Assembly: GCA_964503955.1 (NCBI GenBank)
Contig: CAZDCG010000001.1
Location: forward strand, 2,962 to 66,961
DNA: 64,000 nucleotides
Reading direction: 5' to 3'
Origin: an uncultured Gammaproteobacteria bacterium
GTDB taxonomy: Bacteria; Patescibacteriota; Patescibacteriia; VMEV01; CAYQCH01
Part shown: one piece after another, positions 1 to 64,000 of the stretch
Numbering within the stretch: the first letter of the stretch is position 1
Layout: the number at the start of each line of letters is the position of its first letter
Notes under the pieces: model-generated
Seen by the model: the letters and a program-made list of their open reading frames with translations, nothing else
Told to the model about the DNA's origin: nothing
Database searches by the model: none
Made by a program: the position numbers and the translations under genes

Positions 1-1621
1 TTCCCGAACCGGTAACATCGTTTGAAGCGATCAACCATACAGCTCCTCCCGCTCCGCTGGCCGGCCCACCTTGCGCATCCGTATTGATATTTCCTCCCAC
101 ATGAATATTCTGAGAGCTGATTTTCACAACCCCGCCTCCGTCGCGAGGAGTGTTTGTTCCGGAACCTGAACCTGGATCATATGGCTCATAAATAGAATCA
201 TATGGCACAGGAGGAACCCCTCCCGTCCCAACTCCACCATATCCGCCATGACTTCCACCCGCATTCACCGTTCCTCCACCTGTCGTCGTCGTGCCCCCAA
301 GCCCGTCGGACGTCCTTCCCGCTTTGAAACCCTTCGTAGAAACATCAATCTGTCCATCATTATTAATGGTAAAGTCGCCAGTTGTCGTTATGTCCAATCG
401 ATAGACAACGGAGGTTGTCGTGTCTGAATGGGTCAATATTGAATCAGCGCTTCCGACTCCATCTCCAATTTCCACGCGCGCAAATGCATGAGGTCCGTTT
501 ATCGTAAATGTACACCCGTTTATCTCAATAGGCTGGCCGTCATAGGTATTCTCTCCTTCATTAAGCAGATGATCCGGTTCCGCCGTACAAAGATCAACAG
601 GATCAACTCCGCTGATTGTGACCGTGTTGGACGATATTGGTGATCCGGGCATTCCAAGCGAATCGATCGGTGTCACTATCGCTTGCCAATTTTCACCTGA
701 TGTCGTTTCTTTATGTGAAATGAGAGAAGGACCGCCAACACCTGACATCCCGTCATTATACAGTTGCAAAATCTGCTGCGATGATAGAGCTCGTTCATAA
801 ACCTGAACCTCATCAATCAAACCCGTGAAATTATCGGTTGATCCTGCCGGGTTATGCGCACCAATGAGAAATGGAAGTGTTGATGTATACGTCCCGGTAC
901 TAGCATCTGTCGTAGAGGCAATATTTGCTCCGTCCACATATATCATGAGTCGGTCAGAGACCGTGTCTCGCACCATCATCAAATGATGCCAATTACCATC
1001 ATTAACAGTGACACCGGAAGCGACATTCGTGGTCACACCATTTGTGTCTCTCAGGAAAGCATTTGGTGCTCCAGAATTGATGATAATGGCAAATGTCCCA
1101 TTCTGCCCCGCAGCATTTTGCTTTCCTGCTGCTCGAATAGACGCTTTATTATCAGACGTATTAATCCAAAGCCCCAGACTGAAAGAATCAGCATTGGCAA
1201 AATCCAGTGCCGATGAATGCGCCACCTGCACGTGGTCGTCGATTCCATCCAATGAGACACAGGATCCTACTTTGCAACCAGTATGCTGAACGGCTGCGCC
1301 ATTCTCCAAACTAGGCGTAAAACCATTCCCGCTATATTCAGCAAGAGGCGCTTCCTGAAAAGGGATATTCAGAGCCATGAGGCTTTGTCCGTTCACGGAC
1401 CACTCATATGCCCCCGTATCGCTTCCAAGATCACTTTGTGATGTCAAATCTGAAAAGGTATCTAAAGTATTCGTTCCGTTATTAAGCGTGACTGATGTAA
1501 GAGCCAGGGTATTCTCAGCATGGTGTTTTTGCCACCACAAAAGATATGAGAAAGTGCAAAGCCCCACACCAACAATCATCAGTAAAATTGTTATCCATCC
1601 CCGTGGCCTAACGGGAGCCAT
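1..1621 (-). CDS. Secreted concanavalin A-like lectin/laminin-G (LamG) domain protein, partial (C-terminus beyond window start)
   Basis: Reverse-strand frame is open from the ATG at 1621 to position 1 (no stop in the window, hence absent from the ORF track). The N-terminus has a TM/signal segment (WITILLMIVGVGLCTFSYLLWW). A LamG_3-like motif block 'NFTGLIDEVQVYERALSSQQILQLYNDG' follows, then Gly/Thr-rich beta repeats. An AT-rich promoter-like stretch lies upstream. Confidence 0.6.
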   Translation of the reverse strand, partial: MAPVRPRGWITILLMIVGVGLCTFSYLLWWQKHHAENTLALTSVTLNNGTNTLDTFSDLTSQSDLGSDTGAYEWSVNGQSLMALNIPFQEAPLAEYSGNGFTPSLENGAAVQHTGCKVGSCVSLDGIDDHVQVAHSSALDFANADSFSLGLWINTSDNKASIRAAGKQNAAGQNGTFAIIINSGAPNAFLRDTNGVTTNVASGVTVNDGNWHHLMMVRDTVSDRLMIYVDGANIASTTDASTGTYTSTLPFLIGAHNPAGSTDNFTGLIDEVQVYERALSSQQILQLYNDGMSGVGGPSLISHKETTSGENWQAIVTPIDSLGMPGSPISSNTVTISGVDPVDLCTAEPDHLLNEGENTYDGQPIEINGCTFTINGPHAFARVEIGDGVGSADSILTHSDTTTSVVYRLDITTTGDFTINNDGQIDVSTKGFKAGRTSDGLGGTTTTGGGTVNAGGSHGGYGGVGTGGVPPVPYDSIYEPYDPGSGSGTNTPRDGGGVVKISSQNIHVGGNINTDAQGGPASGAGGAVWLIASNDVTGSG

Positions 1622-1663
1622 ATATTTTCATATTTTCACAATAATTTTACCATTGATACAACA

Positions 1664-1688
1664 AAAAGCCCTGTGGACAAGGCTTTTA
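1664..1688. terminator. Bidirectional intrinsic terminator hairpin (AGCC-CTGTGGACAA-GGCT flanked by A5/T4)
   Basis: Stem-loop aaaaagccctgtggacaaggctttta between convergent/tandem gene ends (uvrA stop at 1712). Confidence 0.5.
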
Positions 1689-1711
1689 TCTACGTGGAGT
1701 TATCTAACAAC

Positions 1712-4558
1712 CTAATTGTTCTTGAACATCCTACTCAAAAATTGTCCCGTATAGCTTGTTTTTACTTTCGCGACTTCTTCCGGAGTTCCTGTCGCAATGA
1801 TCGTTCCGCCTCTGTCTCCGCCTTCAGGCCCAAGGTCAATGAGATAATCCGCCGTCTTGATCACGTCCAAATTATGTTCGATCACAACAATGGTATTTCC
1901 TTTTTCAACAAGCCGGTTCAACACTTCAAGCAGCTTCTCGATATCTGCAAAATGCAATCCGGTTGTCGGTTCGTCAAGAATATAAATTGTGCGGCCGGTA
2001 TCGCGCTTTGATAATTCGGAAGTCAGCTTGATGCGCTGCGCTTCACCGCCTGAAAGCGTGGTTGAACTCTGCCCGAGGCGAATATAACCAAGCCCCACAT
2101 CATTGAGCGTGGCCATTTTCTTTTCAATGCGCGGAATCGGCTTGAAGAATTCCAGCGCCTCTTCCACCGTCATCTCAAGCACGTCGGCAATGGATTTGCC
2201 TCGGTATTTCACTTCAAGCGTTTCATCGTTATAACGCTTGCCCTTGCACTTTTCACATTCCACATATACATCGGGTAGAAAATGCATTTCAATGCGAATT
2301 ACTCCGTCTCCTTCGCAGTTTTCGCAGCGCCCGCCGGGTACATTAAAGCTGAAACGGCCGGCCTTGTAGCCGCGCGCCTTCGCTTCCTTTGTAGAAGCGA
2401 ATAGATCGCGGATATCGCCAAAGACCTTGATATAAGTCGCTGGATTTGAACGCGGGGTGCGCCCTATTGGCGACTGGTCGATGTTGATGACCTTATCGAG
2501 CTTGTCGAGTCCCTCGATTTTCTTGTGCTTGCCAGCCGTATAATTGGAACGAAATAAATTATTGGCAAGCCCCTTGTAGAGAATCTCATTGATCAACGTT
2601 GATTTTCCGCTGCCTGAAACTCCCGTCACGCAGGTAAATACGCCAAGCGGAAATGCAACATCAACGTTTTTAAGATTATTCTGATTGGCTCCGATGATGC
2701 GAACAAAATCCTTTGGTTCACGGCGTTTTGCCGGAACATGGATTTTGCGCTTGCCTGAAAGAAATTGACCGGTGATGGACCGAGGATGCTTTTTAACCTG
2801 CGAGGGTGTTCCGGCTACGACAACTTTCCCTCCATGCACGCCGGCACCAGGTCCGATATCGACCACAAAGTCTGCTTCAGCAATCGTATCTTCATCATGT
2901 TCCACCACCACAAGCGTATTTCCCAGATCGCGAAGGCGCTTCAACGTGGCGAGCAAGCGCTGATTGTCGCGCTGATGCAAACCGATAGACGGCTCATCAA
3001 GGATATACAAAACGCCGCGGAGCTCGGACCCGATTTGCGTGGCCAGGCGGATGCGCTGCCCCTCTCCTCCGGACAATGTCCCAGCCGATCGATTCAACGT
3101 AAGGTACCCCAAGCCAACATCGATCAAAAATGTCAGGCGGTTCTCGATCTCCTTCAGCACCATTTTCACCACTTCCCTCTCGGTCGCCGTGAAATTGAAT
3201 GTTTTTAGCTGCTTGGCCGCTTTCTCAACGGAAAGATTTGTAAAATCAACAATATTCATGCCGCCGATCGTCACCCCAAGCACAACCGGCTTGAGGCGCT
3301 GTCCTTTGCAGGCCGGGCATGGCTTTTCTGTCATGAATTGCATGATTTGCGCGCGGCGTTCTTCCGAATCCGTTTCCTGCAAGTACCGCTCAAGTTGGGG
3401 AATAATCCCCTCCCATTTCCCGACATGCTTATACATGGATCCAGTTCTTTGCGATTCAAATACCACTTCAATATTTTTGTCGCTTCCGTAGAGAAGCATA
3501 TCAACAACCTTGCGAGGCAAGTCTTTGATCGGCGTAATCATGTCAAACCCGTACTGCTCGGCCATGGCTTCCACATAGCTTTTTCTCCAGGAGCTCGGCC
3601 CCTTCCATGCGGCCACCGCCCCGATATCGGACAAGGCCAGGTCTTTATTAGGGAAGATCAGGTCTTCATCAAATTCCTGAGCAATCCCAAGCCCATGGCA
3701 GGTTTCGCATGCACCAAATGGCGAATTGAACGAAAATAATCGAGGTTCAAGCTGTTCCACATTCACGTGGCCGTCTGGGCAGGAAAGATGGCGGGAAAAC
3801 AATTCCTCTTTTCCGTTTTCTCCGATCATGACAAGCACGAGCCCGTCAGCCGCGTCCAAAGCAACTTCAATCGCATCGTTCAAACGAGTTTTGGTTTCCT
3901 TGTCTTTGCTAACTTTCAAACGATCCACGATCACCTCGATATGATGCTTCTTTTGCTTATCAAGCTTGATCTCTTCTGAAATGTCATACACCTTGCCATT
4001 CACGCGGACACGCACAAATCCGTCTTTCTCAAGACGTTTGAACAGCTGCTCATAGGTTCCTTTTTTTCCGCGGATAACTGGCGCGAGAATTTGCACCTTG
4101 GTTCCTTCTTTTTCCGCCAGCAGCTTTTTGGTGATATCCTGCGCGGATTGCGCGGTAATTTCCTTGCCGCAGACAGGACAATGCGGCTTGCCAACGCGCG
4201 CATAGAGCAAGCGAAGATAGTCGTAAATTTCCGTGATCGTTCCAACCGTAGAACGCGGATTCTTCGAAACCGTTTTCTGCTCAATAGAGATGGCCGGACT
4301 CAACCCGCTGATCGCGTCAACGTCAGGCTTATTCATCAATCCGAGAAACTGGCGTGCGTATGCCGAAAGCGACTCAACATAACGGCGCTGACCTTCCGCG
4401 TAAATCGTATCAAAAGCTAAAGAGGACTTCCCCGATCCGGAGAGTCCTGTGATGACATTGAATTTATTGAGCGGGAGCTTTACGTCGATATCTTTGAGAT
4501 TGTGCTCGCGCGCTCCTTTGATGATGAGGTAGTCTTGGTTTTTAGACATGGGGTACAA
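1712..4558 (-). CDS. uvrA: Excinuclease ABC subunit A (UvrA)
   Basis: 948 aa. Two ABC ATPase modules ([14 protein letters not shown]..., [14 protein letters not shown]...), zinc-finger cysteines, and typical UvrA N-terminus [19 protein letters not shown]. Confidence 0.97.
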
Positions 4559-4771
4559 ATCACGAATCGGATACGAATGTACGAATAATGCAGTTCTTTG
4601 ACATTTTTGCGGACTGGCCCGTTATCCCGACCGGAGCGGAGGGATCTCATCCGTAGCATCAACATATTCATCCCTTATCGATGCGATCTCTCGGCAGGCT
4701 CGAGATGACATTCAACCTGGGGGATCTTCACTGGGACAGCTGGCTAACTATACTGATTTTTTCGCAAGATT

Positions 4772-5506
4772 TCAAGTGCCCTCATCGGTCAATGGCTCAT
4801 ATTGTGCATCTAGCCACTCTTTTAATTCTTCAAATTGATGAGCGAGCTTTTTGTTATCGAGGCGAAGGTTGAACTTCTTCTTTCCCATCTGAAGCTGCAA
4901 AAAGCTATTTTCCCCTTTTGCAAAGATGAGTATGACCCGATCTTCCCCGGAAAATTGCATTATTTTCGGGTTTGAAAACAACCTTCGATAAAAGACGATT
5001 TGCCTGCTTGAAAATACGACTTTGCTGATATCTGTTAGATATTCAATTCCCTCATTGATCAGGGTAAAGCTCAAAATCACACCGGCTACAATCGAGGCTG
5101 TAATGAATTTTGATTCAAATAGCTCACCATCACTACTAAAGAGCGAATAAATAAACGCGATGAAAACACTCCGTACTAAATTTTTTAAAACATGACGCCA
5201 ATAATTTTTTCGTATCTCAAGCGTGAACCTTTCTGGATGCGCACTGTCAGGAATACTGTACACATATCTCACTCCTTTTTCTCTGGAGACTTCCACCTGA
5301 GTTTTATATCCATAGAAAAACATCCCAAAAATAAGTAAAACGATTTCAAGAAAGAGAACGACGATAAAAAGATCAATGAATTTAGGTAATGGAACCAAAA
5401 TATCGTTGATCAAATCGTATGCAGCCCAAACAACAACAAGCATTATGGGAAGAGCAATGGAAGCTATCAGCATCCATTTACCTATTTTTTTGAATTTACT
5501 TCTCAT
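4772..5506 (-). CDS. Hypothetical membrane protein with C-terminal bacterial PH-like domain
   Basis: Two N-terminal TM helices, then a ~120-aa soluble region resembling YdbS/YdbT-type bPH domains. No catalytic motif. Confidence 0.45.
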   Translation of the reverse strand: MRSKFKKIGKWMLIASIALPIMLVVVWAAYDLINDILVPLPKFIDLFIVVLFLEIVLLIFGMFFYGYKTQVEVSREKGVRYVYSIPDSAHPERFTLEIRKNYWRHVLKNLVRSVFIAFIYSLFSSDGELFESKFITASIVAGVILSFTLINEGIEYLTDISKVVFSSRQIVFYRRLFSNPKIMQFSGEDRVILIFAKGENSFLQLQMGKKKFNLRLDNKKLAHQFEELKEWLDAQYEPLTDEGT

Positions 5507-5569
5507 AAAGTAAGCATTAACTCTATCTCACTCGTCATTCCCGCGCAGGCGGGAATGACGGAGACACAT

Positions 5570-7525
5570 CTACAACACATCATCATCCGGCAGACCATGT
5601 TCCTTGCGCAGCTCTGAAATTTTATCTCGCAGTTCAATTGCTCGTTCAAAATCAAGCTGCTCAGCCGCCATTTGCATGCCCGCTTCCATTTCCGCGATGA
5701 GATCATGGACATTATCCACGTCGGCATATACCTTCTTGAGATCAGCTTCCAGAGACAATCGTTCCGCGATTGCCTTCTTAATCGTTGTAGGCGTAATGCC
5801 ATGCTCTTTATTGTACGCTTCCTGGATTTTTCGGCGGCGCTCCGTTTCTTTCATTGCTCGCTTCATGGAATCCGTTTTCTTTGATGCATACATAATCACG
5901 CGTCCCTTATCATTTCGCGCCGCGCGGCCAATCGTCTGAATCAAACTGCGTTCATTGCGCAGAAACCCTTCTTTGTCCGCATCGAGAATGGCGACCAGCT
6001 CGACTTCTGGAATATCAAGGCCTTCTCGCAGCAAGTTGATTCCCACAAGACAGTCGAACTTGCCCATGCGCAAATCGCGGATGATCTCGGTGCGCTCAAG
6101 CGAGTCGATTTCACTATGCAGATACCGCACCCGCACGCCGTTTTTGGCCAGATAATCCGCCAGGTCTTCGGCCATGCGCTTGGTCAGCGTCGTGACAAGT
6201 ACGCGGTTTCCTCGCTCAGCCGTTGACTGAATTTCGGCCAGCAAATCTTCAATCTGGCCGGCGGGTTTGCGCACGTCGATAAGAGGATCAAGCAAACCGG
6301 TCGGACGGATAATCTGCTCAACCATTTCAGGCGCATGCTTCTTTTCATAGTCGCCCGGTGTCGCGCTCACAAAGATTGTCTGGCGCATGTAGGTTTCAAA
6401 CTCCTCAAACTTGAGCGGACGATTATCAAGCGCGCTTGGCAAACGGAATCCATATTCAACCAAGGTTTCTTTACGAGAACGATCTCCCTTATACATTCCG
6501 CCTACTTGCGGAACCGAGACATGCGATTCATCTATGAACAGCAAAAAATCCTCAGGAAAGAAATCAAGCAATGTCATCGGCGGCTCGCCGGGCTTGCGGC
6601 CCTCGAAGTGGCGTGAGTAATTCTCAATGCCTTTGCAAACGCCAAGCTCTTTGATGAGCTCAAGATCATAAAGCGTGCGCTGCCTGAGCCGATGCGCTTC
6701 AAGCTCAGGGAGTTCTTTCAACCGTTCTTCCAATTCCTCGCGGATACTTTTCAATGCAGGTTTTTGCTTTTCAGGATCTACCCAGAACGGACTTCTTGGA
6801 AAAATCATAGCCTCATCAAGCTCTTTGAGCTCCTTCTGCGTAATCAAATGGCGTTCCGTAATACGGTCGATTTCATCACCGAACAGCTCGAAGCGATAAA
6901 TGATGCCGCCATATCCCTGGATGAGATCAATTGTGTCTCCCTTGGCGCGAAAGGTACCTGTTTTCAATTCCGTATCATTACGCTCAAAGCCGGATTTCAC
7001 CAGTTTATGCAGCAAATCCTGCTTTTTGATTTTGTCTCCCTTTTTGATCGCGAAGCTCCCCATCTTGAATGTTTCTGGACTTCCAAATCCGTAAATACAG
7101 GAAACCGAAGCAATGATAATCACATCGCGTCGCGAAACCAGGTCGGCAGCGGCCGCCAGTCGGAATTCTTCGATCTTTTCGTTCACCAGCGTTGATTTTT
7201 CGATGAATGTATCACTGGCCGGCAAATAGCTTTCAGGCTGGTAATAATCGTAATAAGAAATGAAGTAATTGACTCTATTATCCGGGAAAAACTGCTTCAT
7301 CTCGCTATATAGCTGAGCGGCTAATGTTTTATTGTGAGACAAAATCAACGCAGGCCGGTCAAACTGCGCGATGACATTGGCCATGGTAAATGTCTTCCCG
7401 CTGCCGGTCACGCCAAGAAGCGACTGGAAGCGGTTCCCCGACTCAATACCTTTGACCAGCTTTTCAATCGCCTGCGGCTGATCACCGGTTGGTTTGTATT
7501 CGGATTGGAGTTTAAAGATGGACAT
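5570..7525 (-). CDS. uvrB: Excinuclease ABC subunit B (UvrB)
   Basis: 651 aa. Walker A GVTGSGKTFTMAN, helicase motifs, and a UvrB/UvrC interaction tail (ELRDKISELRKE). Confidence 0.97.
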   Translation of the reverse strand: MSIFKLQSEYKPTGDQPQAIEKLVKGIESGNRFQSLLGVTGSGKTFTMANVIAQFDRPALILSHNKTLAAQLYSEMKQFFPDNRVNYFISYYDYYQPESYLPASDTFIEKSTLVNEKIEEFRLAAAADLVSRRDVIIIASVSCIYGFGSPETFKMGSFAIKKGDKIKKQDLLHKLVKSGFERNDTELKTGTFRAKGDTIDLIQGYGGIIYRFELFGDEIDRITERHLITQKELKELDEAMIFPRSPFWVDPEKQKPALKSIREELEERLKELPELEAHRLRQRTLYDLELIKELGVCKGIENYSRHFEGRKPGEPPMTLLDFFPEDFLLFIDESHVSVPQVGGMYKGDRSRKETLVEYGFRLPSALDNRPLKFEEFETYMRQTIFVSATPGDYEKKHAPEMVEQIIRPTGLLDPLIDVRKPAGQIEDLLAEIQSTAERGNRVLVTTLTKRMAEDLADYLAKNGVRVRYLHSEIDSLERTEIIRDLRMGKFDCLVGINLLREGLDIPEVELVAILDADKEGFLRNERSLIQTIGRAARNDKGRVIMYASKKTDSMKRAMKETERRRKIQEAYNKEHGITPTTIKKAIAERLSLEADLKKVYADVDNVHDLIAEMEAGMQMAAEQLDFERAIELRDKISELRKEHGLPDDDVL

Positions 7526-7653
7526 AGATACTTGGGAGAATGGGGCTAACGAGAAGAGCCGGATAGAATCATGAGGATCTGGGCAGACTAGCGCATTCCA
7601 TCGATAATAACAAGGCTGCTGCTAGCTAATCTAGCGCGTCTGGCACGTCTATT

Positions 7654-8256
7654 TTACCTCCACTCTTTATAAAATTGTTCGAGAAATGCTTCCATAAATC
7701 TGTGGCGCTCTTCAGCCAGTTTCTTGCCTGTTTCCGTATTCATTACATCTTTGAGTTTGAGCAGCTTGTCGTAAAAATGCTGAATGGAATGCTGGCCGTC
7801 CGCAGATTCAGGATCATAGATGGGCCGTCCTTTTTTCCCGCCATACGCAAAACAACGCGCAATGCCGATTGCCCCAAGCGCCTCAAGCCGATCAGCGTCC
7901 TGAACTATTTTCCCTTCAAGCGTCGGCATAGGTCCTTTTTGAGCTGAAAATGACTGATCCTCGATGATCTGGCAAAGATGATCGACCTGCTCAAGCGCGA
8001 GGGAAAATTGCGCAAGAAATGCTCTTGCCACGCGCGGCCCAACTGAATGATCACCGCCATGCATTTTCGAGTCGGCGATATCATGCAATAAGGCGGCAAG
8101 CTCAACGAAAAAAAGATCCGCCCCTGTCTCATACCGGGCGATCTCCAGCGCATTATTGCGAACACGATGAATATGCCACCAGTCATGCCCGGAAGATTCC
8201 CCCGAGAGCCTGGAGCGGACAAACAACTCGGTTTGCTTGATGATTTGAGCATGCAT
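7654..8256 (-). CDS. HD-domain metal-dependent phosphohydrolase (YpgQ/YedJ-like)
   Basis: H...HD motif (WHIHRV...LLHDIADSK), and a downstream D in QDADRLEALGAIG. Confidence 0.8.
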   Translation of the reverse strand: MHAQIIKQTELFVRSRLSGESSGHDWWHIHRVRNNALEIARYETGADLFFVELAALLHDIADSKMHGGDHSVGPRVARAFLAQFSLALEQVDHLCQIIEDQSFSAQKGPMPTLEGKIVQDADRLEALGAIGIARCFAYGGKKGRPIYDPESADGQHSIQHFYDKLLKLKDVMNTETGKKLAEERHRFMEAFLEQFYKEWR

Positions 8257-8267
8257 AATACCTCCCC

Positions 8268-8648
8268 CTATGATCCCCCTCCTGTGCCAAGAGGGGGATG
8301 TGCATCTATGAACCGTTCAATTTTGTTCAAAACCTCATGAACATCATTCACTATTTCATCGTTCCTAAATCGGAAGACGGTAATTCCAAGCGACTGGATC
8401 TGATCATCTCTGGAAAGATCATAGCTTTTACGCTGACGATGAATTTCTCCATCAACCTCGACCGCAAGCCTCACCGCAGGACAATAAAAGTCCACATAAT
8501 AGTTCAAAATCTGGTAATTCCGCCTAAACCTCAATCCTCTTATCTGCTTTCTACGAAGGTATTCCCACAAAATTTTTTCATACTCGGTACTTCGCGAGCG
8601 AATCTGGCGGCGGAGGTGCTTTGACCTCGGATCATTAAAGCGATACAT
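8268..8648 (-). CDS. DUF559 (Vsr/restriction-endonuclease-like fold) domain protein
   Basis: 126 aa. Pattern YYVDFYCPAVRLAVEVDGEIH typical of DUF559 endonuclease-domain proteins. Confidence 0.7.
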   Translation of the reverse strand: MYRFNDPRSKHLRRQIRSRSTEYEKILWEYLRRKQIRGLRFRRNYQILNYYVDFYCPAVRLAVEVDGEIHRQRKSYDLSRDDQIQSLGITVFRFRNDEIVNDVHEVLNKIERFIDAHPPLGTGGGS

Positions 8649-8697
8649 AACGTTCTCCCCTCCTGGTTCAGGAGGGGCCGGGGGAGGTAGAAAAAAT

Positions 8698-9141
8698 TTA
8701 TGTAACGTCCATTGGTTCCAAAAAGTAATCCACCGCGAGCTTCACATTGGGAGCGCAGTCGTCAGGCAGATTATTGATATCATGCCACCCCCACTCAGTA
8801 ACATCTCGACCGGGAGTGATATCTCCCCGCCGCAGAGCCAGATAATGAATCAAAATCACATGTTCTTTTACGCCTCCGTCTTCCCGCTCAAAAGCAACAA
8901 CGAAAGGCCCTCTTACCAGCTCCACATCAATCCCCAGCTCTTCTTTTGCTTCCCGCATAGCTGTCTGGTGCATGGATTCTGCGTCACGCAGGCGACCTCC
9001 CGGAAACTTCCAAAAGCCGTCTTCTCCATGTTTATCCAGCAGAACCTTGCCGTCTTCAATAATAATGGGTCCTGAGGCAATGGTTACCTTCACGGATCGT
9101 CCTTCAGTATCAGCGCCCAGATGTCCTTTGAATTCCACCAT
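8698..9141 (-). CDS. NUDIX hydrolase
   Basis: Nudix box GGRLRDAESMHQTAMREAKEELGI. I chose the start at the internal Met (MVEFKGH...), because the longer ORF-track start would overlap the divergent pseudouridine synthase gene. Confidence 0.75.
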   Translation of the reverse strand: MVEFKGHLGADTEGRSVKVTIASGPIIIEDGKVLLDKHGEDGFWKFPGGRLRDAESMHQTAMREAKEELGIDVELVRGPFVVAFEREDGGVKEHVILIHYLALRRGDITPGRDVTEWGWHDINNLPDDCAPNVKLAVDYFLEPMDVT

Positions 9142-9201
9142 ATTTGCTCTATGATAAAGCTCTATACCGATTGTAGATGACTTTTCTTTGCCATACAAAC
9201 T

Positions 9202-9897
9202 ATGCAAGTGCGGCTCCAAAAATACCTCGCCGACCAAGGAATCGCTTCCCGCCGCAAAGCGGAAAGCCTGATCAAAGGAGGCAGCGTCAAAGTAAACGGC
9301 GTTATTGCCGTGATCGGCCAAAAAGTTGATCCTGATAAAGACGAGGTGGTTGTTTCAGGACAAGACCTGAGCGTCAAAAGTGCAGAAAAAGTTGTTTTCG
9401 CGTTCAACAAACCGAAAGGCGTAACAGCTACTAATCGACGATTCAAAGGCGAACGGAATATCACTTCATATCTCCCAAAAGAATACAGGCTTTTCCCAGC
9501 CGGCCGTCTGGATAAAGACTCGCGCGGTCTGATGATTCTCACCAACGACGGCGAGCTTTCGTATGAACTCACGCATCCTTCAAACAAAGTCGAAAGAGAA
9601 TACCATGTAAAAGCGCGTAGAGAACTTTCCGATCTGGATCTTAAACGCATTCGCAAAGGCATTAACTATGACAAAGAATTTTACGAGGTGATTTCCATCC
9701 GGGAAAAGGGACCAAAGACCTACCGGATCGTTTTGCGCGAAGGAAATAAGCGACATATCCGCACCTTGTTCAAAGCGCTGCACAATGAAGTCGTAGATCT
9801 TTATTGCAGACGCGTTGGCCAATATGAGATCGGCCATTTGCCAAGCGGGAAGTATAAAAAACTGAATGAAAAAGAGATAGAAGAACTCGTTGGCTAG
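9202..9897 (+). CDS. Pseudouridine synthase, RsuA/RluB family (S4 domain + PseudoU_synth_2)
   Basis: N-terminal S4 RNA-binding domain (RLQKYLADQGIASRRKAESLIKGGSVKVNG), and catalytic GRLDKDSRGLMILTNDG. Confidence 0.9.
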   Translation: MQVRLQKYLADQGIASRRKAESLIKGGSVKVNGVIAVIGQKVDPDKDEVVVSGQDLSVKSAEKVVFAFNKPKGVTATNRRFKGERNITSYLPKEYRLFPAGRLDKDSRGLMILTNDGELSYELTHPSNKVEREYHVKARRELSDLDLKRIRKGINYDKEFYEVISIREKGPKTYRIVLREGNKRHIRTLFKALHNEVVDLYCRRVGQYEIGHLPSGKYKKLNEKEIEELVG

Positions 9898-9963
9898 AAT
9901 CCTTGCCCACCCCGCCCTTCAATCATATTCCTTTTACTTCATAGTGCGCCCTTCTTCATCGCG

Positions 9964-10031
9964 TCACCCCCGCGGATAAACCTCTCCTTGCGCATCAAGC
10001 CAAAACCACTGCCAGCGGGGGTCTCAAAGTT
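9964..10031. repeat. Hairpin/inverted-repeat element (downstream arm) flanking the GIY-YIG pseudogene
   Basis: tcaCCCCCGCGG...CCAGCGGGGGtctcaaagtt. Its last 20 nt are the reverse complement of the first 20 nt of the 10316..10384 element. Confidence 0.6.
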
Positions 10032-10312
10032 CCTCGGATAAATCCTCCCAGTTAGGACTGGCCTTTTCAATCAACTCGATCTTCCAACCGCGATTCCATC
10101 TTTTTAGCTGCTTTTCCCTCATAATGGTTCCTTCAATAGATGGAATTTCTTCGAAATACACCAGTTTATCTAAACAGTATCTGGCTGTGAATCCCTTATT
10201 CACTTTTTGTTGATGCTCCCAAACCTGTCGCGCGATATTTTGTAACGCCGATATACAAAACACCATTGGGTTTATTGGTCATGATGTATACGTAAAAACG
10301 GTGTTGATACAT
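10024..10312 (-). pseudogene. GIY-YIG nuclease (YhbQ/COG2827-like), frameshifted
   Basis: N-terminal piece MYQHRFYVYIMTNKPNGVLYIGVT (GIY-YIG) in one frame; continuation NIARQVWEHQQKVNKGFTARYCLDKLVYFEE...REKQLKRWNR in the +1 frame. The break maps to a T4/A4 homopolymer at ~10237-10240, so it is either a true pseudogene or a sequencing indel. Confidence 0.7.
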
Positions 10313-10315
10313 AAA

Positions 10316-10384
10316 AACTTTGAGATCCCCGCTGGCCAAACAAATTGACGCCTGCGGCGAACGGAACAATCCGCGGGGATGACG
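10316..10384. repeat. Hairpin/inverted-repeat element (upstream arm) flanking the GIY-YIG pseudogene
   Basis: aactttgagatCCCCGCTGG...CCGCGGGGatga begins 3 nt after the GIY-YIG start codon. It is the inverted partner of 9964..10031. Confidence 0.6.
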
Positions 10385-10458
10385 ATGGAGAGGATGTTTT
10401 TGAAAAATAAAAAAGCCGTGCATTTTGACAACGACGGTAACTGAGGAGGCACGTTCAT

Positions 10459-10487
10459 GTCGGACGGGGGCTCTGTCCCCGTCCGCA
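10459..10487. repeat. Solitary REP-like hairpin (same family as the RAYT-flanking arrays)
   Basis: gtcggacgggggctctgtccccgtccgc is near-identical to hairpin H1 of the 30.5-31.9 kb REP arrays. Confidence 0.55.
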
Positions 10488-11219
10488 CACATAATCTGCC
10501 CGACGGGCAAGTCAAATGCAGTAACCTCGTCATAAAATAATGCAAGCCCGTCAGGAATTGCTTCCAAACGGGCTCTGTAAAAACACTGTAATGCATTTTA
10601 ATTTGTTACGGCGCCGGGAAAGTACCCTGACACCGGAACACCCACACACCAACCCTGTTGCCAGGTCTTGGCTCGGACCTTTTCGTTTACGGCACGCCAC
10701 GAGGCGAACCGCAGGCTTCCCTCCCCATCGGGGTCCGGAGGGAACATCCGCAGAATATGCGGATGCCGTTAAGGGATTTACGTGATTTGGCGATCACGAC
10801 CCGGGGTTTTTTGCACCCCACCTTACTCCGCCCGTGAACAGACACATTTGGGAGAAGCGGAGTATATGCATTGAGGATTTTCCAGCTCTACCCTGGCTGC
10901 ACAGGATAACGCTGACGGAACGAGCCCGCCTAGCAGCAGACACCAGCCATTGGTGCTTTTGTCGCCCCGGTCGATGACCGAAGCCGCGGGATATAAGGAT
11001 TGTCGGCTTGTTTCATCAGGAACGGCATCCCGATGGCGAGAGATGAGCCATTTTCCCGGACCAAACTCGCGTATCCGGGGTTTTTGGTAAACGGATTGAG
11101 AATGAACCCCTTCGTCCCTGCATGGACTTTGAGGATCGCGGGCTTGCAGCCTACGACAAGTGATGGTGACAAACCCCACAGACTTTGTCAAGCCCCACAG
11201 CTATGCTTCTTCTCTAAAA

Positions 11220-12830
11220 CTACAGCAAATCCTCTTCTCCTTTCGCCACTTCGGGCAGAACACGGCGTTCAAAGAGACGCAAACGGCGAATCAACGTTTT
11301 TTCATACTCCTCGTAGAGCGGTAAATGAGCGTGCTTAAGAAAGCCCAGATACGCAATTGTTCCGGCGAAAACAGGAATTAAAAAGTGAAAGAATACGCCT
11401 CGAACCGTCAGGAGGTTGATAAATGGACCGGTTACGATTTTTGCGGTCTGCAATGTCAAAACCATCGCCGCGGCAGCGAGCAGCAAAGCAAAGATTGTTT
11501 CCTTGACCCAGGAAAGGGCCGGATACTCGTGATAAAGTAAAAAGCCTGCCTGCGCTAAGCTGCCAAGGCTGTACGCCAGCGAAAGCAATTCAACGGAAGC
11601 ACCCGCTTCCCGCGTAAAAAACCAGCCGCAGACGCTTGTAACCAACAACCCTCCCGCGGCCGCATAAAAAGGACGCAGTGTATCTTTTCGCGCGTAAAAA
11701 CTTCTCGTCAGCAATGGCAGCAGCGACTGGGCTAACATGGCTGGTACCAAATAGAGAAGCGCACGCGCCGTTGTAAGTGTCGACTGCCAATCGAATTCGC
11801 CTGCGCCATAGACAAGCCGGACAATTTGCTCGTCAAGCAAAATAAAGAGCACTAATGAAGGAAGGACAAAAAACAGAATCTGCACGAAGGTCTTCCAAAA
11901 ACTGTCGGTGAATCGCGCGACATCTTTTTGCGCGGCTTGTTCGGAAAGGAACGGAAAAACAGAAACGGCAAAAGAAATACCGAACAACCCTACCGGCACA
12001 TGAGCAAGATTATTCGCGAAGTTGAAAATAGACACGCTCCCGCTTGAAAGTTTGGACGCAAAAATCGTCATCACCAGAAGATTCAGCTGGAGGATCATGA
12101 GACTGAGCGCGCGAGGCCCCATCAACCTGATGATTTCCTTAATGCCTGCCGGCTGCCAGAACCGTTTCAATTGCCAGACCCAGCCGATTTTCATGGCAAC
12201 AACAAATTGCCAGATCAAATGCAGCCCAGCGCCCAGGATCACGCCCCATGCGACGCCGTCGATTCCCATATCCCCCGCCAGAAAGAAGATGCTGAAGATG
12301 ATGCCGGCATTGTAGAGAATCGGCGCGATGGAATAAGCCAAAAAGCGTCGATAGCTTTGCAGGACTCCTCCAAAAACAGCGCTTATGCCAAGCAGAATCG
12401 GGCTGAGCAGCATTATGCGGGTCAAATGCGCAGCCGCATTGGCCGTCTGTGCGTCAAATCCCGGCGCAACCAACCCTGCAAGCTGAGGTGAAAACACAAA
12501 AAGCAAAGAACAAAGCAGGATTAATGAGACAGACAGCAATGTGAGGACCGATTGTGCAAGCTGGTAAGCTTTTTCTTTGGAGACCTGCAAATATTCCGTA
12601 AACAATGGAATAAACCCGGCAGACAAAGCACCAAGCACCAGCAAATGAAACATGAAGTCAGGAATGCGGAACGCGGCGTAGTAGGCATCAAGCGACGGAC
12701 CGGCGCCAAAGGTTGTTGCCAGGAGGCGGTCGCGGTACAGCCCAAGCAGACGGCTGAGTAATCCGGCGGCCGCAATCACAAAGGCACCGGAAAGCACGGA
12801 ATTGGACGCGGAAAACACCCGGTTCATCAT
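11220..12830 (-). CDS. murJ: Lipid II flippase MurJ (MviN)
   Basis: 536 aa, ~14 TM helices. N-terminal signature LLSRLLGLYRDRLLATTFGAGPSLDAYYAAFRIP. Confidence 0.92.
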   Translation of the reverse strand: MMNRVFSASNSVLSGAFVIAAAGLLSRLLGLYRDRLLATTFGAGPSLDAYYAAFRIPDFMFHLLVLGALSAGFIPLFTEYLQVSKEKAYQLAQSVLTLLSVSLILLCSLLFVFSPQLAGLVAPGFDAQTANAAAHLTRIMLLSPILLGISAVFGGVLQSYRRFLAYSIAPILYNAGIIFSIFFLAGDMGIDGVAWGVILGAGLHLIWQFVVAMKIGWVWQLKRFWQPAGIKEIIRLMGPRALSLMILQLNLLVMTIFASKLSSGSVSIFNFANNLAHVPVGLFGISFAVSVFPFLSEQAAQKDVARFTDSFWKTFVQILFFVLPSLVLFILLDEQIVRLVYGAGEFDWQSTLTTARALLYLVPAMLAQSLLPLLTRSFYARKDTLRPFYAAAGGLLVTSVCGWFFTREAGASVELLSLAYSLGSLAQAGFLLYHEYPALSWVKETIFALLLAAAAMVLTLQTAKIVTGPFINLLTVRGVFFHFLIPVFAGTIAYLGFLKHAHLPLYEEYEKTLIRRLRLFERRVLPEVAKGEEDLL

Positions 12831-13963
12831 AATGTTTCAAGAAAATGGAGCCGATACACCGCGTCCCCCTTATCATCGGAAACAAGCACGGTTCCGTCAG
12901 AAAGGGTCAGAATGCCTGCGGGGCGGCCAATAGACGATCCATCTTGCCGCAAAAATCCTGAAAGAATGGTTTCTCGTTCCTGATACCCTGATGTTTCCGT
13001 TAAGCGGATGACTTCATACCCGACCGGCTCGCTGCGGTTCCATGAGCCATGGAGCGCGACAATGATGTCTCCATTGAGAAAATCAATACCAAGAGGCGCT
13101 TCATGCGCGGTAAAATCGTAATGCGAACCAAAAGAAGATGCGCATTTTTCAGACTGATTGAATTCCGGGTCAACCACGTTCTTTCCATAGCAGTATGGGA
13201 ATCCATAGTTGCCGCCGGCGATAATCTTATTCAGCTCGTCGGGTGGAAGATCATCGCCAAGCCAGTCGCGCCCCATTTCTGTCGCATAGAGCTCCCCGGT
13301 TTCAGGATGCCAGGCAAAAAAGACCGCATTGCGCAAACCAACGGCATAATCTTCAAGCGCCTGCGTTTGCAGATCATAACGAAGGATTTTATCACGGCGC
13401 CAATCTTCTTCAAGGCAGATATTGCAGCTGCTGCCGATGGAAATATACAAACCGTCATCCGGCCCGAACCCAATGGTTCTTGTCCAATGGCGTCCGCCTG
13501 AAGGCAGCGAAAGCAGAACCTGAGGATCAGCCGCGGTTACACCGTCATACGCATAACGAAGCACCTGCGCAGTCTCAGCGACATAGAGAAAACCATCCCG
13601 CAATGCGAGTCCATGCGGCTGCAAAAGCCCTTCAATCAAGGTAACCCGCTCGCCTGCTTTTGAAATGGAACTGACTCTTCCAATTGACGGTTCGCTAACC
13701 AGCACATTTCCCGTTTGATCTTCAATCATCACGCGCGGATTCTTCACATCATTGTTAAACAAAGAAATCTCCACGTTTTCCGCGGTGGTAAACGGACTAT
13801 TCTTCAGCGGAACAAATGCCGCCCAATCAGACGATACGCGTTCAGAGGGAAACCAGGCAGGACGAATGCCGATAAAATACGGCCGCAAAAGCAGGACAAA
13901 ACTCCCAATAAGCAGAGCAACGGCAAGAAGGGTCATCAACAAAATTGTTCTTTTCATGTTCAT
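12827..13963 (-). CDS. Secreted PQQ-dependent sugar (glucose/sorbosone) dehydrogenase-like beta-propeller protein
   Basis: Signal/TM at the N-terminus. Motifs HGLALRDGFLYVAE, GGRHWTRTIGFGPDGLYIS, NYGFPYCYG resemble the soluble quinoprotein GSDH family. Confidence 0.65.
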   Translation of the reverse strand: MNMKRTILLMTLLAVALLIGSFVLLLRPYFIGIRPAWFPSERVSSDWAAFVPLKNSPFTTAENVEISLFNNDVKNPRVMIEDQTGNVLVSEPSIGRVSSISKAGERVTLIEGLLQPHGLALRDGFLYVAETAQVLRYAYDGVTAADPQVLLSLPSGGRHWTRTIGFGPDDGLYISIGSSCNICLEEDWRRDKILRYDLQTQALEDYAVGLRNAVFFAWHPETGELYATEMGRDWLGDDLPPDELNKIIAGGNYGFPYCYGKNVVDPEFNQSEKCASSFGSHYDFTAHEAPLGIDFLNGDIIVALHGSWNRSEPVGYEVIRLTETSGYQERETILSGFLRQDGSSIGRPAGILTLSDGTVLVSDDKGDAVYRLHFLETL

Positions 13964-13966
13964 ACC

Positions 13967-15487
13967 CTAGAACAAAGAAAAATCAGAGAAAAGCTCAACC
14001 GGGGCATAATCATCCGTAAAAACAGATCGTCCGTCAATGTAGCTCATGCGCGCAGCGGAAAGATTCACGGACGGGATCCCCGCCTCCTTAACCAATGCAT
14101 CAAGATGCGTAAGATCAATCGGCTCACGGGACGCGAGAATGATTGCATTTGAAGACGTGTTTCCTGTTATTTGATAGACATATTCATATACTGACGCAAC
14201 CGTATTCGCAATGGTTTTTGAAAGCGGCGTTTCCCCTCCCAAGGCAACGTTTAAAACGAGAATCCCCTCAGAAGTGAGCCGCTCGCCAGCCAACTGGAAA
14301 AATTCCACGGTCGCCAGATGAAATGGGATCTGATACTCGTTCACATAGGCATCGACAAAAATCACATCATAGGTTTTTCCCGTTGCCGCCAGAAACCCTC
14401 TTCCATCTTTCACAATTGCATTCATGCCGTATAAATCCGCGTCCAGATATTCCCTGACCACGTCAAAAACAGCTCCATCAATGTCAACGGCATCAACGGA
14501 GGCAAGCGATGCCCCGGCCCTTGTCGCCTGCCAAATACGGGGAACCGCGCCCCCGGCTACGCCGATAACGGCGGCATGCTTTTCCGTTTCATTACGTAAA
14601 AGCGGAATAAGAGCCAGCCAATCCCAATAGCTGCCCGTCCAATGCGTCTCCTTTGGATGAACGGATTGAATTCCAAACCCCGCATTATAAACCAGCTCGT
14701 ATCGATCCCCTCTGTCAAAAAGGCGGATATGCTGATACGGGGTTTCTTGCGCGTACACAACCCCGCTTGTCTCAAGCGGATTAGGCCGGGTCAAACATCC
14801 AATCACGGCCAGCAGTATCGCGGCCAAAAGCGCCGCATATCGGAATTTCGAGGCATAGCATGCCGCAAGCAGCATGAGCAGGCATGCGACCAGGACGAAA
14901 GAATTATGCGTGCCCAAAAGAGAAAATAACACCACAGGCGTGAGAATTGCTCCCGCGATACTGCCAAGCGTGGAAATAGCAAAGACATTGCCCGATATTC
15001 CGCCGGGATGCGGATGATCGCGCCCTAGCATTTCAATAATCAGCGGGCTGATGGTGCCGAAAAAAATACCTGAAGGCATGAGCGAAATCAAAGACCCCAC
15101 CAGCGCAAAGAAAAAGACCCCCAACGAAAATGATTCTCCTGTGACCAAAGAAGGCACGACATCTCCAAATGTATAGACAAGGTACGGAGTGGCAAATGTC
15201 AGCACGGAAGCGGCGGCAAAACACTTGGCGATCAGTGGCGTGAGCGCTTCGCGAACAGCAAGCTTTGACCCTAGAAAATAGCCGAATGCAAGCGCGCCAA
15301 GCACCACGCTGATCGCGCTCGTCCAAATGAATAAAGCCGTTCCAAAATAGGGCGCAAGCAGCCTTGCTCCCGCAATTTCAACAATCAGTACGCAGGCGCC
15401 GTTTAGTAAAACAGCCAGATAGGCGAATTGGCGGCTTGTTTTTAACGGAAGCCAGCCTTGTTTCTGAACCGTTGCATTGACGTTCAT
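13967..15487 (-). CDS. Spermidine-synthase-like aminopropyltransferase fused to an N-terminal multi-pass membrane domain
   Basis: ~7 TM helices, then a Rossmann-like region (AAVIGVAGGAVPRIW, DVIFVDAY). The start is set at MNVNATVQ (15487). The 90-aa Arg-rich extension in the ORF track up to 15754 looks non-coding. Confidence 0.6.
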   Translation of the reverse strand: MNVNATVQKQGWLPLKTSRQFAYLAVLLNGACVLIVEIAGARLLAPYFGTALFIWTSAISVVLGALAFGYFLGSKLAVREALTPLIAKCFAAASVLTFATPYLVYTFGDVVPSLVTGESFSLGVFFFALVGSLISLMPSGIFFGTISPLIIEMLGRDHPHPGGISGNVFAISTLGSIAGAILTPVVLFSLLGTHNSFVLVACLLMLLAACYASKFRYAALLAAILLAVIGCLTRPNPLETSGVVYAQETPYQHIRLFDRGDRYELVYNAGFGIQSVHPKETHWTGSYWDWLALIPLLRNETEKHAAVIGVAGGAVPRIWQATRAGASLASVDAVDIDGAVFDVVREYLDADLYGMNAIVKDGRGFLAATGKTYDVIFVDAYVNEYQIPFHLATVEFFQLAGERLTSEGILVLNVALGGETPLSKTIANTVASVYEYVYQITGNTSSNAIILASREPIDLTHLDALVKEAGIPSVNLSAARMSYIDGRSVFTDDYAPVELFSDFSLF

Positions 15488-15754
15488 AATGCGCAAAGTA
15501 TACCATGAAATCAGTTCACCCTGGCTGAAAGGATGAAAATTGAAACGCAAAGCCATGTTGTGCCTGATACGCGCCGAGAGCAACCGCCTGATCGCCAAGA
15601 CACTGGCACTGCGCTTCCTGCCGCTTCCGGCGGCAAGACGCAAGGCGCTATCCCGTCTTCGCTCGCGCCGCCGCATCCGCAAGCCTCGCCAGTACTGAAC
15701 AGAACTCGCACAAGGAGGGCCCACGGGCGCCACTGCAATAGGTGGCGCCTTCAT

Positions 15755-16705
15755 TTATAGAATGATGGTTTTTGCAAGATACACGCCATCGCCGCCCGGC
15801 CGGGGACTAGCTGTAGGCATAATAAGGACATAGTCGTCATCCGCGACATGCGCTTGCCCGTTCTCCGTGGCAATCACCGTGCCTTTTTCCACTGACTGAA
15901 ACCCGCTCCAGGCATGCACCCATTTGAAATCCGGGAATTTCGGAAGCAAATTACGTTTGACAATATATTTCGTTACCTTGAAATACTCCGGAGCTTCGAT
16001 ATCCATGACATGCACGGCACCTGTTGCCTGCAGGAATCGCAAGGCGGTTTTTCTTGCGCAATATTTGCTTGCCGACTGAAAATGCGACCCGCATTCAACA
16101 GCAATGGCAACCGTTTCAGGACCTCTTTTCCCGTACCGCTTCGCATAGTCAAGCAATGGTTTTCCGGGGATTTTATCGAAAATGTCAAGAATATGACGGT
16201 AGAAATAGAGCTGATCGGCGATCCGCTGATCCTCCTGTCCTGTTCCAGCAATCAGCATGGGGTCTGATGGCCGGCTGGTTGAGTGCAAATCAAGCACATA
16301 GTCGCACTCAGGGATGATGGTTGATATTTCTTTGGCGCGCTGCATCTCATACATTCCAGAGAGCGATTCATCCGCAAAAGATGCGTCGTCGTAAATACGG
16401 TTGAGATTCACGTCAAGATAACGGAATTCATTGTCGGCAAGCATGCGTTTTTCTGATTCAAGCCGATACTGCTTATAAGCTTCCAGGTTATGGACGACAA
16501 GAAAAATCCTGCCATTGATTTCCCGGCGGTCCAGCTCTATTTCTTCCAGCAAATACGCTAATGCGTCAAAACCCGAGATTTCATTGCCATGCGTAACGGC
16601 AAAAATCGCGACTGCGGGACCCGGATTTCCCTGGTCGAGTAACGTTACCCCCTTTATTCCTTTGTATTCTGCTTCTAAAAGGCGCAGTTCCGTTGGTGTA
16701 TACAT
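15755..16705 (-). CDS. Succinylglutamate desuccinylase/aspartoacylase (AstE/AspA) family zinc deacylase
   Basis: IFAVTHGNEISG and DLHSTS motifs. Confidence 0.7.
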   Translation of the reverse strand: MYTPTELRLLEAEYKGIKGVTLLDQGNPGPAVAIFAVTHGNEISGFDALAYLLEEIELDRREINGRIFLVVHNLEAYKQYRLESEKRMLADNEFRYLDVNLNRIYDDASFADESLSGMYEMQRAKEISTIIPECDYVLDLHSTSRPSDPMLIAGTGQEDQRIADQLYFYRHILDIFDKIPGKPLLDYAKRYGKRGPETVAIAVECGSHFQSASKYCARKTALRFLQATGAVHVMDIEAPEYFKVTKYIVKRNLLPKFPDFKWVHAWSGFQSVEKGTVIATENGQAHVADDDYVLIMPTASPRPGGDGVYLAKTIIL

Positions 16706-16840
16706 ATCTGTCGAGACGAGAACAACAGATAGATATGTGGAAACGATCAGCCAAATTCTTTCTTATACTGCGCTTGAATGCATGAAACAGTCAAGTGCCT
16801 GCGGGAGGGGGCTTCGTTGCCAAAGCCCCCTCCCCGGTTC

Positions 16841-18103
16841 TCAGTTCATCACCGGCACCGCCTGAATTTCAGACGGCTGCGGCTTGATCACCAGCGGCGG
16901 CTCTCCTTCGCAGTCGAGGAATTGCCAGGCCTCCCGCATGAGCTCCTGCCAGTCAGCCAGCGTGGGAGCGATCACTCCCACATGGCACTGGTCCGGCAGG
17001 ATGGTGGTCACCGCGGGCACAAGACCCAGCGGCTTGCGGCCATCGTACATGAGACTGCCCAGCTGATCCTGCAGGGACCGGAAATCGTTGATCCCAGGCC
17101 GCCGCGGCTTGAAGATGGACAAGCTCGTCACGCACTCGCCGTGACGCGCGCGCATCTGCATGCGAAGATCATTGGCATAGGAGCCATTGGTCTTGCGCAG
17201 GTTCGCTTCGGTAATGGTGCAGCTTCCATCGGCGAATGCCAGCAAATCCACGGAAACGCATCCCCGGACCCCGTATTCGCGGAGTTCCTCAAGGAAGGGA
17301 ACCGCCTGGAGCTTGGCTGTTTGAGCCATGCGCGCCCCAAGGTGCCACCGGTCAAGACTGCCGTCCAGCAGCAGATTGCCGGCGGAATGGATCTGCTCCC
17401 CGCTCTTGCGGTACATCAGCTGGTCAGTCACTCCGCGTACGATGACTTCCCTGTCGTTGAGGCAGGCGAGCACGCTGATCGGGGTATGCTTCTTGCAGTA
17501 GGGTTCCACCAGCAGCACGGGAGATTTGAAGCGCTCAAGCGTCTTCAGTACCTCCGCCACGCTCAGATCGGGAAAGACCGCCTGCCCGTCGCCGGTGGCT
17601 TCGCCGTCGACACGGATCAGCACCCGGGACTGTCCCGAAACCTCCTGCATGAGCACGATCGCCTTGGTCAGCTCCCGCTCGCGCTTGGAACATTCGGTGA
17701 AGGGCAGGAACAAATGCGAGAGACCCGCCTCCCTCATAAGGCGGCGCTGCACGAGCTTGCTGCCATAATGCGAACGCTGCGGATCGTTGTCCTGGGTGTA
17801 AAGAGCCCAAAACTGCTCAGGCGAAATGCCCATGCGAGCCGCCATCGCCAGCCCGAGCTTCTCCTCGTTGCTGCCCTGGCGCGTCTCAAAGAATGTCAGC
17901 CTCGTCTTGCCCGAGAGCAGCTCGGCAACGAGCTCGTCGATGAGATCACTCCTCAAGAGCAGCGCCTCGACAGGATGATCGCCGTCAAGCACGACCACCT
18001 CCGATGCCCCCAGCTGCATGTCTCGCAGCCAGGCCAGGTGGTCAGGCGTGCTGACCTCTCCCGTTGAAGTGATAAGCCGTCCTTCCGTCAGCACCGAGCG
18101 CAT
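16841..18103 (-). CDS. ATP-grasp fold ligase (putative carboxylate-amine ligase), within a high-GC island
   Basis: ATP-grasp Mg/ATP signature VSVDLLAFADGSCTITEANLRKTNGS (D..E.N). The start is placed at MRSVLTEG (18103), after the typA terminator. The opposite-strand 429-aa ORF is an antisense artefact of the ~62% GC composition. Confidence 0.5.
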   Translation of the reverse strand: MRSVLTEGRLITSTGEVSTPDHLAWLRDMQLGASEVVVLDGDHPVEALLLRSDLIDELVAELLSGKTRLTFFETRQGSNEEKLGLAMAARMGISPEQFWALYTQDNDPQRSHYGSKLVQRRLMREAGLSHLFLPFTECSKRERELTKAIVLMQEVSGQSRVLIRVDGEATGDGQAVFPDLSVAEVLKTLERFKSPVLLVEPYCKKHTPISVLACLNDREVIVRGVTDQLMYRKSGEQIHSAGNLLLDGSLDRWHLGARMAQTAKLQAVPFLEELREYGVRGCVSVDLLAFADGSCTITEANLRKTNGSYANDLRMQMRARHGECVTSLSIFKPRRPGINDFRSLQDQLGSLMYDGRKPLGLVPAVTTILPDQCHVGVIAPTLADWQELMREAWQFLDCEGEPPLVIKPQPSEIQAVPVMN

Positions 18104-18239
18104 GCTCAGGCCTCTCACCTTGGTCGTGACCAGATGGAGCCAGAGCAGCACTTCGGCAATGGATACCGTTTGTTCCGAATGCACGTGTCCCCCTCGATAG
18201 TGGATGGAATTTTCTTGCCTGAATCGTGCCGGTAAGCAT

Positions 18240-18281
18240 TTGCTTGCCGGCAAGAAAAAAGCCCGCTTCCAGAGCGGGCTT
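18240..18281 (-). terminator. Intrinsic terminator(s) downstream of typA (palindrome CTTGCCGGCAAG, then GCCCGC-TTCCAGA-GCGGGC + U-run on minus strand)
   Basis: Stem-loop followed by a T6 run when read on the minus strand. Confidence 0.5.
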
Positions 18282-18561
18282 AGAGCGAGAAGAAAATACA
18301 ATCACGCGCTAAGCCCGTCCCGAAAGAGGAACACAATAAACGCAATAATCCCCGCAACAGCGATGTTGAACAAGAGTGGCAACGGCATTGTCGGGTTTGC
18401 GACCTTCATATGGCAGCAGAATACCCAAAGGAACAGCTCCTGTCAAAGTGGATAAACACCGTTAAACATTTCCAGATGAGCGCCAAATGCGCCAAACGTT
18501 GCCAAACCACTCTGACGAAGTTTGGTAATATCTGGAAATGTTTGGAAACCTCTGGCAGCGT

Positions 18562-20319
18562 TTACCGCTTCAGCTCCTTCTTTCGAAGACGTACCGATTC
18601 AGGCGTAATCTCAAGAAGTTCATCCTCAGACATGATTTCAAGCCCGGTTTCAATGGTCAGCGGAGTGGGAGGAGTCAGCTTGAGCGCATCATCAGAGCCT
18701 GAAGCGCGCATATTGGTCAGCTGCTTTCCTTTGGTTGGATTAACGAACATATCTTCGCCTTTGCTGACATCGCCGATCACCATGCCTTCATACACATCCA
18801 CATTCGGACCAATATAGAGGGTTCCCCGATCCTGCAGATTATCCAACGCGTATCCAAGCGCTTTGCCGGAAAGCATGGATATCATAGAGCCGACATCGCG
18901 GCGTTCAATCTCTCCGACATGCGGACGGAAATCAATCACGCGCGAAGCCATAATACCTTCGCCGCGGGTATCGATAATGAATTCATGGCGCAAACCAAGC
19001 AGCCCTCGCGTTGGAATTTCAAAGACAAGGCGAGTCGTTCCATGCGCTGATTTCATTTGCGTCATGATGCCTTTGCGCTTGCCGATTTTTTCAATGACTT
19101 TCCCTGTCATTTCTTCGGGCACGTCTATAGTGAGCTCTTCAAACGGCTCTAGGGTCTGCCCGTTTTCTTCTTTGAGAATAACGTGCGGCTGGGACACCTG
19201 CACCTCATACCCTTCCCGGCGCATATTCTCAAGCAAAATCGCAATATGCATTTCCCCTCGTCCGTAAACGGTATAACTGTCTTTCTGGCTGAAGTCGATC
19301 TTCAGTCCGACATTGATTTCAAGCTCTTTTTCAAGGCGCTCTTTGAGCTGGGAATTGGTCACATACTTTCCTTCGCGCCCGGCAAATGGCGAGCTGTTTA
19401 CCATGAATCCAAGCGAGATTGTCGGAGGATCAATCTTAATATGCGGCAAAAGCTCCGCGTCTTCGACATCAGAAACGGTATCGCCGATGAAAATGTCCGG
19501 CAAACCGGCAATCATGACAATGTCGCCGGCATGCGCTTCTTTCACTTCTTCTTTGGCGAATCCATGGAAGGTAAAGATTTTGACGATATTGCCTTTGAAC
19601 TGGGTTCCGTCAACGCGCTTAACGAATACCTGCTGCTTTTCCTTCACTGTTCCTTCATATACGCGCGCCACAGCCATGCGCCCAAGGTAATTGTCGTAGG
19701 CCAGATTGAATGGCTGCATGCGCAAAGGCTTGTCCGTTTCAGAGGGTGCCGGCGCGACTGTTTCAAGAATCGCGTCAAGCAGCGGGTTCATATTATCCGA
19801 TTGCCCATCGAGCGAACGTTTGGCAATACCTTCCTTGCCGATCGCGTAAACGGTTGTAAAATCAAGCTGTTCATCATTGGCGCCAAGATCAATAAAGACT
19901 TCGAGGATCTCATTGATCACTTCCTCCGGCCGTGCAGCGGGTTTATCGATTTTATTGATCACCACAAGCGGCTTCAACCCTAACTCAAGAGACTTTTTCA
20001 AAACGAATTTTGTCTGCGGCATGGGCCCTTCCTGCGCGTCTACCACCAGCACAACCGAATCGATCGATCGCAGAACACGCTCAACCTCTGACCCGAAATC
20101 CGCGTGCCCCGGCGTATCCACGATGTTGATCTTGGTATCCTTATAAAAGAGAGACGCATTTTTCGCGTAAATCGTAATCCCACGTTCCCGCTCAAGCGCG
20201 TTTGAATCCATCGACTGGTTTTCTTCTTTGATCATGCCAGTCTGGCGCAGCAAAGCATCGGTAATGGTTGTCTTACCGTGGTCCACGTGCGCAATGATGG
20301 CGATATTACGGATTTCCAT
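18562..20319 (-). CDS. typA: Translational GTPase TypA/BipA
   Basis: 585 aa. G1 AHVDHGKTT, DTPGH, NKID. EF-G-like domains with the BipA C-terminus. Confidence 0.95.
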   Translation of the reverse strand: MEIRNIAIIAHVDHGKTTITDALLRQTGMIKEENQSMDSNALERERGITIYAKNASLFYKDTKINIVDTPGHADFGSEVERVLRSIDSVVLVVDAQEGPMPQTKFVLKKSLELGLKPLVVINKIDKPAARPEEVINEILEVFIDLGANDEQLDFTTVYAIGKEGIAKRSLDGQSDNMNPLLDAILETVAPAPSETDKPLRMQPFNLAYDNYLGRMAVARVYEGTVKEKQQVFVKRVDGTQFKGNIVKIFTFHGFAKEEVKEAHAGDIVMIAGLPDIFIGDTVSDVEDAELLPHIKIDPPTISLGFMVNSSPFAGREGKYVTNSQLKERLEKELEINVGLKIDFSQKDSYTVYGRGEMHIAILLENMRREGYEVQVSQPHVILKEENGQTLEPFEELTIDVPEEMTGKVIEKIGKRKGIMTQMKSAHGTTRLVFEIPTRGLLGLRHEFIIDTRGEGIMASRVIDFRPHVGEIERRDVGSMISMLSGKALGYALDNLQDRGTLYIGPNVDVYEGMVIGDVSKGEDMFVNPTKGKQLTNMRASGSDDALKLTPPTPLTIETGLEIMSEDELLEITPESVRLRKKELKR

Positions 20320-20463
20320 AGAGTGGTTGCGGGTGGCAAGTTATGAGTTACAAGAATTGAGATGCGAGACGTAAAAGAAAAAGACATGTCGTCTCTGCGA
20401 CATGCATGGAGCGAGTATGGCAGAAAATCCAGATTTTGTCGAGGATAGCACGATCCCGTAAAG

Positions 20464-20489
20464 CAAAAACCGTCCTTCTTGGACGGTTT
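20464..20489. terminator. Bidirectional terminator hairpin 3' of tRNA-Gln (AAAAA-CCGTCC-ttctt-GGACGG-TTTT)
   Basis: Perfect 6-bp GC-rich stem with flanking A/T runs, immediately downstream of the tRNA on the minus strand. Confidence 0.5.
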
Positions 20490-20493
20490 TCAC

Positions 20494-20567
20494 ATGGTTC
20501 CCGGGCAGGGACTCGAACCCCGATACCCAGGACCAAAACCTGGTGTCCTACCATTAGACGACCCGGG
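20494..20567 (-). tRNA. tRNA-Gln (anticodon UUG), CCA encoded
   Basis: Hand-folded cloverleaf: acceptor TCCCGGG/CCCGGGA (U1:A72 as in bacterial tRNA-Gln). D-arm GTCT/GGAC. Anticodon stem CCAGG/CCTGG with loop TTTTGGT. T-arm CGGGG-TTCGAGT-CCCTG. Discriminator A plus CCA. Confidence 0.85.
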
Positions 20568-20811
20568 AGCGAGCAATAAGTTGTTTCTTTTCTTCTCGTC
20601 CGATACCGGACTTTAGATATAGTTCACGATTTCTGGCATCGCTCTCATTTTCAAATGGTTCAGTATGGACTATATCTAAAGGCCTATATCCTTTTGTTGA
20701 TCTCACTTTGCCCTGCTGATGCTCTTTAAACCTGCGATCAATATCTGATGTACAACCAACATATGACCACGGCCGCTTTTCTCTGCTTCTGAGAATATAT
20801 ACATAGAACAT
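20554..20811 (-). CDS. GIY-YIG nuclease (YhbQ/COG2827-like), gene abutting/overlapping the 5' end of tRNA-Gln
   Basis: MFYVYILRSREKRPWSYVGCTSDIDRRFKEHQQGK...RELYLKSG is a GIY-YIG domain. The start is set at MFYVYIL, because the ORF-track extension upstream translates a pseudo-tRNA fragment. The stop lies 14 nt inside the tRNA. Confidence 0.75.
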   Translation of the reverse strand: MFYVYILRSREKRPWSYVGCTSDIDRRFKEHQQGKVRSTKGYRPLDIVHTEPFENESDARNRELYLKSGIGREEKKQLIARSRVV

Positions 20812-20822
20812 ACCATATGGAT

Positions 20823-20905
20823 CCAGGACCCCTGCCTGCCGGCAGGCAGGAAAACCTGGTGTCCTATTTACCCGCCGAAGGAGGGCTATTAGACGACCCG
20901 GGAGC
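20823..20905 (-). pseudogene. Degenerate 5' fragment of tRNA-Gln (acceptor + D-arm + anticodon arm), carrying a D-loop insertion and a 20-nt perfect palindrome in the anticodon loop
   Basis: The reverse complement reads TCCCGGGTCGTCTAAT[AGCCCTCCTTCGGCGGGTAAAT]AGGACACCAGGTTTT[CCTGCCTGCCGGCAGGCAGG]GGTCCTGG. Outside the bracketed insertions it is colinear with tRNA-Gln positions 1-43. There is no T-arm or 3' acceptor. Confidence 0.6.
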
Positions 20906-20974
20906 AATATTGAGTTGTGATATACATATTCCCAGATCCTACCATTCTGCCTAATATAAATGATAATAGCGGCA

Positions 20975-21015
20975 GTCCGCCTTAGGCGGAAGACGACCCG
21001 GGAGCGAGCAATAAG
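20975..21015 (-). repeat. Second duplicated copy of the tRNA-Gln 5' leader + first 13 nt, fused to a CCGCC-TTA-GGCGG hairpin
   Basis: agacgacccgggagcgagcaataag (20991-21015) is 25/25 identical to 20555-20579, the real tRNA 5' end plus 12-nt leader. Confidence 0.6.
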
Positions 21016-21115
21016 CGATGTTCTTTTGTGAGCCTAGAGCAAATAAAAGCAAGGCAATGCGCCAAGCTTTTTCTACATGACAGGTTACATGCCCTGTAAT
21101 GCAAAGTCAATCCTG

Positions 21116-22372
21116 TCAGAGTATGATCGTCGCCAGGCCAAGAAAAAGCAGAAAACCTAAGACATCCGTAGCTGTGGTGATAAAGATCGTCGCGGACGCG
21201 GCGGGGTCCTTTCCAATTCTTTGCATCACAAGCGGCACAAGGGTTCCAAAAATGGCCGCCACAATGAGATTAAAAATCATTGCGATACCAAGAACCAAAG
21301 CCAGCTTGATATCCTGATTCAGCAGAAGAATCACAGCTGCAACCAGGATGCCATTGATCAATCCGTTCACCAACGCCGCGCCGATTTCATTTAACAAGGG
21401 CCGCCAGCAATGTTTTAAATCGATTTCTTTCAGCGCGATTCCTCTCACAAGCACGGCCAGCGTCTGGGTCGCCGCATTCCCTCCCATACCCGCGACAATG
21501 GGCATATACACAGCCAGCAAAACATACTTAGAAATGGTTTCGTCAAAAAGCCGGACAGTAAACGACGCGAGAAATGCCGTGGCAAGATTGATCATCAGCC
21601 ATTTATAGCGGAATCGAACTTTAACAAGAGCTCTGTCCGTGACGGACTCCTCATCATGGACACCGGCGAAATCATACAAAGAAGCCGATTCCAATTCTTC
21701 CATGGCACGTAAGACATCGTCTGAATAGATGATCCCAAGAACATTTCCATGATTGCCGATAACAACAACCTTGGCATGCGGATTCTGTTTGAACGTTTTT
21801 AGCACCGAGGAAAGTTCTGCATCATGAAAAACAGCGGGGATTTTTTTAACGAATTTTCTTACAAATTGCGTAGACCTCGCAAAAACAAGTTCATGCACAG
21901 GGACGATACCGGCGAGCTTGCCGTCTCTCATGGCAACAATAACCGGCGCTCTGCCGGTCCGCTTTTCATGTGCCTTAAACTTTTTTCCCACGGTGGAAAC
22001 TTTATCTGTGTCACTCACCAGAATATAGTCGATATGCATCAAACCGGCTGCCGTTTTCGGATCAAACTTGGCGAGCAATTCGACTCCGCTTCTAAGCGTT
22101 TCGCTTAACCGAAGAATAATATTGGAACGGCGTTCCGGGGGCAAAATCTGAATAAGATCCGTTGCCTCATCAGGATCAAGGTGCTCCAATACATCGATCA
22201 AGTCTTCATCAGGAAGCTGCCGTGCAAGATCGCGCTGAATGCGCTTTGTCAAACGAAGCATCACATGGGCGCGCAAATCATGATCCATGCTCAAAAAAAT
22301 TTGCAGCCGTTCTTTGGGGCGCAAGCTGAGATAGCGGACAAGATCAAGATTTGTTTTACGATGATTGCGCAT
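21116..22372 (-). CDS. mgtE: Magnesium transporter MgtE
   Basis: MgtE N-domain, tandem CBS domains, and the C-terminal 5-TM channel (FGTLVPLVMQRIGKDPAASATIFITTATDVLGF). Confidence 0.93.
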   Translation of the reverse strand: MRNHRKTNLDLVRYLSLRPKERLQIFLSMDHDLRAHVMLRLTKRIQRDLARQLPDEDLIDVLEHLDPDEATDLIQILPPERRSNIILRLSETLRSGVELLAKFDPKTAAGLMHIDYILVSDTDKVSTVGKKFKAHEKRTGRAPVIVAMRDGKLAGIVPVHELVFARSTQFVRKFVKKIPAVFHDAELSSVLKTFKQNPHAKVVVIGNHGNVLGIIYSDDVLRAMEELESASLYDFAGVHDEESVTDRALVKVRFRYKWLMINLATAFLASFTVRLFDETISKYVLLAVYMPIVAGMGGNAATQTLAVLVRGIALKEIDLKHCWRPLLNEIGAALVNGLINGILVAAVILLLNQDIKLALVLGIAMIFNLIVAAIFGTLVPLVMQRIGKDPAASATIFITTATDVLGFLLFLGLATIIL

Positions 22373-22376
22373 AGAA

Positions 22377-22949
22377 TCACCTGGTCTTCAGATATCTCTG
22401 AACCCCGAGAGCGGAGAGGGCGGCCGCCCCCAGGGTGGCCAGATAGACTGTTAAGATGGCTGCTAACGATGCCGAAAATGATCGCGGAAGCATACCGAGC
22501 AGGAAAACACTAAACCAGGATGTGACGGAAATCGCTCCGCAAAGAAATGCCATTCTTGTTCCGCCTGCCAACTCCGCTTTCTGCGGTGTATGGCGTTTTC
22601 CAAAATAAATTCTCGTTAAGGTCGGGTGGATGCGGAAATGAAGAATCAATCCGTTTATGATGACAACCAGGAGAATCAGCAGTTTAGCGATGAACTTATC
22701 TGAAGCAAGCAAGGCTGCCGGATGGGCCATAAACAGCAAACCGCCGGAAACAATAGCGAGGAAGAGCCCAAACCATACCGAGTAGGAAACATTCTTTAGC
22801 ACGTTTGCTTCAAACCGGGAGATCCGCATATCCTTGAGAAAACGGAAAAACAACGTATCCGCCACAATCGCCGCTCCAAAGCCGATCACAACGCCAAGTA
22901 CATGCAGTATTAAGAAGTACTGCCGAAATTGCCCGGCTAGTTCAACCAT
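22377..22949 (-). CDS. Hypothetical 4-TM membrane protein
   Basis: Hydrophobic segments only; no recognisable motif. Confidence 0.45.
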   Translation of the reverse strand: MVELAGQFRQYFLILHVLGVVIGFGAAIVADTLFFRFLKDMRISRFEANVLKNVSYSVWFGLFLAIVSGGLLFMAHPAALLASDKFIAKLLILLVVIINGLILHFRIHPTLTRIYFGKRHTPQKAELAGGTRMAFLCGAISVTSWFSVFLLGMLPRSFSASLAAILTVYLATLGAAALSALGVQRYLKTR

Positions 22950-22954
22950 AGATG

Positions 22955-23872
22955 CTAAACGCGAGAATACTTCCGCGTGGCCAAAATGCTTGCAATGCTT
23001 AGCAGCAGAATCAACCCGCCAAGCTGCAAACCGAAAAGGTAGAGAAAGTTTACGTTGAAAAACGCAACCAGATCTATTGCGGCTGTATCCACAAACAGTT
23101 CATTGATATACGGCTGCATAAATCCAAGAATCGGATACCAGATGCCGATGAAGATTGCCATGGCAAAGACCGCGTATAAAATGCTTCCCCAGATATACGG
23201 AAAACGGATAAACCAGTTGGTTGCCCCCACCAAACGCATAATCGCGATTTCATCCCGATGCGTATAGATGATGATACGAAGCGTATTAAATACCACAAGA
23301 ACGGCAATAAGTGTGAACAGAACCGTAAAAACGGTGGCAATACTTCGTACCCGCTCGCTGATCGTTGAAACTCGCTCAATAATATAAGTATGTTCGTCAA
23401 AGCTCTTGTCCGCCACAACAGCATCATAACGGTCCTCTTCAAGCAGGCTTACAATCGGCGCATAATCCTGCGTGCTCTGCGCCTGGACAATCAGCTGCGC
23501 GCCAAGAGGGTTCTCCCCAAGCTCCTGCAGGGATTGAATGATAACCGGATCGGATTGATGGCGGTTGATCATTGACTCAAGCGATTCCTGAGCAGAGATA
23601 TAAATCACTTCCTTTACCTGCGGCAAGCCAAGCAGCCGTGAGCGAAGATCAAGAATCGCGGTTTCCTCAACACCCGGATTGATAAAAACGCTGACATCGA
23701 TCTTCTTTTCAATGGTCTGCAGGGTGTATTCGCTGATGGTTCGAATCAAAATCAAACTGTTGAAGCTGAACAGAGCAAGAAGAACGACCGTGACGGTGAT
23801 TAAAGAAAGCCAGAAATTTCTCCAGAAATCCTGGAGCGCGTATTTTGCCGTTCTGGAGAGAAATGTAAGCAT
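22955..23872 (-). CDS. ftsX: Cell-division ABC transporter permease FtsX
   Basis: 305 aa with an N-terminal TM, a large extracytoplasmic loop, and 3 C-terminal TM helices (FtsX architecture). Sits immediately downstream of ftsE. Confidence 0.85.
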   Translation of the reverse strand: MLTFLSRTAKYALQDFWRNFWLSLITVTVVLLALFSFNSLILIRTISEYTLQTIEKKIDVSVFINPGVEETAILDLRSRLLGLPQVKEVIYISAQESLESMINRHQSDPVIIQSLQELGENPLGAQLIVQAQSTQDYAPIVSLLEEDRYDAVVADKSFDEHTYIIERVSTISERVRSIATVFTVLFTLIAVLVVFNTLRIIIYTHRDEIAIMRLVGATNWFIRFPYIWGSILYAVFAMAIFIGIWYPILGFMQPYINELFVDTAAIDLVAFFNVNFLYLFGLQLGGLILLLSIASILATRKYSRV

Positions 23873-23878
23873 AGAAAA

Positions 23879-24559
23879 TTAGAGAGAATATTTCGCGGCT
23901 TCCTGATCGCGGACAACTTGGCCATGTTCCATCACGATCACGCGACGGCGCAGTGAATTCACGATATCGCGGTCATGCGTCATTAAAATGACGGTCGTTC
24001 CAAATTCATTGATTTTTTTCAGCAGATCCAATATTTCCTGCGCATTGATCGTATCAAGATTTCCGGTTGGTTCATCCGCGATAAGAATCTTTGGACGATG
24101 GGCAAGCGCTCTGGCAATGGCCACGCGCTGCGATTCTCCGCCAGAGATTTCATTAGGATACCGCTTCCCTTTTCCTCCAAGCCCGACGATATTCAGCAAT
24201 GGCTCGGTCACCTGTTTGATCTTTTTCTTTGGCATGCCGGCCACTTCCAGCGCATAGGCGACGTTTTCTTCAACGGTTTTTCCTTCAAGCAGGTTGAAAT
24301 CCTGGTAGACGACCCCGATCTGCCTTCGCAAATACGGAATTTCGTAATTCTTGATGTCCGTAATATCCCAGCCTCCTACAATGATCTGCCCTTTGCTTGG
24401 TTTTTCCTGAGCGATAAGCAGCTTTGAAAACGTTGTTTTCCCCGCACCGCTTTGGCCGATGAGAGAGACGAATTCCTTTGGCTGAATGCGCACGCTCACA
24501 TCAAGCAGCGCATGAACATCTCCTGGGTACGATTTGCTGACGCCTTTAAAGTGAATCAT
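23879..24559 (-). CDS. ftsE: Cell-division ATP-binding protein FtsE
   Basis: Walker A GQSGAGKTT, ABC signature ISGGESQRVAIARAL, Walker B ILIADEPTGNLD. Confidence 0.93.
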   Translation of the reverse strand: MIHFKGVSKSYPGDVHALLDVSVRIQPKEFVSLIGQSGAGKTTFSKLLIAQEKPSKGQIIVGGWDITDIKNYEIPYLRRQIGVVYQDFNLLEGKTVEENVAYALEVAGMPKKKIKQVTEPLLNIVGLGGKGKRYPNEISGGESQRVAIARALAHRPKILIADEPTGNLDTINAQEILDLLKKINEFGTTVILMTHDRDIVNSLRRRVIVMEHGQVVRDQEAAKYSL

Positions 24560-25455
24560 AGACTGTCTTCCGTTTGTACTCCGTATAAATTAGGCAACCC
24601 CTCATTTTCAAACGTTGTTTCGTCCATCAGATAAGGAACCACCCGGACCTGCGTCAGTCCGCGCCATTTTTCGGTAAGCTGCTCAAAAGCGAACAAATCA
24701 AGATCAATAATGCGCCCGGTCCATTCCTCAGGTCCGTAGTCATTTACCTCGATGATAACGCTTTTCTCCGTATGCAGGTCGGTCACTTCAAGCAATGTTC
24801 CAGGCGGGTAATGCCGTGAAGCCGCGCAGTTGCAATTGTGATATCGGTACCAGCTTGCTTCGCCTTCCGTTGGAATAATTTCGGAGAGAACAGCCATAGG
24901 GGCATAGGTCAAATGAATAGCCGCGCGCAGCGACTGATCTGCTTTATGATCCGTGGTTGGGATAGCAACCCATTCCTGTCTGCCTTTGTCCCAGAAGTAG
25001 ACACCGCGGTTGACCTGTGTTGCGGCGGGATAATGAACGCGCAGCCAAAGCGGCAAGGACGGATCATAGAGATCCGCCGCTCCTTTGATATCAAATTCGT
25101 AAATCGGCGTGACAATCTGCATGCCGTCAGGCACGTTCCAGTCGACCTGAAGCCGCGATGATTCCTGTTCATCCACAGCGGTCGCGCCTACGCGGAAAAT
25201 TTTCTCTTCAATGTAATCGACATGGTCGAACACTTTGATCGTAACATCAGTTTCCCCTTTCAGCACGCCAGGGAGAACGCCCACATGAAAATGATCGTCC
25301 GGCGTGGATACGGTATATCCAAGTTCGATGGTTGGAGCGTCAAAACTCCAGGTATGCAGCTCCCCCTTTGCAAGCTCCTGAGCTGAAGCAATTGCAGCTA
25401 TCGCAAAAACCGACACCAAAGCCGAGGGCAGCATGAATAAAAGTTTCCTTCGCAT
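24556..25455 (-). CDS. RlpA-like double-psi beta-barrel (DPBB) lipoprotein/secreted protein
   Basis: The C-terminus EGEASWYRYH...GTLLEVTDLHTEKSVIIEVNDYGPEEWTGRIIDLDLFAFEQL matches the RlpA/expansin-like DPBB. Signal peptide MRRKLLFMLPSALVSVFAIAAIASA. The start is moved to this Met; the upstream 96 codons of the ORF-track model look spurious. Confidence 0.65.
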   Translation of the reverse strand: MRRKLLFMLPSALVSVFAIAAIASAQELAKGELHTWSFDAPTIELGYTVSTPDDHFHVGVLPGVLKGETDVTIKVFDHVDYIEEKIFRVGATAVDEQESSRLQVDWNVPDGMQIVTPIYEFDIKGAADLYDPSLPLWLRVHYPAATQVNRGVYFWDKGRQEWVAIPTTDHKADQSLRAAIHLTYAPMAVLSEIIPTEGEASWYRYHNCNCAASRHYPPGTLLEVTDLHTEKSVIIEVNDYGPEEWTGRIIDLDLFAFEQLTEKWRGLTQVRVVPYLMDETTFENEGLPNLYGVQTEDSL

Positions 25456-25515
25456 AGTATTTGTAGTAAGATTATAGCATATCCAGTTCTCCACAGGAGA
25501 ACGCATTCGCAAACA

Positions 25516-26046
25516 ATGCCGAAAACAAAAAAACCTGCGGTCTCCAAGCGAAAACCGCAGCGAAAAACAAAAGGCCTCATTTGGACGGAGCAGCACCTGG
25601 CAGTCAAAGCGCTCATGGAGGAAGAGCTTCATGGGCTTTTGCACTATCTGCGTTCTATTCATTACCTCGCCGTTGTTCTCCTGCTCGCGTCCATCGCAAC
25701 GCTCTTTTACGCGCTCAGCGTGATTTTTCAAAATGACCATACGGCTGTTGTCGGCTTTCTCATGGTGATTTTCACCTCATTAACCGTTTCCATCATCTCC
25801 GTCTGGACGCTCAAGCCCTGGATCATGCCTCGCTTTCTGCTGCCCATCGACATGAATGAGCTTGATCTTTCCCAGCTCCTCACCCTCTTCAATAGTCCCG
25901 AAGAATATCTGAACCTGCTCAAATCCCATACGCAATTATTGACCGAGCAATATCTGATCGTAAAACTCCGCCGTTTACGCATGGCAATCCTCTTCTTTGT
26001 TTTCGGCGCGGCTGTCGCTATCTTGCTTTCGATTGCTGTTCCTTAA
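25516..26046 (+). CDS. Hypothetical membrane protein (basic N-terminus, 3-4 TM)
   Basis: ORF divergent from the RlpA-like gene. No motif. Confidence 0.4.
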   Translation: MPKTKKPAVSKRKPQRKTKGLIWTEQHLAVKALMEEELHGLLHYLRSIHYLAVVLLLASIATLFYALSVIFQNDHTAVVGFLMVIFTSLTVSIISVWTLKPWIMPRFLLPIDMNELDLSQLLTLFNSPEEYLNLLKSHTQLLTEQYLIVKLRRLRMAILFFVFGAAVAILLSIAVP

Positions 26047-26116
26047 ATCTTGATTTTGCTCCAAATTTTTGTTACATTATCCATACATGAGCGCAGAGAG
26101 GCGCTCTCTTTATTTG

Positions 26117-26137
26117 CCGACGTAGCTCAGCCGGTAC
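26117..26137 (+). other. tRNA 5'-half-like fragment (acceptor + D-arm: GCCGACGTAGCTCAGCCGGTA) upstream of GIY-YIG gene
   Basis: Matches tRNA-Thr positions 1-21 at 16/21 nt. It is followed by a GC hairpin and AAGGAG 8 nt before the GIY-YIG ATG. Confidence 0.45.
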
Positions 26138-26186
26138 CCTCCGCCCATCGCTCACGCTTAGAGCCGGCGGGCAAGGAGCAATCATT

Positions 26187-26435
26187 ATGCTGGAAGACTT
26201 TTATTATACCTACGTCTTGCTGTGTGCTGATGATATGCTCTATATTGGCTATACTGATAACCTGCCTCAACGAATGCAAGCGCATCAAGATGGACTTGTT
26301 ACCGCGACAAAAAAACGTCGACCGATGCGCCTTGTCTATTTCGAAGCATGCACCAGTCAGAAAAGCGCAATAAAGAGAGAAAAATACTTCAAAACAGGCT
26401 TTGGACGTTCATTCCTCAAAAAGAGATTATCTTAA
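26187..26435 (+). CDS. GIY-YIG nuclease (YhbQ/COG2827-like), stop codon directly abutting tRNA-Thr
   Basis: YTYVLLCADDMLYIGYTDNLPQRMQAHQDG...REKYFKTG. AAGGAG Shine-Dalgarno 8 nt upstream. The TAA stop at 26433-26435 and tRNA nucleotide 1 at 26436. Confidence 0.8.
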   Translation: MLEDFYYTYVLLCADDMLYIGYTDNLPQRMQAHQDGLVTATKKRRPMRLVYFEACTSQKSAIKREKYFKTGFGRSFLKKRLS

Positions 26436-26511
26436 GCCACCTTAGCTCAGCTGGTAGAGCAATGCTTTCGTAAAGCAGAGGTCGGCGGTTCGAATCCGCC
26501 AGGTGGCTCCA
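26436..26511 (+). tRNA. tRNA-Thr (anticodon CGU), CCA encoded
   Basis: Acceptor GCCACCT/AGGTGGC. D-arm GCTC-AGCTGGTA-GAGC. Anticodon arm with loop TTCGTAA (U33, A37). Variable AGGTC. T-arm GGCGG-TTCGAAT-CCGCC. Discriminator T, then CCA. Confidence 0.85.
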
Positions 26512-26860
26512 TTTCATACATAACATCCCCTGCCCGCCTGTGTTGACGAGCGTTAGCGAGAATGCACGGCGGGGCCAGGTGGCTCCATTTCGTACATAAC
26601 ATCCCCTGCCCGCCAGTGCTGACGAGCGTTAGCGAGGATGCACGGCGGGGCCAGGTGGCTCCATTTCATACATAACATCCCCTGCCCGCCTGTGTTGACG
26701 AGCGTTAGCGAGAATGCACGGCGGGGCCAGGTGGCTCCATTTCATACACAACGCCCTCTAATCGTCTCCAGTAACCAAGCAAGGCGACTACATATCATCC
26801 CCTGCCCGCCTGTGCTGACGAGCGATCAACGACGGCGTGCGGGAGGCCATTCTCAAACAA
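26496..26860 (+). repeat. Tandem direct repeat, ~76-bp unit x 3 full + 1 degenerate copy, each unit starting with the last 16 nt of tRNA-Thr
   Basis: The string ccaggtggctcca recurs at 26500, 26575, 26651 and 26727. The unit is the tRNA 3' end, then an AT-rich 16-mer, then the hairpin CCCGCC-N29-GGCGGG. The ORF 26638..26874 is an artefact of the repeat. Confidence 0.8.
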
Positions 26861-26880
26861 GACAACAAGAGTAATACATC

Positions 26881-26916
26881 AAAAAACAGCCCGCATGATG
26901 AGGCTGCTTTTTGTTT
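26881..26916. terminator. Bidirectional terminator hairpin (CAGCCC-gcatgatga-GGCTG, A/T flanks)
   Basis: Between the repeat array and the ftsB-like gene end. Confidence 0.45.
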
Positions 26917-26923
26917 CGTTCAA

Positions 26924-27334
26924 TCAACTTTGAAAGAAATAGCGCCACCACAAAACCGGGTTTGAAGCGCCTTCCTCTTGCTTATACGAATACGACGGTT
27001 CCTCAAAAAGCCCGGGCTCCTCATTTGGCGGTTCATCGGTAATCACGATCATCTTTTCGCCCGGCTTTTTCAGTCCCAGTTTTAACCGCGCCTGCTCTTC
27101 AAATGAATTTTCCGTTTTAAGGAATTCAACAAATCTTGAAAAATCATTGGTCTTCACTTCCAATTCAGTAATCTCCTGTTCAAGAGCCTGGATTTCCTGT
27201 TTGATCTGGTAACTTCGCATCAATTCCTTGACGAGGGACGCAGAAATCAGGAGAAATAAAACCGCCAGGGTCAACAGAAACCAGCGTGAGAAAAACCAAT
27301 GCTGCCTTCTTTCCTGGCGGCTTCGCGGTCGCAT
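26924..27334 (-). CDS. ftsB: Septum formation initiator family protein (FtsB/DivIC-like)
   Basis: Single N-terminal TM, then a coiled coil (YQIKQEIQALEQEITELEVK) and FtsB-like LKLGLKKPGEKMIVI. Confidence 0.7.
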   Translation of the reverse strand: MRPRSRQERRQHWFFSRWFLLTLAVLFLLISASLVKELMRSYQIKQEIQALEQEITELEVKTNDFSRFVEFLKTENSFEEQARLKLGLKKPGEKMIVITDEPPNEEPGLFEEPSYSYKQEEGASNPVLWWRYFFQS

Positions 27335-27338
27335 AGTG

Positions 27339-36117: not shown

Positions 36118-37401
36118 CTACTCAACAGGTTCTGGCGTTTGCAAAGCAGGTTCCTGGGCTTCTGTTTCGCTTTCAGGGGTTTCTTCCATAATCTCGCTTG
36201 CCGGATCTTCAGGCGATTCCTCTGTTTCCGTGACATCAAGAGATTCTTCCGGTTCCTGATTTGTCTCCATAGGAACGGATTGTCCTGCGCTTACCTGCCG
36301 CTTCAATGCGTCAATTTCAAGCACGTATGCGTCTAAAAGGCCTTTAACCTCGGCGATTTTTTCTAATGCGGCGCCAAACTGCTCGAGCACAAGAAGCTCT
36401 TCAATATAAGCAATTCCCCCCGCGATGAGATCTTCTTTTGACTCAACGGCCGGTTCATCGGCTTGCTCCGAAGTTTCTGCGCTTGACAGTTCGCTCGTTC
36501 CCTCAGCCGGAGTTTTCGCATCGGTTTCCTCCTCTGTTACATGCAAAAGGATAGCCTGCAAGGCATTTTCCTGAATGGTTTTTTGCGCCTGCAACCGGGT
36601 GAATCGATCCTTCATAAGCGCCAGCTGGGATTCAACGCTCTCTTTCAGTGATTCTTTCTCTACTTTTTCATTGCCGTTTTCATGTGTCTGAACAAGGATA
36701 TTCAGTGCGCCAAGCGCGACTTCCTGCACGGAGCTTAACGCGCGCATGAGATCATCGCCATTGTGCAGTTCATCAGCTTCAAGAAGCTCAACGGAATGCG
36801 CGAGGTTTGCCTTATACTCTTTTGTCTGCTGCTCAATGGCTTTGGCAAGCTGCACGATTTCCGGATTTTTTACATCAGCCTGCTCTTTGCTGACCACCGC
36901 CAGTGTTTCTTTTACCTGAGTGGTATTTTTTTCAAGTTCCGCCAAAGCCAGAACAAGCTTTTGTTCACGCTCAGGGCTTGGCGCGTGTTCCTGGGCAATG
37001 CGCTGCAATTCATTAAGACGATTGGCCACATGAGAGATCTGCACCTCCGCGCGGCGTGTTTCTGAAAAACTGAAACGAAGCTGGAATTCTTCAAAATTGC
37101 GCTTTACGGAATAGAGAGCGTCTCCAGGCAATGAAGCTCGAGCCGCGCTGACGGTAGCAAGGCTTGGACCGGCAATAACGGCAACCACAATCGCCGCGAT
37201 GCCAATAGGCTTAACGGAAAACGCCGCGAACGATTGTTTGGCGAGCACGAAAAAAGCTTTCCCCTTTGCAAAAGAAACGCCTTCTGAAACAGACAGATCC
37301 TGCCGCAAAGAATGCAGCATGTCTGCCTTGATGGTTTCATCAAGCTGTACCTTTCTTAAAGAAGAAAGCTGCTGTTTAATTGTGTGAGGCAATTTTTTCA
37401 T
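36118..37401 (-). CDS. Putative anti-sigma factor (single-pass membrane protein, extracytoplasmic coiled-coil domain, acidic C-tail)
   Basis: Immediately downstream of and overlapping the ECF sigma gene by 26 nt. A single TM (IGIAAIVVAVIAGP) and DUF5667-like helical region. The start is set at MKKLPHT (37401). Confidence 0.5.
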   Translation of the reverse strand: MKKLPHTIKQQLSSLRKVQLDETIKADMLHSLRQDLSVSEGVSFAKGKAFFVLAKQSFAAFSVKPIGIAAIVVAVIAGPSLATVSAARASLPGDALYSVKRNFEEFQLRFSFSETRRAEVQISHVANRLNELQRIAQEHAPSPEREQKLVLALAELEKNTTQVKETLAVVSKEQADVKNPEIVQLAKAIEQQTKEYKANLAHSVELLEADELHNGDDLMRALSSVQEVALGALNILVQTHENGNEKVEKESLKESVESQLALMKDRFTRLQAQKTIQENALQAILLHVTEEETDAKTPAEGTSELSSAETSEQADEPAVESKEDLIAGGIAYIEELLVLEQFGAALEKIAEVKGLLDAYVLEIDALKRQVSAGQSVPMETNQEPEESLDVTETEESPEDPASEIMEETPESETEAQEPALQTPEPVE

Positions 37402-37942
37402 ACTCGCGCTTGAGCGCATGGTTGGCACGGTGCAAAAGCACGCGCGCGGCAACCGGAGTTTTATCGATCACGGATGCGATCTCTTTCAAGCTGAGTTCTT
37501 CCACATGGCGGAGAAGCAAAACTTCTTGATACGACTGCTTCAGCCGCTTGATCACTTGGAGAATGAACTGCGCGTCTTCCTGGATGGAAAACCGTTCGCG
37601 CAGATCAGCCGGTTCGGAAAGTTCGCCCGCCTGTTCAAGATCCACCTGAGGCATTTTCGCTTTTGACCGGTAATGGTCAATGACCAGGTTGCGCGCTGTC
37701 ACAAAGAGGAAAGGCCGGATACGTTCGATGGTGACGTTGGGATCACGCAATTGTTTCCAAATCCGGAGAAAGACTTCCGCCGTGAGATCCTGCGCGAGTT
37801 CCTTGTCATTTACCTTGAAGTAAATGAATCGGAAGATTTTATCGGCAAAATGCTCGTATAATTCGGCAAAAGCCCCCTGGTCGGCGAACTGCCTTATGCG
37901 GATAATCAGAAGTTGTTCTTGCAACGTATGCACAGGCTTCAT
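37376..37942 (-). CDS. ECF-family RNA polymerase sigma factor (sigma-70 regions 2 and 4)
   Basis: Region 2 FAELYEHFADKIFRFIYFKV...AQDLTAEVFLRIW. Region 4 YQEVLLLRHVEELSLKEIASVIDKTPVAARVLLHRANHALK. Confidence 0.9.
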   Translation of the reverse strand: MKPVHTLQEQLLIIRIRQFADQGAFAELYEHFADKIFRFIYFKVNDKELAQDLTAEVFLRIWKQLRDPNVTIERIRPFLFVTARNLVIDHYRSKAKMPQVDLEQAGELSEPADLRERFSIQEDAQFILQVIKRLKQSYQEVLLLRHVEELSLKEIASVIDKTPVAARVLLHRANHALKREYEKIASHN

Positions 37943-38119
37943 CTAATAAGACGCAAGGCGCACAAAGATGTTACACCCCTGTCCTAGAGTAAAAACAGCG
38001 CCCATTTTACAGGCGCGCGGCAGAATAATTGTGCGTGAAAATATACCATAAAGGCTGGAAATGTTCCAGCCCTTGTCAAAAGATGATTTATATGGCAAAA
38101 CTTGCTTTTTTATACGTGA

Positions 38120-39199
38120 TTATCCGTTTTGCTCCTGTGGCAAAACAACTTCAATGCTGATTGGCACCCCTTGCCGGACAAGGCCTAATTCCACGGAATC
38201 TCCCGGTTTGCGGGAGAGCAGCAAGTCTGAAAGCGTTGCTTTATGATTAAGAACCGTGCTGTCTACGCTGACAATCACATCGTCAAGCCTCAGGCCGGCT
38301 TGAAACAAGGGACCGCGCAAGTTCATGGACCCGCGGCTTGGATCATTCACGGCATTGGTAATCCAGGCTCCGCTCGTCGGGAGTGAGCGCAGCTGGCCTT
38401 CAACCGCGGAATGAGCCAGATCTATATACTGCAACCCAAGCACCGGGTAAACAATGCTGCCTTCGCGCAAGAGACCGTCAAAAGACGATCGCAAATGTTC
38501 GACGGGAACAATTCGGTCAATGCCTGATCCTACGCCGTTTTCAATGACCATTCCCGTGAGCTCCGCCTTTCCATTGTACACGCGCGCTCCTGAAAGCGGG
38601 TAGCGAACCGCGGGAAATCGATTTTTTTCATCGGCAGAAAGGTACAATTGATCTTTGAGGCGCTCGCCAAGATATGTTGCCGGCTCAACGGTTCCCCTGT
38701 AATCAGCAATAAGCAACTGATCCAGCGGTTCCGCCGCAAACGCGGATGCGAGCGTCACAGGAGTCAAAATCTCGCTGTCAATTTCAAAATAGGAAAGTCC
38801 CGTAGCGGGATCCGGTACATTGCGTTCAATAGAAAGCAACCTGCCGGACGAAAGCCGGACATGCGTTGACACCGGTTCCTCTGAAGAAACAGCAACGATC
38901 CAGCCGTCATTTGTGAGGACCACTCCCTCCCCTGTTTTCTGCAAAATGCCTGATACCAGCGAATAGATTTCCACAAAACCGGATGCCTCGCGTTCCAAAA
39001 TGGTCAATGCCGCTTCCCTTCGCGAAGCGTCCTGATTCGTTGAAGACCTGATAATGAAATTCTGCGGGGCAAGGCCGGCTTGCGAGCCAATGCTGTCAAT
39101 AATGAGCTGGCCGATAAACGCGGCAAGAAAAGAGGCGATAATAACCAAAACAACCAGGAGGATTTTTGATTGGAACACAATGGTTTTTTTTCGCAGCAT
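38120..39199 (-). CDS. HtrA-like (S1C trypsin-fold) protein with C-terminal PDZ domain; catalytic triad apparently degenerate
   Basis: N-terminal TM. A region aligning to the HtrA His-box reads LTNDGWIVAV (no His). No GNSGGP Ser motif was found. The PDZ is clear (GAWITNAVNDPSRGS...GLRLDDVIVSVDSTVL...). The start is set at MLRKK. Confidence 0.5.
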   Translation of the reverse strand: MLRKKTIVFQSKILLVVLVIIASFLAAFIGQLIIDSIGSQAGLAPQNFIIRSSTNQDASRREAALTILEREASGFVEIYSLVSGILQKTGEGVVLTNDGWIVAVSSEEPVSTHVRLSSGRLLSIERNVPDPATGLSYFEIDSEILTPVTLASAFAAEPLDQLLIADYRGTVEPATYLGERLKDQLYLSADEKNRFPAVRYPLSGARVYNGKAELTGMVIENGVGSGIDRIVPVEHLRSSFDGLLREGSIVYPVLGLQYIDLAHSAVEGQLRSLPTSGAWITNAVNDPSRGSMNLRGPLFQAGLRLDDVIVSVDSTVLNHKATLSDLLLSRKPGDSVELGLVRQGVPISIEVVLPQEQNG

Positions 39200-39206
39200 A
39201 AAGGAG

Positions 39207-40001
39207 TTAGCGGACAAATAACACAAGGACAAGGCCTATCGTCGCGCCCAGACCTGAGAAAACGACATACGGAACCTTTATGATCTCATCCTGCTTGCGC
39301 GACAATACCTGCGTCATGATGCCAAACCAGGAGTAAAAGAAAAGCGACGTAAGCAGACCATACAGGAAAAAGTGCGTGGGAAGCAAATGAAGGACGAGAA
39401 TCAGCTGGCCGTGAAGAATCGTTCCAAAGAGCGCGTAGAGGATGCTTTCTCGAATTGAAATTTGCTGGAGGAGAAAATAGTCAATCTGCAGCCAAAGAAC
39501 CAATGTGCAAAAGGAGGTATACACAAGCCACGCGGGCCATTGCACCAGGATTTGAAAGCCGATCAGAAACGCCGCCAAGAGAAAGAGTGCCACGACATAT
39601 AAAAACCGCGCGATTCTTGGCAGCGAATATGCCTGATAAGCGAATGGCCGCTGCAAGAACAGGTAGAGGTTTTCAAGCCACATCCAGGTAAGGACTGGAA
39701 GCAGGATCATGAGCAGGAGCAGAACAAGCGGCTGATCCGAATACAGAAAAATGCCATAACCGGAAAACCAGAGAGTCGCCAGAAGCGGAAAAAAACGCAA
39801 ACGCGAGCGCAGCGGATGGCCATGTCCTAAAAAGAGCATGCCCATGAGCAGAAGCACCAGATAACCGCCAATCGCCGCGGCAAAGAACGATGCCCCGGCC
39901 TCCCGCACAAGATCGAAGATACTCGTTCGTGAAATCAGAAAAAGCAGGAAAAAACCGGCTCCTGAAAGCAGAAACGATGTATATCGAAGCAGGAGATACA
40001 T
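39207..40001 (-). CDS. Hypothetical multi-pass membrane protein (~8 TM)
   Basis: Hydrophobicity only. Confidence 0.45.
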   Translation of the reverse strand: MYLLLRYTSFLLSGAGFFLLFLISRTSIFDLVREAGASFFAAAIGGYLVLLLMGMLFLGHGHPLRSRLRFFPLLATLWFSGYGIFLYSDQPLVLLLLMILLPVLTWMWLENLYLFLQRPFAYQAYSLPRIARFLYVVALFLLAAFLIGFQILVQWPAWLVYTSFCTLVLWLQIDYFLLQQISIRESILYALFGTILHGQLILVLHLLPTHFFLYGLLTSLFFYSWFGIMTQVLSRKQDEIIKVPYVVFSGLGATIGLVLVLFVR

Positions 40002-40021
40002 GAGAAGCGCTTAACGCGCGG

Positions 40022-41134
40022 TTATTTTAGCATAGCTTTTCTCTTCTGTTCTAGCGATCTTTCAACAAAGGCATTGATCTGACGCTTGAATTCGCTGGTT
40101 TGAAAGGTTTGCGCATGCTCATGCAGATGCCGCGGGTCGAATCTATCGGCCTGAAAACGGATGACCAGGTCCGCCAACTCCTCCCAGCGCTGCTCATGGA
40201 AGAAAAGCCCGGTTTCCCCTTCTTTAACGGTCTCAAGCGCGCCGCCAGCCGCATAGGCTAGCACGGGGGTGCCAGAAGCCATGGCTTCAATGATGGTAAT
40301 GCCGAAATCCTCGATCTGGGGATTCACGAAAGCCGCGGCTCCTCGATACAGCTTGCCTCGTTCTTCATCGGAAACATAGCCAAGCAGCTCGATATGCGGC
40401 CTGGCAAGGGCTTGCAGGCGCTTTCGTTCAGGTCCGTCTCCAAAAATTTTGAGCGGGATTCCAAGCCGGTTGAACGCGCGGATGATCAGGTCGAAACGTT
40501 TATACGGCACCAGTCTTCCGCCGGCAAGAAAGTATTCGCCCCCGGGTTTGCTTTTCTGCGAGAACAACGTCAAATCAACGGGAGGATAAATGACCTCGCT
40601 TTTGGCTCGATAAAATTTTTCGATCCGCTGTTGAACGGTCGCGGAATTGGCAATGAAGGAATCCACCCGGTCAGCGGCAAGCCTGTCCCATTGCCGCAAT
40701 TTGGAAAGCATCAATGGGAGCATTTTTTTCACGGGACCAGGATAGCCAAGTTCTCTGATGTAAGAATGCGTGTCGGTCCACAAATACCTCGTCGGAGAAT
40801 GGCAGTAGCAAATATGAGCGGCATCGGTTCGTGTCAATACGCCTTTTGCAAATGCCGAGCTGCTTGAAAGGACAACGTCATATTCCGTTAAATCATATGA
40901 CTCGGTGGCGACCGGCATAAGCGGCAAATACCATTGATATCGTTTCAAGCTGAATGGCATTTTCTGCAGAAATGATGTTCTGATATCGCGGCGCAGAAAA
41001 ACAGGATTTGCACGCTGCCGGTCATAAAGCAGCGTAAATGTGGGCGCCTCAGGATACAATTCCTGTAGAACCGCCAGCACTTTTTCAGCTCCTCCGTCCT
41101 GAACAAGATGATCATGCACAAGCGCGATTTTCAT
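40022..41134 (-). CDS. Glycosyltransferase family 4
   Basis: GT4 C-terminal motif EDFGITIIEAMASGTPVLAYAAGGALETVKEGETGLFF. Confidence 0.88.
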   Translation of the reverse strand: MKIALVHDHLVQDGGAEKVLAVLQELYPEAPTFTLLYDRQRANPVFLRRDIRTSFLQKMPFSLKRYQWYLPLMPVATESYDLTEYDVVLSSSSAFAKGVLTRTDAAHICYCHSPTRYLWTDTHSYIRELGYPGPVKKMLPLMLSKLRQWDRLAADRVDSFIANSATVQQRIEKFYRAKSEVIYPPVDLTLFSQKSKPGGEYFLAGGRLVPYKRFDLIIRAFNRLGIPLKIFGDGPERKRLQALARPHIELLGYVSDEERGKLYRGAAAFVNPQIEDFGITIIEAMASGTPVLAYAAGGALETVKEGETGLFFHEQRWEELADLVIRFQADRFDPRHLHEHAQTFQTSEFKRQINAFVERSLEQKRKAMLK

Positions 41135-41140
41135 ACGGAC

Positions 41141-42562
41141 CTACCGATGCTTTTTCAGCAAGGCGAACGGTGTTTTCAATAGCAAAGAGATATCAAGACG
41201 CAGACTCCAGTTTTCAATGTAATAAGTATCAAGCCGTACCTCTTCTTCAAAATCAAGGTCGGAGCGGCCTGAAATCTGCGAAATGCCTGTTACCCCCGGC
41301 TTGATTGCCATGACGCGCTTATGATGCCTCTGGTATCGGGCCACCTCCCGCGGCTGGTGCGGACGAGGCCCCACAAGGCTCATATTGCCAAGCAGCACAT
41401 TGAAAAATTGCGGCAATTCATCAAGGCTTGTCTTTTCGATAAATGCCCCGACACGCGTATTGCGAGGATCATTGCTGATTTTATAGAGCGGTCCCTGTCT
41501 ATGGCTTTGCGTTTTGATCAGCTCGGATTCTTTTTCAGAAGCCTTCCCGTCGCGATCATAGGCATTGCCGGTATTGAATTCCTGTTTGAATCGTCGGAAT
41601 TTATACAGATAAAAAGACTTGCCGTTTTTGCCGACCCGCTCATTTTTGTAAATTACCGGTCCGCGGCTATCGAGCTTGATCGCAATGGCGATCACAAGCA
41701 TCACCGGCAAAGCAAGAAGCAGCAAAAGTGTCCCGGCAATCAGATCAAAGGTTCGTTTGTAAATTCTTCCCCATCCTTCCAGGCGCGTCTGGCGGATTTC
41801 AATCACGGGAATATCGCCGATGGTTGAGATATCCGCATTGGAAGCTTTCGTGTCGAATAAATCCGCCACATAATGAAAATCAAGATGATTCACCCGCGCG
41901 AAATCAAGCAGATCTTCAGACTCATCTCTGGCCAGCATGACCGATGATTGCAGCAGGATATCCGCCTGCAAAGACGGAAGCGTTTCCGCCAGACGCTCAA
42001 GGGTTTGTTCATCTACCTGCTTGATATGTTCGACAACGCGCAAACCGAATCGAGGCTGCACGCGCAGCAAATGCCTCAGCGTATCGGTTGTCCGGTCATT
42101 CCCGACCAGAATGACATTGCTTGCTCCGTATCCATATCGGTAGAGATAGTTGCGCACAACCAATACGACTCCCCGTTCAATTGCCACAAAAGCGATCGCA
42201 AAGACCGTTGCCGCAAGCACAATGAAGCGGCTATTGAACAATTCACCGCGCAAAAAGACCAGCACCGTAATCGCGGCAAAACCAATGAGCGATGAGATCA
42301 CAATATGCTTTAATTGTCGCAAATAGCTTCTGGCTTGTTTAAAGCCGTAGAGCCCCGAAGCGGCGAAAATCAACAGCCAGACAAAAACGACTGGATAAAC
42401 CGCCTCCATGTAACCGCGCAAAGGCAATTCAAAAAGCACGGGACGGTACTGCGTCACGATGGTTTCAAAACGCAAATAATAGGCTGCCATGGCGGCTCCC
42501 ATCAGCGTGAAGAAATCGAGCGGGATAAGCGCGACCGCGATCGCGAGATCAAATCGTTTCAT
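41141..42562 (-). CDS. Polyprenyl-phosphate sugar phosphotransferase (WbaP/EpsL-like priming glycosyltransferase, bacterial sugar transferase family)
   Basis: N-terminal 4-5 TM. The C-terminal Bac_transf domain includes RTFDLIAG...[22 protein letters not shown]...[22 protein letters not shown]. Confidence 0.9.
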
Positions 42563-42563
42563 A

Positions 42564-42597
42564 GAAAAAGACAGGCATGCTTATGACCATGACTGTC
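42564..42597 (-). terminator. Intrinsic terminator of rnpB (GACAGUCAUG-GUCAUAAG-CAUGCCUGUC + UUUUUC), U-tract abutting the AUG of the sugar transferase
   Basis: A 9/10-bp stem, then a U5 tract on the minus strand. The next three nucleotides are the ATG at 42560-42562. Confidence 0.6.
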
Positions 42598-42985
42598 TTC
42601 TTCTCAGACCGGATCATAAGCCGAATTCTGTTTCCGCTAAAAGCGGACGATAGCCATCTATCTGGGATGCCTGTTGCCAGACACCTCGAGCGCGCTACCA
42701 AATTTGCGCTTGCACCAGGCAGGGTTTACCGCAAACATCGCTCACGCGATGCCGACAGGCGTAGCATGGCAACTGACCGGCCTTTGGGGCCGATAAGATG
42801 ATGACATACATCGCCTGACTTTTCACCTTTCTCCAGCGAAAAGCCGGATAGTATTGTCTCTGTGGCACTTTCCCTATGACGCTGTCGCCAGCGCCACGAT
42901 TTCATTTCGAAATTGCCTTTGGCCTCCGTAAAACGAAGGGGTGTTCGGACTTTCCTCCCAAAACCGCGCAATCGGTTCAAGATAC
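42598..42985 (-). ncRNA. rnpB: RNase P RNA (bacterial; type-B-like elements)
   Basis: The minus-strand transcript contains GGGAGGAAAGUCCGAAC (the conserved AGGAAAGUCCGGGC element, with GG>AA). It also has GGGAAAGUGCCACAGAGA, GCGGUAAACCC...CAAAUUUGGUAG, AGAUAGAUG and ACAGAAUUCGGCUUA (the ACAGAACCCGGCUUA element, with CC>UU compensating the GG>AA change). Ends are +/-20 nt. The ORFs 42577..42801 and 42726..42980 are spurious. Confidence 0.8.
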
Positions 42986-43068
42986 AGCCGTATCATAGCA
43001 TTTTGACGCTGTCTGGGCTATGCGACTGCTATTGAACGGAATGCGCGGCTTTGGGCGGCTATCTCACC

Positions 43069-44133
43069 GGTCTGAGAAGCAAACTATATCACAAATTGAG
43101 AAAATAGTCAACAAATTGGGGTAATGTGCAAATACATATGGCGGTTTTTGCCCTAGACGGTAAAGTCTGGGTATATGGCAATAAATATGGCAAAAACCAT
43201 TAAAGAAGAACGTCTGCGCTGGGTACTCCCCATCGCCCACAAGCAGATCAAATTAGTAGATGCTGCCAAAGTATGTCCATACGGTAAGCGCAGTCTTGAG
43301 CGCTGGGTAGCAGCATACAAAATATCCGGGGAACGCGCTTTAGCGCCAAAATCTACGCAACCCAAACGATACAACAGAGAAACACCCATCGCGACAAAAG
43401 AACAAATCATCGCTTTAAGAAAGAAAACCGGTCTCTGCGCCCAAAAGCTCCACTGGAGATTGCAAAAAGAAGGTGTCCAGGTACCAGTCCGCACCATTGG
43501 AAAAATCATTAAGCAAGAAGGACTTGTGCGTAGCTATAGAAAAAAGAAAGTAAAGTACAAATATATCAAAGCTGTACGTCAGCCCGGAGAATTGTTGGAA
43601 ATAGACGTGAAACACGTTCCGGGCCCAATTAATGGCCGTAAATATTACCAGTATACTGCCATAGATACCGCAAGCAGGTGGAGACACTTGGAAGTCTTTG
43701 ACGAAGAGTCATCGTTTCACGCCATCAAATTTCTCAGCATCGTTATGCATCGTTTCCCATATCCAATCACCGCCATTAAGACAGATAATCACTCCACATT
43801 CACGAATTACTATACCGGTACCAACAAACGGTCAGATGTAACCGTCAAAACGATTCATGCTTTAGATCAGTTCTGTGTAGAGCACGGAATTACCCATTAC
43901 CTCATTGACCCGGGTAAACCGGCACAGAACGGAACTGTTGAAAGGTCACACAGGGAAGACAACAGGCATCTTTATGGTAGATCATTTAATACAGTCATGG
44001 GATTACGACGAGCTATGAGGGTATGGAATACTCATTATAATGACCTGGAACACTGTGGCTTAGAAGGGAAATCACCAAATCAATTCCTTGAAGAATATCA
44101 GTTAAGCAAACCGCCAAAAGTGTTTGCCTAAAA
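43069..44133 (+). mobile_element. IS481-family insertion sequence (boundaries approximate)
   Basis: A single DDE transposase ORF. Imperfect terminal IR candidates (GAAGCAAACTAT / rc AGGCAAACACTT). Imperfect ~20-nt direct repeats TTGGGCGGsTATmTCA at 43049 and 44134. Confidence 0.4.
43175..44131 (+). CDS. IS481-family DDE transposase (HTH + rve integrase core)
   Basis: An N-terminal HTH. The rve core has D (IDVKHV), D (TDNHSTF) and E (NGTVERSHRE) spacing. A typical IS481 Orf of 318 aa. Confidence 0.9.
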   Translation: MAINMAKTIKEERLRWVLPIAHKQIKLVDAAKVCPYGKRSLERWVAAYKISGERALAPKSTQPKRYNRETPIATKEQIIALRKKTGLCAQKLHWRLQKEGVQVPVRTIGKIIKQEGLVRSYRKKKVKYKYIKAVRQPGELLEIDVKHVPGPINGRKYYQYTAIDTASRWRHLEVFDEESSFHAIKFLSIVMHRFPYPITAIKTDNHSTFTNYYTGTNKRSDVTVKTIHALDQFCVEHGITHYLIDPGKPAQNGTVERSHREDNRHLYGRSFNTVMGLRRAMRVWNTHYNDLEHCGLEGKSPNQFLEEYQLSKPPKVFA

Positions 44134-44472
44134 CATTGGGCGGGTATATCAATTTTGAAGCGCAGAACTCGCTTGCAAGCGTACATCACGCCCCTTATCC
44201 TTGCCCTTCTTCTCATTCTTACGCTTCCCTTCACCAGCTAAAGGGTAAGTGTAAGGAGAAGGATTAGGCAGGCTATTACCCGAATGTTGGCCGCAGGTTC
44301 TTCCGGCATGAACATAATTCGTCGCAAGAGATGAGATCCCTCGGCTGGCGCTCGGGATGACGCTCTTGTCTTCCCCCCTGCCAAGGGGGTACGGGATCAA
44401 GCATCGAGAAGGACTGAGGGGGGCCTGTTCTAGACGCATCAGCTACACTTGCTTGTTGAACCTAGCTGGCGA

Positions 44473-47400
44473 TTATAACGTTTTCGCCAGTGTTTTCGCA
44501 ATAGAAACGGCTTCTTCCTCCGTTTCCAAAGCAAAGATCAGGTCGGCATCTCCGGAAACGCGAAAATCAAGTCCGGCTGCATACACCTGATCAACCATTT
44601 CCGGCGTGAGCTTGCGGCAGGAAACAGCCAATTGTTTTTTCGATCCAAAATCTGTCGTGGTTTCCTGATAGTCAACCGATTTCACCACCGTTCCGGAAAG
44701 TTCGATGCGCAGCTCAAGCAGCTCCTCAAGATGCGCGAACAGCTGCTTGTCCTGTTCAGGCAGCTGATCAATTTGCGCGCGGTACGGTTTGATGATTTCC
44801 GCCAGCTCAGTCAGTGATTCGCTTGAAGAAAGGCGGCGATACAATTTCAACCGTTCGGCCGGATCGGCAATCAGCGATTCAGGGATGCCATAATCAAGCG
44901 GCAGGTTCACCACAACCGGCTGGATCGCCGGAATCGACTCGCCGGATTCAAGCTCTTCCACAGCCTGGCGCAATAATCTGCCATACAGAGACAAACCAAC
45001 TTTCTGCACATGGCCATGCTGTCTTTTTCCAAGCATTTGCCCCATGCCTCGCATTTCAAGGTCTCGCATAGCAAGCTCAAAACCAGAACCAAGCTCCTTG
45101 GCTTCTTCAAGAATCTGCAAACGCTTGGCAGCCACTCCTGAAATGCCGGCCTCGGGATAAAAAAAGCAGGCATAGGCTTTTACCCGTCCCCGGCCGATGC
45201 GTCCGCGAATTTGGTAGAGCTGGCCAATGCCAAATCGTGTCGCGTCATGCACGATCAATGTATTCGCATTTGGCAGATCAAGCCCGTTCTCGATGATAGT
45301 CGTGCAAAGCAGCACGTCGATTTTGCCAAGATCAAACTCATTCGCGACGCGCGCCATTTCCTCGGGCGGCATTTGACCATGCACAATATCGATCCGCACA
45401 TCCGTGCCAAGCAATTCCTGCAGCTTGCGTTTGATACTAACGATGGTCTGCACTTTATTGTAGAGATAAAATACCTGCCCTCCGCGCTTTAACTCGAATT
45501 CAATCGCCTGTTTTACGGTCTTTGGATTATATTCCTGAATAGCCGTTTCAATAGGCTGCCTGCCTTTTGGAGGTGTTTTGATCAATGAGATATCGCGAAG
45601 CCCTGAAAGCGAAAAATAGAGCGTTCTTGGAATCGGCGTGGCGCTGAGCGTAAGAATATGCACCTGCGAACGCAGCCGTTTGAGTTTTTCTTTGTGGCGC
45701 ACGCCGAAACGCTGTTCTTCATCAATAATCACAAGCCCGATATCATGAAAGTCGATGTCTTTTGAAAGCAGGCGGTGCGTGCCAATCGCAATGTCGATCT
45801 CCCCTTTTTTCAAGGCCCGCACCAGTTCAGGCAATTTCTTCTGCTTCTCTGTTTTCCCTGTAAACCGGGAGAGCATCTCCACCCGCACGCCTTGTTTTTC
45901 AAGCCGCGACTTGAAGCGGTTGTAATGCTGCTGCGCAAGCAAGGTTGTCGGGCAAAGCAGCGCGACTTGCTTGCCGTTCAGCACCGCCTGATATGCCGCG
46001 CGGATCGCCACCTCGGTTTTGCCAAAGCCCACATCTCCCACCACAAGACGATCCATGGGCTCCGCAAGCGCAAGATCGGCATAGACTTCCTTGATGGCTT
46101 GTTCCTGATCAAGCGTCTCCTCAAAACCAAAACTTTGATGCAGTTCTTCATCGGCATGCGTGAAAATTTTGTACGGATCAACTTTTTGCAGTGAACGATT
46201 TGCGTAGATTTTGAGCAGCTCTCGGGCGAATTGCTGGGAATCCTGGCTTGCTTTTCGGCTGAGCTTGATCCAGGAAGTGCCTGATAATCTTTGCAAAGCA
46301 GGTTTTGCTTCCCCTACGTATTTATCGACCTTATATGCCAGCTCGACCGGCACATAAAGTTTATCGCCTTTGGCGTATTCTAAAACGAGATTCTCCCGCT
46401 GATGCCCCTCGATTTCGGTCTGCACCAACCCCTTGTATCTGGCCACGCCATGATCTTCATGCACCACGTAATCATTGAGCTGGAGTTTGGTTAAAAACGC
46501 ACCCTGATCCCGCTCTTCGCGTTTCTTTGTCTTTCGCTGCCTGCCGAACATTTCCGCGTGCGTGAATAAGGCGATGTTTGCTTCCTGGTCGATGAATCCT
46601 TCCGCAGGCCCGCTCTGCTCAAGAAAAAGCAATGCGTCAAGATCAACGTTCTCACGCTCAAGCGCGGTTTTGGTTACTTCGGTATCAACGGAGGCAATAG
46701 CCACCCTGACATTCTCTTTTTGCAAATCGGCCAATGCGATGGCGAATTTTTTGAATTGACGATCGTATTTCCCGGCCGCCGCCAGTGAAAATGTTCTGGT
46801 TGATGCGTTTTGGCCTGAGGCAAATGTCAGGAAAGTAATGTTGTTTTTAGGAGTGATATCGCCAAGTTTCATCTGATCGGAAGCGATAACGGTTCCGTCC
46901 GGAAGCGAAGCGCGCTTGAGCGGGATCTGATCCAAAGGAAGCTCTGCCGGAAAAATAACCGCCTCGCGCAAAGCATCCCCGCTCTGTGTATTTTTGATCT
47001 GCTCGATCTTGTCCTCGTCAAATAGAAAGCGGAGGAAGGAAATCCCATTCTGCAAATCCACCACCGATCCCTTTGCCGTAAAGAACAGCATTTCCTCAGG
47101 ATCGTCTGAATACCCAAGATCGGCCAGGCGCTTTTTCAACGCGACCGGCGTCAAACTTTGCCCAACGCTCAGCCGTACTTCTTCTTCGTTAAGCAATGCT
47201 AGCCATTTGCCAAGTTCTTGATACCCTTGCTTGGTTACAAGATAGATCCCCGGCTTGTTTTGGCCAAGCATATGCAGATGTGCCGGAAAATCCTGTCTGA
47301 GTGGATCAAGCGGCAATGCGGCCACATTTGCCTGTAACAAGCTTGCCATAAGCTTCAGCTGATGCGCGGCGGCTGTAATGGAGTGTTCATCGTCAAAAAG

Positions 47401-47502
47401 CCAATAAAAGACTCCGCCTTTTCCTTCAAGATAAAGACGGACAAGCGCATACGACTGCTGCGTGAGATTTTTCGTTCCTGCAATCAACACAAACAAATTC
47501 AC
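44473..47502 (-). CDS. mfd: Transcription-repair coupling factor Mfd
   Basis: 1009 aa. RNAP-interaction domain (KGDKLYVPVE), SF2 helicase motifs GDVGFGKTEVA / DEEQRFGV / TLSATPIPRTL, and a TRG motif. Confidence 0.92.
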   Translation of the reverse strand: MNLFVLIAGTKNLTQQSYALVRLYLEGKGGVFYWLFDDEHSITAAAHQLKLMASLLQANVAALPLDPLRQDFPAHLHMLGQNKPGIYLVTKQGYQELGKWLALLNEEEVRLSVGQSLTPVALKKRLADLGYSDDPEEMLFFTAKGSVVDLQNGISFLRFLFDEDKIEQIKNTQSGDALREAVIFPAELPLDQIPLKRASLPDGTVIASDQMKLGDITPKNNITFLTFASGQNASTRTFSLAAAGKYDRQFKKFAIALADLQKENVRVAIASVDTEVTKTALERENVDLDALLFLEQSGPAEGFIDQEANIALFTHAEMFGRQRKTKKREERDQGAFLTKLQLNDYVVHEDHGVARYKGLVQTEIEGHQRENLVLEYAKGDKLYVPVELAYKVDKYVGEAKPALQRLSGTSWIKLSRKASQDSQQFARELLKIYANRSLQKVDPYKIFTHADEELHQSFGFEETLDQEQAIKEVYADLALAEPMDRLVVGDVGFGKTEVAIRAAYQAVLNGKQVALLCPTTLLAQQHYNRFKSRLEKQGVRVEMLSRFTGKTEKQKKLPELVRALKKGEIDIAIGTHRLLSKDIDFHDIGLVIIDEEQRFGVRHKEKLKRLRSQVHILTLSATPIPRTLYFSLSGLRDISLIKTPPKGRQPIETAIQEYNPKTVKQAIEFELKRGGQVFYLYNKVQTIVSIKRKLQELLGTDVRIDIVHGQMPPEEMARVANEFDLGKIDVLLCTTIIENGLDLPNANTLIVHDATRFGIGQLYQIRGRIGRGRVKAYACFFYPEAGISGVAAKRLQILEEAKELGSGFELAMRDLEMRGMGQMLGKRQHGHVQKVGLSLYGRLLRQAVEELESGESIPAIQPVVVNLPLDYGIPESLIADPAERLKLYRRLSSSESLTELAEIIKPYRAQIDQLPEQDKQLFAHLEELLELRIELSGTVVKSVDYQETTTDFGSKKQLAVSCRKLTPEMVDQVYAAGLDFRVSGDADLIFALETEEEAVSIAKTLAKTL

Positions 47503-47933
47503 TTACTCAATCCGCGATCCATGGCTTCATTGGCCAGACGGTCCGCCTCCTTGTTCTTTTCCCGACGCACATGCTCAAAGTTCACCTGCACAAATTGCTG
47601 CCGGAGATTCCAGATCTGCGTAAAGAGCAGCTGAAGCTTTGGATCCCGGACACGATACTCGCCTTTCATCTGTTTGACAATAAGCTCGCTGTCTAAACGG
47701 CAATGCACCTTTTCTCCTCCAAGCTCCTTTGCTTTCTGCAAGGCCATCAGCAAGGCCGTATATTCAGCCACATTATTTGTGGTTTTGCCTAAAAATTCGC
47801 TGATTTCCGCCAATACGTCGCCAGTATCGCCGTCATAGATAATAGCACCCGCCCCCGCCGGACCGGGATTGCCGCGCGCTCCGCCATCTGTGTAGATGAG
47901 GATATTGGCCACTTTTCCATCGCTATTGGTCAT
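47499..47933 (-). CDS. rnhA: Ribonuclease HI
   Basis: YTDGGARGNPGPAGAGAII...AEYTALLMALQKA...DSELIVKQM catalytic DEDD arrangement. Confidence 0.92.
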   Translation of the reverse strand: MTNSDGKVANILIYTDGGARGNPGPAGAGAIIYDGDTGDVLAEISEFLGKTTNNVAEYTALLMALQKAKELGGEKVHCRLDSELIVKQMKGEYRVRDPKLQLLFTQIWNLRQQFVQVNFEHVRREKNKEADRLANEAMDRGLSK

Positions 47934-48053
47934 GTTGATATTGAACGTGTTAACGAGTTAACGTGTTGACGGGTTAATGAGTTGTAGGTTGGGAGTCGCT
48001 GGTTGTCAACGAATCCGCTGCCCCTTAACTCGTCAGGCAATAAATTTCCGTTT

Positions 48054-49853
48054 TTACATCGTAAGCTTTTCCGCTTTCTCAACAACCTGTTCTTTCAATT
48101 CTACAATATTCCCTTCCGCCAGCTTGATTTCCTCAACTTTAAGCTGAAGCTCACGATTGCCATTCCATTCATTCACATCCAGGCGAAAGACAAGATCAAC
48201 GCGCTCGCCCGGACGCAATGTTTCCACCCAGTACGGTTGCTTAAAGGCAATCACTTTGCGCATGATTTTACCGTCTTCATCCGTGATCACGCAGCGTAAA
48301 TGATTGTTTTCTTTGCCCACTCCCGAACAGTCAACTACCTTGACATTTCGCACCAGCAAAAGCGGTTCGGGATTGCCCATGCCAAAAGGACGCAATGACT
48401 GGAGCTGATCATAAAAATCCCAGGTAAGATCGTTAAAATGAACTTGCGCATCAATGTGAAGAATGGGAATTAAATCCTGCGGCGTAAGCACGCGCTTGGC
48501 ATAGTCATTGAAACGTTCTTTGAGTTTTTCATAATAGGCGTTATCCGCGATCGTGAATCCGCAGGCACGCGGGTGACCGCCGAATTTTTTTAGCAGATCA
48601 GCGCATTCCTTTAAAACTTCCGTGCAGTCAAACCCTTCAATGCTTCTCCCCGACCCCGCAATCAGCCCGTCGAATTGCCCCATGATAAAAACAGGGCGGT
48701 AGGTTTTTTCCATGACTTTGCCGGCGATCAATCCGACCACACCCATCGGCCAGGAATCATCCTGCGCCATCAGAACGGACGGTTCATCAGGAACTTCGCC
48801 GATCTGCTCCATGGCCTGTTTGAAAATCTTATCCGACAAATCACGACGTTCCCGGTTTGTCTGTTCAAGCCCTTCGGCGAGCTTCATGGCCTCGATGTCG
48901 TCCTGGGCCATCAGGGCGGCATAGGCGGCATTCGCATGCGCCATACGGCCGGCCGCGTTCATGCGGGGACCGATCACAAATCCAATATCAACCGTCGTCA
49001 GCTCCGGCAGTTTCCCGTTTTGAAAGACTCCAGCATGGGTCAGCATCGCCCGAATCCCCGGCCGCTTCGCTTTTTGCAGAATCATCAGCCCGTATTTCAC
49101 CAGGGTTCGATTCTCGCCCACAAGCGGCACCATATCGGCAACGGAAGCAATCGCGACCATATCAAGCAGCCATTTCTCAAAAGCCTCCAGCTCCTGCGCG
49201 CGCTCCGGCTTCTGCTTCGCCTCGGTGCGGAGCAGCGCCTGAGCAAGCTTGAAGGCCACGCCGCCCCCGGCAAGATCGCGGAAAGGATAGCTCTCCCCTT
49301 TCACTTTCGGATGCAAAATGATGCAAGGCGGCAGCTCAGCTTTCTGTTCATGATGATCGGTTACAATCACGTCCATGCCAAGCCCTTTCGCTTCTTTGAT
49401 CTCTTCGATATTGCTAATGCCGCAGTCCGCCGTAATAAGCAAACGCGTATCCTGCTGATGCAGCAGATTGACCGTATTGGTATTCAGTCCATAACCGTCT
49501 TTTTCCCGATGGGGCAGAAAAACATCATACTGCTCATGTCCAAGTTTTTTCAGCGTGGTCGCAAGGATCACGGCGCCGGACAACCCGTCCGCGTCATAAT
49601 CGCCATGAATAACAATGCGCTCTTGGCCGGCAATCGCCGCAAAAACCCGCTCCACCGCAAGGGTCATCTGCGAAAAAAGGAATGGATCATGCACGTCCGC
49701 TTCATACCGTGGAGACAGAAAGCGGGCGATTTCCTCATCGGTTCGTATTCCACGCTGAAACAAAAGATCCGCAATGACGGGATGCATATCAGCATGTTCA
49801 TCGCGGAATGACTGCGGAGCGCGTTCTGCAACCTCCCAGCGTTTCATCTTCAT
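48054..49853 (-). CDS. recJ: Single-stranded-DNA-specific exonuclease RecJ
   Basis: DHH motifs IHGDYDADGLSGAVIL, DVIVTDHH. DHHA1 domain and C-terminal OB fold. Confidence 0.92.
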   Translation of the reverse strand: MKMKRWEVAERAPQSFRDEHADMHPVIADLLFQRGIRTDEEIARFLSPRYEADVHDPFLFSQMTLAVERVFAAIAGQERIVIHGDYDADGLSGAVILATTLKKLGHEQYDVFLPHREKDGYGLNTNTVNLLHQQDTRLLITADCGISNIEEIKEAKGLGMDVIVTDHHEQKAELPPCIILHPKVKGESYPFRDLAGGGVAFKLAQALLRTEAKQKPERAQELEAFEKWLLDMVAIASVADMVPLVGENRTLVKYGLMILQKAKRPGIRAMLTHAGVFQNGKLPELTTVDIGFVIGPRMNAAGRMAHANAAYAALMAQDDIEAMKLAEGLEQTNRERRDLSDKIFKQAMEQIGEVPDEPSVLMAQDDSWPMGVVGLIAGKVMEKTYRPVFIMGQFDGLIAGSGRSIEGFDCTEVLKECADLLKKFGGHPRACGFTIADNAYYEKLKERFNDYAKRVLTPQDLIPILHIDAQVHFNDLTWDFYDQLQSLRPFGMGNPEPLLLVRNVKVVDCSGVGKENNHLRCVITDEDGKIMRKVIAFKQPYWVETLRPGERVDLVFRLDVNEWNGNRELQLKVEEIKLAEGNIVELKEQVVEKAEKLTM

Positions 49854-50043
49854 AGTTTACCTCCACTAAATCTAAGGGTCTATTGTAACCAATCCTGCCA
49901 ATGCGCACAACCCTTAGTAAATCCCCACGGCAGGAGCCGCCAGCAGCAGAATCATCGTAAAAATAATAATGGAAGACAGAATGATCCAAACGATTCTATG
50001 CAGTTGTTTCTTTTTCATATGCGTAAAGAATAACGGCCTAAAA

Positions 50044-51834
50044 CTATCGCTTAAGTACGGCAAGATAGGCTTCAGGAGAAATATCAACTTTGCCCGCACC
50101 CATGGCCTTCATCTTCTTTTTACCTTTTTTCTGCTTCTCAAGCAATTTGCGCTTTCGCGTAACATCGCCGCCGTACAGTTTAGCGGTCACATCTTTTCGA
50201 TACGCGGAGATGCGTTCAGACGCGACGATCTTTCCGCCAATCGCCGCCTGCAATTTGATTTCAAACATTTCCCGAGGCAGAACATCTTTCAACTTTTTTA
50301 CGATTCGCTTTCCAACATCATGCGCTTCATCTCGATACACAATGCTTGCAAGCGATTCCACTTTGTCTTCCGCCACAAGAATATCCATACGCACGACATC
50401 GGCTTTTTCGTAGCCGTCAAATTCGTAATTCATCGACGCGTATCCGGATGAAACGCTTTTGAGTTTATCGTAGAAATCAATCAGCATCACCGAAAGCGGA
50501 ATGCGATACCGCAAGACGGCGCGGTTTTCGTCAAGATAATCGGTATTTCGGTACACGCCTCTGCGCTCCTGAATCATCTGCATCAATGGCCCCACGTATT
50601 CTTTGGGGGTAATAACGTCGATTTTCATCATCGGTTCGTAGAGCTCGGCGATTTTTGTCGGATCCGGCAATTCCTGCGGACTCTTGATGATTTGCTCTTT
50701 ATCTGATTCGGTCGTGGTCAGCTTATAGGCCACGCTGGGGACCGTAACGATGATATCCAAATCATATTCCCGGGAAAGACGCTCCTGGACGATTTCAAGG
50801 TGAAGCATGCCCAAAAACCCGCAACGGAATCCAAACCCCAAAGCGGGTGAACTTTCCGTCTCATAGCTCAAAGCAGCGTCTGAAAGCTTGAGCTTCTCCA
50901 TCGCATCTCTCAAGGTCGGATAATCATCGCCGTTTTTACAAAAGATGCCGGCAAAAACCATGGGCTTCATCTCACGATACCCGGGCAGGGGTTCCGTAAC
51001 GGAAAGATTCGCAATGGTGTCACCAACGCGGACATCTGAAACATCCTTCAAGCCGGTGACCACATACCCGATTTCTCCGGCTTCAAGCTTGTCCGCTTTC
51101 TGGAAATCAGGCTTGAAATAGCCGACTTCAAGCACCTGCAGCTCGCGCCCGGTCGCCATGAATTTCACTTTGTCGCCGGCCTTGATTTTGCCGTCGACCA
51201 CGCGGATATACGCAATGGCCCCGCGATACCCGTCAAAGACAGAGTCAAAAATGACCGAACGAAAAGGTTTATCTTCTTCAACCACGGGCGGAGGCACAAG
51301 CTCCACGACTTTTTCAAGAATGTCTTCAACTCCAAGGCCGGTTTTGCCCGAAGCCGCGATAATATCCCTCTCTTCTCCCAAAAGCTGATTGATCGCCTGG
51401 CGCGTTCCTGGGACATCGGCGCTTGGCAAATCGGCTTTGTTCGCTACGGGAATGATGACCAGATCCTGATCGATAGCGAGATACAAATTCGCCAGGGTCT
51501 GAGCCTGGATTCCCTGCGTCGCGTCGACAAGCAGAACAGCTCCCTCAACAGCGGCAAGGGACCGTGAAACTTCATAGCTGAAATCAACATGCCCCGGCGT
51601 ATCAATCAAGTTTAAGACATACTGTTTGCCATCTGCGGCGGTATAGTCCATCCGAACCGGCTGCAGTTTGATGGTGATACCGCGCTCGCGCTCAAGATCC
51701 ATGGAATCGAGAAGCTGCTCTTTCATCTGGCGCTTGTCCACGGTTTTGGTCACTTCTAAAAACCGGTCAGCCAGCGTGGACTTGCCGTGATCAATATGGG
51801 CGATAATACAAAAGTTTCGGATCTGTTTGCTCAT
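50044..51834 (-). CDS. lepA: Elongation factor 4 (LepA)
   Basis: IRNFCIIAHIDHGKSTLADR, DTPGHVDF, NKAD. LepA-specific C-terminal domain. Confidence 0.96.
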   Translation of the reverse strand: MSKQIRNFCIIAHIDHGKSTLADRFLEVTKTVDKRQMKEQLLDSMDLERERGITIKLQPVRMDYTAADGKQYVLNLIDTPGHVDFSYEVSRSLAAVEGAVLLVDATQGIQAQTLANLYLAIDQDLVIIPVANKADLPSADVPGTRQAINQLLGEERDIIAASGKTGLGVEDILEKVVELVPPPVVEEDKPFRSVIFDSVFDGYRGAIAYIRVVDGKIKAGDKVKFMATGRELQVLEVGYFKPDFQKADKLEAGEIGYVVTGLKDVSDVRVGDTIANLSVTEPLPGYREMKPMVFAGIFCKNGDDYPTLRDAMEKLKLSDAALSYETESSPALGFGFRCGFLGMLHLEIVQERLSREYDLDIIVTVPSVAYKLTTTESDKEQIIKSPQELPDPTKIAELYEPMMKIDVITPKEYVGPLMQMIQERRGVYRNTDYLDENRAVLRYRIPLSVMLIDFYDKLKSVSSGYASMNYEFDGYEKADVVRMDILVAEDKVESLASIVYRDEAHDVGKRIVKKLKDVLPREMFEIKLQAAIGGKIVASERISAYRKDVTAKLYGGDVTRKRKLLEKQKKGKKKMKAMGAGKVDISPEAYLAVLKR

Positions 51835-51893
51835 AATCTGTTTGACAACAAAAGCGGGGCCAAAAACCCCGCGCTGTCACGGCCCGAGAAATA

Positions 51894-52187
51894 CTATTCC
51901 TCTTCTTCCTCCAATTCCTCTTCCGCAAGTGCTTCCAGGGATTGGTCTACGGCCGCGGCCAGATGATCTGGAATCTCATCATCAAGCGCTTCTTCCTCTT
52001 CCCAGTCTTCTTCAGACAGAGGAACACCATCTTCCTGAAACTGTTCCAGCCGATCCCCGGCCTTTGCCAAAGGATCATTTGATTCCTCGTCCCAGTGTTC
52101 TTCCACAGCCAAATGCTCATCGCGCTCGTCATGATCGCTCAAATCGCTTGGCACGGCTTTATTGATATCATCGTTGAAATAAAGCAT
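51894..52187 (-). CDS. Hypothetical highly acidic small protein (Glu/Asp-rich)
   Basis: 97-aa ORF ending in an EELEEEEE tail. Intergenic position; could be a low-complexity artefact. Confidence 0.3.
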   Translation of the reverse strand: MLYFNDDINKAVPSDLSDHDERDEHLAVEEHWDEESNDPLAKAGDRLEQFQEDGVPLSEEDWEEEEALDDEIPDHLAAAVDQSLEALAEEELEEEEE

Positions 52188-52385
52188 ATGGGGCTAGTTT
52201 AGGGGCTAAAAAAGACGCTGTCAATTGAGGAAAGTATACGATAAAAATCGGCAAAATTGAAGGAAAGGAGCAAGGATAAATGAACAGTAACGTTTGAGTA
52301 TCAAGTTCAAGCTGGAAGAGAACGCTGATGTTAAAAGCTAATACGAGCGCTCGCGCTAATGCTGCCGCCGGAGCTGAAACCCATT

Positions 52386-53915
52386 TTATGAAACATGGCC
52401 GCTTTTCTCAGCCAAAATCCTTTCAACCATCAACCCCCAAAAAAGAAGATACCCGATTCCAAGAGGATGATTCAGATACGGACTAAAAGCATGGATAACG
52501 AGCATCGCAATGCCTCCCAAAATCACTCCTTGCAAAATCAGCTTCTCTTCTGACGCAAGCATTCGAGCTTGACGCAATGCCTTGTAGGACGAGCGCAGCA
52601 AAACTCCGATGACAAACAAATAAGCAAGAAGGCCAATCAACCCAAGTTTGAGCCACAATTCCAGATACCCCCACTCAAGCGAGAAGGTCGTATATTCTCC
52701 GCTTGGATTTTGCGCGCGAATACGCTTGTCTTCGGTGATATAGGTCACGGTCTGCCCAAACCCGGATCCTATCACCGGATGCTGTTTGACAGCCTCAAGC
52801 AAAGGAGGAAGCAGCTGCCACCGGCTTGAAACCCCGGCTTCACCCGTAAAGGTAAGCGCCCGCTTGGAGAATAGGCTTGAATCAAACTCGCCCCCTGAAC
52901 GCGGGAATGGGAAGAGAACAATGCCCGCGATCAATGCGATGCTGACGCAGAGCGCGGCCGCTGCGTGAACAACAAGCAAACCGGTTTTCTTTGCCCATTT
53001 GCCTTCTGAAATCCAGAGGATGAACGGAACGGAAATCGCAGTAACAAAGATCCCAAGCCAATTGCTTCGTGACAAACTGATCAGCGTAGATGCAAGCGTA
53101 ATAACTGTTAGAGAGAAATACGCCGCGTATTTTTTCGACAATACCCCGTTTCTCCACCCTTTTTCATGCACAATAAGAACAGCCGCCAAAGCAAAGAGTA
53201 TCAATGCGGCAATTGTATAGAGATGGCTTTGAAAGAAAATCCGATGAAACGGCCCGTCATATTGGATCGTGATCTCCCCGATGCGGGTATCGCGAACCCA
53301 GCGATAAACTTCCTGCAGCATCCACCAAAATTTGTGAGAGAATGCATATTCCAAAAAGAACACTTTTGCCGATTGCACCAATACGCCCGCCATCCCCATC
53401 TCAAGCAGCAGCATCACATCCCCGCGCGAACGAATTGCCTGCCAAAGAGGAATCGCCAGCAGAAAGTACATATAGGCATTCGCGTCAAAGAACACATTTG
53501 AAAACCCATTGTTTCTTGCAACGCCCACGATAACCGCCGACAGCACGAATACCCCCAAACAAAGGAGCGGACGGAATAGGCTGGATTGCGCAATTGCCAG
53601 CTCGCGTTCTCGTAGCGCCTGCCAGATGCCTAGTACAAAGAGACAGAGGAATATGCCAAGCCGCAGCGATAAAGAAAGTTCCCCTGCTCCAAACGAAAAC
53701 AAATATCCATGTGATCCGATAATAAGTTCAACAAACGCAATGCCCATGCCCAGCCGCAAATCTTTCATCGAGATGAGCAGAATGCCAAACAGGATAAGCA
53801 CGGTAAAAAGGCTTCCCCATTCCGGCCGGGCCCAGCCGATGAACGAGAGAAGCTCTAAGAGAATCAAGACCAAAAAGGTAATGCGAAATAACCTGGATTG
53901 AAGCACCTTCATCAT
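52386..53915 (-). CDS. O-antigen ligase/polymerase-like (Wzy-type) multi-pass membrane protein
   Basis: ~12 TM with a large periplasmic loop between late helices. Sits inside a glycosyltransferase/Wzx cluster. Confidence 0.5.
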   Translation of the reverse strand: MMKVLQSRLFRITFLVLILLELLSFIGWARPEWGSLFTVLILFGILLISMKDLRLGMGIAFVELIIGSHGYLFSFGAGELSLSLRLGIFLCLFVLGIWQALRERELAIAQSSLFRPLLCLGVFVLSAVIVGVARNNGFSNVFFDANAYMYFLLAIPLWQAIRSRGDVMLLLEMGMAGVLVQSAKVFFLEYAFSHKFWWMLQEVYRWVRDTRIGEITIQYDGPFHRIFFQSHLYTIAALILFALAAVLIVHEKGWRNGVLSKKYAAYFSLTVITLASTLISLSRSNWLGIFVTAISVPFILWISEGKWAKKTGLLVVHAAAALCVSIALIAGIVLFPFPRSGGEFDSSLFSKRALTFTGEAGVSSRWQLLPPLLEAVKQHPVIGSGFGQTVTYITEDKRIRAQNPSGEYTTFSLEWGYLELWLKLGLIGLLAYLFVIGVLLRSSYKALRQARMLASEEKLILQGVILGGIAMLVIHAFSPYLNHPLGIGYLLFWGLMVERILAEKSGHVS

Positions 53916-55075
53916 GTGAGAGGTAATTTCAAACTCTTGATAAAGACATCTAGAACGTCGATATACCGCTCAGAAAACTGTTCCGTTGAAGTGAATTGCA
54001 CCTGATAAAACATCTCTCCTCGTTCGAAAACATGATTGCGGTAGAGAATGGAATGATTCACTGCCGTGAGTTCAATCGATCCATGCAGTAATAAACTTTC
54101 ACCGTGGTACAAAACTTTTTCATTGATCTCACCGATGGTTGTTGTTAAGGCAAATAAATCATCATGAAAATCTTCCGCGTCCCAGGCAAAAATCATGAAG
54201 TTGTCGGCAAATCCGTCAATCTGGTCGGCTGTTTGTTCAACAACAAGCGTCAGACGAGGCACAAGATCGTCCGGCTTCTGTTCCTCAAACAAGACAGCCC
54301 AGTCGGCTGGTGCCTCAAAGGAAACGCCATTTCCCTGCTTCTTGGCAGTTTGAAGAACCGGCACGCGTTTATACAAAGAAGGGTCGCATGAGACGCACGA
54401 ATATGCCTTTTCAGCATATATAACCGGTATTCCTTCTTCATAATACTGCGGCAGAATTCCATCCTGAAAGTAACGATTTTCCAATCGCTGGAATCGATTC
54501 GCCGTATAGCCGTCAACAGTCACAGGACGGAGAAGGAAAATGCCGTCTGAACGCTTGTCAGCCATATACGTCAACCCATCGTGATGAACAAGCGTTCCCT
54601 TCGGGTACACAGGCTTTTCATCAATCATGTCAATCAGGCCGCCTATTGTGTAATCGAAGAAAAAAGAAACATCAATATCGTCAATTTTCTTCGCCCAATC
54701 TTCTCCGTAGAGCTCTGCCGCGGCCGCTTCTGACGGAATATTGCGCAGGACCCCCCAGGGTTCAACAGCGTAAACTTCAGGCACGGAAGGAATTTTGATC
54801 AATCTGCTTCCCGGACGGTATAGGACATTTTTCCCGAGCGGATAAGAAGCCAGCTCACCGGCAGGCACGACCTCCACACCGGAAAAATCTGAATACCAGG
54901 ATTTGTAGATCTTTTCATTCGGGAATGCATGTCGTTTCCCATCTTCACCCACATAGTACACGGCGGTTGAATCCGGCCCTTTGATTAAACGACCTGAAAA
55001 CACCTGCGCGCCGGCAACTGCTGGTACGACCAAAAACGCCGCGGAAATAATGAGAATGGAAAAAAGAGATTTCAT
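53912..55075 (-). CDS. Secreted protein with N-terminal copy of the shared ~115-aa domain
   Basis: Signal peptide MKSLFSILIISAAFLVVPAVAGA. Then VYYVGEDGKRHAFPNEKIYKSWY...YRPGSRLIKIPSVPEVYAVEPWGVLRNIPSEAAAAELYG. Confidence 0.7.
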   Translation of the reverse strand: MKSLFSILIISAAFLVVPAVAGAQVFSGRLIKGPDSTAVYYVGEDGKRHAFPNEKIYKSWYSDFSGVEVVPAGELASYPLGKNVLYRPGSRLIKIPSVPEVYAVEPWGVLRNIPSEAAAAELYGEDWAKKIDDIDVSFFFDYTIGGLIDMIDEKPVYPKGTLVHHDGLTYMADKRSDGIFLLRPVTVDGYTANRFQRLENRYFQDGILPQYYEEGIPVIYAEKAYSCVSCDPSLYKRVPVLQTAKKQGNGVSFEAPADWAVLFEEQKPDDLVPRLTLVVEQTADQIDGFADNFMIFAWDAEDFHDDLFALTTTIGEINEKVLYHGESLLLHGSIELTAVNHSILYRNHVFERGEMFYQVQFTSTEQFSERYIDVLDVFIKSLKLPLT

Positions 55076-55077
55076 AC

Positions 55078-56022
55078 CTATGCGTCTGTTTTCTTAAAAA
55101 CGGTCTTTGTCTGCTCTTTCATTTTGCTTCCCTTTCCGGTTTTCGTAAAAAGTCCTGATAGCCACCCAAGAAACAGGCTCAGCGGCGTGAAAAACAAGAT
55201 CACAAGAAAAGCAAACCAGTGTTTATGCTTGCGGAAATAATATCGGAGACTTTTCAGATACCACCGCTGCTTTCGCAAAGACCGCACCTTGTCGAAGCTG
55301 TCTCCGCCAGCATGCGTCAGCGAAATATGGGCGTTATAGTAGATTTTATACGCTGAACGGTCGGCGACTCTCCTGCAGAAATCCACCTCATCAAACCACA
55401 AAAAAAAGGTCTCATCAAATATGCCTACCGCCTCGAATACTTCTCTGCGAACCATCAAACATGCTCCCATAACCTGCTCCACTTCCTGGGTTTCCTGATA
55501 GTTGAAATCTCTCCACAAATACCTTGACAAAGCGCGGCTGTCCGGGAAGAGAACATGGAGCTTAAGAATGATGAGCAGCTGATCGATCAACCCCGGTCTT
55601 CTTCTTACGGAACGCTGCGTTGAACCGTCTTCATTGAGCAGATGAGGACCAGCCACTCCGATGGCGGGGTATTCATCCATAAATGCCACAAGCCGCTCCA
55701 TAGTATGGTCGACACTTTGCGTGTCAGGATTCAACACGCAAATATAACGTCCCTGCGCGGCTTCAATTCCCTGGTTTACTGCTGTTGCCCAGCCTTTATT
55801 GTCCTGGTTATCAATGATTTTTACTCCCGGAAAGGCATTCATGGCAAGCTGCAGTGTTTTGTCTTGAGACGCATTGTCAACCACGATCACTTCGAATGTG
55901 ATTTCCGATATTTGTTTGAAAATGGACTCAAGGCAGCGCTGAATCCATGCCTCAGAATTCCAGGTTACGATGACGATTGATAAATCCATAGCCTCTTTCG
56001 AAGTATTCACATCAGTTTTCAA
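55078..56022 (-). CDS. Glycosyltransferase family 2
   Basis: LSIVIVTWNSEAWIQRCLESI...VIVVDNASQD...DxD region (NPDTQ). GT-A fold. Confidence 0.88.
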   Translation of the reverse strand: MKTDVNTSKEAMDLSIVIVTWNSEAWIQRCLESIFKQISEITFEVIVVDNASQDKTLQLAMNAFPGVKIIDNQDNKGWATAVNQGIEAAQGRYICVLNPDTQSVDHTMERLVAFMDEYPAIGVAGPHLLNEDGSTQRSVRRRPGLIDQLLIILKLHVLFPDSRALSRYLWRDFNYQETQEVEQVMGACLMVRREVFEAVGIFDETFFLWFDEVDFCRRVADRSAYKIYYNAHISLTHAGGDSFDKVRSLRKQRWYLKSLRYYFRKHKHWFAFLVILFFTPLSLFLGWLSGLFTKTGKGSKMKEQTKTVFKKTDA

Positions 56023-56025
56023 ACA

Positions 56026-57195
56026 TTACCATTTCTTTTTGATATGAGCCAGCATCATCCCGACTCTCGCGTTCCAGGAATGAAGGGAAACAAGTTCAAC
56101 CCTGGACAAGATTTTTTCAGGGGTGTTTTCTCTTAAAACACGCGCGATTTGCTCTGAAAACTTCGCAGGATCAGCCGCAATGGCAAGCTCTTCATCAACA
56201 TAATCAAGGCCGGTGGAAACGGTGCTGACAACCGGCTTGCCCGCAGCCAGATATTCATAAATTTTCATCGGATTCATGCTTGCAGACAATCCGTTCCGTT
56301 TATGAGGAACAATTCCAACATCAATTGACGCCAGCAAATCGCTTAATTCCGTAAAACGCACTCGGCCGGGAAACCGGACATTCGCATACGCAGCCCGTAA
56401 TTTCGCCACCTGGGGTTTGACGGAATCCCAGACGGGGCCATAAAGGACGAACTCTTTATCCTGATGGCGTTTAAGAAGCTCTTCAAGCAAGTCAAAATCA
56501 ATTCTTTCTTCAATGGTTCCCACGTAGCCAACCACTGGTTTTTGATTGACCAGCAATCCGGGTTGGATACGCACGGTATCAACGCCATTGGGGATCCAAT
56601 ACGTTGAAGGATTGCTGAATTTCTGCGTAAGCGTATCTGATACGGTAAAAATCAAATCCGCCTGTTGATCAATGGTTTGATAATTTTGTGCAAGCAGGTC
56701 CCAATCTTTTTTAAACCGCGGATGCTGAGTCCAGTCATCTACTGCATCAAAGATCTTCAGCTTTGCTTTCAAAGCAAAAAAGGCTGGAACAAACGGATTA
56801 TAATTCCATAAAATCAGCTGCTCACGATTAAACCCTAACTGATCAATAGAACGATCCAATAACCTCATCGTCGATTTTTCCGGCCGCAAAAAACCTGCTC
56901 CGACAAAGGCCTGCGGCTCAATCTCGATCTCTGAAAAAATACCCTCTGCCGGAATGATTTTATGAGACCAGCCAGCGAGGCGTCCGGTATCTCTGGTAAA
57001 CATTTTCATGGCATACCGCAGTGTGCGCATTTTTCCAAACAACCTCTTTTTTGGCTGAATCGCCAGAAAATCAATCAGGAGCACCTTCTTTGTTTCCGGC
57101 CTGCGTAAAATCTCCTCAACAATAAAAAAATTCCTATTAACGATTCCTCGTTTCCAATCTTCCAAATTGGACATGTTCAAGAAGACGTACTCCAT
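56026..57195 (-). CDS. Glycosyltransferase (GT1/GT4-like GT-B C-terminal domain)
   Basis: The C-terminal Rossmann half GTIEERIDFDLLEELL...KIYEYLAAGKPVVST. The N-terminal half is divergent. Confidence 0.6.
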   Translation of the reverse strand: MEYVFLNMSNLEDWKRGIVNRNFFIVEEILRRPETKKVLLIDFLAIQPKKRLFGKMRTLRYAMKMFTRDTGRLAGWSHKIIPAEGIFSEIEIEPQAFVGAGFLRPEKSTMRLLDRSIDQLGFNREQLILWNYNPFVPAFFALKAKLKIFDAVDDWTQHPRFKKDWDLLAQNYQTIDQQADLIFTVSDTLTQKFSNPSTYWIPNGVDTVRIQPGLLVNQKPVVGYVGTIEERIDFDLLEELLKRHQDKEFVLYGPVWDSVKPQVAKLRAAYANVRFPGRVRFTELSDLLASIDVGIVPHKRNGLSASMNPMKIYEYLAAGKPVVSTVSTGLDYVDEELAIAADPAKFSEQIARVLRENTPEKILSRVELVSLHSWNARVGMMLAHIKKKW

Positions 57196-57196
57196 A

Positions 57197-58297
57197 TCAG
57201 GATAAAATGTTCTTTAACTGCTCAACGCTCCGTTGCCAGGAAAATTCACCCTGCAGCCGCGTTTTTGCTTGTGCGCCAAGCTGGCGTGCAAAACCGGGAT
57301 CTTTAAGCAGCTCAACAACGGCTTGAGCAATCTGCTCAGGATTATTTCCGTCAATGCATAATCCGGTTTCTCCGTTGATCACGGCTTCGGTTACCCCGCC
57401 GCTCTTGCCAGCGACGACCGGCTTCCCCCGCCAACCAGCTTGCAAATACACAATGCCAAAACCTTCAATATCATCAGGCAGCTGGCGCGCCGGCATTACA
57501 AAGATATCAGCCAGCTCAAACCAGGTATCTCGCTCCTCATCATCGACACTGCCCGTAAATAACACAGCGCGCCCATATGCCTTAGCCAGGCTTTGCAGTT
57601 CCTCTTTATACGGACCGTCTCCAACGATAACATAGAGCGCATCGTCGAAGCGATGCAAAATCAACCCAAGGGCCTGAAGCATTCGATCTACTCCTTTTCT
57701 TGGAACAAGGCGCCCTACGGTGAGAAGAATCTTTTTTCCTTCTAAAGAATATTGTTGGCGCAACCGCCGCAAACGTTCTTGGTCTGCTGGTTTTGGCTGA
57801 GGCGGTATCGGGTAAACGACGCTTATTTTTAATTCTCCGGCAAACTCTCTGATCAGCTTGGAAACAGCGTTTGAATTTGTGATGATGCCTTTCGCTCCCT
57901 GCAAAATATTTCTTGCCAGCCAGCGTTTGCGCGGACTTGCCTGAGCCTGCAGCAAGTCCATTCCATGGATTTGGACAAAATACTCAATCGGCATGACCCG
58001 CGAAAGCAGCCAAACCATGGAACCGACCGGAAGCAATTGATCAGCGATAATTTGCTCAATATTCCGCGATTTGACCATGCGGGCAATGACAAAAATACCT
58101 TTCAGCCAGCTTGGCCAAACGCGCTTAAAAAAAAGCCGGCTGTTGACAATATGCGTATTGGGAGATGCAAACGGCTTTCCGCCGTTCAGCACGAAAAATA
58201 CATCTGCAGGCAGACTTTCCGTGACTTGTTTCCAATACTGCGCGATACCGCCGGTTGCGGGAGGATAATCGATTGTGACAAGCAGCGTTTTTTTCAT
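57197..58297 (-). CDS. Glycosyltransferase family 4
   Basis: LTVGRLVPRKGVD...EGFGIVYLQAGWRGKPVVAGKSGGVTEAVINGETGL. Confidence 0.88.
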   Translation of the reverse strand: MKKTLLVTIDYPPATGGIAQYWKQVTESLPADVFFVLNGGKPFASPNTHIVNSRLFFKRVWPSWLKGIFVIARMVKSRNIEQIIADQLLPVGSMVWLLSRVMPIEYFVQIHGMDLLQAQASPRKRWLARNILQGAKGIITNSNAVSKLIREFAGELKISVVYPIPPQPKPADQERLRRLRQQYSLEGKKILLTVGRLVPRKGVDRMLQALGLILHRFDDALYVIVGDGPYKEELQSLAKAYGRAVLFTGSVDDEERDTWFELADIFVMPARQLPDDIEGFGIVYLQAGWRGKPVVAGKSGGVTEAVINGETGLCIDGNNPEQIAQAVVELLKDPGFARQLGAQAKTRLQGEFSWQRSVEQLKNILS

Positions 58298-59751
58298 ACT
58301 GTCTCCACAGGTTGTTTTCTAAAGCTTGCAATAAAGCTGCGAAAATCAGCGATCGTTACCACTCGCAAAATAATAACGCCAAATCCATAGATAATCGCGC
58401 CAAAAGGCACCAGCAGCGCAAAATGGATATAGGGCCGCAGCAGCAGGATCAGAGCTCCCATAAAGATAGCGGAAAGGCAAATGCGGAAAAAAGCAAACCG
58501 GAGGGATCGCCAGTCCACTTTGGCAGCAGAACGAACCCAGTAAATCCCCATGACCGCCATCAGCGCGTAGCTCGCCAAGGCGGCAATAGATGCCCCAAGA
58601 TATGAAAAGAACGGAATGAGCAACAAGTTTAGAATGATATTGACCACCATGACTGTGCCCCTCGTAATGGTGTTTTTCTTTTGCAAACCCATGGCAGAAA
58701 GCAAGGATCCCAGCGGCCATTCCACGAATCCGAAAATAACTCCCCATACGAGAATATACATCGCAGGAATCGATGCGGAGAATTCCCGAGTATACAATTC
58801 TGAAATGATGGGATTGGCAAGCGTGCATATGCCAATCGCCGTGGGCACGGCAAGCAGCAGGAGAAACAGCATCGCTCGTTCAAAGATTTCCACCATCTTC
58901 TCTGTGTCGCGCTGGTAATAATGGCTCATGGCGGGATAAATCGCCGCAGAAAAGGCTGATGGGATGAATTGCAATGCAAAAACAATTTTGTTCGGCACCG
59001 AATAAAACCCCACGGCGGCGCTCCCCGCCATCAGATTCAGCATAACCGAATCAATTGAAGAAAAGACACGCGAAAACGCTCCCGCCATGCCAAATGAAAA
59101 TGATTCCCGCAAAAATCCTTCTTTCTTGTAGGCGTATTGAAATGACGGCACCGCCCAGAATCCCAAACGAAGCCGCACGAGAGCCGTGGCATAGACGCCG
59201 ATCAGCACGCTTCCCAAAAGCAAGGCTGTAACAAGGATGGAAATTGACGCTCCCATCAAGAGCCCGCCAAGCCCGACAAGAAAGACCATCAGCTGCCCCA
59301 TGACAACGGATGCCGCCTCATACTTAAGCTGATGATGCCCGCGAAATGCGCTCCAGAGCGTCAAGTTATACGAATCAACCACCATGAGCGCCAGAGCGAT
59401 GAAAATCATTCTCTGCACGAGCGGATCAAGAGGCATGAAGTGGCTAATGACGACACCAAGCGCAACAGTCGCCAGCGCGTAATAGGTCTTGATGCGAAGC
59501 GTATGTTGGACAATGGTTTTGGTTTGATCAGGATGCTGCGCGATTTCACGTTGAATCGAAGGCGCAAGTCCAAAATCAATCAGCACGGAAAAAATGGTAC
59601 TGTAAGAAAGCGCAAAAACGTAGGCCCCCGTATCAACCACGCCAACAAGCCGTGCAATGAGCGTGAAATACGTGAACGACAAAATTTTCTGCGCGATGAA
59701 TGCAGAGCTCAAATAGGCCGTATTGCGTATGATTGATTGTTTCGAGGACAT
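58294..59751 (-). CDS. wzx: Polysaccharide/O-unit flippase Wzx (MOP/PST family)
   Basis: ~14 TM. N-terminal PST-family pattern IRNTAYLSSAFIAQKILSFTYFTLIAR. The start is set at MSSKQ. Confidence 0.85.
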   Translation of the reverse strand: MSSKQSIIRNTAYLSSAFIAQKILSFTYFTLIARLVGVVDTGAYVFALSYSTIFSVLIDFGLAPSIQREIAQHPDQTKTIVQHTLRIKTYYALATVALGVVISHFMPLDPLVQRMIFIALALMVVDSYNLTLWSAFRGHHQLKYEAASVVMGQLMVFLVGLGGLLMGASISILVTALLLGSVLIGVYATALVRLRLGFWAVPSFQYAYKKEGFLRESFSFGMAGAFSRVFSSIDSVMLNLMAGSAAVGFYSVPNKIVFALQFIPSAFSAAIYPAMSHYYQRDTEKMVEIFERAMLFLLLLAVPTAIGICTLANPIISELYTREFSASIPAMYILVWGVIFGFVEWPLGSLLSAMGLQKKNTITRGTVMVVNIILNLLLIPFFSYLGASIAALASYALMAVMGIYWVRSAAKVDWRSLRFAFFRICLSAIFMGALILLLRPYIHFALLVPFGAIIYGFGVIILRVVTIADFRSFIASFRKQPVETV

Positions 59752-59870
59752 AGACGCATTGCAAGGCATCTCAGATTTCCAGACGCGCAAGCGAGAAAGA
59801 CAGATTCAACAAATCATCTGAGTAACAGCAATCTCTCGCTTATTTCACCAAGAGACCGATCAGCTCCGGG

Positions 59871-60008
59871 CTAATCACAGCAACCTTCTTTAAACCCGCA
59901 GACGGGACAACGATCTTCAACGGTACCAATGATAAAATCTGGTCTTAAGAAACCGCATTTAACACAGCGCACCAGCTTTTTTCCAGATTCAGAGTCTTCA
60001 AACCGCAT
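59871..60008 (-). CDS. Small zinc-ribbon protein (45 aa; CxxC-N17-CxxC), not in ORF track
   Basis: MRFEDSESGKKLVRCVKCGFLRPDFIIGTVEDRCPVCGFKEGCCD. Same strand as, and immediately downstream of, the rpsI-rplM cluster. Confidence 0.4.
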   Translation of the reverse strand: MRFEDSESGKKLVRCVKCGFLRPDFIIGTVEDRCPVCGFKEGCCD

Positions 60009-60141
60009 AGTGGAATCAAAAGCAGTATAGCATCACGGCCATCGACAAACCACCCGGAAAACAAAGAACAGGGTCTCCCCTGTCCTTTCAAAAACTTTGC
60101 TGAATTGCGAAGCAGTTGAGAATACTCGATGCTCCAGCGTA

Positions 60142-60564
60142 TTAACGTTTTGACCACTGCGGAGCACGTCGCGCGCGTCGCAAACCGTATTTCTTTCGTT
60201 CCTTCACGCGAGGATCTCTGCTCAAGTATCCGCCTTTTTTGACCATTGAGCGCATGGTTTCATCCTGTTCAACGATCGCGCGGGCAACCCCCAGACGAAC
60301 CGCATCAGACTGCCCTTTTTTCCCGCCGCCAATGACGTGAACAGACACATCGTGCGTATCAAGCAGGTTATTTACCGCCAGAGATTCCAAAGCACGGTCT
60401 ACAAGCCCTTTGTCTTGAAAGTAGTCCTGAGCGGTTTTGTCGTTGACAACGAAGACACCGCTTCCTTTCGGATAAAGACGCACCTGGGCAATCGCGCTCT
60501 TGCGTCGGCCAACAGCAGCGATATACGTTCGGTTTCCTGGTTTGAATGCTTCTTTTTCGCTCAT
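60142..60564 (-). CDS. rpsI: 30S ribosomal protein S9
   Basis: GRRKSAIAQVRLYPG...GGGKKGQSDAVRLGVARAI...RDPRVKERKKYGLRRARRAPQWSKR. Confidence 0.95.
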   Translation of the reverse strand: MSEKEAFKPGNRTYIAAVGRRKSAIAQVRLYPKGSGVFVVNDKTAQDYFQDKGLVDRALESLAVNNLLDTHDVSVHVIGGGKKGQSDAVRLGVARAIVEQDETMRSMVKKGGYLSRDPRVKERKKYGLRRARRAPQWSKR

Positions 60565-60567
60565 ACG

Positions 60568-60945
60568 TTATGCTTGTTCTTTCTTAAAAACGAGGCGCTT
60601 CATCATATGCGCGCGCAGTTTATTTGTCGGCAGCATATTGTACACAGCGTCCTGGATCACTTCTTCATGACCTCGGCGAGCAACACGCTCAGCATAGGTT
60701 TCGCTCTTTAATCCGCCCGGATGCCCGCTGTGGCGATGGTACATCTTCTGCGTTGCTTTTCCTCCGGTTACTTTCACCTGATCAGCATTGACGATCTCGA
60801 CAAAATCCCCGCCATCGATATGCGGCTGGAAACTTGGTTTATGTTTGCCACGAAGCAAGGTCGCAATTTGCGACGCAAGGCGACCCAGCGGTTTGCCGGC
60901 CGCGTCAATCTGATGAGTTTCTCTTTGTACTTCTTTGACTGCCAT
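60568..60945 (-). CDS. rplM: 50S ribosomal protein L13
   Basis: IDAAGKPLGRLASQIATLLRGKHKPSFQPHIDGGDFVEIVNADQVKVTG. The start is moved to MAVKEV, which avoids overlap with rplQ. Confidence 0.9.
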   Translation of the reverse strand: MAVKEVQRETHQIDAAGKPLGRLASQIATLLRGKHKPSFQPHIDGGDFVEIVNADQVKVTGGKATQKMYHRHSGHPGGLKSETYAERVARRGHEEVIQDAVYNMLPTNKLRAHMMKRLVFKKEQA

Positions 60946-60949
60946 ATGA

Positions 60950-61300
60950 TTATACGAATTCCAATTGAACAACTCTTGCCGCGTCTCCCTGTCTCTGCCC
61001 GATCTTGATGATGCGCATATATCCGCCTGGGCGCTCCTTATAACGAGGTCCGATTTCTTCAAGCAGCTTGTTTACGGCTTTTTCGTCATAGAAGAATTTC
61101 AGCAACTGGCGTCGCGTATGAAGATCTGTCTTGCGGCTGAGCGTAACATACTTTTCAACCAATGGCTTGACGGCTTTGGCTTTCGCCTCGGTTGTGCGCA
61201 CTTTTTCATACAGAACAACGCTTGTCGCCAGGTTTCTCATCAATGCCTGTCGAGGTCCTTTTTCTCTGCCGAGAGTTTTTCCTTTCTTTCTATGACGCAT
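60950..61300 (-). CDS. rplQ: 50S ribosomal protein L17
   Basis: MRHRKKGKTLGREKGPRQALMRNLATSVVLYEKVRTTEAKAK. Confidence 0.93.
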   Translation of the reverse strand: MRHRKKGKTLGREKGPRQALMRNLATSVVLYEKVRTTEAKAKAVKPLVEKYVTLSRKTDLHTRRQLLKFFYDEKAVNKLLEEIGPRYKERPGGYMRIIKIGQRQGDAARVVQLEFV

Positions 61301-61320
61301 ACAAATTTCCTTTCTGCTTA

Positions 61321-62163
61321 TTATTCACCGGGAAGCTTAAATTCCTCCGTATCAGCTTCTTTTGTCTCAGGAGCCGGCGCGGCCACTTCGCTCATGCCTC
61401 GGAATTCTTCCTCGGCTTCGCGTTGCGCCTGTTCCGGATCCATTTCAACTGAATCAGTGCGTTCCGTCTGCGGTTCAAGATCTTTTTCCAAAAGAAGATT
61501 GAAGTGATCAACAAGAATCTGAGATGCAAGCGCAACAGCTTCCTTTGGAGGGACTGTTCCGTCGGTTTCGATATCAAGCGTAACCCGTTCGAAGTTTGTC
61601 ACCTGTCCGACACGAACGTTCTCCACGTTCATGGCGACGTTTTTGATCGGCGTATAGATCGAATCAATGGCGATCATGCCGATTTCCTTTTTTTCGTCGC
61701 TTCGTGATTCTGTCGGGATATACCCGCGGCCTCGGTCGGCGATCAGTTCCATTTCAAGCTCGGTTTTATCGTCAGTCAAGGTAGCAATAACCAGGTCCTT
61801 GTTGACGATCTCTACGTCGGCATTTCCTTTAATATCAGCCGCGGTAACCGCGCCTTTCCCCTTTTTCTTGAGCGTAAGGCGGACATCTCCGTCGGTATGG
61901 ACGCGCAGACTCAGCTGTTTGATGTTGAGGATAATATCAACGACATCTTCTTTTACGCCGTCAATTGTTGAGAATTCATGGTCCACCCCTTTAATCTTTA
62001 CGAACTTCACCGCTGCCCCAGGAATCGAAGACAGGAGAACGCGCCGCAAAGCATTTCCGATTGTCAAACCATAGCGCTCGAAGAGCGGTTCGATAACCAG
62101 CTGAGAGCGACGGCTGTCGATCTCTTTGAGTTCGAATTTATTTGGCAATGGGATCTTGTCCAT
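61321..62163 (-). CDS. rpoA: DNA-directed RNA polymerase subunit alpha (N-terminal domain only; C-terminal domain replaced by acidic tail)
   Basis: The alpha-NTD is conserved (LTIGNALRRVLLSSIPGAAV...). After ~aa 225 the sequence is an acidic low-complexity tail with no HhH alpha-CTD. Confidence 0.85.
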   Translation of the reverse strand: MDKIPLPNKFELKEIDSRRSQLVIEPLFERYGLTIGNALRRVLLSSIPGAAVKFVKIKGVDHEFSTIDGVKEDVVDIILNIKQLSLRVHTDGDVRLTLKKKGKGAVTAADIKGNADVEIVNKDLVIATLTDDKTELEMELIADRGRGYIPTESRSDEKKEIGMIAIDSIYTPIKNVAMNVENVRVGQVTNFERVTLDIETDGTVPPKEAVALASQILVDHFNLLLEKDLEPQTERTDSVEMDPEQAQREAEEEFRGMSEVAAPAPETKEADTEEFKLPGE

Positions 62164-62193
62164 AAGTTTGCGATTAAAGCGGGGATGTTTATT

Positions 62194-62829
62194 TTAGAAT
62201 CGAGAGTAGTACTCAATGATCTGGTCTGCCTGTACGCTTTCTTCAAGATCATCTGCCTGAGGCATGCTCACAACTTTGCCTTCAAGCTGTTCAGCATTGA
62301 GCGTCAACCAGGAAGGAAGCTGTTTCTGCTTGAGTTTTTCATTGAGATCCCGGAACAATGGGGTTTTCTTGCTCTGTTCGCGAATGGTGATCACATCACC
62401 GGTTTTCACCTGGTATGACGGAATATTCATGCGCTTTCCATTAAGCATGAAATGGTCATGAGAAACCATCTGGCGAGCCTGGGCGCGGGAATTCGCGTAC
62501 CCAAGGCGATAGATCACATTGTCAAATCGGCGCTCAAGCAGGCGCTTCAAATCAGTCGCGCTGTCTGCCTGCGCAAGGGCTTTTTTGTAGTAATTTACGA
62601 ATTGCTTTTCCATGACGCCGTAGATGCGCTTTGCCTTCTGCTTGGCGCGCAGCTGCTGACCGTATTCAGAAAGTCGTGGCTGGCGCTTGATTCCATGCAT
62701 ACCAGGAACATAGCTGCGCTTAACAATAGCGCACTTTGAGGTATGGCAGCGTTCCCCCTTTAAGAAAAGCTTTTCGCCCTCTCGGCGGCACATTCTGCAG
62801 GATGCTTGTTGTGTCATTGTTCGTCCCAT
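62194..62829 (-). CDS. rpsD: 30S ribosomal protein S4
   Basis: CRMCRREGEKLFLKGERC, an S4 RNA-binding domain. Confidence 0.93.
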   Translation of the reverse strand: MGRTMTQQASCRMCRREGEKLFLKGERCHTSKCAIVKRSYVPGMHGIKRQPRLSEYGQQLRAKQKAKRIYGVMEKQFVNYYKKALAQADSATDLKRLLERRFDNVIYRLGYANSRAQARQMVSHDHFMLNGKRMNIPSYQVKTGDVITIREQSKKTPLFRDLNEKLKQKQLPSWLTLNAEQLEGKVVSMPQADDLEESVQADQIIEYYSRF

Positions 62830-62844
62830 ACAAGATAGTTTAGA

Positions 62845-63234
62845 TTACACGCGGCGAGGGCGTGGCGCACGGCAACCGTTGTGAGGAATAGGCGTTACGT
62901 CTCGAATAGACATCACCTGAAGTCCGTTCGCATTTAATGATCGGATTGCTGATTCACGTCCGGATCCGACTCCCTTTACATACACATCCACTTCTTTGAT
63001 TCCCATTTCCATGGCTTTTGTCGCCGCATCCTTTACAATCAAACCAGCCGCATAGGCGGTTGATTTCTTTGGTCCGCGGAATCCCATTTTCCCCGCGCTT
63101 GCCCAGGCTACGACATTTCCATTCTGATCACAGATGGAAACAATCGTATTGTTATATGTTGCCTTCACGTGAGCCTGACCGCGAGGTCCGGCAACCTGAG
63201 ACTTCTTTTTCTTCTTTGGTGCTTGAACTGCCAT
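62845..63234 (-). CDS. rpsK: 30S ribosomal protein S11
   Basis: [33 protein letters not shown]...[15 protein letters not shown]. Confidence 0.95.
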
Positions 63235-63239
63235 AGTTA

Positions 63240-63626
63240 TTAGGTCTTAGAGACGGTTACGCGCCCGCTTCCCATTGTACGCCGCACATTGCCACGCACG
63301 GTTCGGCTATTTGTCTTGGTGCGCTGGCCGCGGGCAGGCAAATGCCGTGAATGACGGATACCACGGTAGGTTCCGATTGTTTTTAGGCGGCGGACATTCG
63401 TCAGCACGTCTCGGCGAAGATCACCTTCAATGGAAAAGTTTTTTGAAATATAGTCACGGATCTTATCAAGATCAGCTTCTGAAATATCTTTGGTTCGGGT
63501 TTTCTCATCGATCTTAACCGCTTTGAGAATTTCTTGAGAGCGCGTTAAGCCGATACCGTAGATATAGGTAAGAGCAATAACGATGCGTTTTTCAGTTGGG
63601 ATGTTTACACCAGCGACACGTGCCAT
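63240..63626 (-). CDS. rpsM: 30S ribosomal protein S13
   Basis: [26 protein letters not shown]...[22 protein letters not shown]. Confidence 0.95.
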
Positions 63627-63644
63627 AGTAGTTCAGATTTCCAA

Positions 63645-63758
63645 TTAACCCTGTCTTTGTTTGTGACGGGGATTTTTGCAGATAACAACGACGCGCCCCT
63701 TTCGGCGGGTAGTTTTGCAATCTTTACAGCGCTTTTTTACAGATGCCTGGACTTTCAT
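63645..63758 (-). CDS. rpmJ: 50S ribosomal protein L36 (not in ORF track)
   Basis: The reverse-strand translation is [37 protein letters not shown] (37 aa). Confidence 0.9.
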
Positions 63759-63766
63759 ATGCGGGA

Positions 63767-64000
63767 CTAGTAGCGAAAGACAATGCGTCCTTTTGTTAAA
63801 TCGTAAGGAGTCATTTCAACTTTGACTTTGTCGCCCGGTGTAATGCGGATGCGGAACATGCGCATTTTTCCAGAAAGATGCGTAAGAATCTCATGGCCGT
63901 TTTCAAGCTGGACTCTGAATGATCCGGCTGGAAGCGATTCTGTTACTTCACCGTCAACGTGGACAAAGTCTCCTCCTTTTTTTCCAGCAGCTTGCGCTCG
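63767..64000 (-). CDS. infA: Translation initiation factor IF-1, partial (N-terminus beyond window end)
   Basis: The reverse-strand translation ends ...[72 protein letters not shown]. Confidence 0.9.

Follow-up and report, generated by a model that had tools for sequence, protein, structure and literature searches.

The window (the whole stretch of DNA that was analysed, 64,000 nucleotides long) carries at positions 9951 to 10387, on the minus strand, a cassette in which a small nuclease gene lies between two inverted hairpin repeats. These limits are the span of DNA homology to an intact cassette at positions 1548 to 2003 of another contig, L001. The gene, referred to here as ssnA, occupies positions 10024 to 10312 on the minus strand. 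It is a pseudogene that, once repaired, has about 96 codons and specifies a single-domain GIY-YIG protein, as judged from PF01541 and SsnA homology. Its ATG start codon (positions 10312 to 10310) is 3 nt past one copy of an inner inverted repeat, and its TGA stop codon (positions 10026 to 10024) lies inside the other copy. The N-terminal frame begins at 10312 and runs for 38 codons (MYQHRFYVYIMTNKPNGVLYIGVT...) before it ends at a stop at 10196, and the C-terminal frame (NIARQVWEH...EDLSEEL) is that of the open reading frame at 10024 to 10266. The window contains no second copy of ssnA.

The rebuilt 96-amino-acid protein had a single Pfam match, to the GIY-YIG family PF01541 (E = 3.8e-13, residues 6 to 78), and has this core without an additional DNA-binding domain. 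The original prediction called the gene COG2827-like; the GIY-YIG core supports this, but only as a broad, superfamily-level description. A sequence search of the PDB returned no match. Comparison with Neisseria was more specific. The ssnA product is a 94-amino-acid single-domain GIY-YIG protein (CDD cd10448, GIY-YIG_unchar_3; Chenal et al., Nat Commun 2025, PMC11893778), and mutation of Y6, Y17, or E64 abolishes cleavage by the Neisseria meningitidis enzyme (PMC11893778). The reference in our comparisons was the 94-amino-acid N. gonorrhoeae ortholog, standing in for N. meningitidis CAX49033.1; it has Y6, Y17, and E64 exactly as in the description of the meningococcal protein. The rebuilt protein was 46% identical to this ortholog in a gap-free alignment of 85 residues that covered 89% of the query, with an E value of 5e-31 in the pairwise comparison and 7e-21 by tblastn against 7.3 Gb. 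Its residues Y9, Y20, and E67 pair in register with Y6, Y17, and E64 and are invariant in an alignment of 37 sequences (alignment A1). Against the N. gonorrhoeae ortholog, the protein falls within the homology limits that the Ssn authors applied (blastp E value below 1e-10 and coverage of at least 75%), and the repaired 96-amino-acid frame falls within their size range (about 94 and fewer than 150 amino acids, single domain). Two N. gonorrhoeae chromosomes, filed as plasmids in PLSDB, each contained one homolog with NTS copies around the gene.

A GIY-YIG domain might also indicate a homing endonuclease, encoded by either a group I intron or a free-standing element, with the flanks representing intron or target structures. 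The only NCBIfam match of the rebuilt protein was indeed to TIGR01453, a group I intron endonuclease model, at a subthreshold 19 bits versus a cutoff of 56. However, the protein resembles SsnA much more closely and has a 96-amino-acid catalytic domain to which no DNA-binding domain is attached, and the cassette is intergenic rather than within a host gene. Rfam, searched in both gathering and E-value modes, found no intron or other family at the cassette; at gathering thresholds the window contained only RNase P and two tRNAs. On these grounds the group I intron and homing endonuclease interpretation was rejected as extremely improbable. Homing endonucleases of the I-TevI type and the SLX1/UPF0213 group (YhbQ, COG2827) share the GIY-YIG core with the window protein, but this protein lacks a DNA-binding extension and an intron context, and those groups lack the flanking cognate hairpins and the activity confined to single-stranded DNA of the Ssn family.

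The 64-kb window contains exactly two copies of the 20-nt sequence CCAGCGGGGRTCTCAAAGTT, one at 10012 to 10031 on the plus strand and one at 10316 to 10335 on the minus strand, when shuffled sequences predict 0.01 occurrences. A repeat search identified an inner inverted repeat of 21 nt (10011 to 10031 and 10316 to 10336, 95% complementary) and an outer one of 16 nt (9962 to 9977 and 10369 to 10384, 94% complementary). These coordinates confirm the original prediction that the reading frame is bracketed by an inverted repeat 3 nt from its start and overlapping its stop. The proposed 20-bp terminal inverted repeat does exist as two exact inverted copies, but it is just one part, the 3' half with the tail, of a hairpin of about 65 nt. 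The further proposal that each repeat is one arm of a larger stem-loop, with different loops on the two sides, agrees with the local 8-bp stems and the loops of 40 and 41 nt.

Upstream of the gene, in the sense orientation on the coding strand, is a long-loop hairpin that we refer to as LE-type (10322 to 10384, minus strand). It consists of a CGTC tag (10384 to 10381), the 5' stem ATCCCCGC (10380 to 10373), a loop of 40 nt (10372 to 10333), the 3' stem GCGGGGAT (10332 to 10325), and a tail that starts from C 10324 and continues through the extension CTCAAAGTT to 10316. The downstream hairpin, RE-type, is inverted relative to the gene (9962 to 10025, plus strand). It has a CGTC tag (9962 to 9965), the 5' stem ACCCCCGC (9966 to 9973), a loop of 41 nt (9974 to 10014), the 3' stem GCGGGGGT (10015 to 10022), and a tail from 10023, with an extension to 10031, that overlaps the ssnA stop codon at 10024 to 10026. 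Each flank can thus be written as CGTC-A(C/T)CCCCGC, a 40- to 41-nt loop, and GCGGGG(G/A)T-CTCAAAGTT; the CGTCAY tag, the 8-bp stem, and the RTC tail are found on both sides, and the LE and RE loop sequences are unlike. More generally, long loops were similar within the LE or the RE type and different between the types. In DNA folds judged by eye, a small inner hairpin was seen in most of the long loops.

Two inverted copies can pair with each other over a long range as well as locally. Folded as RNA or DNA, the 461-nt region gave z-scores of about -4.5 to -4.8, and each flank forms its own hairpin. A long-range foldback as the functional structure was nevertheless rejected, because such a fold follows trivially from two inverted copies and the compensated T-A/C-G pair favors local hairpins. 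The first stem pair is A-T in both flanks and the second is T-A upstream and C-G downstream, so that, in the local stem, a compensating change makes up for the one mismatch in each long-range repeat. In an alignment of six hairpin copies (alignment A2), the CGTCA tag, the stem, and the RTC tail were invariant except for this second pair, which was T-A in all three LE-type copies and C-G in all three RE-type copies; each set of three comprised the window flank, the L001 cassette flank, and a solo hairpin. One compensated position is modest evidence for a local stem. The functionally relevant pairing appears, from these sequence patterns, to be the local hairpin rather than the long-range foldback.

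Hairpins of this kind have been described in two contexts. CGTC-tagged REPs have an unpaired CGTC or TGTC tag, a stem of 8 to 9 bp that starts with A/T pairs, a loop of 4 to 5 nt, and a CCA tail; the class, to which the Neisseria dRS3 and the Rickettsia RPE-4 and RPE-6 repeats belong, is present in high copy number and "apparently lack[s] a dedicated transposase," with no associated enzyme found (Di Nocera et al. 2013, PMC3733652). The Neisseria repeats recognized by SsnA are the 28-nt NTS, CGTCATTCCCGCGMAVGCGGGAATCYRG, for which the general term is SRM (PMC11893778). SsnA binds the NTS/SRM hairpin (CGTCAT-stem-loop-stem-ATC) as single-stranded DNA only and cuts a few nucleotides 5' of it, is inactive on double-stranded DNA, on RNA, and on the reverse strand, and does not bind RNA (PMC11893778). 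The bases that matter most are the three nucleotides preceding the palindrome and the C that directly follows it (PMC11893778). Genes for ssnA typically lie between two SRM hairpins, and 42% of the homologs were flanked on both sides (PMC11893778).

The cassette in the window resembles the Ssn system in its single-domain GIY-YIG protein of about 95 amino acids and in the position of the gene between inverted hairpins, each of which combines a CGTCAY tag with an 8-bp stem and an RTC tail. The bases reported to be critical for SsnA, GTC 5' of the stem and C 3' of it, are present in both flanks. The differences are that the loops are 40 to 41 nt long and contain an inner mini-hairpin, whereas published SRM loops are at most 5 nt; that the tail is CTCAAAG rather than CYRG; that the tags face outward, whereas the nearest NTS copies in Neisseria face the gene; that the gene is a pseudogene; that no large repeat family is seen in the 64 kb; and that the host belongs to a poorly sampled lineage, with more distant matches mostly to Patescibacteria. 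The flanks are also similar to CGTC-tagged REPs in the unpaired 5' CGTC tag, the 8-bp stem starting with A-T, and the short unpaired 3' tail, but differ from them in loop length (40 to 41 versus 4 to 5 nt), tail (CTCAAAG versus CCA), low copy number in the window, and the second stem pair of the RE type, which is C-G and not A/T.

The published SRM pattern, HGTCWYN(0-2)YYVSBRHN(0-5)WNVSBRGN(0-2)RNCYNB, had no matches in the window, nor did the NTS pattern, and the dRS3 pattern had one (5537 to 5556). The SRM pattern missed the two flanks of ssnA because their loops are 40 to 41 nt, when the limit is 5, and because the last base of the tail is A, when a base other than A is demanded. A relaxed pattern (GTCW tag, at least seven of eight stem pairs, and a loop of up to 70 nt) matched on both sides. 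The dRS3 match lies in a solo, canonical, double-tagged, dRS3-type palindrome, CGTCATTCCCGCGCAGGCGGGAATGACG, at 5533 to 5560 in an intergenic gap (ATTCCC-N8-GGGAAT, on neither strand in particular), which has a loop of 4 nt and a second tag in place of the tail and fits the NTS consensus up to GGGAAT. It is a separate repeat of the hairpin superfamily and a candidate Ssn substrate on both strands. With only three repeats of the superfamily in the 64 kb, there was no sign of a large repeat family there.

The reading frame of ssnA is broken by a 2-bp deletion at 10238 to 10239 (minus strand), between the tyrosine of the YIG motif and the catalytic glutamate. The bases CG of L001 are missing (ACAAA[CG]ATATC in L001 and ACAAA--ATATC in the window), the sole indel in the gene alignment (alignment A3); the window reads ACAAAATATC at this point, and an intact allele would read ACAAACGATATC. 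The original prediction placed the frameshift at the correct position and mapped it to a T4 homopolymer; it is a 2-bp deletion rather than a change in homopolymer length. The T4 run is a product of the 2-nt deletion, and homopolymer slippage is not the cause, because the deletion itself creates the run. A second lesion is the replacement by Gln (CGG to CAG) of the Arg at column 30 of alignment A1, which is conserved in at least 90% of homologs. A programmed frameshift was dismissed: at this site the intact relative just carries two additional bases, and the conserved Arg is lost too.

It might be argued that the frameshift arose during sequencing or assembly and that the gene is intact in the organism. 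The lesion is within a short T4/A4 run and the downstream frame is without further stops, both as expected of an error. However, the sequence carrying the deletion is also present in the Logan assemblies L004 (SRR11843817) and L213 (SRR11843830), both 100% identical to the window, and an assembly error is unlikely because these assemblies from two other runs carry the identical sequence. Furthermore, the change relative to the intact gene is a deletion of 2 nt, not a 1-nt miscount of a homopolymer, and the Gln in place of Arg is consistent with relaxed selection. We consider an error very unlikely. The lack of further stops downstream of the deletion instead makes the inactivation look recent. 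The suggestion that this copy is decaying is upheld by the deletion in the assemblies from the two other runs and by the Arg-to-Gln change. Judged from its sequence, the ssnA copy in the window is dead, with E67 out of frame and a near-invariant Arg lost. Any activity on the hairpins would need another copy of the gene in the genome because this copy is inactive.

To place the cassette among its relatives, homologs of the nuclease were collected and their flanks compared. A protein search found 2,156 homologs from many sources, mostly 52 to 64% identical. Among the matches returned by a scan of species-representative genomes were 80 homolog loci, all at most 60% identical, so the host genome or a close relative was absent from the representatives returned. 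These loci came from Bacteroidota, Planctomycetota, Patescibacteria, Alpha-, Gamma-, and Deltaproteobacteria, Ignavibacteriota, Acidobacteriota, Omnitrophota, Dehalococcoidia, and others. The same type of hairpin flanks homologs with 52 to 64% identity from over 10 phyla. When the upstream flank of each homolog was aligned with the reverse complement of its downstream flank, a near-identical hairpin appeared every time, (T/C)GTCAT-TCCCGCG-AAAG-CGCGGGA-ATCCAK. The stems vary among homologs in a paired fashion (TCCTGCG, GCTGAAC, TCCGCAC, TCCCACG, and others), whereas their tag and tail are constant; a formal covariation test on these short-loop hairpins would be circular, because their selection already required pairing. 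For example, the protein at locus L005 is 61% identical to that of the window, and both of its flanks match the published NTS consensus exactly.

The association was quantified for 85 nonredundant gene copies, with tagged hairpins counted at distances of up to 200 nt, and for 613 control positions in the same loci. A sense hairpin was upstream of 72% of the gene copies and 4.7% of the controls, an antisense hairpin was downstream of 71% and 6.2%, and hairpins were on both sides of 54% and 0.3%, respectively. Fourteen of 82 sampled copies count as flanked on both sides only if long loops are allowed, and long-loop hairpins were present on both sides at about seven loci (L001, L041, L087, L067, L057, L030, and L091).

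These results bear on the possibility that the hairpins are regulatory or terminator-type REPs that act as RNA, in mRNA stabilization or termination, and have nothing to do with the nuclease. REPs in general sit downstream of genes and many are transcribed (PMC3733652), and the whole region folds well as RNA (z = -4.8). However, an association of gene and hairpin that exceeds background more than 100-fold across phyla would not be expected of such elements, and the conserved unpaired tag and tail are strand specific and are the bases that SsnA needs in order to bind and cut. The lack of RNA binding by SsnA, the weak RNA folds of the individual flanks (z = +0.5 to -2.5), and the absence of a T-run after the stems also argue against a role as RNA, which we consider unlikely.

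The cassette is therefore most probably an Ssn-family unit, a small GIY-YIG gene between two inverted cognate hairpin repeats of the SRM/NTS, CGTC-tagged REP type. We give this assignment, made from sequence comparison, a probability of about 0.88; the anatomy, the homology, the family-wide association of gene and hairpin, and the pseudogene state on which it draws are taken as established. By homology and layout, the element belongs to the published Ssn/SRM system, and its long-loop hairpins are a minor variant. What had been proposed as an undescribed miniature foldback element is thus the published SRM-ssnA-SRM arrangement (PMC11893778), bounded by CGTC-tagged REP hairpins (PMC3733652).

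The closest intact homolog of the window protein is P0001, with 96 amino acids, 76% identity to the window protein, and 49% identity to the N. gonorrhoeae ortholog. It is carried by contigs from the same study (L001 to L003), beside a cobA/btuR-like gene. In a blastn comparison, the DNA of L001 was 76% identical to the window over 458 nt, which covered only positions 9951 to 10387; the flanking sequences were unrelated. Because homology ends at 9951 and 10387, the unit comprises both hairpins and about 11 to 15 nt outside their tags. The GC content was 53% for L001 and 49% for the window, and the L001 cassette may be that of another organism. Within its 3.6 kb, L001 has four related hairpin copies, among them a solo RE-type hairpin (2728 to 2801) and a solo LE-type hairpin (2866 to 2940) whose tags face each other. 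A 76%-identical copy at an unrelated locus bears out the earlier view that this is not an ordinary chromosomal gene, in that hairpin, reading frame, and hairpin together form a repeated cassette.

Such a cassette could be an autonomous mobile element similar to an IS or a REPtron, with the nuclease mobilizing the unit bounded by the hairpins and with solo hairpins as nonautonomous derivatives. This is what the original prediction had in mind, and it extends the Ssn explanation rather than excluding it. The Ssn authors noted the IS-like architecture of the gene and raised it as a question (PMC11893778). Several observations are in line with mobility. The window and L001 share DNA homology only across the cassette and about 11 to 15 nt beyond the tags, and the neighboring genes are unrelated, a pseudouridine synthase gene in the window and cobA/btuR in L001. 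Relatives with 58 to 62% identity keep the pseudouridine synthase/MurJ synteny without the cassette, and in one of them, L218, the gap is 80 nt. The L005 and L006 cassettes sit between sdhA and sdhB, within the sdh operon. The solo LE-type and RE-type hairpins in L001 would fit nonautonomous derivatives, and proteins that are 50 to 64% identical across phyla suggest horizontal spread.

Other observations speak against mobility. There was no target site duplication, with no direct repeat longer than 4 nt in the 42 nt outside each CGTC tag. The check for further copies and empty sites proposed with the original prediction yielded the relative cassette at L001 and the syntenic relatives without a cassette, but no second copy of the cassette in the 64-kb window, and at about 60% protein identity the syntenic relatives are too diverged for a base-precise empty site. 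Exact look-ups with the pseudouridine synthase gene found the same strain only, its closest relatives being those at 58 to 62% identity. The gene is at the same locus in the species pairs L014/L027, L017/L021, L028/L055, and L052/L064, and movement is rare at best because related species keep the locus. A scan of metagenomes with the pattern CGTCAYCCCCGC-N30-60-AGCGGGRRTC matched at least 120 stretches. Most of the matches listed were either other long-loop hairpins or arrays of half repeats that terminated in a canonical short-loop SRM; none of the 120 had the loops of the window and only 5 were at loci near a homolog, so the scan was uninformative for copy number.

REPtrons are RAYT genes (TnpA_REP, HUH/Y1) flanked by inverted GTAG-tagged REPs and are related to IS200/IS605 elements. 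Like them, the Ssn cassette has a small nuclease gene between inverted tagged hairpins that are recognized as single-stranded DNA, with solo or paired hairpins elsewhere. Unlike them, the enzyme has a GIY-YIG rather than an HUH fold, the tag is CGTC rather than GTAG, and the cleavable sites at the two ends of the cassette are on opposite strands. The outward tags give one cleavable site per strand, from which single-strand excision of the IS200/IS605 type does not follow. Ssn enzymes are not known to form a covalent intermediate or to carry out strand transfer. Mobility of the cassette is unproven, and we regard an autonomous mobile element as possible but doubtful.

A version of this idea that is slightly more tentative holds that SRM-ssnA-SRM units are genuine mobile or homing units, not merely domesticated genes, and that the hairpin in this lineage has become a bipartite site. 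It is equally speculative that two half-sites are joined in this bipartite site by a structured linker of 40 nt. The LE and RE linkers are distinct and conserved between loci.

The action of an intact enzyme on the hairpins can be sketched from homology with the characterized Neisseria and Wolbachia enzymes. The Ssn protein would bind the hairpin only in single-stranded DNA. It would recognize the GTC tag that precedes the stem and the C that directly follows it, and cleavage would take place on the 5' side of the tag, a few nucleotides away. Because both tags point outward, cuts are predicted at the outer ends of the cassette, one per strand, at about 10385 to 10390 on the minus strand and about 9956 to 9961 on the plus strand. 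These predicted positions are close to where the homology to L001 stops. The tags of the nearest NTS copies in Neisseria face the gene, so orientation is not fixed in the family and inferences based on it are weak. In the lineage of the window, the hairpin loop is expanded from 4 to 5 nt to 40 to 41 nt. The long loop is plausibly tolerated, because cleavage was reported with the two NTS halves on separate oligonucleotides (PMC11893778). Recognition of the variant hairpin by its own enzyme is assumed here; a changed palindrome sequence with the hairpin kept abolished the activity of N. meningitidis SsnA (PMC11893778). For the window cassette, we infer by analogy that single-stranded DNA would be bound and cleaved, where the cuts would fall, and that the long loop would be tolerated.

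The points that this locus adds to knowledge of the Ssn family, which was described only in 2025, are incremental. It contributes a member from a poorly sampled lineage, with hairpins that have 40-nt loops but retain all of the bases on which binding and cleavage are known to depend. LE and RE hairpins are distinct types that are conserved between two loci, and the homology limited to the cassette places the ends of the unit near the predicted cut sites. Where small genes annotated as "GIY-YIG nuclease family protein" lie between CGTCAY hairpins, the name Ssn cassette can be applied, and the gene in the window should be flagged as a pseudogene. Long-loop hairpins escape the published pattern, so the true association of gene and repeat is probably above the reported level. 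If the bipartite-site interpretation is true, the long-loop variants would define a left-end/right-end asymmetry, as in IS200/IS605, and the long loops would explain part of the ssnA homologs scored as unflanked by the SRM pattern.

At a locus with ssnA homologs (L007:4499-5409), two ssnA cassettes lie in tandem in a single genome with a period of 421 nt and an identity of 98-99%, whereas a near-identical contig from a different sample (L008) carries one cassette. This difference is a copy-number polymorphism of the ssnA cassette, and it was probably produced via recombination between the flanking hairpins. At two further loci with ssnA homologs, L005 (positions 4969-5335) and L006, an ssnA cassette is inserted in the succinate dehydrogenase operon, between sdhA and sdhB. 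The cassette there is flanked by perfect 29-nt NTS-consensus hairpins, and the two genomes are 80% identical.

The intact cassette at the unrelated locus L001 is enclosed by a pair of 23-nt inverted repeats (L001:1467-1489 and 2022-2044) that are 87% complementary. The arms of this outer pair, AGATACCATCCCCGGCCCCTCCT and AGGAGGGGCAAGGGGTGGTATCT, are unrelated to the cassette hairpins. Therefore, the L001 cassette may have landed in, or be nested inside, another palindromic element.

The SsnA ortholog used for comparison came from Neisseria gonorrhoeae records in PLSDB. These 2.17-Mb records, NZ_CP119140.1 (L219) and NZ_CP119142.1, are labeled as plasmids but are evidently mislabeled chromosomes. 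In these two records the tags of the NTS copies closest to ssnA point toward the gene, in contrast to the window cassette, which has the opposite orientation.

An 820-nt stretch without ORFs (window 10400-11220) separates the cassette from murJ. Its minus strand folds much more strongly than shuffled sequences (z of -5.5, compared with -2.9 for the plus strand), and no match to Rfam was found for this stretch, the best hit being Yfr1 with an E value of 0.39. A relative with 62% protein identity has a GC-rich, 875-nt gap without ORFs at the equivalent syntenic position (L215:4700-5575), and DNA similarity between the two gaps was not found. In another relative that retains this synteny, L218, the corresponding gap is just 80 nt. 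The window gap may represent a large, undescribed structured RNA.

A second hairpin repeat in the window, GGACGGGGACAGAGCCCCCGTCC, is unrelated to the cassette hairpins. It occurs eight times (10462-10484, 30543-30871, and 31528-31965), always on the minus strand, where shuffling gives an expectation of 0.01. Seven of the eight copies are within or adjoin two tandem arrays with periods of 146 nt and 115 nt, and the copy nearest the cassette is 75 nt away. The DUF559 gene located 1.3 kb from the cassette (window 8268-8648, minus strand; 126 amino acids, with a Vsr-like endonuclease domain), which is also conserved in L218, is a further small nuclease-like gene in this neighborhood.

In many metagenome contigs the 5' half of the SRM hairpin forms tandem arrays of 2-4 units, each consisting of CGTCATCCCCGC and a spacer of 6-10 nt. 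Among the matches listed (loci L098, L104, L114, L122, L129, L132, L158, and L205), the arrays terminate in a single complete short-loop hairpin. No mention of this pattern was found in the portions consulted of PMC3733652 and PMC11893778. The half-site duplications, immediately upstream of the hairpin, lie at the position where Ssn enzymes cut.

Follow-up and report, generated by a model that had tools for sequence, protein, structure and literature searches.

We found that a small GIY-YIG gene, an intact tRNA gene and a truncated copy of the same tRNA recur together as a compact chromosomal unit, which we believe, with moderate confidence, to be a minimal selfish cassette of the homing type that lives in tRNA genes, uses tRNA sequence as homology arms and keeps or brings along an intact tRNA. 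In this unit the end of the ORF overlaps the 5′ end of the tRNA, or the start of the ORF adjoins the tRNA 3′ end, and the truncated tRNA copy is interrupted at an unpaired loop position by a GC-rich hairpin, most commonly a 20-nt perfect palindrome (PAL). Two such loci lie in the window, the 64-kb stretch of DNA to which all coordinates refer. The first one, at tRNA-Gln, contains the following parts:

20466..20490, minus strand: probable intrinsic terminator downstream of tRNA-Gln, a 10-bp perfect inverted repeat and then a T run, TTTTTGCTTT
20495..20568, minus strand: intact tRNA-Gln(TTG), CCA encoded (ARAGORN; Rfam RF00005, 59.4 bits)
20554..20811, minus strand: GIY-YIG ORF, 85 aa, Slx1-like/UPF0213-type, ATG at 20811 and stop at 20554 (PF01541, E 2.4e-12)
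20823..20903, minus strand: copy 2, truncated tRNA-Gln (positions 1–43) with two hairpin inserts, directly upstream of the ORF (from the sequence)
20831..20850, no strand: PAL, CCTGCCTGCCGGCAGGCAGG, between anticodon positions 35 and 36 of copy 2
20867..20887, minus strand: D-loop insert of copy 2, 21 nt, GC-rich, degenerate and hairpin-like (by comparison with the intact tRNA)
20931..21030, minus strand: copy 1, an older and more decayed unit (25-nt exact repeat and 10-nt repeat TCCTACCATT)

The first-pass annotation had laid out this locus as two degenerate tRNA-Gln fragments, a GIY-YIG gene, an intact tRNA and a terminator, and every one of these elements was recovered within 1–2 nt of where it had been placed. 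The intact tRNA-Gln, given there as 20494–20567, was called by ARAGORN at 20495–20568 on the minus strand. The 3′-most 15 nt of the 85-aa ORF (...SRVV*, stop TAA included) are positions 1–15 of this tRNA, and the Gln-linked homologues overlap their tRNAs in the same manner (−15 in 12, −16 in one). A 117-aa ORF model (start TTG 20907) does translate through the pseudo-tRNA, as had been noticed, and reads through PAL as well. Copy 2 runs from tRNA positions 1–16 over the 21-nt insert, which replaces GG, to positions 19–35, PAL and positions 36–43. It shares a 16-nt exact repeat with the intact tRNA-Gln (20851–20866 = 20535–20550), its D-loop insert is similar to the CCGCC-NNN-GGCGG hairpins of the homologous loci L021, L059 and L246, and its layout recurs in L001, L005, L007–L014, L016, L134 and L159. 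Copy 1 consists of a leader resembling the ORF 3′ end, tRNA positions 1–13, the hairpin TCCGCCTAAGGCGGA (20976–20990, fold computed), a 29-nt filler, tRNA positions 14–23 and a remnant; a 25-nt exact repeat connects it with the intact tRNA region (20991–21015 and 20556–20580). Its leader, positions 1–13 and hairpin had been described correctly at first pass, but positions 14–23 (AATGGTAGGA, 20937–20946) had been overlooked. Remnants of an ORF 3′ end upstream of tRNA fragments, analogous to copy 1, are also found in L134 and L151, and copies 1 and 2 are best read as older generations of the cassette.

An Rfam search at E ≤ 1 over 19500–28000 returned two tRNAs only, with no intron and no other RNA family. 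A group I intron at tRNA-Gln is ruled out by this result and by the contiguity of the functional tRNA. Such introns are known as mobile tRNA-gene insertions in the same phylum, in tRNA genes of Patescibacteria (PMC13011429), and elsewhere they often come with GIY-YIG homing endonucleases; the cassette, however, leaves the functional tRNA uninterrupted, and no splicing is needed. The probable terminator at 20466–20490 was absent from the listing of the consensus terminator scan. A conserved hairpin inside the ORF (20602–20690), a further candidate, was rejected, as in a comparison over 93 ORFs it did not rise above codon-shuffled controls. Population polymorphism was not seen in the strain of the window, four other contigs being 100% identical over the overlap.

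The same architecture had been claimed for a tRNA-Thr gene of the window, and indeed a 5′ fragment, a hairpin, a GIY-YIG ORF and a complete tRNA are present there:

26116..26176, plus strand: tRNA 5′ fragment GCCGACGTAGCTCAGCCGGTA (26116–26136), then a CCGCC...GGCGGG hairpin, preceding the second GIY-YIG ORF
26187..26435, plus strand: second GIY-YIG ORF, 82 aa (PF01541, E 1.8e-15)
26436..26511, plus strand: intact tRNA-Thr(CGT) (ARAGORN; Rfam 66.3 bits)
26498..26850, plus strand: three 76-nt tandem units and one degenerate unit (repeat families D1, D2)

Here the 5′ fragment is 81% identical to the local tRNA and differs from it in the acceptor strand (GCCGACG vs GCCACCT). The ORF terminates exactly at tRNA-Thr position +1 and belongs in the tree to a distant clade, with >420 homologues; L246 is a homologue locus with this layout of fragment, hairpin and ORF. 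Each unit at 26498–26850 combines the tRNA-Thr 3′ end (CCAGGTGGCTCCA) with a CCCGCC...GGCGGG hairpin, and a comparable pattern, hairpins and then a tRNA 3′-end fragment, is seen in L245 and L005.

Both window ORFs score well above the PF01541 gathering cut-off of 22.6 bits (47.4 and 57.4 bits). In an alignment of 31 sequences Y5, Y17, G19, H31 and E63 are invariant and R27 is ≥90% conserved; judged from such sequences, the protein appears to be under selection with its catalytic-type residues kept. The same alignment holds no invariant or near-invariant Asn, and a C-terminal Asn is typical of the UvrC/homing-endonuclease lineage (PMC1564403). Against the PDB, the family profile matches 1zg2 (E 1.1e-9) and 1ywl (2.9e-7), and weakly also SLX1 (7cq2 and 6seh, ~5e-3). 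By profile, the protein thus belongs to the UPF0213/Slx1-like family (1zg2, 1ywl; COG2827; PMC1564403), for which no function or genomic-context rule is established, whereas the cassette relatives are tRNA-linked. With 78–92 aa the family proteins are minimal stand-alone GIY-YIG domains. The 85-aa protein is covered almost wholly by the catalytic domain and has no added DNA-binding region, and for this reason a recognition specific for one tRNA type is hard to picture. A role as a defence system was rejected, since PADLOC gave one weak match only (E 0.007) and NCBIfam nothing.

We compared 95 homologous ORFs from 80 unrelated genomes. An intact same-strand tRNA adjoins 76 of them, at the ORF stop in 61, at the start in 14 and at both ends in 1, and ≥5 further ORFs have an intact tRNA ~105–135 nt upstream. 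The linked tRNAs are of the types Gln, Arg, Leu, Ser, Cys, Asn, Pro, Ala, Lys, Thr, Met and Gly, and the hosts, in which the cassette is chromosomal, are Patescibacteria, Bacteroidota and other phyla. Where the intact tRNA adjoins one end of the ORF, a truncated copy of that tRNA mostly lies beyond the other end; upstream copies matching the 5′ part of the local tRNA occur in most loci (p ≤ 0.005 against shuffles). A coincidental juxtaposition, which the first-pass annotation had named as fatal to its own reading, would show neither tRNA linkage nor recurring fragments; with 76/95 ORFs tRNA-linked and fragments in most loci, we find both. Its proposal of a homing-like mobile GIY-YIG cassette targeting tRNA genes thereby holds in its core, carried by linkage, fragments and empty sites (see below), but not in the supposed specificity for tRNA 5′ halves: a mirror form exists, in which the intact tRNA is followed by the ORF and then by a 3′ fragment with PAL in the T-loop, and 10/56 loci of the 5′ form retain a downstream 3′ fragment. 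Junctions are seen at D-loop 21/22, in the anticodon loop and at T-loop 53/54 or 56/57. For known integrases, too, Williams 2002 reportedly describes crossover in the anticodon loop or the T-loop.

Genomic islands and prophages mobilized by integrases have the tRNA gene as target in common with the cassette (Reiter 1989, Williams 2002, as cited in PMC9897764), and their integration typically leaves a complete tRNA copy at one end of the element and a partial copy at the other (PMC9897764). To read the fragments as attachment-site scars of such elements nevertheless has next to no chance of being right. Those elements measure 9–120 kb, bring their own tyrosine or serine integrase gene and in most cases duplicate the 3′ part (PMC9897764), whereas in our case the copies are 0.25–0.5 kb apart and the ~0.3-kb insert encodes no integrase, only a single 85-aa ORF for a predicted hydrolytic nuclease. 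Additionally, the partial copy occurs in 5′ and 3′ forms, is usually a 5′ part and holds a hairpin insert, and the same architecture is found in about 70 loci.

The distribution of the cassette is sporadic. In a comparison between species it is present at just 2/66 comparable tRNA-Gln loci. Empty tRNA-Gln sites, which the first-pass annotation had suggested looking for, do exist: 15 syntenic FtsX-tRNA-Gln sites are empty, against the filled L134 and L001, again between species. Among 80 tRNA-Gln loci we found no near-identical filled/empty siblings for the ORF-bearing cassette; the sole sibling pair of this type is the ORF-less L151/L154. In the tree the protein clades track tRNA type, not host phylum. 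Identity is 49.8% for the same tRNA in different phyla vs 43.5% for different tRNAs in the same phylum, and the nearest neighbour shares the tRNA type in 59/74 cases, with ~17 expected by chance. GIY-YIG identity lies at 56–64% while FtsX spans 37 to 75%, so that the divergence is uncoupled from that of the host. There are also signs of tRNA turnover: whichever FtsX identity bin is taken, filled loci show a faster divergence of tRNA-Gln than empty ones, and between the window and L005 it differs at 11/74 positions.

With these data we can weigh the idea that the nuclease is a host gene riding in tRNA operons, e.g. for repair or upkeep of highly transcribed tRNA loci, and that local slippage or duplication yields the fragments as by-products, with no horizontal mobility involved. 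A 2006 survey indeed predicted bacterial Slx1-like proteins to be repair enzymes, inferred mainly vertical descent and reported no tRNA linkage (PMC1564403). The ORFs are intact and conserved, several Patescibacteria share the cassette at the same syntenic tRNA-Gln site, and the fragments match their own tRNA as local duplication predicts, each Gln fragment being closest to it with 0.9 vs 6.6 mismatches per 42 nt; this match we count in favour of the selfish cassette as well. We still judge a host gene to be improbable: it would have to be present at so few comparable loci, follow tRNA type across phyla and diverge independently of its host. Moreover, tandem ORF-tRNA arrays (L008, L015, L020, L042, L049, L071 and L076), nested tRNAs (a tRNA-Val in L246) and ORF-less remnants (L151, whose sibling L154 is empty, and L115) typify selfish DNA, and independent slippage hardly explains an identical 20-nt palindrome across phyla. 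Ancient presence with frequent loss could be another source of the sporadic distribution.

PAL itself, taken at first as an oddity of this one locus, turned out to be a conserved hallmark across phyla and tRNA types. The exact sequence is found ≤200 nt from 41/95 ORFs, with PAL-like sequences for 64/95, and in 39 of the first 85 loci. It remains exact while the ORFs have diverged to 40–60% identity. All clean insertions (31/31) are at unpaired tRNA positions and without target duplication, and PAL is also nested within PAL variants and larger hairpins. In the window PAL is a single copy (0.00 expected, 100 shuffles), also with up to 3 mismatches allowed, which over these 64 kb speaks against a dispersed REP of this genome, and in the bacterial loci it lies almost solely within the cassette. 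In viral contigs, 41/42 PAL sites have no gene in cis (one family member in 331 kb), and PAL stands there in tandem short-repeat tracts, also nested in itself. Tandem short-repeat tracts and self-nesting are reportedly features of the cyanobacterial small dispersed repeats of Elhai 2008 as well. PAL is further found in two phage loci (L234, L211), where it occupies the variable loop of tRNA-Met genes that are intact apart from it. The viral-contig scan thus rules out that PAL is a site exclusive to the cassette, and because PAL stands there without the gene in cis, it is not simply a part of the cassette.

In another reading, what moves is the hairpin. PAL and related hairpins would then be tiny palindromic mobile elements that enter single-stranded loops, the GIY-YIG protein a trans-acting structure-specific nuclease, comparable to RAYT and REP/REPIN, and the tRNA pseudo-copies tolerated landing pads. 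The precise loop insertions, the nesting, the gene-less viral sites, the phage tRNA-Met genes and the exactness of PAL beside diverged ORFs all speak for it. Additionally, the hairpin arms of L246 bracket an intact tRNA in the way that terminal inverted repeats bracket cargo, and Slx1 relatives are structure-specific nucleases (PMC1564403; PDB matches). REP/REPIN-RAYT systems also combine a short GC-rich palindrome with a single small nuclease-type gene, the palindrome being placed next to the gene as in the cassette, and show nested insertions (PMC3116915). However, RAYT is an HUH/Y1 transposase (PMC3116915) and not a GIY-YIG protein, no link of REPs to tRNA is known, and REPs are highly dispersed within one genome, different from PAL, found once in the 64-kb window and in the bacterial loci almost only in the cassette. 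A hydrolytic GIY-YIG nuclease would by itself be unable to paste DNA, and the tight ORF-tRNA packing and the tRNA-type clades are left unexplained. We hold this reading to be unlikely as a full account; it may complement the selfish tRNA-gene cassette rather than replace it.

A role of PAL as promoter, operator or ribosome-binding element of the ORF is ruled out, because in the mirror form PAL follows the ORF, and because its spacing from the start codon is variable, between 9 and about 80 nt. The same two observations count against a cis-regulatory RNA leader, made of the upstream tRNA-like fragment and its hairpin, in which the nuclease mRNA would be controlled or set free when RNase P processes the ORF/tRNA boundary, the alternative that the first-pass annotation had offered. 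Such a leader would fit with co-transcription of ORF and tRNA, which the position of the sole good promoter of L001 suggests (TTGACT, 17 nt, TATCAT; upstream of the fragment, where empty loci have the tRNA promoter), and with the single-strand fold, in which PAL stacks on the retained anticodon stem of copy 2 to give one extended arm. But most fragments lack the 3′ acceptor strand and are hence no RNase P substrates, and a cut at +1 would separate the ORF from its stop codon, which is part of the tRNA, so that no complete message would be released. There is also no Rfam family match in the region, and PAL shows strict sequence conservation, not the covariation expected of an RNA stem. We consider the RNA leader very improbable. 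Our preferred role for PAL is that of a cis-acting hairpin or dimer site that the nuclease would recognise.

The first-pass annotation knew of no description of this arrangement, and literature searches, palindrome string included, found none either. The closest known analogue appears to be phage SegB, a tRNA-linked GIY-YIG homing endonuclease, which we count as experimental precedent for the cassette. SegB, at about 220 aa, extends past its catalytic domain into a DNA-binding region. The cassette protein, in contrast, is a bare Slx1-like domain with no PHROG match at E ≤ 1e-3 and distant isolated-phage hits only; it is chromosomal, whereas SegB is a phage-encoded site-specific endonuclease (PMC2330249; PMC13096335). 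SegB-type free-standing enzymes reside in T-even tRNA gene clusters, and SegB cuts within the tRNA region and drives preferential inheritance (PMC2330249; PMC13096335). It is statistically tRNA-associated and generates tandem tRNA + segB amplification (PMC13096335), the repeats arising via microhomology that the 5′ end of the tRNA shares with the 3′ end of segB (PMC2330249; PMC13096335). These repeats closely parallel the ORF-tRNA arrays and the ORF-3′-end remnants upstream of fragments that we observe. A GIY-YIG gene among tRNA genes (here 76/95 ORFs beside a same-strand tRNA) and presence or absence at orthologous sites, here between species, are further shared features. Different from SegB, the cassette ORF overlaps its tRNA and is flanked by a truncated copy of that tRNA with a conserved palindrome.

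For the selfish cassette we propose that the nuclease would cut a cassette-free tRNA gene of the same type, probably at the observed junction positions. The break would be repaired by copying the cassette-bearing allele, with tRNA sequence providing portable homology arms, of which the truncated copy forms one and the intact tRNA the second. A complete tRNA would thereby be regenerated or brought in, so that the essential gene survives, and the ORF would presumably be transcribed from the tRNA promoter. Repeated rounds, together with unequal recombination, may give the tandem arrays and nested tRNAs, and superseded copies may shed the ORF and gather hairpin inserts; the two degenerate tRNA-Gln fragments of the window would be such remains. 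If the tRNA is the target, the intact tRNA beside the gene means that self-cleavage needs explaining. A transfer vector is not evident, because the family is essentially absent from the isolated-phage collection (one distant match in 50,697 records) and from the plasmid collection (distant matches only). A bolder version, possible yet doubtful in our view, would see in the bare, structure-specific Slx1-like nuclease and the 20-nt hairpin a new minimal element class that acts on single-stranded loops of cloverleaf-folded tRNA-gene DNA, splits the resident tRNA and installs a replacement, an addictive "tRNA-gene replacement" without transposase or integrase; the hairpin could also spread in trans by itself, with phage genomes and phage tRNAs among its destinations.

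The model is directly testable, because the carriers include cultured Flavobacterium, Pedobacter, Polaribacter, Salegentibacter, Aureibaculum and Lutimonas. If it is true, it would provide the first functional and genomic-context rule for the small bacterial GIY-YIG proteins of UPF0213/COG2827, a family of so far unknown function with 4,939 clusters (50% identity) matching at E ≤ 1e-3. At about 0.3 kb the cassette would be among the smallest self-propagating DNA elements known, and by carrying or regenerating an essential gene it would solve the problem of inserting into that very gene. It would also account for tRNA pseudo-fragments, for gene models that are too long because they run on through tRNA fragments, and for assembly breaks in genomes of Patescibacteria and Bacteroidota. 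The palindrome and the loop-only insertion would point to a nuclease working on folded single-stranded DNA, with possible uses as a tool, and the finding would bear on how tRNA genes get split, nested or replaced.

Along the minus strand of the window, the tRNA-Gln locus reads MgtE, copy 1, copy 2, ORF, tRNA-Gln, terminator, TypA, copies 1 and 2 being degenerate tRNA-Gln 5' copies of which copy 1 is the older and more decayed. ARAGORN, Rfam, Pfam and repeat comparison confirmed the two copies, the ORF and the intact tRNA, which the first-pass annotation had claimed.

Features of the tRNA-Gln locus
20495-20568, minus strand: intact tRNA-Gln(TTG), called by ARAGORN and Rfam
ATG at 20811, minus strand: GIY-YIG ORF of 85 aa (PF01541, E 2.4e-12)
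20823-20903, minus strand: copy 2, consisting of tRNA 1-16, a 21-nt GC-rich insert, tRNA 19-35, PAL and tRNA 36-43
20831-20850, in copy 2: PAL, the perfect 20-nt palindrome CCTGCCTGCCGGCAGGCAGG, between anticodon positions 35 and 36

Positions 1-15 of tRNA-Gln are at the same time the final 15 nt of the ORF, stop TAA included. Copy 1 has an exact 25-mer (20991-21015 = 20556-20580) in common with the junction of ORF end and tRNA start, followed by the hairpin TCCGCCTAAGGCGGA, filler and tRNA positions 14-23. PAL is present once in the window, with 0.00 copies expected. The ORF also contains a 25-nt inverted repeat (20602-20690, 84% complementary), seen in the comparison loci L005 and L011 as well; across 93 ORFs such repeats are not more frequent than in codon-shuffled controls. 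Three independent assemblies of the window's strain (L087, L088, L089), all 100% identical, are interrupted within the cassette region, at the tRNA 5' sequence that is repeated there or close to it, and short-read assemblies are evidently fragmented by these repeats.

The tRNA-Thr locus indeed follows the same plan of fragment, hairpin, GIY-YIG ORF and tRNA-Thr, as had also been claimed, and the cassette is present at both tRNA genes of the 64-kb window (2/2).

Features of the tRNA-Thr locus
26116-26136, plus strand: tRNA fragment, followed by the hairpin and then the ORF
26498-26850, plus strand: 76-nt tandem units, three plus one degenerate, 3' of tRNA-Thr

The Thr-linked ORF encodes 82 aa and ends at tRNA +1, with tRNA-Thr next. 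Every 76-nt unit combines a CCCGCC...GGCGGG hairpin with the tRNA 3' end (CCAGGTGGCTCCA). Reverse-complemented, the hairpin arm CCCTGCCCGCC gives GGCGGGCAAGG (26166-26176), the arm 5' of the Thr-linked ORF. Three near-identical ORFs of 40-51 aa (MLCTKWSHLAPPCILANARQH...) on the minus strand (26447-26751) are not genes; they arise from mechanical read-through of the 76-nt repeats and the antisense strand of tRNA-Thr.

In other genomes, the homologues of the Gln-linked protein measure ~85 aa and belong to Patescibacteria. The loci L001 and L005 are built like that of the window, with a truncated tRNA matching the local tRNA-Gln, an identical PAL, the ORF and an intact tRNA that begins 15 nt ahead of the ORF stop. 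In L005 (2990-3060) the usual start has no ATG, and the gene call uses an ATG within the fragment's anticodon stem and runs across PAL; this ATG may be an alternative start or the sign of a decaying copy.

A scan of one genome per species yielded 80 loci with 95 ORFs from Patescibacteria, Bacteroidota, Marinimicrobia, Nitrospirae, Omnitrophota, Balneolaceae, Saganbacteria, Bacillota and unclassified MAGs. An intact same-strand tRNA is found at or over the ORF end in 61/95, just before the ORF start in 14/95 and at both places in 1/95. GIY-YIG genes without tRNA linkage beside fragments that do not recur, the picture that the first-pass annotation had set against its own, are thus not what we see: 76 of the 95 ORFs are tRNA-linked, and fragments are present in most loci with the tRNA downstream. 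Among the remaining 19, at least five belong to a separate clade (L037, L063, L065, L072, L085; about 2865-2940); others stand first in a tandem array or at the end of a contig. In the separate clade the ORF starts 105-135 nt after tRNAs of differing type (Gly, His, Lys), and the motif GAGTCAAACTCG begins 1-3 nt past the tRNA 3' end; its inverted partner CGAGTTTGACTC follows ~60 nt further along in L065 and L085. The overlaps of ORF and tRNA take few fixed values (Gln -15; Arg -23 or -10; Leu about 0), and 229-258 nt separate ORF start and tRNA start in most loci.

In most loci with the tRNA downstream of the ORF, the 5' part of the local tRNA is duplicated upstream of the start codon (p<=0.005 versus shuffles). 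The copy usually stops near the end of the anticodon loop and in L009, L011, L014 and L023 extends into the T-arm. PAL or a variant interrupts this fragment after position 21 (Arg, Leu, Asn, Pro), at 35/36 (Gln), at 9/10 at some loci and at 31/32 in one Arg(TCG) subclade, the last position being read by eye, as was 44/45. The mirror form (L032, L040, L042, L055, L080) has the tRNA upstream and a 3' fragment after the ORF, with PAL at T-loop 56/57 or 53/54. A 3' fragment is also kept beyond the intact downstream tRNA in 10/56 loci; it begins at about T-loop position 57 in several of them (L012, L016, L022) and is preceded by PAL or a PAL-like hairpin in L005, L022 and L031. The Gln fragments are each nearest to their own tRNA (0.9 vs 6.6 mismatches), which indicates that the duplication is recent, that gene conversion is still going on, or that fragment and tRNA move together.

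The distribution of the gene is sporadic. In an unbiased sample of 66 tRNA-Gln(TTG) loci, chosen by the tRNA 3'-half pattern and having an upstream stretch of 350 nt or more, just two contain it, L134 and L159 (2/66). The empty tRNA-Gln sites that the first-pass annotation had proposed to look for do exist: at 15 loci with FtsX-tRNA-Gln synteny, a gap of 146-281 nt is free of the cassette, which is present at this site in L134 and L001. Additionally, protein clades go with tRNA type. Proteins linked to the same tRNA in different phyla share 49.8% identity, compared to 43.5% for different tRNAs in the same phylum, and the nearest neighbour is linked to the same tRNA type in 59 of 74 cases (~17 expected by chance). 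The Leu clade intermixes Patescibacteria, Nitrospirae, Balneolaceae, Bacteroidota and Saganbacteria and includes both arrangements. The GIY-YIG divergence is not coupled to that of the host: the window shares 84% (FtsE), 75% (FtsX) and 64% (GIY-YIG) identity with L005, and 59%, 37% and 56.5% with L001. A host repair gene residing in tRNA operons is quite unlikely next to these data.

At a given FtsX distance, tRNA-Gln divergence is greater for filled than for empty loci in every bin of this small sample, with kinship ignored. The closest filled pair (window 20495-20568, L005 3286-3359) differs at 11/74 tRNA-Gln positions, the changes affecting both strands of the acceptor stem and of the anticodon stem. 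Such rapid change is unusual in a tRNA and would fit its replacement along with the cassette.

Tandem arrays are found in L008, L015, L020, L042, L049, L071 and L076; in L015, two units [1-21, PAL variant, 22-38, ORF] are followed by the intact tRNA with a terminator and by [10-21, PAL variant, 22-76, terminator]. In L246 (1400-2080), an intact tRNA-Val(CAC) lies between the hairpin arms GCCCGCCCACC and GGTGGGCGGG, this hairpin interrupts the D-loop of a second tRNA-Val, and the latter sits together with a GIY-YIG ORF inside a third (5' end upstream, 3' end ATGCGTCCACCA downstream); the three acceptor stems all differ. Compared to its empty sibling L154 (about 10500-10514), L151 (about 2740-2818) has 79 nt extra before tRNA-Gln, made of tRNA 1-12 and 13-20 on either side of a 37-nt hairpin insert, plus a 23-nt remnant like the ORF 3' end. 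It looks like what is left of a cassette without its ORF, and L115 is similar. In L134, the last 60 nt of the ORF precede the fragment. Since copy 1 in the window has a leader of the same kind, the two fragments there are best read as older cassette generations.

Exact PAL lies within 200 nt of 41/95 ORFs, and PAL-like hairpins accompany 64/95. All 31 clean 20-nt insertions lack a target duplication, have 8-nt flanks that are contiguous in the local tRNA, and are located at unpaired cloverleaf positions (0 in stems). That the tRNA fragments are integrase scars we consider barely credible. Identity among the ORFs has fallen to 40-60%, yet PAL is still exact and is therefore under selection. Because it stands 5' or 3' of the ORF at variable distance, this selection is not for ORF expression signals, and a regulatory leader is very improbable. 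Two other hairpins recur, CCGCC-NNN-GGCGG in window copy 1, L021, L059 and L246, and CCCGCC...GGCGGG in the window tRNA-Thr locus, L245 and L246.

Viral contigs hold exact PAL at 42 sites in 35 stretches (L210-L244), only one of which (L241) has the nuclease gene, in the standard layout. On the phage contig L234 (2239-2330), PAL sits in the variable loop of an otherwise intact tRNA-Met, called by ARAGORN as a 92-nt tRNA, in which the hairpin may be tolerated as an additional arm; on the phage contig L211 (about 8616) it occupies the same loop, the sequence beyond diverges and ARAGORN calls no tRNA. The other sites are in intergenic GC-rich DNA, often amid tandem short (heptamer-like) repeats, within the loop of a larger hairpin or inside a PAL variant. 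Some copies are flanked by 7-14-nt direct repeats, and one 29.5-kb contig (L230, L237, L238) has six. Being mostly without the gene here, PAL also exists independently of the cassette, and its connection with the nuclease may be one in trans. Candidate roles are a hairpin or dimer site of the nuclease, an element junction, or a very small mobile element in its own right. A system centred on the hairpin, as in REP/RAYT, would accommodate these solitary copies; given the clades by tRNA type, we rate it as unlikely.

The family profile matches UPF0213 structures (1zg2, E 1e-9; 1ywl) and weakly SLX1, and the canonical GIY-YIG residues are conserved. An exhaustive HMMER search gave 4,939 clusters at 50% identity (E<=1e-3); NCBIfam and PHROGs returned no match and PADLOC one weak match only (E 0.007). 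In several homologues, the gene model has an N-terminal extension that translates the tRNA-Gln fragment and PAL (...GSSNGRTPGFPACRQAGVL...). Among the best 150 family representatives (P0151-P0300), 85 reach at least 98 aa, and 11 have PAL translated at the N- or C-terminus (PACRQAG or LPAGRQ). The PAL-containing models are gene-model artefacts, like the 117-aa ORF of the window, and this kind of annotation artefact, an over-long model running across tRNA fragments and PAL, appears to be widespread in public databases.

Taken together, we favour, with some reserve, a selfish cassette of the homing type, for which the tRNA would serve as portable homology arms and which would leave an intact tRNA in place. 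The mobile, tRNA-targeting element first proposed is supported by the sporadic presence and the clades by tRNA type; its specificity for tRNA 5' halves is not, as the mirror form has a 3' fragment. Repeated events and unequal recombination would then create the arrays, nesting and remnants. We infer that the ORF is transcribed together with the tRNA from the tRNA promoter; in L001 the promoter precedes the fragment, at the place that it occupies in empty loci. In most loci with an intact tRNA downstream, the ORF stops within the tRNA, so that RNase P cleavage would cut off the end of the ORF and may limit nuclease expression.

The closest precedent is SegB, an experimentally studied tRNA-associated GIY-YIG homing endonuclease of phage, which produces tandem [tRNA + truncated segB] repeats via tRNA-5'/segB-3' microhomology (PMC2330249; PMC13096335). 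The literature treats tRNA-targeting islands (PMC9897764), phage Seg endonucleases, group I introns in Patescibacteria tRNAs (PMC13011429), REPIN/RAYT (PMC3116915) and GIY-YIG classification (PMC1564403), and our searches, also with the palindrome as a text string, found no description of the cassette or the palindrome. As a free-standing homing-type nuclease element targeting tRNA genes, the cassette is of a kind already known; there is a real chance that its mechanism is new in kind.

Follow-up and report, generated by a model that had tools for sequence, protein, structure and literature searches.

A minimal gene for a GIY-YIG nuclease, placed between a dead, displaced 5' fragment of a tRNA gene and an intact copy of that tRNA, forms a three-part arrangement that recurs at many tRNA genes in dozens of uncultured bacteria. 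In the 64,000-nucleotide stretch of DNA that we analysed (the window), it is found at a tRNA-Thr gene and, on the opposite strand, at a tRNA-Gln gene. We regard it, with a probability of about 0.65, as a selfish gene cassette, akin to homing endonuclease genes, which colonises tRNA genes and travels with them, through a mobility mechanism that we infer. Its anatomy, its recurrence, its sporadic distribution, the allele difference between tRNA copies and the purifying selection on its protein are established.

At the Thr locus all parts lie in a variable block (26047-26923). It is flanked by a 176-aa gene, whose stop falls at 26046, and by DivIC, a convergent gene on the minus strand (26924-27334). 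The first part is a displaced tRNA-Thr 5' fragment, nt 1-21 (GCCGACGTAGCTCAGCCGGTA; 26116-26136, plus strand), that matches the adjacent tRNA at 17/21 positions and differs from it at nt 4, 5, 7 and 17. This tRNA-like 21-mer had been recognised in the original prediction, but with a start one base late and an identity of 16/21. It is the sole match of at least 15/21 on either strand of the window besides tRNA-Thr itself, and shuffled sequence yields 0.02 matches of at least 17/21 to tRNA-Thr nt 1-21 per window. The tRNA sequence resumes with GAGCAAT, equivalent to tRNA-Thr nt 22-28 (26176-26182, plus strand, read from the sequence), and the intervening hairpin (26137-26175) is therefore an insertion in the D-loop of the displaced fragment. 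The predicted arms are present, CCGCCC (26141-26146) pairing with GGCGGG (26166-26171), but where the hairpin had been described as coming after the fragment, it is a separate element within it and belongs, as a degenerate copy, to a conserved palindrome family that we call HP. Alone it folds weakly (DNA fold -7.3 kcal/mol, z=-0.26), and by eye it resembles the reverse complement of the HP copies further downstream, with TGCCCGCC and AGCGT.AGCGA motifs in common. An SD-like AAGGAG, also as predicted, lies at 26173-26178, 8 nt 5' of the ATG, and is made of the hairpin end and tRNA-Thr nt 22-24. The nuclease gene (26187-26435, plus strand, 82 aa; Pfam PF01541 E=1.8e-15) ends in a TAA at 26433-26435, and the intact tRNA-Thr(CGT) (26436-26511, plus strand; ARAGORN; Rfam RF00005 66.3 bits) follows with zero spacing; the ORF call, ARAGORN and Rfam bear out the prediction on each of these points.

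The 3' end of the same tRNA begins a 76-bp tandem repeat of 3.4 copies (26498-26752, plus strand; TRF period 76, 94% matches). Each unit consists of the last 14 nt of tRNA-Thr (GCCAGGTGGCTCCA), a trailer of ~17 nt and an HP copy, the latter located by blastn at 26527-26579, 26603-26655 and 26679-26731; a partial extra unit with an HP remnant follows at 26789-26824 (plus strand; blastn, 36 nt at 94% identity with the repeat unit). The 14-nt tRNA 3'-end repeats enclose only 62 nt, and contig L086 has a single unit. Within the window, copies of the Thr-locus HP sequences are confined to the Thr locus (blastn). A terminator-like hairpin lies at 26089-26106, just 5' of the displaced fragment, and no clear promoter was found 3' of it at this locus. 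The window also contains a third, pseudogenised GIY-YIG copy and an RNase P RNA gene (Rfam).

The Thr-locus protein belongs to the GIY-YIG superfamily, scoring 57.4 bits against Pfam PF01541 (cut-off 22.6); the match spans residues 6-72 of the 82 aa, there is no further Pfam domain, and family members measure 78-120 aa. The catalytic-motif residues are invariant in an alignment of 30 sequences and include Y7, Y9, Y19, G21, R29, H33 and E65, and the AF2 model (pLDDT 90.9) has the alpha/beta GIY-YIG fold, with three strands and three helices. The nearest solved folds identified by Foldseek are the UPF0213 proteins BH0048 and EF2693, and Slx1 (TM-score 0.63-0.73), with the UvrC N-terminal domain also among the hits; a profile search of PDB sequences returned only UPF0213 (1e-13, 1e-11) and SLX1 (1e-4 to 8e-3). 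By sequence the protein is thus closer to the UPF0213/Slx1-like branch than to I-TevI, Seg or UvrC-type enzymes, and the fold gives the same order. With dN/dS of 0.08-0.16, at saturated dS, it is under purifying selection and is taken to be a functional protein, a putative nuclease. PHROGs gave no meaningful family assignment for the GIY-YIG proteins.

The tRNA-Gln locus has the same layout as the Thr locus. There, a second GIY-YIG gene (20554-20811, minus strand, 85 aa; Pfam E=1.1e-12) encodes a protein with 34% identity to that of the Thr locus (BLASTP E=6e-15), and its stop codon TAA overlaps nt 13-15 of the intact tRNA-Gln(TTG) (20495-20568, minus strand; ARAGORN, Rfam). A displaced tRNA-Gln copy (20823-20903, minus strand, read from the sequence) is made up, in order, of nt 1-16 (20903-20888, matching 16/16), an insert (20887-20867), nt 19-34 (20866-20851), a 20-nt perfect palindrome (20850-20831) and nt 35-42 (20830-20823). 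Further upstream lies an older remnant (20976-21015, minus strand, likewise read from the sequence), in which the 3'-terminal 12 nt of a GIY-YIG ORF (21015-21004) run into tRNA-Gln nt 1-13 (21003-20991) and then into a short hairpin (20990-20976). Its cttattgctcgc and tcccgggtcgtct are identical to the present Gln ORF-tRNA junction, and it is best read as the record of an earlier round at the same site. The MgtE neighbourhoods that we compared as an orthologous reference for the Gln locus were not syntenic. The suggestion that the shared modular architecture is no coincidence holds well beyond this pair, the layout being found in dozens of other genomes.

Among 80 homologous loci, 49 have a tRNA gene on the same strand at most 117 nt 3' of the family member's stop codon, representing 13 tRNA identities, and most of these 49 share the layout of the window's two loci; for 12 loci Rfam confirmed the downstream tRNA. 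Zero spacing, to which the original prediction had drawn attention, is not conserved in this comparison: the stop-to-tRNA distance ranges from -39 (overlap) to +20 nt in 38 of the 49, mostly 1-16, and from 36 to 117 nt in 11 further loci. Local alignment reveals, upstream of the ORF, a copy of the 5' part of the tRNA that follows it, with scores of up to 34-42 (null mean 16, 95th percentile 26). The tRNA leader can be duplicated too, with 20/20 identical bases directly after the stop codon at L050 and 10 at L007. Junctions were observed at tRNA nt 14-38 on the 5' side and at nt 25-42 in a mirror form, ambiguous by 2-3 nt. This mirror-image version, with duplicated 3' ends, occurs in PVC-type bacteria (L001, L067); at L001 a 52-bp duplication (tRNA-Val nt 42-75 and an 18-nt trailer), identical by eye, flanks a bare ORF. 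Some HP-bearing tRNA copies precede an intact tRNA without an ORF (L079, 265-304; L031, 1085-1120; L045, L053, L051 and L065). ORF and tRNA lie too close together to accommodate a promoter, and promoter-like TATAAT boxes lie just 5' of the displaced fragment at L079 (tggtataat) and L037 (gtataat).

HP is a conserved, GC-rich palindromic DNA element found almost always inside tRNA-derived sequence, where it nearly always interrupts the dead tRNA copy, with 53 copies carrying the arms CCCGCCCGC/GCGGGCGGG or T-variants of them. Its orientations split 13:13, and L079 has an exact reverse-complement pair. HP thus resembles MITE/REP-like elements in having conserved terminal inverted repeats, multiple copies and both orientations; a strand-specific RNA leader or riboswitch was rejected because both orientations occur. 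In relatives, HP excision restores contiguous tRNA sequence in 44/48 cases, with no target-site duplication beyond 0-3 ambiguous G's. No cognate DDE/HUH transposase is associated with HP; of all genes, only the GIY-YIG ORF adjoins its copies consistently. Among 7 MAGs in whose ORFs dS is saturated, HP is 91-100% identical, far above neutral-site conservation, and between a Kiritimatiellales MAG (L065) and an unrelated MAG (L043) it is identical at 36/36 positions. An nhmmer profile was too insensitive for elements of 36-60 nt, no Rfam family matched HP or the leader, and RNAalifold gave no covariation signal for HP, with the outer stem invariant and the interior not alignable. Per-sequence folding z-scores, used in its place, indicate that the variable interior keeps hairpin potential (median z -1.8, with 94% of copies below 0), and a by-eye comparison with the fold suggests one compensatory A-T to G-C pair. 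Within the cloverleaf, HP usually occupies a loop or the connector, whichever way it is oriented, although the loop preference is moderate (about two thirds of sites). Its position is coupled to the end of the dead tRNA copy (r=0.90), at a spacing of 7-22 nt (median 10).

The two tRNA copies at a locus need not be the same allele. The displaced fragment at the Thr locus is no decayed copy of the adjacent tRNA but derives, on the evidence of its sequence, from a different tRNA-Thr allele, the acceptor strand being GCCGACG in the fragment and GCCACCT in the working gene; simple in-situ duplication was rejected here on the same grounds. Comparison with other tRNA genes confirmed a tRNA-Thr origin: the 21-mer matches the tRNA-Thr(CGT) allele of L172, from another metagenome, at 20/21 positions, and the HP-excised 28-mer matches it at 27/28. 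Alleles also differ at L014, L019 and L053, where the mismatches between copies cluster in the acceptor stem, and at L073, whose fragment by eye has the acceptor sequence of the L056 tRNA; in about 20/30 loci the displaced 5' copy is identical to the intact tRNA.

Occupation of the conserved target genes is sporadic and includes degenerate copies. When tRNA-Thr(CGT) loci were sampled independently (775 kb), the arrangement was found at 1/118 tRNA-Thr, 3/25 tRNA-Gln and 0/64 tRNA-Gly genes, and the ORF at the sole occupied tRNA-Thr (L187) is pseudogenised by an internal stop. The four nearest relatives found (L224, L225/L226, L227 and L228) share the window's gene order in full (FtsX, FtsE, RlpA, 176-aa gene, DivIC, Big_1, TPR), but an 877-bp block, tRNA included, is missing between the 176-aa gene and DivIC, which are 1-5 nt apart or overlap; no tRNA was detected and no GIY-YIG gene was called at these loci. 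In more distant relatives a tRNA-Thr does lie between RlpA and DivIC, and the difference could be a gain in the window organism or a loss in its nearest relatives. The original prediction had counted against itself a 21-mer that matches tRNAs only at chance level and related genomes that have this tRNA-Thr without the gene. The former is excluded; the latter describes most related genomes, and together with the missing block in the nearest ones is what a mobile element predicts, not a refutation.

According to our preferred reading, the cassette would be little beyond an ORF of ~80 codons for a UPF0213/Slx1-branch nuclease. It would sit inside the tRNA transcription unit, with the dead 5' fragment upstream and the intact tRNA right after the stop codon, and would do no harm, since the tRNA is duplicated in part. 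The ORF would be transcribed from the tRNA's own promoter, within the tRNA precursor, and released by tRNA processing; the trimming of the mRNA by RNase P exactly at the stop codon, which the original prediction had emphasised, is plausible but would be incidental to the insertion geometry. The nuclease would then break tRNA-gene DNA that has no cassette, and repair would copy the cassette in along with adjacent tRNA sequence or a whole tRNA gene, a step that we liken to T4 SegB and to fungal mitochondrial endonuclease ORFs that bring a replacement gene end. In the case of the window's tRNA-Thr, a cassette that brought in a tRNA-Thr allele of its own may have replaced an older allele, or may have arrived with a piece of one.

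Several observations sit uneasily with such a homing cassette. In classical GIY-YIG homing endonucleases DNA binding is the task of a separate domain, but no sequence-specific DNA-binding domain is joined to the nuclease in this 82-aa protein, and its relatives are structure-specific, not sequence-specific, enzymes. We found no filled/empty allele pair within one species that would point to recent mobility (all population contigs of the window organism have the element), and the loci are stable, the identical proteins P0112 and P0092 each occurring at one locus that is the same across many samples. Simple homing also leaves unexplained HP and the frequent switches between tRNA species, whose identities are interleaved in the protein phylogeny. 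Homologues in Bacteroidota and Ignavibacteria have no tRNA neighbour, and at the window's Thr locus the polarity could be either gain or loss, and no clear promoter follows the terminator-like hairpin.

One may go further and suppose that the GIY-YIG protein and HP together represent a new class of prokaryotic mobile element, which targets by DNA shape (the cloverleaf or cruciform of a tRNA gene) and not by sequence, uses HP as its cognate site, inserts as a bare ORF with a long, self-rescuing target duplication and carries whole tRNA genes between genomes and even phyla (Patescibacteria, PVC). We offer this tentatively, at well below even odds; if true, it would be the first biological role for the UPF0213 family. 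A related but less probable alternative, which we consider unlikely, is that the ORF moves by transposition guided by structure. An Slx1-like nuclease would nick the cloverleaf or cruciform of a tRNA gene, and the HP cruciform, on opposite strands, once outside the tRNA end and once within the tRNA body; insertion of the ORF between the staggered nicks would produce a 30-60-bp target duplication and keep one intact tRNA, and HP, as the cognate site of the nuclease, would be mobilised in trans. This would suit an insert that is close to a bare ORF with crisp junctions, duplications that are identical by eye down to the locus-specific leader or trailer (L050, L001), the use of many tRNA species and the branch-specific nucleases among the nearest structural relatives. 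It would also suit the placement of HP in cloverleaf connector and loops without target duplication, its conservation far beyond neutral sites, its retained hairpin potential and its coupling to the dead-copy end. However, the ORF is not accompanied by a transposase, ligase or polymerase, and we know of no strand-transfer catalysis by GIY-YIG enzymes. Target duplication alone cannot yield dead copies of a different allele (window, L019, L053, L073). The coupling of HP to the junction could moreover have arisen through loss of the unneeded DNA that separated two constrained elements, the loop preference is only moderate, and the 2-3 nt of ambiguity blurs the junctions.

A host gene is improbable. 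The protein would be a small repair or processing nuclease encoded in a tRNA operon, co-transcribed and released by RNase P, with the tRNA fragments as by-products of tandem duplication or remnants of attachment sites. The strong purifying selection, the stability of the element at the same locus across many samples, the widespread Bacteroidota homologues outside a tRNA context and the RNase P RNA gene in the window are all in keeping with this. Yet a host gene would hardly adjoin 13 tRNA identities and at the same time be missing from 99% of the tRNA-Thr and 88% of the tRNA-Gln genes of the independent sample, and it would hardly leave pseudogenised copies (L187 and the window's third copy) or nested remnants as at tRNA-Gln. 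The GIY-YIG proteins have no NCBIfam match and no meaningful match to PADLOC defence models, the marginal E=0.007 of the Gln-locus protein being the only one. As to attachment sites, integrases use the tRNA 3' end, whereas the duplicated part here is the 5' end and no integrase is nearby; an integrase attachment site or island was rejected on the wrong tRNA end and the absence of a tyrosine or serine recombinase between the repeats. Chance juxtaposition or misassembly at a repeat-rich tRNA locus, to which contigs that often break at the 76-bp repeats and an N-gap beside the duplicated junction of L031 might point, is effectively refuted by the identical Thr-locus sequence in independent assemblies from five other sequencing runs, by the recurrence of the architecture in dozens of unrelated assemblies and by the 0.02 matches expected per window.

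Patescibacteria usually have single copies of their tRNA genes, and in their reduced genomes the cassette is apparently an undescribed, widespread parasite of these genes. It bears on how reduced genomes tolerate selfish DNA and on the exchange of tRNA genes. The small GIY-YIG family UPF0213 is very common, and it gains here a concrete, testable context, its two solved structures having been deposited as hypothetical proteins. The tie between HP, tRNA-derived DNA and a nuclease of structure-specific type makes shape-based nuclease targeting experimentally approachable. For annotation, pseudo-tRNA fragments, tandem repeats of tRNA ends and contig breaks at the tRNA loci of MAGs may often be footprints of this element.

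In the full-text-searchable literature we found no description of small GIY-YIG genes abutting bacterial tRNA genes, or of HP. Bacterial tRNA genes, those of the same phylum, Patescibacteria, included, can also harbour another kind of selfish DNA, group I introns that carry homing endonuclease genes (PMC13011429). A group I intron was rejected as an explanation here: the tRNA is intact and uninterrupted, Rfam detects no ribozyme, and the ORF lies outside the mature tRNA. GIY-YIG is not mentioned in the paper on CPR tRNA introns (PMC13011429), and that on CPR rRNA insertions has sparse GIY-YIG genes, in rRNA insertions only. HP is comparable to REP/RAYT, IS200/IS605-derived palindromes and MITEs, being a short GC-rich palindrome with conserved ends that occurs in both orientations without obvious target duplication and is presumably recognised as folded DNA. 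It differs from all of these in lying almost only in tRNA-derived sequence beside a GIY-YIG gene, with neither an HUH/DDE transposase nor an Rfam match. For the protein, BH0048 (PDB 1zg2) and EF2693 (PDB 1ywl) of UPF0213 (E=1e-13 and 1e-11) and Slx1 are closest in sequence and fold and have the catalytic motifs in common. The PDB entries label the first two as hypothetical proteins only, eukaryotic Slx1 has an additional zinc finger and acts together with Slx4 on branched DNA, and we know of no description of a tRNA or palindrome context for UPF0213 or Slx1.

Two systems come closer in behaviour. SegB, a free-standing homing endonuclease encoded in the tRNA gene cluster of phage T4, has, like the Seg family, a separate DNA-binding region and measures ~220 aa, whereas the protein described here consists of the catalytic domain only, 82 aa of the UPF0213/Slx1 branch. 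The element is also chromosomal, in Patescibacteria and PVC bacteria; phage Seg proteins gave no sequence match, and the phage database returned only distant homologues (best below 45% identity) in unrelated contexts, with no obvious phage vector. SegB recognises a conserved motif of the tRNA TpsiC arm and spreads itself and neighbouring tRNA genes, and like our element it is a GIY-YIG nuclease gene among tRNA genes with a sporadic occurrence among related genomes; partial tRNA duplications and a companion palindrome are absent from its abstract (PMC2330249). The mORFs of fungal mitochondria carry duplicated gene termini, as in atp6 of Allomyces and atp6, atp9, cox2 and nad3 of Glomus (PMC3630166). 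As in our loci, an endonuclease ORF in an essential gene is flanked by two copies of the terminal part of that gene, one joined to the functional gene and one displaced, and the copies can differ in origin, foreign or native (PMC3630166), as may also hold in the window and at L019, L053 and L073. The PVC-type arrangement, of gene, ORF and displaced 3' end, is the exact counterpart of the mORFs. The element here differs in that its target is a tRNA gene on a bacterial chromosome, that the 5' end is duplicated in Patescibacteria, and that a minimal UPF0213/Slx1-type nuclease takes the place of a LAGLIDADG or classical GIY-YIG homing enzyme, accompanied by a conserved palindrome. In Allomyces mtDNA, mobile double-hairpin elements occur near such ORFs.

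The tRNA-Thr locus of the window holds an ORF for an 82-aa GIY-YIG protein (26187-26435, plus strand; Pfam GIY-YIG, E=1.8e-15), whose TAA stop codon (26433-26435) is followed, with a gap of zero nucleotides, by tRNA-Thr(CGT) (26436-26511, plus strand; ARAGORN and Rfam), as the original prediction had stated. The tRNA-like 21-mer that it had placed upstream, GCCGACGTAGCTCAGCCGGTA, starts one base earlier than proposed (26116-26136, plus strand) and matches tRNA-Thr nt 1-21 at 17/21 instead of 16/21 positions. Besides the tRNA itself, this is the sole match of at least 15/21 to tRNA-Thr nt 1-21 on either strand of the 64-kb window, and shuffled sequence yields 0.02 matches of at least 17/21 per window. 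The hairpin that was described next to it is present (26137-26175), but the resumption of the tRNA beyond it had been missed: GAGCAAT (26176-26182, plus strand) is tRNA-Thr nt 22-28, so that the hairpin has been inserted into a tRNA fragment 28 nt long. The end of the hairpin and tRNA nt 22-24 together form the SD-like AAGGAG. Directly 5' of the displaced fragment lies a terminator-like hairpin with a T-run (26089-26114), and no clear sigma-70-type promoter for the ORF-tRNA unit was found after it in the window. Immediately 3' of the tRNA is a 76-bp tandem repeat in 3.4 copies (26498-26752), with an extra partial unit at 26789-26824; each unit combines 14 nt from the tRNA 3' end with ~17 nt of trailer and a palindrome that is related, in reverse complement, to the one upstream. 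Outside the tRNA-Thr locus, the 64 kb contain no further copies of these palindrome sequences.

The tRNA-Gln locus, on the minus strand, shares this architecture, as had been predicted. A second GIY-YIG gene (20811-20554), its product 34% identical to the Thr-locus protein, runs into tRNA-Gln(TTG) (20568-20495), the stop codon being tRNA nt 13-15. Upstream of the ORF, a copy of tRNA-Gln nt 1-42 (20903-20823) is broken by two short palindromic inserts, with arm motifs similar to those of the Thr-locus palindromes. Further upstream, an older remnant (21015-20976) joins the final 12 nt of a GIY-YIG ORF to tRNA nt 1-13 and a hairpin, indicating that this site was hit more than once. A third GIY-YIG-like gene (~10024-10313, minus strand), of a different, longer subfamily (C-terminus ...NPNWEDLSEEL), is probably a pseudogene, since a frameshift divides it and no tRNA is adjacent. 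The GC hairpin upstream of it (10461-10485) is of the type found in the 30543-31985 array region, where two large tandem arrays, with periods of 146 nt (30543-30871) and 115 nt (31564-31985), lie on either side of a 186-aa ORF (30882-31442, minus strand). The arrays share the hairpin modules of which they are built, among them CGGGCGGAGATGGAACCTCCGCCCG and GGACGGGGGCTCTGTCCCCGTCC, and these are distinct from the tRNA-linked palindrome family.

A scan with a protein profile, covering a single genome from each species, gave 80 loci, in 49 of which a same-strand tRNA lies at most 117 nt 3' of the stop codon. The stop-tRNA distance is -39 to +20 nt in 38 of these 49, and the zero spacing of the window Thr locus is one value within that range, not a design feature. 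The tRNAs involved are Lys, Gln, Asn, Phe, Val, Met, Leu, Thr, Pro, Ala, Arg, Glu and His; the Bacteroidota and Ignavibacteria-type homologues among the 80 have no tRNA neighbour, and at four PVC-type loci tRNA-Val stands just upstream of the ORF instead. Most tRNA-linked loci carry the 5' part of their own tRNA upstream of the ORF (alignment scores up to 34-42, against a null mean of 16 and 95th percentile of 26). This copy is split by a conserved GC-rich palindrome, HP, with arms CCCGCCCGC...GCGGGCGGG or T-variants, whose removal leaves the tRNA sequence ungapped again in 44/48 cases. The tRNA leader can belong to the duplication: at locus L050 both copies are preceded by one and the same 20-nt sequence, the second leader beginning right after the stop codon. 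At L001, a locus of the PVC type, a bare ORF is surrounded by a 52-bp duplication that comprises tRNA-Val nt 42-75 and an 18-nt trailer; the two copies are identical by eye, and HP lies in the downstream one. At another locus, L138 (5670-6015), a GIY-YIG gene of the family is located 110 nt 3' of tRNA-Thr, not 5', the spacer is flanked by a long inverted repeat (tcccgttagagat...atctctaacggga), and neither a downstream tRNA nor HP is found. In one population variant of a Moranbacteria-type locus (L220, 980-1637), a large serine recombinase gene (domains Resolvase, Recombinase and Zn_ribbon_recom) takes the place that CutA1 has in other variants, 43 nt beyond the GIY-YIG gene; this suggests a second mobile element at the same spot.

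HP occurs either way round (13:13 in the copies that could be classified; locus L079 has two exact reverse complements), and this counts against a strand-specific RNA role. A 47-nt subtype is 91-100% identical across seven assemblies and four tRNA species, and a 36-nt subtype is identical in a Kiritimatiellales MAG (L065) and an unrelated MAG (L043), while the ORFs neighbouring conserved HP are saturated at synonymous sites; HP is a DNA element under constraint. No Rfam family matches it. Its variable interior retains hairpin potential (median z of -1.8 versus shuffles, 94% of copies below 0), and comparison of sequences with the fold by eye suggests a single compensatory change of pair, from A-T to G-C. 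About two thirds of HP sites come after tRNA nt 8-9 or at the D-loop, anticodon loop or T-loop. HP lies 12-40 nt upstream of the ATG, and its position is tightly correlated with the end of the dead tRNA copy (r=0.90), the tRNA stretch between the two measuring 7-22 nt (median 10); this coupling may reflect either the mechanism or the deletion of expendable DNA lying between two elements under constraint. At several tRNA-Lys loci (L041, 3242-3286, and L004, L008, L020, L028, L057 and L072), HP follows nt 3-5 of the working tRNA, and its own terminal GGG appears to regenerate the tRNA 5' end. ARAGORN made no call for the tRNA-Lys of L041, and annotation may overlook or mis-start such genes.

The 21-mer, whose source the original prediction had proposed to trace, derives from tRNA-Thr(CGT): with HP excised, the displaced fragment agrees at 27/28 positions with the allele of a metagenome contig, L172 (acceptor strand GCCGACG). 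The working tRNA-Thr has the acceptor GCCACCT, the commonest allele among 120 loci, and the fragment differs from it in the acceptor stem, at nt 4, 5 and 7. Acceptor-stem changes need a pairing change on the 3' strand. The same mismatch pattern is seen at L014, L019 and L053, and the L073 fragment has, by eye, the acceptor of the L056 tRNA. These comparisons point to allele replacement, not local duplication, at least at the window Thr locus and at L014, L019, L053 and L073. The tRNA copies are identical in about 20/30 loci, which is consistent with recent events, with allelic spread or with gene conversion.

Metagenome contigs scanned with the core of the window tRNA-Thr(CGT) provided those 120 loci (775 kb in total). 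A family member stands directly 5' of tRNA-Thr at only one of them, in a copy with an internal stop; in the same 775 kb, tRNA-Gln is occupied in 3/25 cases and tRNA-Gly in 0/64. Each of the three occupied tRNA-Gln loci has its 5' fragment split and contains a variant of HP, and two (L132 and L165) are identical over the ~730 nt displayed. Ordinary terminators follow the empty tRNA-Thr genes. Three contigs (L205, L172 and L121) have duplicated tRNA 3'-end fragments 100-170 nt 3' of an otherwise empty tRNA-Thr or tRNA-Gln, with the terminator also duplicated in L172, so tRNA-end duplication occurs also without an adjoining GIY-YIG gene. In the protein tree some tRNA identities are grouped and most are interleaved. 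Orthologues (51-65% identical) of the 176-aa gene that lies 5' of the Thr locus occur in four other assemblies, those of the nearest relatives found, which share the order FtsX, FtsE, RlpA, 176-aa gene, convergent DivIC, Big_1, TPR, with the 176-aa gene and DivIC 1-5 nt apart or overlapping. No tRNA was detected there within 2.5 kb downstream and 1.2-2.5 kb upstream of the 176-aa gene, and no GIY-YIG gene was called; therefore the 877-bp block 26047-26923, tRNA included, is present or absent as a unit, either gained in the window lineage or lost in the relatives. In more distant Patescibacteria, tRNA-Thr lies between RlpA and DivIC.

The family proteins are 78-120 aa long with invariant motif residues, and dN/dS is 0.08-0.16 in the closest pairs. 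The AF2 model is confident (pLDDT 90.9), and BH0048 and EF2693, both of UPF0213, are the nearest solved proteins by sequence and fold; the structure-specific nuclease Slx1 comes next, and UvrC is more distant. No I-TevI-type enzyme is among the sequence or fold matches to solved structures. The protein is too small for a DNA-binding domain, and NCBIfam and PADLOC gave no meaningful assignment. The cassette most likely behaves like selfish DNA, a reading drawn from its sporadic occurrence, many targets in one gene class, degenerate copies, nested remnants and ORF-less scars; its nuclease is nonetheless selectively maintained. In relatives, the displaced fragment is preceded by promoter-like TATAAT boxes and nothing separates ORF and tRNA, from which we infer that the ORF would be lodged between the tRNA promoter and the tRNA. 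The host would then be compelled to transcribe the ORF for tRNA production, and RNase P would separate the ORF mRNA from the tRNA, as had been pointed out; the window's bacterial class A RNase P RNA gene (42602-42995, minus strand, 131.7 bits) is relevant only in that respect. The nuclease activity, target and copying route of the cassette are each putative.

According to the main rival explanation, insertion is guided by structure: an Slx1-like enzyme would nick opposite strands of the structures extruded by tRNA genes and by HP, and insertion of a bare ORF would make a 30-60-bp duplication with one tRNA preserved. This accounts for why the junctions are those of a bare ORF, why leader duplications are specific to their locus, why so many tRNA species are used and why HP is constrained, but it leaves the allele differences unexplained and has no known enzymatic precedent. 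A host function for the GIY-YIG gene is much less likely, and so is an artefact, one of assembly being ruled out by identical Thr-locus sequence in contigs of five other sequencing runs.

No description of the GIY-YIG ORF, tRNA and HP arrangement was found in the literature searched. As selfish DNA, the cassette is best filed among free-standing homing-type endonuclease genes with partial duplication of the target gene, where it is unusual for its minimal UPF0213/Slx1-type nuclease, its specificity for tRNA genes of many identities in two bacterial groups, and its conserved, obligate-looking palindrome. Should the nuclease recognise DNA shape and mobilise HP, this would be a new element class. 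As working models, two known systems come closest: T4 SegB, a GIY-YIG enzyme that has a conserved tRNA motif in its recognition site and spreads itself with adjacent tRNA genes (PMC2330249), and the mitochondrial mobile ORFs that enter essential genes, bring a replacement gene end and displace the native one (PMC3630166).

Follow-up and report, generated by a model that had tools for sequence, protein, structure and literature searches.

A 76-bp tandem array behind a tRNA-Thr gene and its probable origin from a tRNA-linked GIY-YIG/hairpin module

Introduction

How does a tRNA gene come to be followed by several copies of its own 3' end? The question is raised by a stretch of 64,000 nucleotides from an uncultured gammaproteobacterium, here called the window, in which a tRNA-Thr gene continues directly into an array of repeats, each of them beginning with the end of that same tRNA. 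An earlier reading made from the sequence alone (the sequence-only reading) had offered two explanations: successive footprints of site-specific integration at the tRNA 3' end, or a satellite generated by slippage. It had also noted a GIY-YIG gene on the 5' side and regarded the tRNA as targeted from both ends. In the present analysis the array was compared with the rest of the window, with related loci in other genomes, and with the known systems that combine hairpins, small nucleases and tRNA genes.

Results

Structure of the array

Tandem Repeats Finder reported a period of 76 bp with 3.4 copies and 94% matches at 26498-26752. As assembled, the array was resolved into three complete units (A, B and C) and a degenerate fourth (Table 1), which agrees with the approximately four units with tRNA-Thr 3' ends recognised in the sequence-only reading. 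The stretch shared with the tRNA is GCCAGGTGGCTCCA, 14 nt instead of the 16 nt given there, and corresponds to tRNA-Thr positions 63-76 including the CCA. It occurs four times in the window (at 26498, 26574, 26650 and 26726), against 0 expected on the basis of shuffled sequences.

In each unit the 14-mer is followed by a 13-nt trailer, by ATCC (tRNA positions 59-62) and by a 45-nt GC-rich hairpin, designated HP. The flanks of the hairpin in unit A, ATCC and GCCAGG, are contiguous in tRNA-Thr, the hairpin separating positions 62 and 63. The ATCC directly 5' of the hairpin is the true T-arm remnant of the array unit, while the GGCGG earlier taken for a T-stem remnant belongs to the 3' arm of HP and does not derive from the tRNA. 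Units A and C are exactly identical, and unit B has four differing positions. Since there are no variable spacers and the whole 76-bp unit is repeated, also its non-tRNA part being 95-100% identical, the array is not a CRISPR, as had already been pointed out.

The fourth unit includes a diverged copy of the hairpin within 26789-26845, and the likeness of its tail to the trailer was judged by eye from the sequence. The spacing between successive tRNA ends in the array is only 62 nt. That the units are about as long as a tRNA, which had been remarked on earlier, is a coincidence, because the same module is elsewhere spaced by ca. 114-157 nt. As ssDNA, the hairpin of the array unit was predicted to fold at -9.7 to -12 kcal/mol (z = -2.6).

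The Rfam scan found nothing besides tRNA, neither at the gathering score nor at E ≤ 5. The array contains ORFs of 41 aa (minus strand) and 78 aa (plus strand) that matched no record anywhere searched, and for lack of such records a tpr-like peptide encoded by the array was rejected as unsupported.

Table 1. Features of the tRNA-Thr locus and of the second module in the window, numbered from the first nucleotide of the window.
Feature	Position	Strand	Remarks
Lineage-specific 877-bp insertion between a convergent 176-aa gene and the DivIC gene	26047-26923	.	Holds the pseudo-fragment, hairpin, GIY-YIG gene, tRNA-Thr, array and terminator candidate
Pseudo-tRNA 5' fragment GCCGACGTAGCTCAGCCGGTA (acceptor 5' strand, D stem, D loop)	26116-26136	+	81% identical to tRNA-Thr 1-21
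Degenerate 39-nt GC-rich hairpin in the D loop of the pseudo-fragment	26137-26175	+	Read from sequence
82-aa single-domain GIY-YIG nuclease gene	26187-26435	+	Pfam PF01541, E 1.8e-15, residues 6-72
Intact tRNA-Thr(CGU), CCA encoded	26436-26511	+	ARAGORN; Rfam tRNA 66.3 bits
Three tandem 76-bp units: A 26498-26573, B 26574-26649, C 26650-26725	26498-26725	+	
HP hairpin of unit A (CCTGCCCGC...GCAcGGCGGG)	26529-26573	+	Other copies 26605-26649, 26681-26725
Degenerate fourth unit: tRNA 14-mer, trailer, extra ~43 nt (26753-26795), CATCC, hairpin 26801-26843, GCCA, trailer-like tail	26726-26870	+	
Possible bidirectional terminator AAAAAACAGCC-N10-GGCTGCTTTTTGTTT	26884-26915	+	Read from sequence; would terminate the tRNA/array unit as well as the convergent DivIC gene
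Second module, same design	20495-21015	-	tRNA-Gln(UUG) 20495-20568; GIY-YIG ORF 20554-20811; pseudo 5' half 20823-20903; older fragment ~20991-21015

The GIY-YIG gene and the inserted block

On the 5' side, the stop codon of the 82-aa GIY-YIG gene abuts tRNA-Thr. The protein had 420 homologues, mostly in Patescibacteria and the others in Bacteroidota and further phyla, and NCBIfam included no model matching the GIY-YIG proteins. The pseudo-tRNA fragment upstream of the gene agrees in position and form with the 5' pseudo-copies of other loci. The hairpin in its D loop shows a weak fold and is followed by GAGCAAT (26176-26182), which corresponds to tRNA positions 22-28, the 3' strand of the D stem. 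The 3' arm of this hairpin, GCCGGCGGG, matches a hairpin subtype present in the locus of the closest homologue (L097, see below). Its local alignment with the array hairpin was no better than those of shuffles (152/2000), and for this reason the idea that the upstream hairpin is the array hairpin in inverted form, which would give the element terminal inverted repeats, is not put forward. Element-derived sequence is thus found on both sides of the tRNA, the GIY-YIG cassette 5' and the hairpin modules 3', and in this sense the view that the tRNA is targeted from both ends was borne out.

The whole block was missing at the same site in four relatives (L007, L008/L009, L010). In these, the orthologues of the two flanking genes, with protein identities of 57-65%, are also convergent, their ends lie 1-4 nt apart, and there is no tRNA between them. 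Because of these nearly adjoining gene ends, 26047-26923 is considered a lineage-specific block which includes a complete tRNA gene. The terminator candidate near the end of the block was not called by the consensus scan because its loop is longer than 8 nt.

The second module of the window, at tRNA-Gln, is of the same design (Table 1). Its GIY-YIG ORF ends within the D loop of tRNA-Gln, and the pseudo 5' half carries a D-loop insertion together with a perfect 20-nt palindrome (20831-20850) in the anticodon. The relative L008 has the same tRNA-Gln module architecture and also the same palindrome, and its pseudo-half matches its own tRNA-Gln, the sequence of which differs from that of the window. 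In L008, a hairpin together with the terminal 15 nt of the tRNA follows 131 nt downstream.

Related loci in other genomes

The comparison included 80 loci from species-representative genomes, each of ca. 5 kb (357 kb of related loci in total). A tRNA gene on the same strand, starting at most ca. 120 nt past the end of the GIY-YIG match, was found in 48 of the 80 loci, and the tRNAs beside the GIY-YIG genes represented at least 14 identities. In five loci of the Verrucomicrobia/Lentisphaerae type, tRNA-Val preceded the GIY-YIG gene. The first 12-21 nt of the tRNA were repeated just 5' of the ORF in at least 20 loci, and the tRNA 3' end was repeated ca. 100-150 nt downstream in at least seven; in the tRNA-first loci it was repeated after the ORF. 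In relatives with ca. 60% identity in a neighbouring protein, the partial copies remained identical to the tRNA of the genome concerned.

The partial tRNA copies were interrupted by hairpins of one family, HP, with the form CCYGCCYGC...GCRGGCRGG and a length of 36-62 nt. In 27 of the 44 HP hairpins both 8-nt flanks were adjacent in the neighbouring intact tRNA (gap = 1), so that these 27 represent clean insertions, with no duplication of the target. They were located at positions 9-23 (8-9 linker and D arm), 33 and 38 (anticodon loop), and 50 and 67 (T arm). HPs were found in both orientations and some of them were nested in one another's loops, which argues for an element acting at the DNA level rather than for an oriented RNA motif.

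Several loci included a single module in which trailer, hairpin and tRNA 3' end succeed one another as in the unit of the window. The most instructive was L097, the closest GIY-YIG homologue (68% identity), in which hairpins lie on both sides of a GIY-YIG/tRNA-Arg pair. There, tRNA-Arg is followed by an 11-nt trailer, the T-loop remnant TTCGATTCC and a pair of hairpins, after which the tRNA 3' end and the trailer recur, and one of the hairpins is of the window subtype (CCCGCCTGT...ACGGCGGG). A tandem array of the module was present in none of the ca. 60 other tRNA/GIY-YIG loci sampled, and among these loci its amplification in the window is a one-off.

The relation of the array hairpins to the HP family was examined with a covariance model, which was built of 33 hairpins from other genomes only and run unfiltered on the 64-kb window. 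Its five best distinct sites were the palindrome in the pseudo-anticodon of tRNA-Gln (E = 0.018) and the four array hairpins (E = 0.25-1.3, each weak); despite the weak E-values, the location of the sites is not random. The limits of the HP in unit A (26529-26573) are those given by this model. The motif CCYGCCYGC occurred 10 times in the window against 2.1 expected, and six of the 10 occurrences were at the two GIY-YIG/tRNA loci. The window also agrees with the GIY-YIG-tRNA-HP module of CPR and Verrucomicrobia, a class defined in this analysis with a single-domain GIY-YIG gene of ca. 80 aa, since an ORF abuts an intact tRNA and a partial tRNA copy has a clean HP insertion. By its sequence, the unit of the window is recognisable as a 3' version of this module, composed of trailer, ATCC as T-arm remnant, HP and tRNA 63-76.

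Comparison with known systems

Ssn nucleases are small single-domain GIY-YIG proteins that cleave ssDNA adjacent to a hairpin, and hairpin repeats lie on either side of their genes (PMC11893778). SsnA belongs to cd10448, and the dRS3/NTS hairpin arrays of Neisseria adjoin ssnA (Chenal et al. 2025, PMC11893778); tRNA and Patescibacteria are mentioned nowhere in that paper. The window gene resembles the Ssn genes in encoding a single GIY-YIG domain, in its small size (82 aa, compared to ca. 80-100 aa) and in having hairpins on both sides, the repeats at Ssn genes being of 20-50 nt, the order HP-GIY-YIG-tRNA-HPx4 corresponding to NTS-ssnA-NTS; the same is true of L097. Furthermore, the gonococcal ssnA locus also holds a tandem hairpin array with a period of ca. 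74 bp beside the gene. In a separate control with the NTS consensus, allowing at most three mismatches, this locus had 14 NTS copies in 1.76 kb.

There are also differences. The hairpin motif of the window is unrelated to the published SRM, the pattern of which (HGTCWY...RNCYNB) had 0 matches in the window and in the 357 kb of the 80 related loci. In the sampled sequences (the 64-kb window and the 5-kb loci), HP hairpins were few and almost only inside tRNA-derived fragments, whereas Ssn systems have hundreds of intergenic copies. Also the placement of the gene against an intact tRNA gene is unlike Ssn. In BLASTP the window protein matched SsnA of N. gonorrhoeae with 38% identity (E 8e-9) and that of Aeromonas with 43% (E 1e-9), with 53 aa aligned, but a UPF0213-type protein scored better (E 1e-14), and the PDB matches were of UPF0213 as well. 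On sequence similarity, the window protein appears at least as close to the UPF0213 type as to Ssn, the similarity to which is modest. By analogy, the system would resemble Ssn/NTS in the way it works, a likeness that falls short of established membership in that family. On a Sphingomonas plasmid, an NTS cluster had no GIY-YIG gene nearby; the GIY-YIG match in Sphingomonas was a UPF0213-type gene with a different hairpin.

The closest counterpart of the array itself is tyrT-rtT of Escherichia coli. Downstream of tyrV there is an array of a 178-bp unit (3.1 copies), every copy of which closes with the final 19 nt of tRNA-Tyr, and on inspection the unit proved to have a pseudo T arm (AAGGTTCGA...AATCCTTCC...CCA) split by an inverted-repeat insertion of 67 nt. 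Its copy number was 1-9 in 4726 genomes. The two arrays thus have in common the tandem arrangement of about three copies directly 3' of a tRNA gene, the 3'-terminal tRNA segment with CCA in each unit (19 nt compared to 14 nt in the window), and a GC-rich hairpin inserted in the pseudo T arm or T loop. They differ in the length of the unit, 178 bp compared to 76 bp, and have no sequence similarity, Rfam RtT having no match in the window at E ≤ 5. No GIY-YIG gene is annotated in a 3-kb stretch around the E. coli array.

The REP/BIME-RAYT systems are similar in that hairpins are inserted without target duplication and form small arrays beside the gene of the nuclease that presumably moves them. 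Their nuclease is of the HUH fold (IS200/IS605-like Y1) instead of GIY-YIG, and the targets in the present case are tRNA fragments. A RAYT-like gene with arrays of its own is located 4 kb from the 76-bp array. However, in a BLAST search of the window the array unit had no match in 30543-31965, the repeats flanking the RAYT gene, and the involvement of RAYT/REP in the array was rejected because no sequence is shared.

SegB of phage T4 is described as a free-standing GIY-YIG homing endonuclease in a tRNA cluster (PMC2330249). It is comparable in being a GIY-YIG gene among tRNA genes that spreads with flanking tRNA sequence. Enzymes of the SegB type are larger proteins with DNA-binding domains, and hairpin insertions or partial tRNA duplications are not known to have been described for them.

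Explanations for the array

We consider it likely on the basis of the sequence comparisons, with a rough probability of 0.6, that the array is a locally amplified module of a selfish element of tRNA genes, consisting of a small GIY-YIG nuclease and its cognate hairpin. The architecture of the locus, the clean insertions, the tie to the nuclease gene and the confinement of the block to this lineage, on which this explanation builds, are demonstrated by the comparisons above.

It is unlikely that each unit would represent a separate ORF-less element which was inserted site-specifically into the regenerated tRNA 3' end, either by a classical integrase or by the GIY-YIG/hairpin system. Each such event would regenerate an intact tRNA end, so that topology permits its repetition. 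Several genomes have single modules of this sort, in which the hairpin is inserted as a discrete piece, and if a 76-bp mini-element had been re-inserted serially, the outcome would look like that of unequal crossing-over. The repeated tRNA 3' ends do resemble the traces left by mobile elements that target tRNAs, and to this extent the idea of integration footprints stands, but its integrase/attB part found no support. Tyrosine or serine recombinases were not found in the Pfam scan of 16 window ORFs, which gave a DDE rve transposase (43175-44131) and a RAYT-like Y1 gene. An attP was not found among viral contigs either, the 3' 23-mer of tRNA-Thr having 0 matches in 2.9 million of them. The short spacing is also against attB scars, and the high identity of the units fits amplification of one module. 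The A-B-A pattern formed by the identical units A and C fits recombination within the array at least equally well, and the ca. 60 other loci held no multi-copy array. With integrative elements in general the locus shares the direct repeat of a tRNA 3' segment and the intact tRNA regenerated at one junction; it differs from them in that the scanned ORFs included no such recombinase and there is no kb-scale insert, that duplications also involve the 5' and middle parts of tRNAs, and that the junctions hold a discrete hairpin insertion.

The folding predictions bear on the question whether the array is a functional RNA. As RNA, each unit folded into a long stem in which the 3' strand is the tRNA acceptor strand and CUCCA is left single-stranded. 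The array could thus be processed to minihelices ending in NCCA, i.e. mimics of the acceptor arm, or act as an RtT-like regulatory or decoy sRNA (for RNase P, the CCA-adding enzyme or ThrRS). The array is situated after the tRNA gene and before the possible terminator, which is why it is probably transcribed as a tRNA trailer, and an sRNA annotation exists for its closest analogue, rtT of E. coli, the transcript of which has been studied. We regard a functional RNA as quite unlikely, however, since the RNA folds of the units were modest (z = -1.6 to -1.7), there was no Rfam match, the hairpin family elsewhere has both orientations relative to transcription, and the array is missing in the relatives and its fourth unit is decaying. 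The fold of the whole array as RNA was no better than those of shuffles (z = -0.8). The array is assumed to have no function of its own.

Very unlikely is a plain satellite produced by slippage or unequal crossing-over, in which the tRNA end and a terminator-like hairpin downstream of it would by chance have shared a microhomology (GCCA/CAGG) that started the duplication, and the GIY-YIG gene would have no part. There is indeed a short homology at the junction, CCAGG in the tRNA and in the 3' end of the hairpin, and the last unit retains a different downstream flank, as predicted by simple tandem duplication. Against this, the hairpin family is specifically tied to GIY-YIG/tRNA modules in other genomes, and the flanks ATCC and GCCAGG meet in the tRNA in the same way as those of the clean insertions elsewhere. 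The slippage satellite of the sequence-only reading thus comes closer for the last step of the process, but the unit that was multiplied is a pre-existing element module known from other genomes.

The array is real and not an assembly artefact. Short-read contigs did not traverse it: five Logan contigs from different runs carry the upstream gene, and four of them end at 26527, which is the last 31-mer unique to the tRNA context, while the fifth (L002) ends 8 nt earlier, at 26519. These ends coincide with the k-mer boundary that was predicted, or precede it by 8 nt. The units are told apart by four SNPs, and the order tRNA-A-B-C-D should be resolvable with 150-nt reads. The independent contig L006 corresponds to window positions 26719-30592 and includes the junction from hairpin to tRNA end (CGGCGGGG followed by CCAGGTGGCTCCA). 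In the JGI metagenome contigs the junction 20-mer had a single match, which was unrelated and due to chance. That one copy was expanded in assembly, or that the copy number differs, is extremely improbable in view of these SNPs, the independently assembled junction and the positions of the contig ends.

Discussion

If the array is an amplified module of a GIY-YIG/hairpin element, its history could have been as follows. The 82-aa protein would act like the Ssn nucleases, by analogy with which it may bind the hairpin in ssDNA and nick beside it. Such nicks would leave recombinogenic ends within sequence homologous to tRNA, and these could recombine with tRNA genes. In this manner the element would enter a tRNA gene by single-crossover or homing-like recombination and leave behind an intact tRNA and a partial copy bearing the hairpin. 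A single crossover between a hairpin-interrupted tRNA fragment carried by the element and the resident tRNA would produce both of the layouts, partial copy-GIY-YIG-tRNA and tRNA-(GIY-YIG)-partial copy, and only outcomes keeping one intact tRNA would survive.

In the window, the 14-nt tRNA end, the trailer and the hairpin form direct repeats, through which unequal recombination or slippage could then have multiplied the 76-bp unit, so that three young copies now stand beside an earlier one that has decayed. The amplification may have been promoted by nicks made at the hairpins.

On its own, the array is probably a small, neutral satellite, and it is a variant of kinds already known, namely hairpin arrays associated with nucleases and repeats of tRNA trailers. 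GIY-YIG-tRNA gene fusions or hairpins inside tRNA fragments were not described in the literature searched in full text, a result of incomplete coverage which is absence of evidence only. We suggest only tentatively that the element might represent an unrecognised class of mobile elements based on ssDNA, with tRNA genes as the landing site. The nuclease would then nick beside hairpins situated in the unpaired regions of tRNA-shaped ssDNA, and the element would enter by means of its own tRNA fragment, always leaving one intact tRNA; it could also bring a complete tRNA gene with it to another site, as may have happened in the window. The array would in that case have arisen by re-insertion or amplification of an ORF-less mini-element, and the tyrT-rtT repeats of E. 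coli would be a relic of the same process.

The main interest of the array is that it exposes a wider, little studied element in which GIY-YIG genes and hairpins are linked to tRNA genes. In Patescibacteria and in some Verrucomicrobia and Lentisphaerae, a tiny GIY-YIG gene is repeatedly joined to tRNA genes, and in the partial tRNA copies the hairpins are cleanly inserted exactly where the cloverleaf is unpaired. This would connect the Ssn nucleases, which act on ssDNA and were described only recently, with a definite target in the genome. For annotation it means that such loci yield pseudo-tRNA calls and break short-read assemblies. Repeats of tRNA trailers such as rtT of E. coli may have originated from elements of this type, and the element gives a testable account of how tRNA genes may be duplicated, moved and decorated in very small genomes.

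Insertion of the tRNA-Thr block

The whole block 26047-26923, with a complete tRNA-Thr gene in it, is an insertion that separates two convergent genes; in four relatives these genes directly adjoin each other. Near each end of the block there is a similar 13-mer, TTTTTGTT(A/T)C(A/G)TT (26066-26078 and 26908-26920). The window has a strong strand bias, with 47 of its 49 large ORFs on the minus strand, and the tRNA-Thr/GIY-YIG block and the gene of the 176-aa protein are among its few plus-strand features. Within the array, the degenerate fourth unit contains 43 extra nucleotides (26753-26795) including ATCGTCTCC...AAGG, which is similar to the beginning of the tRNA-Gln pseudo-fragment together with its D-loop insertion in the relative L008. 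These nucleotides may be left over from another module, or the resemblance may be due to chance.

The tRNA-Gln module

Also tRNA-Gln(UUG) has a GIY-YIG cassette of its own, located on the minus strand at 20495-21015. The third, older copy found there suggests nested insertions at this module.

Features of the tRNA-Gln module and of the transposase loci in the window
Feature	Position	Strand	Remarks
GIY-YIG ORF of the tRNA-Gln cassette	20554-20811	minus	stop codon within the tRNA D loop
Pseudo 5' half of tRNA-Gln		minus	21-nt D-loop insertion
Perfect 20-nt palindrome in the pseudo 5' half	20831-20850	minus	splits the anticodon
Third, older copy of GIY-YIG C-terminus and tRNA start	~20991-21015	minus	part of the tRNA-Gln module
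RAYT-like Y1 transposase ORF	30882-31442	minus	Pfam Y1_Tnp, E 7e-4, under the gathering score
RNase P RNA gene	42602-42995	minus	directly adjoins the DDE (rve) transposase gene
DDE (rve) IS-type transposase gene	43175-44131	plus	locus 42602-44131

The pseudo 5' half of the window (20823-20903) was compared with that of L008 (~1245-1330), both on the minus strand. The neighboring 176-aa proteins of these two relatives are only 59% identical, and also their tRNA-Gln sequences differ. Each pseudo 5' half is nevertheless identical to the tRNA-Gln of its own genome, which implies either that gene conversion has acted between pseudo-copy and tRNA-Gln or that the match is under selection.

RAYT-like locus in the window

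On either side of the RAYT-like ORF lies a tandem array whose units contain several hairpins (146 bp x 2.3 in one array, 115 bp x 3.5 in the other; 30543-31965), an arrangement similar to that of REP/BIME elements. The sequences of these arrays show no relation to the tRNA array.

Related hairpins and repeats in other genomes

In the Escherichia coli K-12 tyrT-rtT locus (L096; NC_000913.3, 1286709-1287328), each 178-bp repeat unit resembles a partial tRNA-Tyr (variable and T arms) whose T loop is interrupted by a 67-nt inverted-repeat insertion, and after it comes the 3' end of the tRNA. The insertion was found in 4726 of the 5426 E. coli genomes, 1-9 times per genome. The tyrT-rtT unit and the unit of the window look like one type of module.

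In two loci of other genomes, HP hairpins are nested within the loops of other HP hairpins (L034, 2391-2474; L083, 2360-2434), which suggests that HP insertion favours unpaired loops of folded single-stranded DNA. Beyond Patescibacteria, the same GIY-YIG gene and hairpin family are present in an Akkermansia muciniphila MAG (L011, 2408-2815) and in L078. Both have a mirrored layout, in which tRNA-Val comes first, then the GIY-YIG gene, then an incomplete copy of the tRNA that the hairpin interrupts in the T stem or the anticodon loop; in L011 a 20-nt trailer is duplicated as well. In a Sphingomonas parapaucimobilis plasmid (L092, 1351-1500), a UPF0213-type GIY-YIG gene has a long inverted repeat of another kind, CTTCGACTTCGCTCAGCCTGAACGG...CCGTTCAGGCTGAGCGAAGTCGAAG, ahead of it. 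Cognate hairpins may occur also in other small GIY-YIG families.
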